36,078 nt of DNA, taken from contig JAHLWZ010000968.1 in assembly GCA_020536535.1 (NCBI GenBank), forward strand, positions 1 to 36,078. Direction: 5' to 3'. The DNA is from Pelomyxa schiedti (taxonomy: Eukaryota > Protista > Evosea). Shown in pieces: positions 1-36,078 of the stretch; the first letter of the stretch is position 1; the number at the start of each line of letters is the position of its first letter. A program made the position numbers and the translations under genes. Under the pieces are notes generated by a model. The model saw only the letters and a program-made list of their open reading frames with translations, searched no databases and had not been told where the DNA came from.

Positions 1-1018
1 CAAGGTAAGGTACTCTTAGTAAATGAATATGACTAAGTGATTCAGTCTCAGAAAACCACTGAGAGAGACTGTGAGACCAAGAGTCCTGAGAGTGTCAACA
101 GTGATACAGATGGGAGTGTCAACAGTGACACTGATGAGAGTGATGTTGAGAGTGTCAGTGGTAGCAAGGACACTGAGAACAGTGCATCAATACCTGATGG
201 CTCACCAAAACACGAGTCAAGAAGAAAAGCATCTAAAAGAAAAGGAAGAAAGAGGAAAACAGATAGTACCAAAACAAGAAGCAGTGAGAGCCCTCATCCA
301 ATTCTTTCTCTCATTTTACCCAAGTAGACAAGTTCGAATTCAAAAAGTCATCTGTCAACAACTGTTGGGCAGTCGCATCAACACAAAGGTGAAAGTTCAT
401 CAATTGACCCAGTTGGTCAATAGTATTCTTCTGGATATCATGATAAACAAAGCTTATTGTTAAGTACACTATCATACGTTCTTTAGTGAGTTAACACATG
501 GTGGAGGTAAGCGATTACGGTCCCCATGCCAAAACTTAGAAATGGTCCATTGGGTGGAAGAACGACGTTGACTAGCACAAAGTGAAAAAATGAAAACTAA
601 AACGAAAGTGAAAGTGAAGGCAAAGGCAGTGTGGAGGAAGATGTAAACGATGATTGATGGAAAACGCAATGATTCACAAGGGCAGCCCACAGTAAACTAT
701 GCAACCGAGTGTGCCCAACAAACGCGAGGAGTCTGAAAACGGAGGTATCATCCCCTCGTCAGTATGGACAAACACGTAGCGATGTTGTCCTCGAGTGGTG
801 CAGTGCCAGCAAATACTACAGCGGACACAGCAAGCAGGATCAGCAGTGGCTCTCAAGGGAGCACATTTGAAGATGTCAGCCACCCAGAAGACTCCAAGCT
901 CAAAAAACCCCCAGGTTTGCAGTTCAAACAGGTGTATATTGACTCATTTCTTCCACCCGTTCTTGTGGCATTACTTTTCTGCCAATCCTCCTTCTATCGA
1001 GGAGCAACTTCCTTTTCC
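1..1018 (+). other. Fragment of a low-complexity (Ser/Asp/Lys-rich) spliced gene, possibly decayed; 5' end outside the window
   Basis: GT..AG intron at about 5-45, then exon SQKTTERDCETKSPESVNSDTDGSVNSDTDES...RRKASKRKGRKRK with a 24-nt internal duplication near 90-137. Downstream frames contain stops and I could not build a clean model. Confidence 0.3.
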
Positions 1019-1020
1019 TA

Positions 1021-1211
1021 CAGGGGAATGCGATTGGGGTGGGAAAATGAGCAGCGAGTTTGCGGGAAAAGATGTGGTAAAAGCAGGAAGGAACGCAGAA
1101 AAAGACACGGGAAAAGCACGGGGAGGGCTTCTAGAATGGGTGTTCTGTCTGGGGCCAACCGACGTGGGGGTCTTCGTTTCAAACAAAAAAAAAAACACAA
1201 AATAAAAAAAA
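1021..1211 (+). repeat. Left terminal inverted repeat (191 bp)
   Basis: Reverse complement of 4003-4193 with 6 mismatches by hand alignment (1075, 1094, 1107, 1108, 1147, 1198). Confidence 0.95.
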
Positions 1212-1233
1212 ACCCCACCTGTGTAGACTGCAA

Positions 1234-2682
1234 ATGAGTAATTCGTACCCATGCTATGTTGGAGACGGTGTCTACTATGAGGGTTTGGTGACTTCAGAAA
1301 GCCAGGGTACATTTGCGATTTCCATTCTAACCCTCACAATCACAATCACAAGCACCAAGCCCACTGCCATTAGTCCCAGAGCCCTGTACTCCTCTCCCAG
1401 CCTCACAAACGCCTCAAGGTAGGTTTCACTCGAACTCTCAGGTGCCTCACTGTTTTCTTTAGGCCGCAAGAAGAGAGCAGCCTCACGGAAAGCCAAACCA
1501 GCAGCTCCACCCACAGATGAGGTGTTGACACCATCATTGAACTGCTTTTGGTGTAGCTGCCCTGCACACACCATCAGACATCGGCCCAAGAGCACTGGTA
1601 TGCCCTCCACCTTGGAATAGTAAATCAAACTTACTACCTTACAGCTTCCAACCAAACTGTAACAATACAATGCCGATGTGATTGCAGTGGCCATTCAATA
1701 CGACCCTGTTTTGGTTGGTCATACAGCCTGCCTTTCTTTTCATTTACCAGTATTAAGCTTGTACCAAGTGCCATTCACTTGCGCAGAATGGTTTACTTTG
1801 TGTATGCCAAATACCAAAGGTTGATCCAGCAGCAACAAGTTGCCCTCGTTGTTTGCTTCCCTACTGTACTTGCAAGTACATGGTTTCCTTCTTTTCTTAT
1901 GAGTAACCAATCACAGTCGGTGTCAATGCCACTGTGGGGATTTTGCCCCTGAAGCACATGAGTTTTGGTTGGATTCTGAGAGAGTTTCCTACAATCGTAT
2001 AGTGCAAGACCGACTCCAAAAGACCAAAAAAGAACAAGAAGCATCTGCAAGGGTTGCAGCTATGCATCAGTTCCCTGTCTTGCAGAATATGCTGAAAGTG
2101 GCTGCAACCAAGAATGCCCAGGCAATGAAGGTGCTGCCTGTGGAGATGCTGTATAACTAGTTTGCAGGTCCACTGCCTGAATCAGCTCTCACACAAGTGC
2201 AAGCACCCAATGCTATAATCCCAGAACCAATTCTTCCAGCAGTCCATAACCCTGTGACCATCATTACTGGTGCATCGAATACTACTACCCCTTCTGCTGC
2301 TGCACCTCAAGCTCCTCCTGCAACTATTGCAGTTGTCCCACCCAGTGCTAAAAAGCTGCGAGTTGAGTCCCCTGTTGTCCCTGTTCCAGGCGATGCACTC
2401 CAAGCAGTGACTGAGTTATGTCAAGCTATGTCAGATTCCTCAGAAGAAAGGAACCGCTTTGTATTCACCTTCTTTCAACAAGTTGTTACCAGTTATCAAA
2501 GGTATACACTGGCTCTAAGTTCAAGCTGACTAATTGTTTGTAGCAATGTGAAAATCTTCCAAGGAGAGCCAAAGAAGGTACTTAAGAACTTCACAAAGTT
2601 TGTGGACTGGCAACTTCCGGGTCTCGCACAAAAAATCACCAAGCACCCGGCATCAAACCCTCCGCCAACATCAAACAGCTAA
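1234..2682 (+). CDS. Transposon passenger gene: spliced Cys-rich (putative Zn-binding) protein of about 384 aa, function unknown
   Basis: Hand model with GT-AG introns 1307-1352, 1419-1462, 1598-1644, 1714-1757, 1876-1916, 2131-2160 and 2502-2543 gives an open 385-codon frame. It contains CFWCSCPAH, CRCDCSGH, CFACTKCH, CVC, CPRC, CTCNRCQCHC, and basic motifs GRKKRAASRKAK and PSAKKLRV. Introns 4 and 6 are the least certain. Confidence 0.65.
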
Positions 2683-2695
2683 GTCTCACTTTCCT

Positions 2696-2775
2696 AAAAA
2701 AAAATTACTTTTACCGGATTCGAACTAAGGATCGACGGTGAAATAACCAAATATCATCCGCTTCACTAAAAGTTT
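2696..2775 (-). ncRNA. Degenerate tRNA-like (tRNA-Glu TTC-like) Pol III cassette
   Basis: Minus strand has A-box TAGTGAAGCGG (2768-2758), a TTTCAC loop-like segment, B-box GTTCGAATCC (2725-2716) and a T9 tract (2704-2696), at tRNA-like spacing. Cloverleaf stems pair poorly, so this is not a canonical tRNA. Confidence 0.5.
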
Positions 2776-2796
2776 TTAGAAGAAGGACTCTTTGTT

Positions 2797-3997
2797 TTAG
2801 TAAGGATGAGATGTAAGCCCTGGGACTAGGTAGTGACACCCCGACGTGAATTTTTGAACCAGGTGCGGGGAAATTAGGGTGGTTGAAGAGTAAAGGTACT
2901 GTTCCAGGTTTGATGCATTAATCAAGCCCTGATGAACTCGCAAGTTGCGTTTAATCTCAGCAAAGCAATTCTCAATCCATGCTAGATCAGGGCTTGAATG
3001 GGGACTAGAAGAAGAATTAGTCACAGAAGGAACTGGGAACTGAAACCGAGGGATTAAGAGATGCCCCTGGCTTTTGACCAGATCGAAAATTTCTGTGGCC
3101 AGGTGTGCCCTGTGGTTATCCATCAAAATCACGCGATGTTGATGGAGCAGTGCTGGTAGCAACATGAACTTTAACCAAAGGTAGAAGATGGAAGTGCACA
3201 GAGTTTTTGGAAACACCCAGGGTGCAACAGCACCCTGATTGACATCAGCGGCCATAATCAAGCTGAATCTCTTTGATTGTGCAGGCTGTTAAAGTGTTAC
3301 AAGTAATGGATTTAATAGATGCTAACCATTGGAGTCCTCACAGCCTGTCCCACCAAGGAATGGCCCATGCGCCTGACTGTAGAGAGCAAATCACATCCCA
3401 TTTCATCTAGGTCAATCAGAACCTCAATTGGCAGGCCAAAAATCCTAGAATTCAATGCGGGGATGGATTGTGGGAGAGAGAGATATTTCAAAGGTTCTTA
3501 CCCTGGGGGATTGTTAAAAATTGTGTGAGAGAACCATGCTTGTCTTGCAGCTTCATTTCTCTCCCCAATAATTTTTCCAACTGTAAAACGAAGCACAAAC
3601 CCAAGCTTCTTTGTTGCCCGACTAATCTGCCAAACACTGCATTGAAGTGATGAAAATACAAGCCTTGTACTTACTTCACATCCTCGCCTGTCACAATCTT
3701 GAGAAATTGACATGCCTCCTCCCTGGAGACAGTTGGGTACATCAGCTCCAGCCAACATAATGCATACAGAGCAAGGAAGCTCATTTTCATGGGGCGGCCC
3801 CCAGCATGTGGCACAAAAGACACCCCTAGAGTTGTTCCATCATCACAGTTCGAAAAGGTGTTGGGGGTACCTGAATTCCACCATCGATAGATTGTGCTCA
3901 CACTGACTCCAGCTTCTTTGGCTAGATCTGTTGCGGTAGTGTCTGGCAGAGTGAGACGGTGCAGAACCGATCTGCGCTTCCAGAGGGGGTAGCTCAT
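2797..3997 (-). CDS. DD34E transposase (Tc1/IS630 superfamily), 340 aa, 4 introns
   Basis: ATG at 3997. Removing introns 3637-3674, 3445-3501, 3286-3326 and 3005-3046 leaves 1,023 nt in one open frame. N-terminal HTH ATDLAKEAGVSVSTIYRW. Catalytic motifs IDLDE, MDNHRAH and SPDLAWIE, with 34 residues between the second D and the E after splicing. Confidence 0.92.
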
Positions 3998-4002
3998 TTG
4001 GA

Positions 4003-4193
4003 TTTTTTTTATTTTTTGTTTTTTTTTTTGTTTGAAACGAAGACCCCCACGTCGGTTGGCCCCAGAAAGAACACCCATTCTAGAAGCCCTCCCCGTGCTT
4101 TTCCCACGTCTTTTTCTGCATTCCTTCCTGCTTTTACCGCATCTTTTCCCGCAAACTCGCTGCTCATTTTCCCACCCCAATCGCATTCCCCTG
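4003..4193 (-). repeat. Right terminal inverted repeat (191 bp)
   Basis: Inverted copy of 1021-1211, followed by TA. Confidence 0.95.
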
Positions 4194-4273
4194 TACTAAA
4201 CGAAAAAGCAAATCTTTTAATTAATTTCGCTTAGGAGAAACGGAAAGCGAAGTGACACGCAACAGAGTATCAA

Positions 4274-5638
4274 CTACAGGATTGGGTAAGAGATGGCCTC
4301 AGCAATTCCGCACATGTCGGTGCCCCTTTCTATGCGCTGTGTGTTGATTAGTTACAGAAAGGGATAATAAATTGGGGATTATGAGACATACGATGTATCC
4401 CTTTTCTCCCCACGTTGCACCCCAGCTGTTCTTTACTTTCCAGTATGGTGTGCCTGCATCAGTACCGTATCCAACAAGAAGAACGACGTGGTTCAGGACA
4501 CCACCGGTGCATAGTGGGTTCTTCATTATTCCGCCGGTGTAGCTCTGTGCACTTGTAAGTGAAGTTATTCAGCAAGCACAATTAATGCTTCATTCAAGCG
4601 AAAATGGAATGTATACACACGCTGAAGTAATTGGCATTGAGAGCAATTGAAAGCGGACCAACGTTCGCAAGAACGTCGATGAGAGCAGTCTCATCGTAGG
4701 CCTTGGTATCAGTGTTCTGAGTGACGCATGCATAACCGCTGATGGAATATGTTGTGCTGAAGGTCTGGGTGGAGGGGCATTCGTATACATCCTTCACTGA
4801 GTATGGGAACTCACTCTCCAGTGGAATTCCGTTGACAATGTGAGTGGGAGATGCGGCGTTGGAAAGGTCTGGATGAAATAAGCTCAATGGAAACAAAGAG
4901 GATTGGACGAATACACACCATCAAATGCAGTCCATGGCCATCCACCATTGCATCCGTTATTGCATACCGTTGTGTTTACCTTGTGGTAGATTTCAGTAGT
5001 GCACCCACGGCTGCACCCAGCAATGTATGCCTCTGACAGAGAGTCAGTGCCAGTTTTGCCCCAGCCAGCGAAGCCAGCCTGTTGGCCAATTTGGCCCTCG
5101 ATTGCCTCAGCAGTGGAGAAAGACCAGCAGCTTCCGCAGGAGCCTTGGTTCTTGACAACTGTGACAACATTTGCATTTGTGCTCCAGTCCAATGAATCTG
5201 CGGCTATTGCGCGACGGCCTTGTGCGGGGGTTGGAAGATAATCAGCCATGATGAGGCATGACTTGGCAAAGTATGTTGGATCAGCCGCCGGCATCAAGTA
5301 TTGGCTCCTGAACCTAAACCGAAAGGTGAGAAGTTAATAATGTGGAAGGGGAAGCACTCACTCCTCATCAGTGATGTCAGAGAACTGCGTCTCACCATGC
5401 ACGTTGTTGATCTGATTGAGCTGAGCAGCCTTGCGCATGTTTGACTTGTAAACCTTGAGCCTGTGCATATACTCGGCACCCTCGTAGTGCTTCCCATACC
5501 TTTTTTGTTGTTAACTCTTCCATGACAGTGGTGCAAAAAAGAAGGAAAGAGTGTGTGTTACTTTGACAGGAAGCGATCAAATTGCTGGTCGGCAAGAACA
5601 ACTGTTGCCAACAGAACGAGAACAAAAACTGCTTTCAT
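4274..5638 (-). CDS. Papain-family (C1A) cysteine protease with signal peptide and I29-type prodomain, multi-exon
   Basis: Signal peptide [16 protein letters not shown]; prodomain-like [12 protein letters not shown]...[12 protein letters not shown]; catalytic motifs [21 protein letters not shown] and YWKVKNSWG; GCNGGWP; C-terminus [20 protein letters not shown]. Confidence 0.95.
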
Positions 5639-6063
5639 GTGTGCTTCTTTGTTGTTTATTTGTTTCTTTGTTGTTTTCTATTCGTTGGGAAAATGGAAAA
5701 GAAATTCTGTCTTTAAATGGCCAAAACATGAACAAATCTCATTCTTTGGGGCAAGCCCAGAACTTCTGGAGAACAGGCAACATTTGGGGAATCTAATGCT
5801 TGGGGATTATCTGGCTTCTTCCCGGGAGTCCCGGTGTCCTAATTCAGCTGATGTGCCCCCCACAACTAGTTCGACCCCACATTCCGGAATGGAAGGGCCG
5901 AAATTCCGCGAAAACAACCAATGGCTGGTAACGCTGCAATCTGCCTTGGGCACTGAAGGTTACTCAGGGCACGGCGCCACATTCGTTCTTCGAGGCTGCC
6001 GCGGTTTTGGTTTTTCCCAAGCAAAAAAGCAAAGGCCTCCAGGGGATTTCACCTAACACAAAG

Positions 6064-6551
6064 ATGAGTAACAAGGAGGCGGCAACGCAGCAGCACGTCA
6101 GGCACCGACGACGCCCGACACAACAACAACAAGATGCACCATCGGAGGGACCAGTGGCGTTTGTTGCCCCCGACGAAGACGATGTCGAAGTAGACGGAGA
6201 GGGAGAGGGAGCGGGAGGAGCGAGCAACGAGGAGCAGGAGGAGGAGGAAGTGGTGGTGGGCAGCAAGGCCAAGGCGGCGGGGAGACACCGAGGCAACAAA
6301 GGAGGCCGCCACCACCACAAGGAGGAACAGGAGGAGGAGGAGGAGGAGGCCGCGGTAGTGGTACTCGACGACCAAACAGAGCACCCCGGAGACGCCGGCG
6401 GGGAGCCCCCCCCGCAACAGACGAAGAAGAAGAAGGGGGAGAAACCAGCCAAGGGCCGGGGCAAAGGGAAGGGGAAGGGGAAGGGGAAGGGGAAGGGGAA
6501 GGGGAAGGGGAGGGGCAGAGGCAGGGGCAGGGGAGGCAGAACACTGCTGTC

Positions 6552-6585
<34 letters not shown>

Positions 6586-8462
6586 TCAGAGTCCCCGTAT
6601 GAAGAGGAATCCAGCGGGAGCGAGTACCGCGAGGACACCGACGGGAGCGGCAGCGACAGGGAAAAGAAGAAGCCCGCCGAAAAGCCCAAGTCCAAGAAGC
6701 ATCACGGCTCGAAGAAGGAAAGGACGCAACAGGAGGCGGAACCGGAGCCCGAGCAAATACCTGCCAAAGAAACAAACGAGAAAAAACCTATCAGGAGTGC
6801 TCCTGTGGCCCAAAAGCAAGAAGCTGATATGCGCAGAAAAGATACGCAGGCTAAACCCCAGGCAAGCCACAGCACCCCAAAGTCAAAAGGCGGAAAAACC
6901 GCCTCACCTGAGACAGAGATAGCACAGGTTACAACCCAATCACAATCTGGTGAGAAGCTTTGTGTTCCATCCCCCAAAAGGCATAGACCAGCTGCCTCTC
7001 TTGTATCATCTGCACCTGAGGCTTCCCGTTCTTCCCCTCTCGCCCCTCGTTCTCCACAACCAGTAGCTCTCAAATCCAGTCCCTTGCTTGCTGAACCCAA
7101 CATTCCGACATGCACGGTACACGCCACATGCATTTTTCTGATTCGAATTGTTTGATCTTAACATTCGCAGACTTGCGCGGAGTTAGAACAAGTTGTTGCA
7201 GGAATGAAACGCGAATACGATCTATTAACAAAGGTATTCTATTTTGCCTAAAATTCCATTATGGCAAACAATACACCACAGAGTTATAACCAAGCTCTGA
7301 GTGATGTTGACGAGAAACTCCTTGGTTTGTTGACAAAATTCCCTCATTTTATACACCCATATTTCCATTATAGTGAGCCAGGAGATGATCGACAGTGTAC
7401 TCTGTGAAAACAGTGACATCAAAGCTAAAGGTAAAACCAACGTTTACTTGCCCATTTCTAAGATTGGTGAAGTGGACATTCTTGAAAAGGAAAGGGCAGC
7501 TTTACTTGAAAAACTTAAACAATTAGAGCAATTACCAAATACTGCCCCCACACCTGTACCAGCTGCATCTACATCCGCTCCAACACAGCCGCAAGAAGTG
7601 ATTAAACCGCAGGAAGAGCCAAAAGCAGAACCGAAGCCACCCAGCACACCTGTACCGTCTTCAGCAAAGAAGCACCCCAGGCGCTCCAGTATTGCTTCCG
7701 CCAACGTTCCCGCCACACCTGATCCTACTATTTCTGCATTGAGGGCGCAGGTTCAGTTATTTTCAAAGGTACATACCGTAACTCTCACGTTAGTGCCACT
7801 CAAACTCTTTAGATGTTGGGAATCAGTGTTGTTCCCACTGCCGGAAATATGTTCACCTGTGAAATAGTTGGCGCCGCCTTAAGTACGCTCTCCATTACAA
7901 TCTTCGCGAAATGCGGGGACAACTGGGAATAACTTGCACTAACTATGACAACAGAAATGAAGTTCACACTCCACGTGGAGGACAACGAAATTGAATATGA
8001 CTTGCTGCTGTGCGACGAGCTTTCAACCGGTATTTAACCCCCAATTTGCATAGCAACACCGGAAATTCCGGATTCTTACCCCCGAACCCAAAAGGTGAGA
8101 GCGGCACCAACAGGCTGCCGGAAATTCTTCAAGGCAAGCTCGGGTTCCAGCCAAACGAGATGCCGGTCTTCACCTACTCGCTCCTATCAGTGTTGCTCAC
8201 CGACACTCCCGCCGCACCACCTGACATCTCAGTCATTTCAACATCCCCTCCACAGCAACAGCAACCATCAACACCACCAACAGCAACAGAAACAGAAACA
8301 ACCGCACAAACAACAACAACAACAGCAACAATAATCCCATCCACGCCACAACCACCTCCACAATCACCTCCCCCTCGTACTCCATCATCATCATCAACAG
8401 CAAGCACCCCGGCACCAACACAGTCCTCAGTCAAGATGCCCGCAACAACCAACAATCTATAA
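6064..8462 (+). CDS. Coiled-coil protein with a long acidic and GK/GR-repeat N-terminus; candidate Csm1/Pcs1 (monopolin) subunit
   Basis: The spliced C-terminal domain ALRAQVQLFSK|MLGISVVPTAGNMFTCEIVGAAL|KMKFTLHVEDNEIEYDLLLCDELST|GESGTNRLPEILQGKLGFQPNEMPVFTYSLLSVLL resembles, from memory, the Csm1 RWD-like domain and is preceded by coiled-coil exons. The gene is well supported; the identity is tentative. Confidence 0.55.
6459..6585 (+). repeat. Coding microsatellites (GGGAAG)n and (GAC)n
   Basis: Encode a GKGKGK...GRGRGRG tract and an 11-Asp run. Confidence 0.9.
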
Positions 8463-8524
8463 TCTTGTGATGCGAATTGAGCTTTTCTTGCTGTGTTTAT
8501 CCAAAAAAGTTTGGTTTGGCGTTG

Positions 8525-11500
8525 ATGTTTACGGCGGACGACTTCCCCGTCCACGACAACGACATCGACGGCGAGGCTTTCGACGATGGCACCTCCCATA
8601 ATAGCCCCAAGCAGGGGCTCTTGATGCCAGAGCCGAGTCCCGCTGATTCTGGCGACACCCATAATGGCGATGATGCCGACGGGGAGCACCAACAACCACC
8701 ACAAATTGACACTACGTCATCAACGGTAACAGCAAAACCAACAACAACAGCAACCAACAAACCAACCCATAATGTAAAAACAACAAAACCAGTGGGTGGT
8801 GGCGGCGGCACAACTTCCCCATTAAAACAACAACAACCGCAGCAGAATCAAAGTCAACAGCAACAACTGCTACAGCAACTTCTACGTAGAGAAAATGCAG
8901 CATCTGCTGTGACCAATAGTCCCAGCCCAGTGTCATCACCGCAGCAGATTCACCGAAGCCCGGCGGCCCGGCCCCAGGGGGCGGCTAATGTGAGCGGCGG
9001 TACTTATGGGTCTGGTGTCACAGGGAGGCAAGGGGGTCTGGTTGCTGCATCGAGCAACTACTACTACCCTGTCACTGTGGTCAATTCTGCACTGAGTGTC
9101 ATAAGCAGGGAGGAACTGGAATCTAGGCTCATTGATGTGAAGGATGACAACACTACGTTGAAGAAGTCTTTGCGGGCTCAGGAGGAGCGAATAAAACAGT
9201 GTGTGGAATTCCCTTTACTTTCGGTGTTAATGGGATCGTTCAAGGCTCACTGCCAAGTTGATTCATGTGACGGACGACTCGAGGAAACCTGGGAGAGGTA
9301 CACTGTGTGCCCAGGTACTGGGCGAAATCGTCTAATGACACGTACTAATACAGAGCGGAAACTTGATAACCTCGAGATGGAAATCGATGATTTGCGAGCC
9401 AACTTACTGGCATCAACAAAACAAAATGAAGCTCTCAAAAACAAAGTACCAATAGCCGGCTTTTCCAACTCACTAAAGGTCTAATACAGCTGCAACTGGA
9501 ACGACTCACCAAGCCACGTTCAAAGTTAAACCGCAATGGTGCTTATCACTACATTACATCTAGAGTTGATACCGGCAGACCACCACACCCTTCAGCACCT
9601 CGGCCAATGGGGCGAGCATCAGTGAGCTTCTATATCCTAAATACATTTTTTCTAATCTGTTTGTTAGAACGCCAAAACTTTGATTCCCCTGATGACTGGC
9701 CCGAGGTTGAGTTTGACATTTTACACCTTTTCTCACCAAACTATAGTCCCTCACCACCACGACCAGCAACTCAACCACTTTTCATGATCAATATGAACGA
9801 TGCTCTCACAAATGTTCCCCGGCAATCACCGGAAGAGAACGACTTCAGAACGCAAACAAGTGAAAGTGAGCCCTGTTCAAGTGATGACAATGACACTAAA
9901 AAACACAGTCAATATGCTGCAGAGAAAGTAACCCCAGAAAGATTAATTGAGTTTGCTCCTATCCTCCATTGATTACCTGTAACACAACCTTCTAGGTTAC
10001 TCAAAGGTAACCCTGGATACGACCTGGAGAATATAGATGCCCACTCTTTGTATCTTCTCTATCTTTGGGATCTTTTTTGTTGTTAACCCATCGCAGGCAT
10101 GACGCTCTACGGCATTTAGTGCAACAGTACACAGGAAATGGTACTGCTGACCTGGATCAAGTGAAATACAAGTAATACTCTGTACCAGGAACCAATTAAC
10201 TAATATACCACAGAGAAGAAATACAACGTCTTCAAAGTATGCTCATATCAGCCCAAGAAGAAGTGAAAACTACACAAGATTTGTTGCAAAAAAAACAGTT
10301 TGTTCACTCTTCCATTTCCTCTCTGATTACTGTGCATAGAAAGACTTTCACTGACGACATGCAAGCTCTCCAACAGGCCCAGAACGACATCACGGAGTTG
10401 ACTGCTCAAAATAGGACTCTTCAAAGTAATGTATATATACCGACTGCCATTTGTTGGCATCCACCAATTTGATGTGTAGAATGAATTCCTCAAGAAGTCT
10501 CTTGAAGCTGTCAAAGATGCACATACTAAGCTCATGTCACAATTCAATGAAGTGAATGGCTCTCTCCTGGAAGTACTTCTGTCATTTCCCCTTCTTCTTC
10601 TTATTTTTACAGGAAAAAACAAAATCACGGATCAATGAGGCGCAAACAAAGGAAAGAATAAGAAACCAAGAGACATCTAGCCAAGAGGTACCATTGTTGA
10701 CTTAGCCAATACCTACTTTTCTCTTCACAGCTGCACCAAATAATCGAGCAGCTGAAAGAAGAAAAAGCACAGCTCCAGGACATTGTGAACAAAGTTAGTT
10801 TCATCTGAAATTGAAAATCTCACTTTTTCCCTTTGCAGCACCTCCACACCGGAACTCAGAAAGATTCCGCCATTGACGAGGAGCGAACCCACCTTCTATC
10901 TAGGATATCACAGCTTGAAGAACGGCTTTCTCATACTGGTCAGAGTGCCACAAACTTTGTCAATCAACAATGCGATACGCTGACAGGAAATCTCACTTCT
11001 TTGTCAAGTAAGCACGTGAGTTTATAACGTATTTCTTATTTTGATGTAGAAGAGATGCAAGAACTAAGAGAAAGAAATAAGGATCTTGTTGCCGAACTTT
11101 CAATAGCCCAAAGCCAACTTGAGGTAGCAGCCAAAATCTCTCTGGAATTCTTTATTGATCCAAAAAATGGAACTACAAGAAAAGGCCAGCCAAAATAAAC
11201 TGAAGGAAATTGCGGATCAATCGTCAACATCAGCACAGCACGAAGAGGTTTTTTTTACCAGCAATGTACATCGGGTCTTATACTCTCGACCAGACTAAGC
11301 GGGAGCTTGAGAGATCACAAATTGATTGCCAACAGCTAGCCCAAGATTTACAAACGTCCAGAACTTTACTTGAGCTGCAACAAAGTAGAATATTACTTCC
11401 GATGATAATTTTATTTTCCCATTAGGTCTGAATCTCAAACTAAAGAAAGAAGTTGAACAGCCTGCCTCTATGGTAAACGAAAACTCACTGGAATCAAAAA

Positions 11501-13744
11501 AAGATTCAGGTAGCCCAACATTCCGACTGTCGAACTAACTTAAGTTTTTTTCAGTGCCCCAAGTCATCACTGACCAGTCACAGCTCAACCTCAAACCAAG
11601 TTTTTGCCGCGAATTCACAATCTTCTACTAAATTACACATAGCTGAGAATGCTCTTGAGATCACTATTATTGCAGTTGACTTCTCTGCGGCTTCTGCTGC
11701 CTTCCTGGTATTGGATTTTTTTGAACATCAAACTGTTATCACTCCCTTACTCTGTGCTGGTGCCAAGCCCAACTTCACCATATGGTATTTTTTCCACATT
11801 ACTTTTTTCTAATGAATAGCCATTAGTTTTAAAACCCAAGTTGATCAATTTTTCCTGTATTACCTCAAATCTTCCTCGGTTCTCATGGAGCTCTACTCGT
11901 ATATGGGAGGCTCTTTCTCATTGACTGGATTAAGGTCTGCTGTGCTACTCAGATTTAATTTCTCACGTATCAAGTTCTTTGAGTTTCTCAGCACTTGTGG
12001 ATGAGGGTATTAGTTCCAAGGCTATATCATCAAGAGCGGACTTTATTAGTGCAAATGACAAGGTGACAATCATGCAACCTCCACATAAATATTAATCCGA
12101 TTACTAAGAGGTCCATGATTGGATCTGTCAACTTTTCTGTCAGAATGGTTCATTCTATGGCCGATCAGGTTCGCTTCAAAATGTATACGTTAGTAACTAA
12201 ATATTGCCAGATTAGAAGCATACCTACCGGGGAGATGACTCAATTGTGTGCCTCACCTTTTATATCATTTCATTTATCCACTTAGTGGGGGAGGCACAGC
12301 AGGCATATTACAGAAAAATGTGTTAGTTGTTCAAGTTCTTTCATGCCAGTCATTACCTAATACCATTGCTGGACCGCCGTCAACCTTTGTTCACTACCAA
12401 TTGTTTAAATTTCCTGATTCTTTGACAGCAAGTTCCCCGATAGCCACATTTGCACTCTAACACTTTCAGGAAGTAATACCCAGAGCATCAAATCCAAAGT
12501 TCAACCACGAAGAGAAATTCTGTCTCATGGTCACTGACCAGCTCGAGCATTACTTTCTCACCGAAAATGTACAGTGGAAGTATCAGCGCTTTACATACTA
12601 ATATCAATGAAGATTGAATTCACAGTCATAGATGACCAAGATCCACATGGTGATGCTTATCTGGGTATTGCGATTGTTCCCCTTTCACCATTGGCAACAG
12701 GACACTCTCAAGAAAATAGCTTCCCTTTGAAGGTAACTTATGTTCTCATCTTTTTATAACCGAAATGCAAGTCTATCGATGGGCACACCTGCGGAAATAT
12801 CGATGTAAATATTCACTGGATGTATCCGTGGGAGTCTCAGGTTGGGCTTCTCTCATTCCATTGTCCTTCTAACTTCCCAAAGGTAGATGCTCAGGAAAAC
12901 TTCCCAATCAAGGAGCAATCTAGAAGTGACCAGGAGAGACTAGCCATCACAACTGCCACCTCGACTGTAGAAACTCTTCACTCTCGTTGTTTCTTTGACA
13001 GTACTCGCAGGCCAAGATTACTGCTGTCACACACCCACGCCAACAACAGCAGCATGTGATAGACAAAAAGAAACAGCAGCTGCTGAAATTCGTTGGCGTA
13101 TCAATTGTAATTACTGTATCAAAGCTCGAATACATACCCACACCATCTTCTGCAAGAGCAACATCCACCCCAGCTTATGACACATCAGCAGATAAGGTGG
13201 CCGTAACAGTACACTTCTTGCGGGTGGATTCCGATATAATTACTCAATGGAGACCGCTTTCCGATGGTCCCATATTCAATTTTAGCTTCCGGAAAGGTAT
13301 GCTTTCTCCTCCTTCATTTCCTGCGCATCCCCAAACAAACTCTTCTTCCCTCCCTTACTTTTCCATTCAGAATACCCGCTGGATGACCCCGGCAACAGAT
13401 TCAAGTTGATGACCATTATGAGCAGTCACGTTAAATCTGATGCTGACATTGTATTTAACCTTTGCCTATTGAGCCCTTCTTCTAAAGTCAAGGTACGGGA
13501 AATAAACCCAAAAAAAAAATACGAACAGCAAAATATCGCCTCGCCTTGCCAAAATACTCACAATTACAAACAACAAAAGGTGATTGGCAGTGGGGAAGTC
13601 AATCTGCATGACATTGTGGGCACTGGGGCCGACCTTGAAGATCTGGACATTGTGCTCAGTGACATCAACTCTGTACCAGTTGCCCACCTCTGGGTCTCAG
13701 TCTCAGCCCTCGATGCCCTCTCATCACTACCAAACACTCACTGA
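8525..13744 (+). CDS. RPGRIP1L: RPGRIP1L/fantom (MKS5/NPHP8)-like ciliary transition-zone protein, many short introns
   Basis: N-terminal SREELESRLIDVKDDNTTLKKSLRAQEERIKQ|LTAKL; long coiled-coil exons; first C2 domain (ENALEI...LDFFEHQTVITP...VDQFFLYYL); second C2 domain (STFVHYQLFKFPD...FTVIDDQD...YLGIAIVPLSPL); third C2-like C-terminal domain. Internal exon boundaries not fully resolved. Confidence 0.85.
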
Positions 13745-13807
13745 ATCATTGATCCGGGCAATCATGTTTATTTTCCGTGTCTGTGCTTTCATAGAAAACT
13801 TAAAAAG

Positions 13808-15109
13808 ATGACGGGACACAACGTACCCCCAACCCCCCTTGATGTACTTCCAGATCTGATCGCGACTGGAACCAAATCATGGGAGCAACTGCTGGCCTTC
13901 GCGACGTCGTCACAGGCCCGATGCGGCGCGCGCAGCCCCGCGCGCACGTTCACGTCGGCGGCGGCCACATCGCCATTGTGGGACTGGTGCCTCACACTCA
14001 CCGAGGTGACCTTTGGAATTTGTGTGTCAGTAACCCATAATGGTAATGGTGGTGGTTGTGGTGAATTCAACGTGTACGTGAGGCTTGGTGTCTCAGCAGC
14101 TCTCAACAGTGTCACGTGGATAGACAAGCCAATCAGGTGCGCGCTCCCACAATGTGATCGTGGGATGCCTGCCCAAGTTGGTGCACCAGCTATCCTGTTT
14201 AAGGGTGCCGTGGACATCGACCACGTGATCGCAAGCACAATGCGCAAGTGGCCTCCATTTCAATCTCTTGTTGACCTGAGGACCGGGGCCGGCAGAAGCC
14301 TCACCGATGGCGTCATCGATCTGGGCCGTTGCCTTGAAATGGGAGGGAACAGGAAGTGGTGGATGTGCATCAGGGTTGACTGCGAAAGATGGGAGTTGCA
14401 CTTGACTGTGTGCGATCTGCTGTCGGACAGGGAGTGCGGTTCCGTGCCGTGTGGTTTCGTCGAACTGCCAGAAGGTCAAATTTTGGGCTCCGGGCTGCTC
14501 TGCAACAACACGAATCCTGACGAAGCTGTAATGTGTGTTGAGAGTAATGGTAATGTGACTATCATGGTGATTGACGTGGCCAAGACGTATGCAACCAGGA
14601 ACCCAGTTGTGGTGAGCTCTTTCAAGTGGAAAATTCCAGAGGGCTGGCACTTCCACTCTGGTGTTGCACTGAGTGCCTTGGATGGCAAGCATGTACTTTT
14701 TTTTGATGTATCTGCCAGTATTTTCAAGTTTGTGGAGGGTTGCAATTATGGTTATTGTGGACCAGTAGCAGTGTCAACAGATCCAGAGGCCGTGTCACAG
14801 CTGAGTTCAGCACAGCTGTGCATCTCAAAGAGCAACACTGTTGAAATCTGGGATTGCAACAGCAACTCAACAGAACCACTCAGGGTCATTGAGAGAATTC
14901 TACATCCAGACCTCTTAAACCCTCCAGTGATTGCAGAATCAGGGTTCTTGTTCCATCAGAGTGTCAACCAAACAGGTGGAGCACAAGATGGTGATGATGA
15001 TGAACTGAAGGTCACTGACTCGCTTGGGAATGTTGTTGTCACACTCAAAATGCCCCCTGGGTGGTGGCAAACTCCTTATCACGATTTTTCAGTCTCTGGT
15101 TTCATGTGA
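13808..15109 (+). CDS. Intronless cluster family, copy A (433 aa), unknown function
   Basis: Single long ORF with the shared N-terminal LPDLIATG...QLLAFATSS.ARCGARSPAR...SPLWDWCL block and C-terminal VEIWDCNS...GFLFHQ...FSVSGFM block. Confidence 0.9.
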   Translation: MTGHNVPPTPLDVLPDLIATGTKSWEQLLAFATSSQARCGARSPARTFTSAAATSPLWDWCLTLTEVTFGICVSVTHNGNGGGCGEFNVYVRLGVSAALNSVTWIDKPIRCALPQCDRGMPAQVGAPAILFKGAVDIDHVIASTMRKWPPFQSLVDLRTGAGRSLTDGVIDLGRCLEMGGNRKWWMCIRVDCERWELHLTVCDLLSDRECGSVPCGFVELPEGQILGSGLLCNNTNPDEAVMCVESNGNVTIMVIDVAKTYATRNPVVVSSFKWKIPEGWHFHSGVALSALDGKHVLFFDVSASIFKFVEGCNYGYCGPVAVSTDPEAVSQLSSAQLCISKSNTVEIWDCNSNSTEPLRVIERILHPDLLNPPVIAESGFLFHQSVNQTGGAQDGDDDELKVTDSLGNVVVTLKMPPGWWQTPYHDFSVSGFM

Positions 15110-15335
15110 GGAAAAAATCACTACTGTTGAGAACTGCCAACTGGTGGGACAAACTCTACACCAGCATCATCAACAACACTGCGGCACACCTCCACAGAGT
15201 TACCACCAACACTGCACCCTAGGGGATGATGGATTCAGGCATCATCCTTTAGATTCTTGTAACTCACCAGTGAACCAATTAAAAGGAAAAAAAAAAAAAA
15301 GCTATTAATAGTTTCAAAGACAACTTCACATGAAG

Positions 15336-15406
15336 AAAGCTGATTTCCACAGCTGAAATTAGTCTGAAACCTTAAGTGTGCTCCTCCAAAAGACTATCTG
15401 CCATTT
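15336..15406 (-). pseudogene. Remnant of the 3' end of a paralogue of the 17254-19736 gene
   Basis: aaagc..tttccacag..gtctgaaac.ttaa..gctcc.ccaaaag.ct..tgccattt aligns by eye with 17261-17342. Confidence 0.6.
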
Positions 15407-15611
15407 TGTGACTTCAGAGTCTCACGAGCAGCTTTATCCCTTTACAACAACGAGAACAAACAAGAAAACCCTTTATTCTCTTCCCTCTCCTCTGTAGGGC
15501 TTATTCTTGAGCCCACAGAAGCTAACAATTTCTTCTATTTGGTACCTCTTGAGTGTCAGTGAAAAAAATCTTTCAGATTTCATTATCAGTGATTTTTTGT
15601 GATTTTGAGTC

Positions 15612-16955
15612 ATGATGATGACTGAACCCGACTCCTCAGCGCCCGGTGACGTACTTCCAGATCTGATCGCGACTGGAACTAAAGCATGGGAGCAACTGCT
15701 CGCGTTAGCTACGTCGTCACAGGCCCGATGCGGCGCGCGCAGCCCCGCGCGCACGTTCACGTCGTTGTCGGCGGCGGCCACATCGCCATTGTGGGACTGG
15801 TGCCTCATCCTCACCGAGGTGACCTTTGGAATTTGCGTGTCAGTAACCCATAATGGTCACCGTGGCGGTGGTTGTGGCGGGGATTTCAACGTGTACGTGA
15901 GGCTTGGGGTCTCCGCATCACTCAACAGTGTCACGTGGATAGACAAGCCGATCAGGTGCCCACTCCCACAATGCGATGGTGGGATGCCCGCCCAAGTTGG
16001 TGCACCCCCCGCCATCGCCTACAAGGGTGCCGTGGACATCGACCACGTGATTTTAAGCACGGCGTATCAGTGGCCTCCGTCGCAGTCTCTTGTTGACCTG
16101 AGGACAGGGACCGGCAGAAGCCTCACCGATGGCGTCATCGATCTGGACCGTTGCCTTGAAATGGGAGGGAACAGGAGGTGGTGGATGTGCTGCACCGCCC
16201 ACTTTGTTGCTGCTGACCCCGCAAGGCTGCGGCTAAGCTTCACTGTGCGCGATCTGCTGTCGGACAGGGAGGAGTGCAGTTCCGTGCCGTGTGGTTTCGT
16301 AGAACTGCCGGTGGAAGGCACAGTTTGGGGCTCAGGGCTGATCTTCAACAAGACGAATCCTGACGAAGCTCTCGTGTTGGTTGAGATTGGCAGTAACGCA
16401 ACTATCATGGTTGTTGACGTGGCCAAGACGTATGCAACCAAGAACCCTGCTGTGGTGAGCTCTTTCAGGTGGAGCAGGCCAGAGGGCAACCACTTACACC
16501 CTGGTGTTGCAATGAGTGCCTTGGATGGCAAGCATCTCCTTTTTTTTCTGGTATCTGACAGTATTTTCAAGTTTGTGGAGGGTTGTGATTATGGTGATGG
16601 TGGACCAATAGCCTTGTCTACAGATGCAGACTCAGTGTCACAACTGAGTTCGACACAGCTGTGCATCTCAAAGAGCAACACCGTTGAAATCTGGGATTGC
16701 AACAGCAACTCAGCAGAACCACTCAGGGTCATTGAAAGGAATCTCTCTGCCAATCCAGGCCTCTTACACCTACCAGTGATTGCAGAATCTGGGTTCTTGT
16801 TCCATCAGTGTGTCAAGCGAACAGGTGGAGCACAAGATGATTGTAATGATGAACTGAAGGTCACTGACTCACTTGGGAATGTTGTCGTCACACTCAAGGG
16901 GCCTCCTGGCATGCGGCAAACTCTTGCTCAGCGGTCAATCTCTGGTTTCATGTGA
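15612..16955 (+). CDS. Intronless cluster family, copy B (447 aa), closest to copy A
   Basis: Single ORF with the same conserved blocks. Shares the middle region (PQCD.GMPAQVGAP, ALDGKH) with copy A. Confidence 0.9.
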   Translation: MMMTEPDSSAPGDVLPDLIATGTKAWEQLLALATSSQARCGARSPARTFTSLSAAATSPLWDWCLILTEVTFGICVSVTHNGHRGGGCGGDFNVYVRLGVSASLNSVTWIDKPIRCPLPQCDGGMPAQVGAPPAIAYKGAVDIDHVILSTAYQWPPSQSLVDLRTGTGRSLTDGVIDLDRCLEMGGNRRWWMCCTAHFVAADPARLRLSFTVRDLLSDREECSSVPCGFVELPVEGTVWGSGLIFNKTNPDEALVLVEIGSNATIMVVDVAKTYATKNPAVVSSFRWSRPEGNHLHPGVAMSALDGKHLLFFLVSDSIFKFVEGCDYGDGGPIALSTDADSVSQLSSTQLCISKSNTVEIWDCNSNSAEPLRVIERNLSANPGLLHLPVIAESGFLFHQCVKRTGGAQDDCNDELKVTDSLGNVVVTLKGPPGMRQTLAQRSISGFM

Positions 16956-17253
16956 GGAGATCGAACAAGGCTGTCGCACACCCACCAACAACAAAAGCCT
17001 GGTAACACACGACGTTCAGAACGAAACCCAGCCCCAAGAAGGGTTTTCGGGGTCTTGTAAATAAATCAGTGCGTGACAAAAGGACGGCGCGGACGCCATC
17101 GAAAAATTGGATTTTGTGCGTCGTTTTCTCTGCTACGGAGCCTGTGTGTTGGAAACACGCCCCGTCAACCTGTGCTTTTTCGCACACACTGGTGCTTTTT
17201 TCACGCTGTGACTCCCCACAAGAAATGGATTGGACAAGGCTTTTTTTTTTTTT

Positions 17254-19736
17254 TCATACCAAAGCAGCTTTCCACAGTTGGAACTCGTCTGAAACGTTAA
17301 TGCAACGTCTCCAGAGCTCCGCCAAAAGCCTCTGTGCCATTTCTTCTTCTATGTGGTACCTTCCTAGTGTGTACTCTGCAATGCACGGCAGGTTGCTCAC
17401 TCGAGGCATTATTCTCCAAGTCGTGTCACAGCTCAGTTCTGGGAACTTATTGAGGATCATTCTCCACGTTGAAAGGTACAATCTTCTGTGGCTGTTTGAT
17501 TGTCCCCATTTCATGAACATGTCAACAACCTTGTGTGACTTAATTACTGGTGTTTGTGTAAGAGTGAAATACCTCCTCCAAGCAAATCCCAAAATAATCA
17601 ATCAGCCATCCTGCACAACTATTCTTGTTTGACAGAATCAACTGATAAAGCACAACATTGTGGTTTGCCTTGATGTGGCTTGCTGTGAGGTGGTATTGTT
17701 CCGCAAGCCACCTCACTACATCAGAACACAAGAACACAATACGGTCTGAGCTCAGTGCATGTGCAACATCCTCAGAAGAGAAAGGCAACAGAGAGGTGAG
17801 CTCTTTCACAGCACTCAGGCTCCACTGTGCAACGCACTGCAGCAATTTTGCCAAAAGGTATCTTCGTCTGTTGCTGACAAAATTGGAGGGTTGGATGTGA
17901 AAGGCCTTGATGATGAACAGTATGGATTTATGGCGCTTCGCTGTTGCTGCTTGATCAAGAACTTCCAAGGCACTGTCACTGTCAAGCTCAGCAGCAGTCA
18001 GTCGAGCAACAAACCACTCAATTCCCGCCAGTTTTTCCTCACCAAATGTCAGGACTTTGCATATTTCAAGAAGAGCCTTTGCAACGCAACTTGAGCCCTG
18101 AGAGTTGATACCATTCATCACTGAATAAGTTTCCTCAAGCCAGTTGGCAATCCTGGTGTTGTTGCGGGACAGTGAGGAAAGAAGTCCTCGTTTATGGTCT
18201 TCTGGGGAGAGATGGACTTGCGAAGAGACCCACTTGGGGAACTCAACATTGTCACCATAGTTGCAGCATGATGGCTCGAAATCATTGGGAGTTGGCCTGA
18301 ACTTCCTCTCAGAAACAAGCCATGTGGCGAAGTCTAAATCTTGACCAAAGTGGCAGAACATAGACAGGCTGGTGTTTGTCAGTTGTTCTGGGAAAGTTGT
18401 GGCAGCCCAGTGTCTGATTTCACGATTTTTGATGCCAGTAATTGGAAGCACATATGTTTGGGATGACGGATCAAGGTGACTTTTCATCCATTGGCATAGC
18501 TCCAAGGTACTCCTTGGATTACAAAGCACAGGTCTAAACAGTAAACTGGCTGATAAGTAGTCAGTAGGGAATGGTACCTGCCCCAGGAACCACTTGACCA
18601 ATTGAGGGTCTTTCCCCTCACCACATGCCATGGCAAGGTGCAGCGCAGCTTCTGAGGACTCCTGTTGTTGCAGATTTTCTGTCAATCCCGGGAACTTGGT
18701 CAGGATCCATTTGGCAACTTCGAGGTGACCTCCGCTGAGTGCAGCACGTAGGGGCATCAGCATTTCCCAAGGTTGGTTGATACCAAAGGTACTTGTGGCC
18801 CACTGCAGCATCTCGAGGTTACCTGATGAACATACTCTAGTGAGGAGACGGAACTCACCAAAGTACCCAGACTTGACATCCTGCATGAGTTCACTGCCTG
18901 GCCTTCTGTCCCACACAAGTCCAGGGGAGTTCATTCTTCCCACCAAGGCTTCAGGCCTTGGCTCCACGGCATCGCCGCTTTCAAAGAAAGATTTTGCGGC
19001 AGACAAGTGGCCTCCAATACACAGACCAAACATCACACTCATGGTCTCCTTGTGCCTTCTGCTCTTCTTCCTGCAAAGCCATCAAACGTTACAGCAACTA
19101 ATCACTTAATTGTAACACACAAAGCCAATTATTAAATAAATCCAACTCTTGAATATAAACGCAGTATGATTTTTTTGTATTGTATTTCATAAATCTAATA
19201 ATTATTTGTAATATTGGGTGGGTGTGTGCCAGCAAATTATTCTTTTTATTTATTATTTGGATTTTTATTCTTATTTTGACTCTTTTAGCAGCATACCACG
19301 TTCCCCTGCAGTCGATATTCCTCAGCAGCCACGACACGCACCTCGACCGCGGGTCCCCCGTCACGCTCGCCGCCGTCGTCAGCACGTAGTACCGCCCGCT
19401 GTGGCCCACCCCCGCGCACCCCGGCCCCGCCAGCGACGACCACGCCCGCGACGCCACGGCCACGGCCACGCCGCACGCCAGCCCCGACAGCGGCCACACG
19501 CCCTCCCCGACGCCCACGAGCCACGCGCACGCGCCGTAGCGGGAGTACCCGGTGGTGGCGGCCGCGGCGGTAGCGTCGGCCACCAAGACGGGCACCACGT
19601 GCTGCCACACCACCGACGCCACGTGCACAGCCCACGCCAGTGCCCCGCCGCGGGGCCACGATGTGTCGCCCGCCTCCGTCATCATTAGTGCTTTGGCATT
19701 TTGACAGTGCCCGTCGCTCGTCTGCTCCGTAGTCAT
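17254..19736 (-). CDS. Degenerate ankyrin-like helical repeat protein, 3 exons
   Basis: ORFs 19098-19736, 17540-19042 and 17254-17601 join through GT-AG introns (about 19071-19296, and 43 nt near 17530-17572). Motifs GLCIGGHLSAAK, VCSSGNLEMLQW and ALSGGHLEVAKW are ankyrin-like. Confidence 0.75.
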
Positions 19737-19918
19737 CGTCTGACTTTTCTTTTCAGTGAAAATCTGTATTTACCACTCTGGGTCGATTGTGGGTTCAATC
19801 GTTGTGCGACATTGTGTTGACATCAAGACAACAAATTGAGTGTTGAATAAAGTCTTGTGGCGTTTGAGTTGACGCTCCAAGTTGGAAAACGGGTGTAACC
19901 TTTTCATCAAACGGTGAC

Positions 19919-21316
19919 ATGTTCGGTTGGTTGGGCACCATTCATTTTAATGATGGGGAGGATGAGGATCCCCTCCTGGGGGAGGATTATGCACCGGCCG
20001 AGTGGGCGTGGGCTACACCAAACGCGGGGCACCACCTCTACCTGCCAGGTCACGATAGACTCCCAGATCTGCTCGCAGACGGGCCCACGGCGAGGGAGCA
20101 ACTTCTCGCGTTCGCGACGTCGTCGCACGCCCGATGCGGCGCGCGCAGCCCCGCCCGCGCCTTCACGTCTCTGTCCCCCGCGGCCACATCGCCATTGTGG
20201 GACTGGTGCCTCACACTCACCGAGGTGACCTTTGGAATCTGCGTGGAGGCGACCTCGATTGTGGGACGAGACGACGGCACTGGCTCCACGTATGGAACGT
20301 ACACGAGAATGGGGGTCTCAGCAGCACTCAACAGTCTCACGTGGATAGAGAGGCCACTAAAGTGCCGCGGTGACAGCTCGTGCGACAACGACGACGTAGC
20401 TGTGTGGTACCGCGGAGCTGCCGGCATAGACCACGTGATTGTGGGGAGGTACAGAGCGTGGAATGACAGGAGGCACTGGTTTGCTGACCTGGGTGCTAAC
20501 TCTTGGAGGAGGCTCACCGGGGGGCCTGCTAAGTTCCGCCCCCTGGTGCAGGGTGGGAATGGGAGGTGGTGGTGTGTTGAGTGGTCGTGTTCTGAGTGCA
20601 GCCTGACTGTGCACAGTTTGTTGGATGTTGGGGACGACTGCGGTGGCGTGCAGTGTGGTTGCATTGCATTCCCGGGGGAATTCGTGAGGTGCGAAGGATT
20701 GTTCTTCAACATGGTGGACCCTTGTCAGAAAGATGAAGCTGTTGTTGCCTTTGTGGATAGTAACCGTGATACAGTGCTCGTGGTGATTGATGTGGCCAAG
20801 ACCTACAAGTCCAATGTACCGGTTGTTCTGAGCAGAATAAAGTGTCACCAACTGCATGAACACCACTTCTGCTCAGGTGTTTTAATGAGGACAACAGCTG
20901 GAAAGCGAGTGATATTTGTTGAGGCCCTTCAAGGCTCTGTGGGCAGTGAGTTCAAGTTTGTGGAGGGTTGTGAGTCTAACAGAAGTGCTGGCAAGGCCTT
21001 TTCAGTGGATACAGAGGCAGTGTCACAGCTGAGCTCATCACTCTTGTGCATCTCAAAGACCAACACCGTTGAAATCTGGGACTGCAACAGTGAGTCAACA
21101 GAGCCACTCTGGGTTGTCAACAGAATTGTAAGGCCAGAGGCACATTACCTTCCAGTGATTGCAGCGTCGGGGTTCTTGTTCCATCAGCGTGTGGTCGAGG
21201 ATGGCGAACTGAAGGTCACTGATTCCCGTGGAAATGTTGTTGTAACACTCAGGTGGCCTCCTGGTATTTGCCCAGTTGGTTCTGATGGTGCTTTTTCTGT
21301 TTCAGGGTTCAGCTGA
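19919..21316 (+). CDS. Intronless cluster family, copy C (465 aa)
   Basis: Single ORF with conserved end blocks and a distinct acidic N-terminal extension. Confidence 0.9.
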   Translation: MFGWLGTIHFNDGEDEDPLLGEDYAPAEWAWATPNAGHHLYLPGHDRLPDLLADGPTAREQLLAFATSSHARCGARSPARAFTSLSPAATSPLWDWCLTLTEVTFGICVEATSIVGRDDGTGSTYGTYTRMGVSAALNSLTWIERPLKCRGDSSCDNDDVAVWYRGAAGIDHVIVGRYRAWNDRRHWFADLGANSWRRLTGGPAKFRPLVQGGNGRWWCVEWSCSECSLTVHSLLDVGDDCGGVQCGCIAFPGEFVRCEGLFFNMVDPCQKDEAVVAFVDSNRDTVLVVIDVAKTYKSNVPVVLSRIKCHQLHEHHFCSGVLMRTTAGKRVIFVEALQGSVGSEFKFVEGCESNRSAGKAFSVDTEAVSQLSSSLLCISKTNTVEIWDCNSESTEPLWVVNRIVRPEAHYLPVIAASGFLFHQRVVEDGELKVTDSRGNVVVTLRWPPGICPVGSDGAFSVSGFS

Positions 21317-21355
21317 TTGTGGTTTGTTTGTAACACAAGAAAAGAAAAGTTGAAG

Positions 21356-21532
21356 ATGGCTGATGATGACGCACGGCAACCCCCAACAAGAGACGTAGAG
21401 TGGGCGATGGCCCCAACGCACCCCGACGACACCAAAGGGCGACGTGGTCCCGCTTCCAGATCTTGTCGCGACGGGCCTCAAAGCGAGGGACCAACTGCTC
21501 GCGTTCGCGACGTCGTGGCACCCCCGATGCGG
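21356..21532 (+). pseudogene. Truncated, frameshifted 5' stub of the cluster family
   Basis: MADDDAR..., then PLPDLVATGLKARDQLLAFATSWHPRCG in another frame. Near-duplicate of 24689-24870. Confidence 0.75.
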
Positions 21533-21716
21533 AACTTTTCCCAAAAGAACCTGTGAAATGGGTGATAATGGGCTTGTATTTGAACCACTCAGAGTGCTTG
21601 AAGGAAAGAATCTTGTGGCCACACCAAGTAATCCTTTCTCTCGGGGAACAAAAAAAGCTTCAATTGGAGGTCGGTACTTAAATGTTGCCATCAGAGGCTT
21701 CCACGTAAACTTTCTG

Positions 21717-23078
21717 ATGGACGGTGGAGATCCGCGAACGCCGAACAACAAGCGACGTCGCACCGGCATACCCGCAGCAGCTCCGCACCCAGATCTGATC
21801 CCCACTGGCCTCAAAGCGAGGGACCAACTGCTCGCTTTCGCGACGTCGTCGCACGCCCGATGCGGCGCGCGCAGCTCCGCGCGCACATTCACGTCGCTGT
21901 CGGCCTCGGCCACGTCGCCATTGTGGGACTGGTGCCTCAACATCGCCCTCGTGGCGTTCGGAATCTGCCTCGACTGTGCGACCAACGGAGGCAAAGGGGT
22001 CAGAAGGTACAACATTTACTTGAGGATCGCGGTTTCGGCGGCACTCAACAGCATCGCGTGGACAGAGAGGCCTTTCGTGTGCTGCGGGGGCCCCAAAGTG
22101 GCACTTGTGGGAGGCGGCGGCGACTACAAGGTGTGGTGCCAGGGTGCTGTGGACATCGACCACGTGGTATATGGCTCTAAGGTGTGGTGGATGAACACGA
22201 GGTTCTGGTTTGTGGACCTGAGGTGCGGAGCCGGGGCCGGTGGGAGGGCACTCAATCGGATTGATGGGTGCCACAGCACAGCACAGGGAGGGGCTGGCAA
22301 GTGGTGGGTCCGCTGCTTCGAGCGCTCGAGGCGCGAGTGGGGCCTGATGGTCCAGAATGTGCTGGACTCGGCGGAAGTGACTCAGAAATGCGGCGAATTT
22401 CAGTTCCCTGAGGAGCACGAGGTTCAGTGTGAAGGTGTTTTCGTCAGCAAGGGGGAAACTCCTGTGGAAGCTGTTCTTTTTTTTCTGGATACCGGGGATG
22501 GTGATGCACACATCATGGTGATTGATGTTGAGAAGACCCATGCAACCAGGAATCCAGTTGTTCTCAGCGCCATGAAGTGGCACCAACCACAAACCCACTT
22601 CCACTCTGGTGTTATTATGAGAACAGTTTCTGGCCATCGTGTCATATTTGTTGAAGTCATTGATGAAGAGCGTATGGGAAGTGTGTTCAAGTTTGGGGAG
22701 GGTGGCACCACTAGTGCTCCTTATTATGAACCAAAGGCCATTTCAAAAGATACAAACGCAGTGTCACAGCTGAGCTCATCACTGTTGGGCATCTCAAAGA
22801 CTGGCGTTTTCGTTGAAATCTGGGACTGCAACAGCAGCGCAACAGTACCACTCAGGGTAATTGATGGAAAGAATACAGGCATCCAGACAGTGATAGCAGA
22901 ATCGGGGTTCTTGTTCCACCAACGAGTGATGTTGGGAAGCTCATCCTCCAATCAGCAGGGTGATGGTGAATTGGAGGTCACTGACTCATGTGGAGGCCAT
23001 GTTGTCACTCTTAAGTGGCCCCCTGGAACATGGCCAGTGGCGCCAAACAATTTTTCTGTCTCCGGGTTTTTGACCTAA
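21717..23078 (+). CDS. Intronless cluster family, copy E
   Basis: Likely start is ATG 21717 (MDGGDPRTPNNKRRR), by comparison with paralogues. The longer 21444 ORF reads through the upstream stub. Confidence 0.85.
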   Translation: MDGGDPRTPNNKRRRTGIPAAAPHPDLIPTGLKARDQLLAFATSSHARCGARSSARTFTSLSASATSPLWDWCLNIALVAFGICLDCATNGGKGVRRYNIYLRIAVSAALNSIAWTERPFVCCGGPKVALVGGGGDYKVWCQGAVDIDHVVYGSKVWWMNTRFWFVDLRCGAGAGGRALNRIDGCHSTAQGGAGKWWVRCFERSRREWGLMVQNVLDSAEVTQKCGEFQFPEEHEVQCEGVFVSKGETPVEAVLFFLDTGDGDAHIMVIDVEKTHATRNPVVLSAMKWHQPQTHFHSGVIMRTVSGHRVIFVEVIDEERMGSVFKFGEGGTTSAPYYEPKAISKDTNAVSQLSSSLLGISKTGVFVEIWDCNSSATVPLRVIDGKNTGIQTVIAESGFLFHQRVMLGSSSSNQQGDGELEVTDSCGGHVVTLKWPPGTWPVAPNNFSVSGFLT

Positions 23079-23155
23079 CATTTTAAAAAGCCTGGTTGTT
23101 ACCCAAGTTACTTCTTTCCCCTAAGTACTTGCTTGAAAATAACAACCCTTTACAG

Positions 23156-24481
23156 ATGGAAGGGCACAAGCGACCAACACCGAACAAACGAAGTCGCCTC
23201 AACCCACAAACACAACAACAACATCAACACCTCGAGGCGCGGCTGCCAGAGCTGATACCTACCGCTCTCAAAGCGCGCGACCAACTGCTCGCGTTCGCGA
23301 TGTCTTCGCACGCCCGATGCGGCGCGCGCAGCCCCGCTCACGCGTTCACGTCGCTGTCGGCCGCGGCCACGTCGCCATTGTGGGACTGGTGCCTCACCCT
23401 CACCCTCGTCACGTTTGGCATCTGTGTGCCGATCACGACCGACCGCGGTGGGGGTGGTGGCCACAACGTGTACACGAGGCTCGGTGTCTCGGCAGCACTC
23501 AACAGCATCACGTGGATCGAGAGCTCCGCAGAGTGCAAGAGGTGCGCTGGGATGCAGCCCGCCGATCGCGTGTGGTACAAGGGTGCCGTGGACATCGACC
23601 GGGCGATCGCGAGCTTCCAGTTTGGGTGGACAACTCGCCATTGGCTTGTCGACCTGAGGAGGAACGGAACGGGGAAGGACCTGTCTGAGGCCCTCCCGGG
23701 GTTTTGCGCTTTGATGGGGGGGAATGACAGGTGGTGGCTCTCTTTCTGCTTTTGTGTCGAAACTGTGGAGCTCTTCTTGGTGGTGTGCAATCTGCAGGAC
23801 AGTAACTGCAGTGGAGTGGCGTGTAGCTTCATGAAGCACCGGGAATCTCCCAAAATTGGGTCTCTTGGAATGCTCTTCAGCAAGGTGGATCCCGATGAAG
23901 CTCTCATTTTGTTTGAGAATGGTAACGACCGCACTATCATGGTGATTGATGTGGCAAAGACACATGCAACCAAGAGCACCGTTGTGGTGACCACTCTCAA
24001 GTGGAACATGCCAACAGGAAACTCCATCCACTCTGGTGTTGCAATGAGGACTGCAGCTGGCAAGCGTGTCATTTTTGTTGAGGTGTCTGGCAACGTTTTC
24101 AAGTCTGAGGAGGGTTGTGACTACAAAGGCAATGATGCACCAATCCCCTTTTCGACAGGTGTAGGTGCTGTTTCACAGCTGAATTCTTCACTTTGGTGCA
24201 TCTCAAAGAGCGACACTGTTGAAATCTGGGATTGCAACAGCGGCTCGACAGAACCACTCAGGGTCATTGAGAGAATTCTCAAGCCAGGCCTCTTAAACCC
24301 ACCAGTGGTTGCAGAATCAGGGTTCTTGTTCCATCAGGGTGTCAAGCCTGGGCAACCGCAGGATGGTGATGATGAACTGAAGGTCACTGACTCGCTTGGA
24401 AATCATGTTGTCACACTCAAGTGTCCTAATGGCATGTGGCAAACTCCTCATCATGATTTTTCAGTCTCTGGTTTCCTGTGA
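23156..24481 (+). CDS. Intronless cluster family, copy F
   Basis: ATG 23156 (MEGHKRPTPNKRSR); conserved end blocks. Confidence 0.88.
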   Translation: MEGHKRPTPNKRSRLNPQTQQQHQHLEARLPELIPTALKARDQLLAFAMSSHARCGARSPAHAFTSLSAAATSPLWDWCLTLTLVTFGICVPITTDRGGGGGHNVYTRLGVSAALNSITWIESSAECKRCAGMQPADRVWYKGAVDIDRAIASFQFGWTTRHWLVDLRRNGTGKDLSEALPGFCALMGGNDRWWLSFCFCVETVELFLVVCNLQDSNCSGVACSFMKHRESPKIGSLGMLFSKVDPDEALILFENGNDRTIMVIDVAKTHATKSTVVVTTLKWNMPTGNSIHSGVAMRTAAGKRVIFVEVSGNVFKSEEGCDYKGNDAPIPFSTGVGAVSQLNSSLWCISKSDTVEIWDCNSGSTEPLRVIERILKPGLLNPPVVAESGFLFHQGVKPGQPQDGDDELKVTDSLGNHVVTLKCPNGMWQTPHHDFSVSGFL

Positions 24482-24688
24482 TACCAAAAGAAAAACAGAT
24501 TTATGAGACTTTTGGCACTATTCCCCTGCGTTGCATTTATAAGATCATAACCGCAGTTAAATTGGTAGAGAAATTGAGTGTTGAGTTATTTGGTCTTGTG
24601 GAGGAAAAGATAATTCGCTGTTGCCACAGACATCGATTTATCCCTTTTTCTTCCATCATCAATTCGACTGTCAGAAGAAAAGTTGAAG

Positions 24689-24945
24689 ATGGCTGATGAT
24701 GACGCACGGCACGAGCGGCCAACCCCCAACAAGAGACGTAGAGTGGGCGACCAAAGCGCCGACTGCACCAAAGGGCGATGTGGTCCCGCTTCCAGATCTT
24801 GTCGCGACGGGCCTCAAAACGAGGGACCAACTGCTCGCGTTCGCGATGTCGTCGCACCCCCGATGCGGCACGAGCAGCCCCCGCACGCTCCTTCGTTTCT
24901 TTCCGCGTCGGCCTCGTCGCCATTGTGGGACTGGTGCCTCACATC
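24689..24945 (+). pseudogene. Second truncated, frameshifted 5' stub of the cluster family
   Basis: MADDDARHERPTPNKRRR / PLPDLVATGLKTRDQLLAFAMSSHPRCG / SASASSPLWDWCLT, split by frameshifts. Homology stops right after WDWCLT. Confidence 0.8.
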
Positions 24946-25116
24946 CTCACCCACAACCAAAGTGATCAGAACAACCTTCGTTTTCATCAGCGTACGTGCT
25001 CAAGTGCCTCCTCAGCATCTCTCGTTTTCTTGGAAAATGACTTCGAAAAACCCCAAAATCTGACCAAACTGGTGCGGCCAGATCTAATCGGTCTTTTGGT
25101 CCTTGGTGGATTTTTT

Positions 25117-26593
25117 TTAATATCTACGTCCTCTGTCAGGGTCCAGCAATGTTGGTGTCTTGAATGGAATTGGTGTGATTGAATTTGGGAGGAATCCATG
25201 TGGAAAGGTCAACGTGAACAACTGCGCCCCTGAGAAAGCATCCACCACTGTGTGCTTCCCCACAAGACGGAGGCATGCAGTGCTATAGCTAGTGCCAAGG
25301 CAAGCAGTGGCTGCTGGGTGGAACTGCGTACTTTCTAATTCTGACCTGAAGAAGCTGGTGGCACAGGTGCTTACAGGTGCTGAGGAAATGGAACTGCATG
25401 CAAGAAGGCCACAGCCTGAAACAACTGACAGTGTACCTGGAGGGTGCTGGTGCGTCGTAATGCACTGGGCTCCGATGTTGGTCTGGTTGACAAGGGATTG
25501 CACAGAGAACACAGAGGTTGAGGAATGGTCAGCGGTTGTGATGCTCAAGTGCGACTCGTCAAGTGCTCTCACCTCCAGTCCTGTGCTGTCTTCCAGCCAC
25601 GTGTGTGAAATTCCAGTACTCAGGTCCAGCAACATCTGGGAGTTCTTCTCCGATGTGAATGGCAAGTAGTATTTCTTTTCAGCCCTGTGGAACAGGGGTG
25701 TGCACAGATTCTCAGTTTCCTCGTCCAATTTGAGCTTGACAACGACATGTGCACTATTTATTGCACCCTCCTCGACAATTATGTTCAAGTCAATGTGCAT
25801 TCCAATGAGAGCTTCGCCATCTCCCTCGGGGTGAACAAAGAAGACCTCAAGGGTGTCAGACTCTGTGTCATACTCACTGCTGGAAGAGAAGAACCTCAGA
25901 GACTGGAGGGCCGTTGGGTTCCAGGGGCACTTCACCTCAACGCACTGAGGTGGCACAACCTCTTCATCACCACCATTTTGCAGTGCCCAAACCTCAAGAA
26001 TGCCAACTTCAGAATGGAGATATGGTGCCTGGACAACCCACTTCCTGTTGCACGCTGCCAATCGAAAGCGAACCAGTTCTTTCAGGTTACTGGGAAGCTG
26101 CATGACTGGCCAGTCTGGGTTCTCATCATAAATACCGTTGGTTGTGACACACTTGACAGGGGTGATCCACCCCAAAGTGGAGGCATCCAGACTGACCAAT
26201 TCTGGATTCTGCAAGATTCCCAAGGTGTGAGACACTGAAGAACACGCGGAATGGCTGTGGAATTGGTCCCCCAACCAAAGTGATCAGAACAACGCGGTCA
26301 GTTCCCATAACCCACCTCTTCCCAATCAACTCAGCAACAACCCAATGCGGAATCATCGACACGTAACAACGCCTGCCGGGTGATGATGCTGACGATGACG
26401 ATGAATCGCAAGCGGACCCACAATCGCGCGAGCTTGTGCCGCGGCCCCAACCAACACTTGTGCTGCGGGGGACATTGTGGACCGAATTGTGGGAACAGGC
26501 TGAGGCGAGCGCGAGGAACTGACTCCGAGCAGTCCCTATGGTCAATGAAAACTCTACTTTTTCCTCACCGAAGGGGTACGGGAGCCTCCTCAT
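25117..26593 (-). pseudogene. Intronless gene of a second family sharing the N-terminal module; one frameshift
   Basis: N-terminal frame (ARSQFLALASAC...MIPHWVVAELIGKRWVM...FFSVSH) and C-terminal frame (SHTLGILQN...385-aa ORF) overlap at about 26225-26235. Adding AC to tcacaccttg joins them. Confidence 0.7.
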
Positions 26594-26659
26594 CTCGGAC
26601 CACAAAGTGAAATTTTTTCGAAACGATCCTTTCTGCGTTGTGGAAGGTGTGAAAAAACC

Positions 26660-28088
26660 ATGCTTGATGGCACACCAACCAACACGCCGCGACCCCGCGC
26701 CTATGACGATGGCCCAAGAACAGCAGTCCAACACGAAAGACTGCCAGATCTGATCGCCACTGGTATCTATGCGAGGGAGCAGTTGCTTTCGCTTGCGATG
26801 TCGTCACACGCTCGATGCGGCGCGAGCAGCCCCGCGTGCGGTTTCACGTCGATGTCGGCCGTGGCCACGTCTCCATTGTGGGACTGGTGCCTCAACCTCA
26901 CCGAAGTCACCTTTGGCATTTGTGTCGAGAATTCGATTGTGGGTCGCGCTGGTGTCTTTGGCATGTACCTGAGGCTCGGTGTTTCATCAGCCCTAAATGG
27001 CATCACGTGGATTGACAGACCTATCAAATGCCGTCAGGATATGGATTCCATGGGAGATATTGATCAGGTGTGGTACAAGGGTGCTGTGGACATCGACCAC
27101 GTGATTTTGGGGGCTAGCAACAGGTGGAAGTTGAACTTCTGGTTTGGTGACCTGAGGAATGGCACTTGGAGGAAACTCGAAGGGGGCCCTGAGAAGTTCG
27201 GCCCCTCTGCTCAGGGAAGAAATGGGAGGTGGTGGATGCGCTGCTGTTTTGATTTGTCGGGTTATGAGTGCAACTTGACTGTGCACAATTTGTTGGATGG
27301 AGATTGCGGTGGAGTGCGGTGCGGTGTCATTAATTTCCCCGAGGTGAAGGTTTGGTGCACAGGATTGTTATTCAACAATTCGGCTCCTGATGACGATGAA
27401 GCTGTGATTTTTTTTGAGGATACAAATGACCTTACACTTGTGGTGATTGATGTGGCGAAGACATATGAAACAAAGGTGCCGGTTGTTGTGAGAAGAATGA
27501 AGTGCCACCATGGAAACCGCTTCAGGGGCCTTAATGAGGACAAATGATGGCCGACGTGTCATATTTGTTGAGGTCTTTCAACATCGCCTTCATGGTGTGC
27601 GCAGTGTGCTCAAGTTTGAGGAGGGTTGTGATTCTAACAGCAGGGATGTGCCAACGGACTTTGCAGTGGGTACAGACACAGTGTCACAGCTGAGTTCATC
27701 ACTGTTGTGCATCTCAAAGACCAACACCGTTGAAATCTGGGACTGCAACAGCAACTCAACTGAACCTCTCAGGGTCATTGATAGAATGGAGAGCCTGGAG
27801 CAAGACCTGTTTCAGCTTCCTGTGGTGGCTGCATCAGGGTTCTTGTTACATAAACTTGTGGTGACTCCAGGGGGAAAGGAGCCAAAGCCTGGTGTACTGA
27901 AGGTCGCTGACTCACGTGGAAATGTTGTTGTCACACTCAAGTGGCCTCCTGGATTGTGCCTACTTTCTTCTGTGTGTTGTTTTTCTGTTTCCTGTGAAAT
28001 AAAATATAAAATAGCAGTTCGAAATCTAATGCCAAGTTGCGGAAAGCTAAACGGCGTCGGCAGAATTGCCCTGCGTGCAACGAATTAG
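26660..28088 (+). pseudogene. Intronless cluster family, copy G, with two frame-disrupting deletions
   Basis: Split into ORFs 26660-27547 and 27510-28088 by a frameshift near 27520. The terminal FSVSGFL* is replaced by FSVSCEIK... after a second deletion near 27985-27995. Confidence 0.8.
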
Positions 28089-28194
28089 ATCTTGGTAAAC
28101 TAAGAGTAGAGCGGAACAATAATTTGTTTTGTCGGAGACTATTTTAGTTGCAACATCACCACGAAAACATCACAATTCAGGGAAGAGAAGATTG

Positions 28195-29526
28195 ATGGAT
28201 GCGCCAACCCAGCCCACACCAAACAAGCGACGTCGCGCCGACGCGCCCCACAACGCGCCGACGCAGCAGCACGAATTACTGCCAGATCTTATAGCTACGG
28301 GTCTCAAAGCGAGGGAGCAACTGCTCGCGCTGGCCACGTCGTCGCACGCCCGGTGCGGCGCGCGCAGCCCCGCCCGCGCGTTCATGTCGCTGTCGGCCGC
28401 GGCCACGTCGCCATTGTGGGACTGGTGCCTCACCCTCACCGAGGTGACCTTTGGGATCTGCGTCGAATTCGCGGTGCAGAACGTCTGGGTCTACCACATG
28501 TACATCAGAATGGGGGTCTCAGCGTCCCTCAACAGCGTCACGTGGATCAAGAGGCCGATCAAGTGCCGCGGCGGCGACGGCAGGCCCGTGAGGATCAACG
28601 AGACCGGCCAGGCGTGGTACCAGGGCGCCGTCGACATCGACCACGTGCTCGCCACTTGGAGCACCGCTCCGGCCGTCGTCCCTGAATTATGGGTCGTTGA
28701 CTTGAGGACCGGCTCGGCGAGGGACCTCACCGAGAGGTACCCACCCATAATGAGGCGGCCACAGGGGGGGAACAGGAAGTGGTGGATCCGGTGTGCGCGG
28801 AACGCGGGTGGGGGTTGTGAGTTGACAGTGTACAATTTGCTGGATAGCAAGTGTTGCGGAGTTCAGTGCGGGTGCGTCGAATTCCAGCAACTTGCGTTCT
28901 GTGTGGGACTGCTGTTCGACAAGGGGGCTCCTGATGAAGCTGCTATTCTGTTTGATTCTTTCCGGAGTGACCCAGCCATCCTGGTGTTTGATGTGAGCAA
29001 GACCTATGCGGCAAAGAACCCTGTGGTGCTGGGCAGGGCAAAGTGGTACAAACCAAAGAGAAGCCTGAATCCTTCAGGATTTGTAATGAGGACAAAGGCT
29101 GGCAAGCGTGTGTTCTTCGTCGAGGTCTTTGAAACTGGTTATGGGCACAGTGTGTTCAAGTTTGAGGAGGGTTGTGATTACGACTCACCAAAGGCCTTTT
29201 CAACAGGGACAAGTGGGCTATCGCAGCTTAGCTCGTCGCTGTTGTGTGTTGCAAAGAACAAAACAGTTGAAGTCTGGGACTGCAACAGCGAGTCAACAGA
29301 ACCACTCAGAGTAATCACCAAGCCAGGCCTCTCTTACAATCCAGTGATTGCCGAATCAGGGTTCTTGTTCCATCAGAGTATCACGCTTGCACCCAGGGGA
29401 CCACAGCCAGAGTTTGATGCACTGAAGGTAACTGACTCACTTGGGAATGTTGTTGTCACCCTCAAGTGGCCTCATGGCATGTGGCAACTCCCTTCTGAGT
29501 GTTTTTCTGTCTCTGGCTTTATGTGA
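28195..29526 (+). CDS. Intronless cluster family, copy H
   Basis: ATG 28195 (MDAPTQPTPNKRRR); conserved end blocks. Confidence 0.88.
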   Translation: MDAPTQPTPNKRRRADAPHNAPTQQHELLPDLIATGLKAREQLLALATSSHARCGARSPARAFMSLSAAATSPLWDWCLTLTEVTFGICVEFAVQNVWVYHMYIRMGVSASLNSVTWIKRPIKCRGGDGRPVRINETGQAWYQGAVDIDHVLATWSTAPAVVPELWVVDLRTGSARDLTERYPPIMRRPQGGNRKWWIRCARNAGGGCELTVYNLLDSKCCGVQCGCVEFQQLAFCVGLLFDKGAPDEAAILFDSFRSDPAILVFDVSKTYAAKNPVVLGRAKWYKPKRSLNPSGFVMRTKAGKRVFFVEVFETGYGHSVFKFEEGCDYDSPKAFSTGTSGLSQLSSSLLCVAKNKTVEVWDCNSESTEPLRVITKPGLSYNPVIAESGFLFHQSITLAPRGPQPEFDALKVTDSLGNVVVTLKWPHGMWQLPSECFSVSGFM

Positions 29527-29629
29527 GCAACAAAAAGGAAATAAAAAGCCTGTTTCTTTCTCGGCACACACCACAGTTGCTGCCATCAGATAGCAGATCC
29601 CGAAAGTGGCAATTTAATCAAAGACAGCC

Positions 29630-31599
29630 ATGGACCGCGGTACCACGAGCAGGGGCAACAACCGGGGCGGGAGGGGGAGGGGGAGCGGGAAGGGGCGACA
29701 AGGCGGGGGCGGTGCGAGGCCCTACGGCCCCCCGCCGCTGCTGTTCGCCACCACCGCGGCGTCGGGCACGGCAACGGGGACGGGGGGGATACCGGCCCCG
29801 CCCCTGCCCCCCGGCGCCCACCTAGACCCTGAAGACGTGCGTGCGTTTTGGTTGTGGGTTTGTGTTGGTGTTTCGTACTTGTGGGACGACGTGACGTTAC
29901 GTGACGTGTGGGCCAGGGCTAAGATGTCTAACCCAAACATATGCACTATTTTTAGGTGGCGGAATCGAGGAACATGGCGATGAGAAATAAGGCACGAGGA
30001 TTGGCACGTGCACAAAAGAGGGAGGAGGACGACGAATCTGACGCCCACAACTTCCTCACTATGTTCAGGAAAACCCCAAAGTAATTTCTTCTTTTTTCGG
30101 TTTTTGGATAGATTATGAATATAATATAATTTTATGATTGTAATACAACGTGGCTCTGATTCTCTGGATTGACTATGGTTTTTTTTTTTCCCCTCGTAGT
30201 GAGAAGTTAACTGCTCCAGACGATGACGATGACGATGACGGCAACCTTGATGACGATGAGAAGGAGGAGGATTATGATGGTAATTTCGAAGTCTCGCCGG
30301 AGGAAGAAGCTGCTTTAGAGGCGTTTATGCCTCTTGATGGGGATATGAGCTTCTCAGAAGGTGAAGATGATGATTCCAGAGGGGCAGACACTTCAGATGT
30401 TGTGAGACACCAAATGGCGGCAAACGTAAAAGCCCTTGTTCAAAAACCAGCAATTGATGCGAAGGTTAAGCGCGTGTACCAAAGGTGACTTCCAACCCCC
30501 CATTTTTGAAATCTCCCGCTGACGCACCTTCAATACAGTGTAGGTCACCTTCTCAAATCATACACAATCGGAAAACTACCAAAAGCATTCAAGCTTCTCC
30601 CGGTTCTAACCAACTGGGAAGAGTTGGTCTTCCTCACTAACCCTGATGAGTGGTCACCACAAGCACTACACGCAGCTGTACGATTATTCGTCAGTGGTTT
30701 GAACCAGCGCGCATCCCAACGCTTTATGAACGTAGTTCTTTTGCCTTGCATCAGGGAGGCAATACAGACTAACAAGAAACTACACTTCCATCAGTACCTG
30801 GCTCTCAAGAGGGCATTATATAAACCGGCTGCTTTTTACAAAGGATTTTTACTACCGCTATGTGAGGTACTTCACTTCATTTCAACTGCAGCACAGTACC
30901 AAATTTATACCTAGAATGGGAGTTGCACACTTCGCGAAGCGGTTATTGTGGGAAGTGCTCTGGCGAAAGTTTCTATTCCAATGTTGCACAGTGCAGCCGC
31001 AATACTCAAACTTGCACAAATCCCGCTCGCTCGATATCACCCAACAACGAGTGTATTCATGCGGATTCTGCTGGACAAGAAATATTCTCTCCCATACCGA
31101 GTCATAGACGAGGTTGTGAACCACTTTGTCCGGTTTGTCGGCGATTCCAGAAGGATGATTGTCTTATGGCACCAATGCCTGCTTGTTTTCGTGGAAAGGT
31201 TGGTTGAATTCAGCTTCACCCGATTCCCGTTCCTAATGACATCATTTTAGGTACAAGGCTGACCTGACTACTACGCAGAAAGACCAGTTACGGGCATTGA
31301 TGCGAGTTCACACACATACACAAGTAACACCGGAAATCAACACACACCTCGACCACTCGGCTTGCCGCGGAGAACAAAGGCTAGGTTAGTAATCCCCTCT
31401 CCACACGCAACCACAAGAAACCAAAACAACATCAATTCCCCCATCCCGTACCTCACCTACTATCACGCGTTGAAATACAGTCAACTAATTAATTCCCTTT
31501 TTCCCCACAGACCCTGCTACTGAGGAGTTACTATCAAAGCAGTTCATCATCACCACAACCACCACCCTCCCCTCCACAACACTGACAAACAAATCCTAG
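29630..31599 (+). CDS. BYSL: Bystin / Enp1 (pre-40S assembly factor), multi-exon
   Basis: YTIGKLPKAFK, KKLHFHQYLALKRALYKPAAFYKGFLLPLC, CTLREAVIVGSALAKVSIPMLHSAAA, LLDKKYSLPYRVID, LWHQCLLVFVERYK. The last exon is uncertain (alternative stop at 31389). Confidence 0.93.
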
Positions 31600-31938
31600 A
31601 CAATATAACACCAACCAACAAATTACACGGCGACAAAATACAAAAAACAGCGACAGTCCCTTGGGCGGACACAAACACATCAGGGACTGTGATGGCCCAA
31701 TCGGTCCCCCCAAAGTGTCCCAAAACGGATTCATCGAATAGCTCTACATTCTATTTTTGAGCGAATCAAAAAGAAAACAACAAGCACCAGGCGACACCCC
31801 ATCGGCCGTACGTCGTTAGTTTTGTAGTTGCTTTTTTTACCGTGTCAACGCGTTTGTACTTTGTTGTTTATGTATCCATGTCCTTTTGTCGGTTAATGGG
31901 GGGTTTTTTTTTTTGTTTGGTGTTAATAGAGGAAAAAG

Positions 31939-34900
31939 ATGTCGGCGACACCAACAGCAAAGAAGGGTGCTGGTCCCGATGCAGTCTTGTTGACTGAGGA
32001 TGAACAGAACAAGTACCTTGAGGAGGCAAAGAACCAACTGAAAATACACGCCTTTTACATGAACAGAAACCTTGTGCGTTCATGTCTACCGTTAACTTGA
32101 TAAATTTCATTGTTCCCTTTTTAACTTGGAATTGGACTTAGGATACAAATAAACTTATGGACGCCTTGAAAAATGCTGCGGATATGATAAATGAACTCAG
32201 AACTTCCCAGTTATCCCCAAAGAGATACTACCTCCTATGTAAGCTTCTTGTTCCTACATCATAAACTCACTAGTGAAAAGACATGCTGGCGTTCGATGAA
32301 CTGAAACGCCTAGAAATGTACCTGTCTGATGAGCGCGACAAGCACGGAAAGAAAATGGCTGAATTGTATGAAATCGTACAATATGCTGGCAATGTTTTAC
32401 CGAGACTTTATCTGCTAGTAACCGTAAGTTGGTACGCGCTGCCGAGTACAAAGCGTCTCACCTTTAAATAGATCGGTTCTGCATATATCAAATGCAAGGA
32501 AGCTCCCACAAAGGACGTCCTTCGTGACTTGGTTGAGATGTGCAGAGGAGTGCAACACCCAACTCGCGGCTTGTTCTTGCGCAATTACCTCTCTGAGATT
32601 ACCAAGGACAAATTGCCCGACTTGGGTGGAGATCCGTGAGTTATTGTTATTCACATAATTCTTCTAACAAGAAACAGGGCTGATGGAGAAGTACGTGATT
32701 CAGTGAACTTCATCCTCTGCAACTTCACGGAAATGAACAAACTTTGGGTTCGACTGCACCAAGGACCCACTCGCGAGAGAGAAAAACGTGATGGGGAGAG
32801 GATGGAATTGCGTTTGTTGGTGGGCAAGAATCTTGCCAGACTGAGCCAATTGGAAGGTGTGGACTCTGATCTGTACACACAACTCATTTTGCCGCGACTG
32901 ATGGATCAGGTAATGATGGTTAATCAAAACTTCTTGCGAGCTCAATGTAAAAAGGTTATACAATGCCGAGATGTGATGGCACAACAATACCTGACAGAAA
33001 TTATCATCCAAGTACTTGAATCTATCAGTTTGCCCAAAATTGACCACCTTAAGGTTTTCCCTGACGAATTCCATCTTGTCACACTCGAACCACTTCTGCG
33101 GGGAATCGGCAAATTGACACCCAAGGTGGATATCAAGTCCATTATCAGCAGTCTTATTGACAGACTCGCTAAATTCGCTCTCTCCAGTGCCGAGGGAGCT
33201 GGCATTCCTTCCACCATCAATGTGTTCCGACTCTTCTCAGTTCACATTAGGAATATTGTTGCTGTGAGCGTCTTCCTTGGGGTTGTGGTAGCCTCATTAA
33301 CTGAACTACAGGAGCGTGAGATGCCTTGCGTGGACTATCTAGTCCTCCAAGTTTCTCTTGCCAATTTGTGCCTGAAGGTGTACCCACAGCAAGGCGAGTA
33401 CATTGATGAAGTACTGAAGAATGCCGCCGACTTCATGGCAGGCCTCAAGGACCCGTGTGTATCTCAGCCGTCCCTCTTCCTCTAAGTTTTGTGTAGCAAA
33501 GAATGCCAGCAAATGTCATGCGTTCAACAGATTACTCAATTACTTTCTCTCCCAATTGAAAGTTATGGTGACGTGCTGCGGGTAATTCATCTTTTTTAAA
33601 AAAAAAAGACTGAAACGTAGTATAGGTACTTGCACTTCAAAATTTCAACGCTGTTTGTTCATACCTTCTTTTTGACAAACGCAAATCCATCCAAGTCAGC
33701 TTGCTTCGCGCAATGGTGAAATCACCGACTGTAATCAGTACCGCGCAAGAAGTAGCTGCCTTGCTGTCGTTTATCCCAACTCTTCTGAGGGATGAACCTG
33801 AAGTTGACAAAGAATCAATTGACAAGGTTTTCCATTTAGCCCTATGGTTTTTCTTTTGTAATTTTCTTCCTCAAAAGGAGGACTTTTCTGAGGAACAAAA
33901 TCTTGTAGCAGCTACCATTCACATGTTCCGAAACGATAATCCAGAGATCCTTCTAGCTGTACATTCCCCTTTTAAACTTTATTCTCATATTTCCACAAGA
34001 TGTATCTTGGTGCGCGAAAGATCTTTGGCCAAGGAGGATCGGAAAGAGTTGTTCACACTCTTCCTCCCCTCATTTTCTCCGTTTTCAAGATGCTTACAAC
34101 GCTGAAACAAACCAATGAAGTACGCTCCCGCCATGTGTTTACCTGTATCAACTAATCACATCAACAGGAGTGGTTCCAACAACACCATAGACGACTTTTC
34201 AACTTCGAGCATGAGACTATTAAGGGACTTGCGACAAGTGGATTTTCCGAACTTGCTCTTCGATTATACTTGCAGGCATCTCAAGTTGCTGCCGTGTGTA
34301 AGCAGGAGCCTCATGCCTACGAGTTCTTTTGCCAGGTATGCTTCCTTGTTTTGGAAATGAAAACTAACCGAACAATAAGGCTTTCACTATCTATGAGGAT
34401 GAGATTGCTGACAGTGTGAAGCAAATCAATGCAATGGCAATTATCGTCGGAACACTCCATTCCATTCAATTTGAGCCCGACAATAACGACGCCCTCACAA
34501 CCAAGGTAAGCTCCCAATCTACCTGCAGTGTATTAACCTTGGTTACCCAAACAGACCGCCAAGCACTCGATGAAGCTCATGAAGAAGCCAGACCAATGCC
34601 GTGCCGTTTGCATGTCGGCGCATCTCTTCTGGCACGACCAACGAGAAAGAGAAGGAAAGCGAGTGCTGGAGTGCCTTCAGAAGTCCTTGAAGATTGCAGA
34701 CACTTGTGTAGAGGTCTGTTACGCAATCTTTCTAAATATATTAAACCAAATACCGGAAGCCACCAACCGCACTACGAAACAACGATACCTTCATCCCGCA
34801 ATCAACTAACACCAAACAAAACAAGCTCAATGCCAATATCCACCTATTTGTGGAGATTCTGAACCGGTACCTGTACTTCTTTGAGAAGCGCAACGAGTTT

Positions 34901-35092
34901 GTGCAAGTCAAGTACCTGAACGGGCTTATTGGCCTCATCAACGCCAGCATCGCCGCGCTCGAGGCAAGCGTAGCCGCGAGTGCCGAGATGGCACCCACAA
35001 TCACGTTCTACCAGAACACACTCGCGTTCATGAGGTGGAAGAAGCAGCGCTCCACGTCCGGCGCCCCTTACAACGAAATAGACATCCCGTAA
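31939..35092 (+). CDS. VPS35: Retromer subunit VPS35, multi-exon
   Basis: [104 protein letters not shown]. Confidence 0.97.
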
Positions 35093-35512
35093 TTAAAAAC
35101 CCACAACAGTCTGTTTGTTTTGGTGCAAGTAACAATAAAGTTTTAGGCACTACCAAGCAATGGTTTTTTAACGTTCGCTTCTAAAGGTAGCTCCCATAAG
35201 TACATGTTCTCAGAAAAAAATGAGTATTTTTGCCTAACACACAGAATGGCCAAAGGGTTGGCAACCCCCAATTTAGGTTTCAATCTAGGTTGCATTGGAA
35301 GTGATGTAAGACCACATCTTGGGCATTCAATCAGTGTCTCAATTACTCTTGGCCTTTATTGGTATGAAAATCATGTAAAAAAAGGACCAGGTTTTTGTAG
35401 ATAGTTTTTGTGCACAACATAAGGACCACCAGAAAAATGGTCAGCCCGTGGTACCAAATGATAATGAATCCAAGCCAATCCAATCCAATCCAATCCCAGT
35501 CTCGCACAGCAC

Positions 35513-35700
35513 AGTTGGCAGCCGCGCAAATTCGCAGGGAAGCCAAAGGCTGTCGAAGTTGCAGCCGCGCAAAATCGCAGGGAAGCCAAATGCTGTCAAA
35601 GTTGCAGCCGCGCAAACTCGCAGGGAAGCCAAAGGCTGTCAAAGTTGCAGCCGCGCAAACTCGCAGGAAAGGTCACAGCTGCAGCCGTGCAACGGTCGCC
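35513..35700. repeat. 43-bp minisatellite, about 4 copies
   Basis: gcagccgcgcaaa starts at 35518, 35561, 35604 and 35647, with a degenerate copy at 35681. Confidence 0.92.
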
Positions 35701-35717
35701 ACCCAGAGGGAGGGTCC

Positions 35718-35744
35718 CCATTCATTCATTCATTCATTCATTCA
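35718..35744. repeat. (TTCA)n microsatellite
   Basis: About 6 copies, read directly. Confidence 0.9.
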
Positions 35745-35910
35745 CTCTGAGAGGCCACCCACGCACACAGTCACATACAACATCAACCTTTTGATAACAG
35801 GCAACACCCACCTTTTCCACACCTTTTGTGGGTGTGACTGCTGGCTGTGACCGTGATGAAGGTGATGAGGTGATATGCTGACAAGATGAACAACCAAATG
35901 ATAATGAATC

Positions 35911-36020
35911 CAATCCAATCCAATCCAATCCAATCCAATCCAATCCAATCCAATCCAATCCAATCCAATCCAATCCAATCCAATCCAATCCAATCCAATC
36001 CAATCCAATCCAATCCAATC
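35911..36020. repeat. (CAATC)22 microsatellite
   Basis: 22 perfect copies, read directly. Confidence 0.95.
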
Positions 36021-36078
36021 CCAGTCTCGCACAGCACAGTTGGCAGCCGCGCAAATTCGCAGGGAAGCCAAAGGCTGT

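Follow-up and report, generated by a model that had tools for sequence, protein, structure and literature searches.

Introduction

Tc1/mariner elements are the textbook example of a transposon for which its own transposase suffices, and this self-sufficiency explains why they cross easily between species and serve as gene-transfer tools. A locus in the amoeba Pelomyxa schiedti raises the question of whether every member of the group is so simply built. In an earlier note, prepared from the DNA letters, positions 1021-4193 were described as a three-part Tc1/IS630 transposon comprising a transposase gene, a convergent Cys-rich gene, and a central tRNA-like cassette. Transposons are unmentioned in the genome papers of P. 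schiedti and Mastigamoeba balamuthi. The Pelomyxa elements are now annotated only as scattered hypothetical proteins. In this study, we asked what the element consists of, whether its second gene is a regular component of the family, and what the product of this gene may do.

Materials and methods

The sequence was taken from P. schiedti assembly GCA_020536535.1, contig JAHLWZ010000968.1. The window, i.e., the whole stretch of DNA analysed, covers 36,078 nt (positions 1 to 36,078, forward strand). Searches were carried out with single exons or with spliced database proteins. Exons that we joined ourselves were used only for codon, Cys, and DDE-spacing counts and for dN/dS. The RNA contigs assigned to the second gene, hereafter the partner gene, come from sister copies and not from the copy at 1021-4193; their joints are given in the coordinates of the latter.

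Results

Element ends and transposase gene

The element spans 1021-4193 and is flanked by TA at either side (Table 1). The TA-flanked element was thus recovered as reported earlier, and its terminal inverted repeats (TIRs), then given as 191 bp, measure 194 bp with 7 mismatches. TA precedes 10 distinct ends of this TIR family, each in different flanks, and is also found on the flanks of the L041, L042, L045, and L046 elements. Inverted ends with TA flanks were detected in four subfamilies; the ends of the subfamilies begin with CAGGGG, CAGTGG, or CACC. Non-autonomous derivatives and solo ends are present in the genome. Recent movement is indicated by two copies, at different loci on C511 and C633, with 99.94% identity.

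The transposase gene lies on the minus strand and consists of five exons (1023 nt, 340 aa) in an intact frame, separated by GT-AG introns of 38, 57, 41, and 42 nt. The catalytic residues D166, D248, and E283 form a DD34E triad, in which 34 residues separate D248 from E283. The spacing is identical in P0008, a spliced public paralogue protein, and the three residues are invariant across six subfamilies. When Pfam was searched exon by exon, DDE_3 exceeded its gathering score on exon 4 (E 4e-7), and its tail matched exon 5; P0008 matched DDE_3 at E 1.8e-18. The NCBIfam IS630 profile was matched at 6.7e-8, and at 4.9e-16 by P0008, both below the full-length cut-off. The first helix-turn-helix (HTH) was supported by an HTH_7 match on exon 1 (3e-5, just above the cut-off), and the second was read by eye only. 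The spliced, apparently intact 340-aa DD34E transposase proposed from the letters is upheld by its five exons, its GT-AG introns, and the DDE_3 match. With a DDE_3/IS630-type catalytic domain, a TA duplication, and bounding TIRs, the element shows these features of the ITm superfamily. It is a genuine cut-and-paste transposon of the IS630/Tc1 type of P. schiedti.

The best solved-structure match of P0008 was Sleeping Beauty (E 0.008, versus 0.045 for SETMAR); both matches are weak and are the only hint on placement relative to the Tc1 clade. The exon-4 profile retrieved nothing relevant from the PDB and no relatives from JGI metagenome contigs or IMG/VR viral contigs. A word-based search of 5.8 billion proteins with exons 4-5 returned one P. 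schiedti paralogue and nothing else.

The partner gene and its truncation in this copy

A second multi-intron gene on the opposite strand had been claimed, and RNA confirmed it. A 571-nt contig from single-cell (Smart-seq) data is spliced at 1307-1352, 1419-1462, 1598-1644, 1714-1757, and 1876-1916. All five joints are GT-AG and match introns that had been derived independently. Splicing was thereby verified for five partner introns in a sister copy; no transposase RNA was seen among the RNA contigs. The apparent 5' end of the partner mRNA was placed by a further sister-copy contig (Table 1). The 5 bases upstream of this position resemble the 3' end of the template-switch oligo (4/5), so strand invasion is a possible source of the end. 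One RNA-yielding sister copy carries a 14-nt frameshifting deletion in partner exon 4, and no intact partner mRNA was seen among the RNA contigs.

Read to the TAG at 2158-2160, the partner product has 234 aa with 20 Cys. Compared with the sister fragment on contig C1695, about 43 nt are gone at this point, and with them the last part of exon 6 and the donor site of a canonical intron (about 46 nt); an intron at this position is kept in L040 and L041. With the intron donor deleted and an in-frame TAG left behind, the partner gene of copy 1021-4193 is, by this alignment, probably truncated to 234 aa. The previous gene model, which ran to 2682 with seven introns, was not confirmed: it needs a 21- or 30-nt intron around the TAG, and the RNA ends at 2011. 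Within the subfamily of the element, every copy found lacked an intact partner gene. If the C-terminal part of the protein is needed, copy 1021-4193 would rely on partner protein from other copies. Two other readings were set aside. C1695 was rejected as a processed (spliced) copy, as its 115-nt gap lacks GT..AG ends and its other introns are retained. The idea that TAG is a sense codon was dropped, as nothing spoke for it.

Table 1. Positions of the features of the P. schiedti element in the window
Feature	Position	Strand	Basis
Left TA, target-site duplication	1019-1020		Sequence read; TA precedes 10/10 distinct ends
Left terminal inverted repeat, begins CAGGGG	1021-1214	+	194 bp, 7 mismatches with right end
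Apparent 5' end of partner mRNA, inside left inverted end	1053	+	212-nt sister-copy RNA contig begins directly after Smart-seq template-switch oligo
Partner exon 1, ATG at 1234	1234-1306	+	RNA joint 1306/1353; start context common to transposase start
Partner exon 2	1353-1418	+	RNA joints
Partner exon 3, basic NLS-like cluster and first Cys/His motif	1463-1597	+	RNA joints, translation
Partner exon 4, CxCxC..H..C motif	1645-1713	+	RNA joints; homologous exons in other subfamilies
Partner exon 5, 8 Cys	1758-1875	+	RNA joints; homologous exon in L041
Partner exon 6, CxCxC..H..W motif and helical stretch, ends at in-frame TAG 2158-2160	1917-2160	+	RNA to 2011; profile A1
Probable deletion scar	2143-2167	+	Alignment with C1695
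Former partner exon 7, open frame cut off by TAG	2168-2501	+	Conserved C-terminal block common to other subfamilies
Former partner exon 8, stop TAA 2680-2682	2544-2682	+	Follows 42-nt GT-AG intron 2502-2543
Spacer between the two stop codons, 114 bp, no RNA gene	2683-2796		ARAGORN, Rfam, folding, motif count
Transposase exon 5, catalytic E283, stop TAA 2797-2799	2797-3004	-	Exon model, Pfam
Transposase exon 4, second catalytic D248	3047-3285	-	Pfam DDE_3, E 4e-7
Transposase exon 3, first catalytic D166 in DLDEMG motif	3327-3444	-	Exon model, subfamily comparison
Transposase exon 2, end of putative second helix-turn-helix	3502-3636	-	Sequence reading
Transposase exon 1, ATG at 3997, helix-turn-helix DNA-binding region	3675-3997	-	HTH_7, E 3e-5
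Right terminal inverted repeat	4000-4193	-	194 bp, 7 mismatches with left end
Right TA	4194-4195		Sequence read

Gene starts and central spacer

The two genes converge, each being read inward from one inverted end. The ATG and the first codons, located inside or just inside the inverted ends, are common to both genes in the three subfamilies examined. This arrangement suggests that both genes are equally driven from the two ends and that the proteins are made together.

The stop codons are separated by a 114-bp gap, as described before. The Pol III boxes and the tRNA-like cassette that had been read into it are a chance resemblance. A Pol III-transcribed tRNA-like gene belonging to the element is extremely improbable: it has in its favour a B-box-like 11-mer with one mismatch (2716-2726, minus strand), but such matches number 2 in the window versus 1.87 expected, ARAGORN found 0 tRNA, Rfam returned no match at gathering score and, with the limit relaxed to E<=10, still no tRNA family, the folding z-scores of the spacer (+0.13 and -0.64) indicate no excess stability, the spacer of sister subfamily L041 is about 47 nt, and no RNA contig was seen in the spacer. 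The label "three-part" is wrong because the third, tRNA-like or Pol III part is unsupported.

Conservation of the gene pair

Five further diverged subfamilies in the same genome have the same layout, with transposases 49-66% identical; in L040-L046 and L048, a convergent partner homologue adjoins the transposase. Across the whole genome, partner exon-6 matches were placed at distances of 0.8-1.8 kb from ten transposase copies, distributed over 8 contigs; in each case the match was convergent and on the other strand. Nine of these transposase copies have a complete, stop-free exon 4, and one is a partial copy on C572. Of the transposases whose exon 4 is complete, 9/10 have the partner beside them; the tenth carries two stop codons. 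In the genome, the partner exon-6 profile A1 was matched 21 times. No transposase match was found on the contigs of three partner-like exon-6 matches (C912:46988-47200, C893:20772-21002, and C720:66799-66897), which may be free-standing host paralogues.

Between subfamilies, the motif cysteines of the partner are all kept, as are the intron positions. The partner evolves much faster than the transposase (identity 16-39% versus 49-66%). The pairwise identities of the two genes correlate (r 0.57; 22/720 permutations reach this value). The dN/dS values were 0.30 (p 6e-4) and 0.40 (p 0.012) for the partner and 0.20 and 0.21 for the transposase, all from small substitution numbers; judged by these ratios, the partner is under purifying selection. 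Comparisons among the closest copies of the element's own subfamily held 3-7 substitutions each, too little signal for dN/dS.

The earlier note had suggested a possible two-protein ITm family, and had named a one-off capture, with the passenger gene absent from other copies, as the outcome that would speak against it. The suggestion is supported, since the partner accompanies the transposase in six diverged subfamilies; a one-off capture of this kind was not borne out. With high confidence, we conclude that these elements form an IS630/Tc1-type family that inserts at TA and is a symmetric two-gene unit of a DD34E transposase and a Cys/His-rich protein, and that the pairing is old and selected.

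The partner protein

The partner is a Cys/His-rich protein of about 250-540 aa across subfamilies, with basic NLS-like clusters in the sequences of all of them. Pfam searches with all partner exons and five spliced public partner proteins yielded no family, only sub-threshold noise. Neither a Fanzor/TnpB RuvC-like domain nor a Myb/SANT, tyrosine recombinase, or kinase domain was matched. The exon-6 profile was run against 1.84 billion proteins and gave no clear relative from species other than P. schiedti. With the Cys-rich region as query, a word-based search of 5.8 billion proteins retrieved nothing but the region itself, and an ESM Atlas feature search gave scores of 0.80-0.81, which is chance level. 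An AlphaFold2 model of the region, from a 7-row alignment, had a mean pLDDT of 55 and was unusable. A complex prediction for P0008, which represents the C-terminal half of the transposase, and the partner protein P0003 scored 0.00, which is not evidence either way.

Discussion

Role of the partner

Considered as a whole, the data are best explained by a two-gene IS630/Tc1 family whose partner acts as a transposase cofactor and whose copy at 1021-4193 carries a probably truncated partner gene; we favour this explanation, with modest confidence. For the cofactor role by itself, we tentatively propose, by analogy, that the Cys-rich protein may be a zinc-binding nuclear factor needed by the transposase. 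It may bind DNA at the element ends, or it may help the transposase into the nucleus, or it may do both, and its role would then resemble that of the Myb-like partner of PIF/Harbinger. More speculative is the full form of the proposal. The elements would then represent an undescribed IS630/Tc1 clade that needs two proteins, with a lineage-restricted zinc-cluster protein as an obligatory transposition cofactor and mirror-image expression, the first of its kind outside ciliates.

The partner might instead be a regulator that is not required for cut-and-paste, such as a repressor, a copy-number control, or an anti-silencing factor. Conservation and selection together with the transposase and the nuclear-type basic clusters suit such a protein, and its fast evolution (16-39% identity against 49-66%) suits a conflict with the host. 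Sequence data alone do not separate a regulator from a cofactor. Joint production of the two proteins, as suggested by the gene starts, is no less compatible with a partner than with a repressor, and we consider a regulator unlikely.

Still less probable is a host gene that was captured once by the ancestral element and has since hitch-hiked as cargo with no role. The three partner-like matches on contigs without a transposase match could be its host source, and the gene decays freely inside the subfamily, as seen in the 43-nt deletion, the 14-nt deletion, and fragments. However, useless cargo should decay or vanish, and the partner is kept in a fixed place and orientation beside 9/10 transposases with a complete exon 4. 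Its dN/dS of 0.3-0.4, the retention of all motif cysteines and intron positions, and a start codon built into the inverted end also argue against cargo.

Host use (domestication or mutualism) in place of transposition, as proposed for the ciliate TBE elements, is a very improbable reason for keeping the genes. In its favour, all TBE genes are reported to be under purifying selection (PMC4724952), and the dN/dS range found here is similar. The copies at different TA sites, the near-identical copies at two loci, which suggest ongoing movement, and the presence of non-autonomous derivatives and solo ends all oppose it. Moreover, to our knowledge, programmed DNA elimination is not known in Archamoebae.

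Returning to the cofactor, if a second selected and co-expressed protein has been kept through deep divergence, transposase self-sufficiency is not universal in the Tc1/mariner group. Alternatively, the second protein may deal with difficulties specific to the host, for example nuclear entry, chromatin, or silencing. The architecture, in which the two inverted ends would act as mirror-image leaders for genes with the same first codons, is testable.

Comparison with known systems

The Pelomyxa element resembles Tc1 and Sleeping Beauty in its TA target, its DDE_3 domain with DD34E spacing, its inverted ends (about 200 bp), and its putative N-terminal HTH region, and its best structure match is the Sleeping Beauty catalytic domain. 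It differs from the Tc1 family in that the transposase is not the sole gene, a second conserved gene being convergent with it, and in the position of both gene starts at the inverted ends. Its transposase is also very divergent, and both genes contain short spliceosomal introns.

PIF/Harbinger is a two-gene DNA transposon whose transposase needs a second DNA-binding, NLS-bearing Myb-like protein. The likeness to the Pelomyxa element lies in the two-gene design; it is functional and hypothetical only, and serves as the working model for the partner. PIF/Harbinger belongs to a different transposase superfamily, duplicates 3-bp TWA instead of TA, and has a Myb/SANT partner that is absent here.

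Within the same lineage, Archamoebae, the Entamoeba elements Hydargos, Gemini, Piglet, Mogwai, and Gizmo belong to the Tc1/mariner superfamily (PMC2657916). The literature covered, which excludes the original description (Pritham et al., 2005), mentions no second gene in these elements. By their descriptions only, the second gene sets the Pelomyxa element apart.

TBE ends carry telomere-like repeats, and Tec, Sardine, and Thon have a tyrosine recombinase gene. The Pelomyxa ends lack such repeats, and neither a tyrosine recombinase nor a kinase was found by Pfam. Multi-gene IS630/Tc1 relatives are known in ciliates, namely TBE in Oxytricha, Tec in Euplotes, and Sardine, Thon, and Anchois in Paramecium (PMC4724952, PMC3464196, PMC7325037). 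Anchois (3.6 kb) encodes a DDE_3 transposase and two hypothetical frames (PMC3464196), and TBE has a 22-kD frame and a 57-kD zinc-finger/kinase frame (PMC4724952). Common to these and the Pelomyxa element is an IS630/Tc1-type DDE transposase with one to three extra frames inside inverted ends. The Pelomyxa element differs in having exactly two genes. Its host also differs, being an amoebozoan in which, as far as we know, germline/soma DNA elimination does not occur. The TBE clade is reported to be sister to Gizmo of Entamoeba invadens, another archamoeba (PMC7325037). By way of this Gizmo lineage of Archamoebae, the proposed two-protein Pelomyxa clade could be connected with the multi-gene elements of ciliates. 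Because these ciliate relatives are already known, the multi-gene kind is not new, and of the undescribed two-protein family proposed earlier, the two-protein family holds and the novelty of the kind does not. With the ciliate extra frames compared by description only, the novelty lies in the partner protein, in the host lineage, and in a symmetric design in which both genes start at the TIRs.

Pairing of the two genes in the genome

The transposon at window 1021-4193 (the window copy, contig C968) carries a minus-strand DD34E transposase gene and a convergent plus-strand cysteine-rich gene, termed here the partner gene. In the 52-Mb, 5337-contig Pelomyxa schiedti assembly, the window copy is the only complete copy of its subfamily. 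Approximately 14 more distant copies emerged when transposase exon 4 was searched in six frames. In their surroundings, the Cys-rich gene adjoins the transposase on the opposite strand, as in the window, and the patterns CxCxxH..C, then CxxC..CxC..CxxC..CxC, then CxCxC..H..W are kept. In genome-wide profile searches, 10 transposase copies were accompanied on the opposite strand by a match to partner exon 6 at a distance of 0.8-1.8 kb; one of the 10 is a partial copy on C572. A one-off capture would have left other copies without the passenger gene; instead, nine copies with a complete, stop-free exon 4 are paired (C968, C753 twice, C1578, C572, C449, C511, C633, and C714). The sole complete-length exon 4 lacking a partner match, on C601, carries two stop codons, and every unpaired transposase match is truncated or contains stop codons.

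The dN/dS among copies, a check proposed in the earlier note, was 0.30 for the partner (Fisher p 6e-4) and 0.20 for the transposase between C511 and C714 (94% identical), and 0.40 (p 0.012) and 0.21 between the two C753 copies. Within the window subfamily, substitutions were too few for dN/dS to be informative. In pairwise comparisons of six subfamilies, partner identity correlates with transposase identity (r 0.57, a value reached by 22 of 720 permutations), and the partner diverges faster (exon 6, 16-39% identity; transposase, 49-66%). Pairing, dN/dS, and co-divergence thus support the two-protein Tc1/IS630-type family proposed earlier. The family is real and has probably been active recently.

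Several other arrangements were observed. Three partner copies and two transposase copies are stacked in 9.7 kb, with runs of N, at C572:1-9726. Exon-6 matches on contigs without a transposase exon-4 or exon-5 match (C912:46988-47200, E 1e-20; C893:20772-21002, E 1.5e-10; C720:66799-66897, E 2e-4) may be free-standing paralogues or remnants. At C191:10000-19000, locus positions 3467-5119 hold a 1.65-kb TA-flanked non-autonomous relative in which 74 bp are all that is left of the partner gene; its 181-bp ends share 98% identity with each other and about 80% with the window ends, and solo ends of this subtype occur on C1734, C1368, C197, and C1288. At C268:7000-15149, a perfect 1304-bp inverted duplication (3718-5021 and 5255-6558, arms 100% identical, 233-bp spacer) holds the left end and partner exons 1-4 of a sister copy and breaks at the point corresponding to window 1683. 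Multiple displacement amplification was used for the genome (PMC8887013), so this duplication probably reflects a chimera from amplification or assembly and not a genuine foldback element.

Features of the window element and related copies
Feature	Position (strand)	Details
Transposase gene	ATG 3997 to TAA 2797-2799 (minus)	five exons
Transposase exons 1-5	3997-3675, 3636-3502, 3444-3327, 3285-3047, 3004-2797 (minus)	
Inverted ends, window copy	1021-1214 and 4000-4193 (inverted)	194 bp, 7 mismatches between arms
Ends, C511 and C633 elements		240 bp; copies 99.94% identical, different loci
Ends, C753 element		at least 149 bp
Ends, C449 element		20 bp
Gene starts, C511 type	ATG within inverted repeat	both M-S-C-Y-P
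Gene starts, C753 type	matching sequence just inside repeat	both M-P-R
Gene starts, window copy	just inside arms	both at CAAATGAG; partner M-S-N-S-Y-P, transposase M-S-Y-P
Partial sister copies of window subfamily	C268, C5039, C1695, C3190	

Transposase gene

The four introns of the transposase gene are GT-AG and 38, 57, 41, and 42 nt long. The earlier description of an apparently intact 340-aa DD34E transposase is borne out: the frame is open over 340 codons, and the catalytic residues are D166, D248, and E283, with 34 residues separating the last two. Profile searches of the window genes were run exon by exon; the spliced sequences searched were public proteins only. Pfam DDE_3 matches exon 4 above the gathering score (E 4e-7) and the match carries on into exon 5; a single-exon Pfam search places a helix-turn-helix in exon 1. 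The contiguous frame of exon 4, in-frame intron, and exon 5 matched the NCBIfam IS630 profile at 6.7e-8, below the full-length cut-off. P0008, a spliced public P. schiedti paralogue, matched DDE_3 at 1.8e-18 and the IS630 profile at 4.9e-16, again below that cut-off, and among solved structures the catalytic domain of Sleeping Beauty was its best match (E 0.008), with SETMAR behind. The catalytic D, D, and E are invariant across six subfamilies. Membership of the IS630/Tc1/mariner superfamily is well supported.

Element ends and mirror-image starts

TA borders both arms of the window element, as noted earlier. The inverted ends, put at 191 bp in the earlier note, are present but measure 194 bp. 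When the terminal 23 bases were searched in all collected P. schiedti loci, TA preceded all 10 distinct ends, whose flanks differ; hence, the TA target is a family property and not a coincidence at the window site. Element boundaries were determined in four subfamilies, and all elements are TA-flanked and 3.0-3.6 kb long. The near-identity of the C511 and C633 copies at different loci suggests recent movement. On C714 (73000-82500), the CAGTGG termini (locus 3141 and 6013) are enclosed by a further 81-bp inverted repeat (3077-3157/5997-6077), whose arms reach beyond these termini; a nested insertion could explain this, as could longer ends of the C714 copy. Cys-rich exon 5 of the C714 copy is shortened by a stop. 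Elsewhere in the window, a purine-rich GGGAAG microsatellite of ~12 copies and, directly after it, a (CGA)11 run (6458-6585) explain why AT and GC skew are extreme in the 6001-7000 bin.

In all three subfamilies checked, both genes open with the same ATG and first codons. These shared starts, together with an RNA 5' end inside the left arm, suggest that each inward-reading gene has its leader, and probably also its promoter, in one inverted end; in this way, the partner gene belongs to the symmetry of the element. As far as a limited literature search shows, no mirror-image start design is known among described Tc1/mariner families.

Transcription and state of the partner gene

The plus-strand exon model was built from reading frames and GT-AG sites and then compared with public sequencing runs. 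The P. schiedti libraries were Smart-seq2 and Nextera (PMC8887013). A 571-nt RNA contig from single-cell RNA-seq of the same study omits 1307-1352, 1419-1462, 1598-1644, 1714-1757, and 1876-1916. These gaps coincide exactly with the five model introns, which measure 41-47 nt and are GT..AG on the plus strand. The second gene is real. A second RNA contig starts at 1053, within the left inverted end and immediately after the Smart-seq template-switch oligo, and extends into exon 1. The bases just upstream resemble the oligo 3' end, so strand invasion is possible and 1053 is an apparent 5' end. No RNA from the transposase region was found in the same runs.

The RNA variants agree with sister copies and not with the window copy. 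The spliced contig shares 1555G, 1795C, 1821A, 1919A, and a 14-nt deletion (1686-1699) with C5039, and the 5' contig agrees with the C268 copy (1094, 1107, and 1147). Because this deletion causes a frameshift in exon 4, the transcribed sister copy is itself defective. The public DNA contigs share with the C268 copy a 6-nt TCACAA insertion in partner intron 1 (window 1333), 1407G, and 1431A, and may therefore mix closely related copies.

In the window copy, partner exons 1-6 encode 234 codons with 20 cysteines, followed by an in-frame TAG (2158-2160); the frame beyond is still open (2168-2501, a 42-nt intron, and 2544-2682). A C1695 fragment is longer by ~43 nt at the TAG site, the extra letters making a canonical ~46-nt intron in the right phase, and other subfamilies likewise have an intron there. 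By this comparison, a deletion most likely removed the last part of exon 6 together with the intron donor from the window copy, whose truncated product would lack the C-terminal block conserved across subfamilies. The multi-intron opposite-strand gene of the earlier note is thus upheld for five introns by sister-copy RNA, but its seven-intron model is not: it would require a 21- or 30-nt intron, below any in the element, where RNA coverage is nil. In the window copy, the transposase gene is intact and the partner gene probably damaged. The C1695 fragment (C1695:1-3736, 299-799), which retains the donor, is rearranged (parts of exons 4-7, deletions of 115 nt and ~215 nt) and lies directly upstream of a long unrelated open frame (~440 aa).

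The gap between the two genes

The 114-bp gap with Pol III box-like sequence was taken earlier for a tRNA-like cassette. The gap is as described, but the three-part reading with an RNA gene was rejected. ARAGORN found no tRNA in the gap, Rfam had no hit at gathering score and, in 2600-2900, no match to a tRNA family at E<=10, and neither strand folds more stably than shuffled sequences. The B-box-like 11-mer carries one mismatch, and such matches occur at chance frequency in the window (2 observed, 1.87 expected). In subfamily L041, the gap is only 47 nt.

Partner protein and known systems

In the partner protein, ~18-20 cysteines and several histidines form fixed motifs; a helical stretch and low-complexity linkers are also present, as is a C-terminal block that is conserved. 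Its cysteines and intron positions are conserved across subfamilies, and basic NLS-like clusters occur in every subfamily. No Pfam family was found, and an Atlas search, fold model, and complex prediction gave no lead. Against 1.84 billion representative proteins, the exon-6 profile had seven matches. The best six are hypothetical proteins of P. schiedti, three of them identified by NCBI name (e.g. Pelo_9610) and the rest by matching genome loci; the seventh is a 1062-aa protein (E 2.5e-5). Judging from composition, conservation, and analogy with PIF/Harbinger, the partner would be a zinc-binding nuclear protein acting as a transposition cofactor.

The genome papers of the archamoeba P. schiedti and of Mastigamoeba balamuthi make no mention of transposons. 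Multi-gene IS630/Tc1 elements are already known as a kind from ciliates. In TBE, there are three frames, including one for a zinc-finger/kinase, and purifying selection acts on all of them (PMC4724952); one phylogeny places it next to Gizmo of Entamoeba invadens (PMC7325037). Anchois (3.6 kb) has two extra hypothetical frames (PMC3464196). A tyrosine recombinase gene is present in Tec, Sardine, and Thon. New here, as far as checked, are the partner protein, the host lineage, and the symmetric design.
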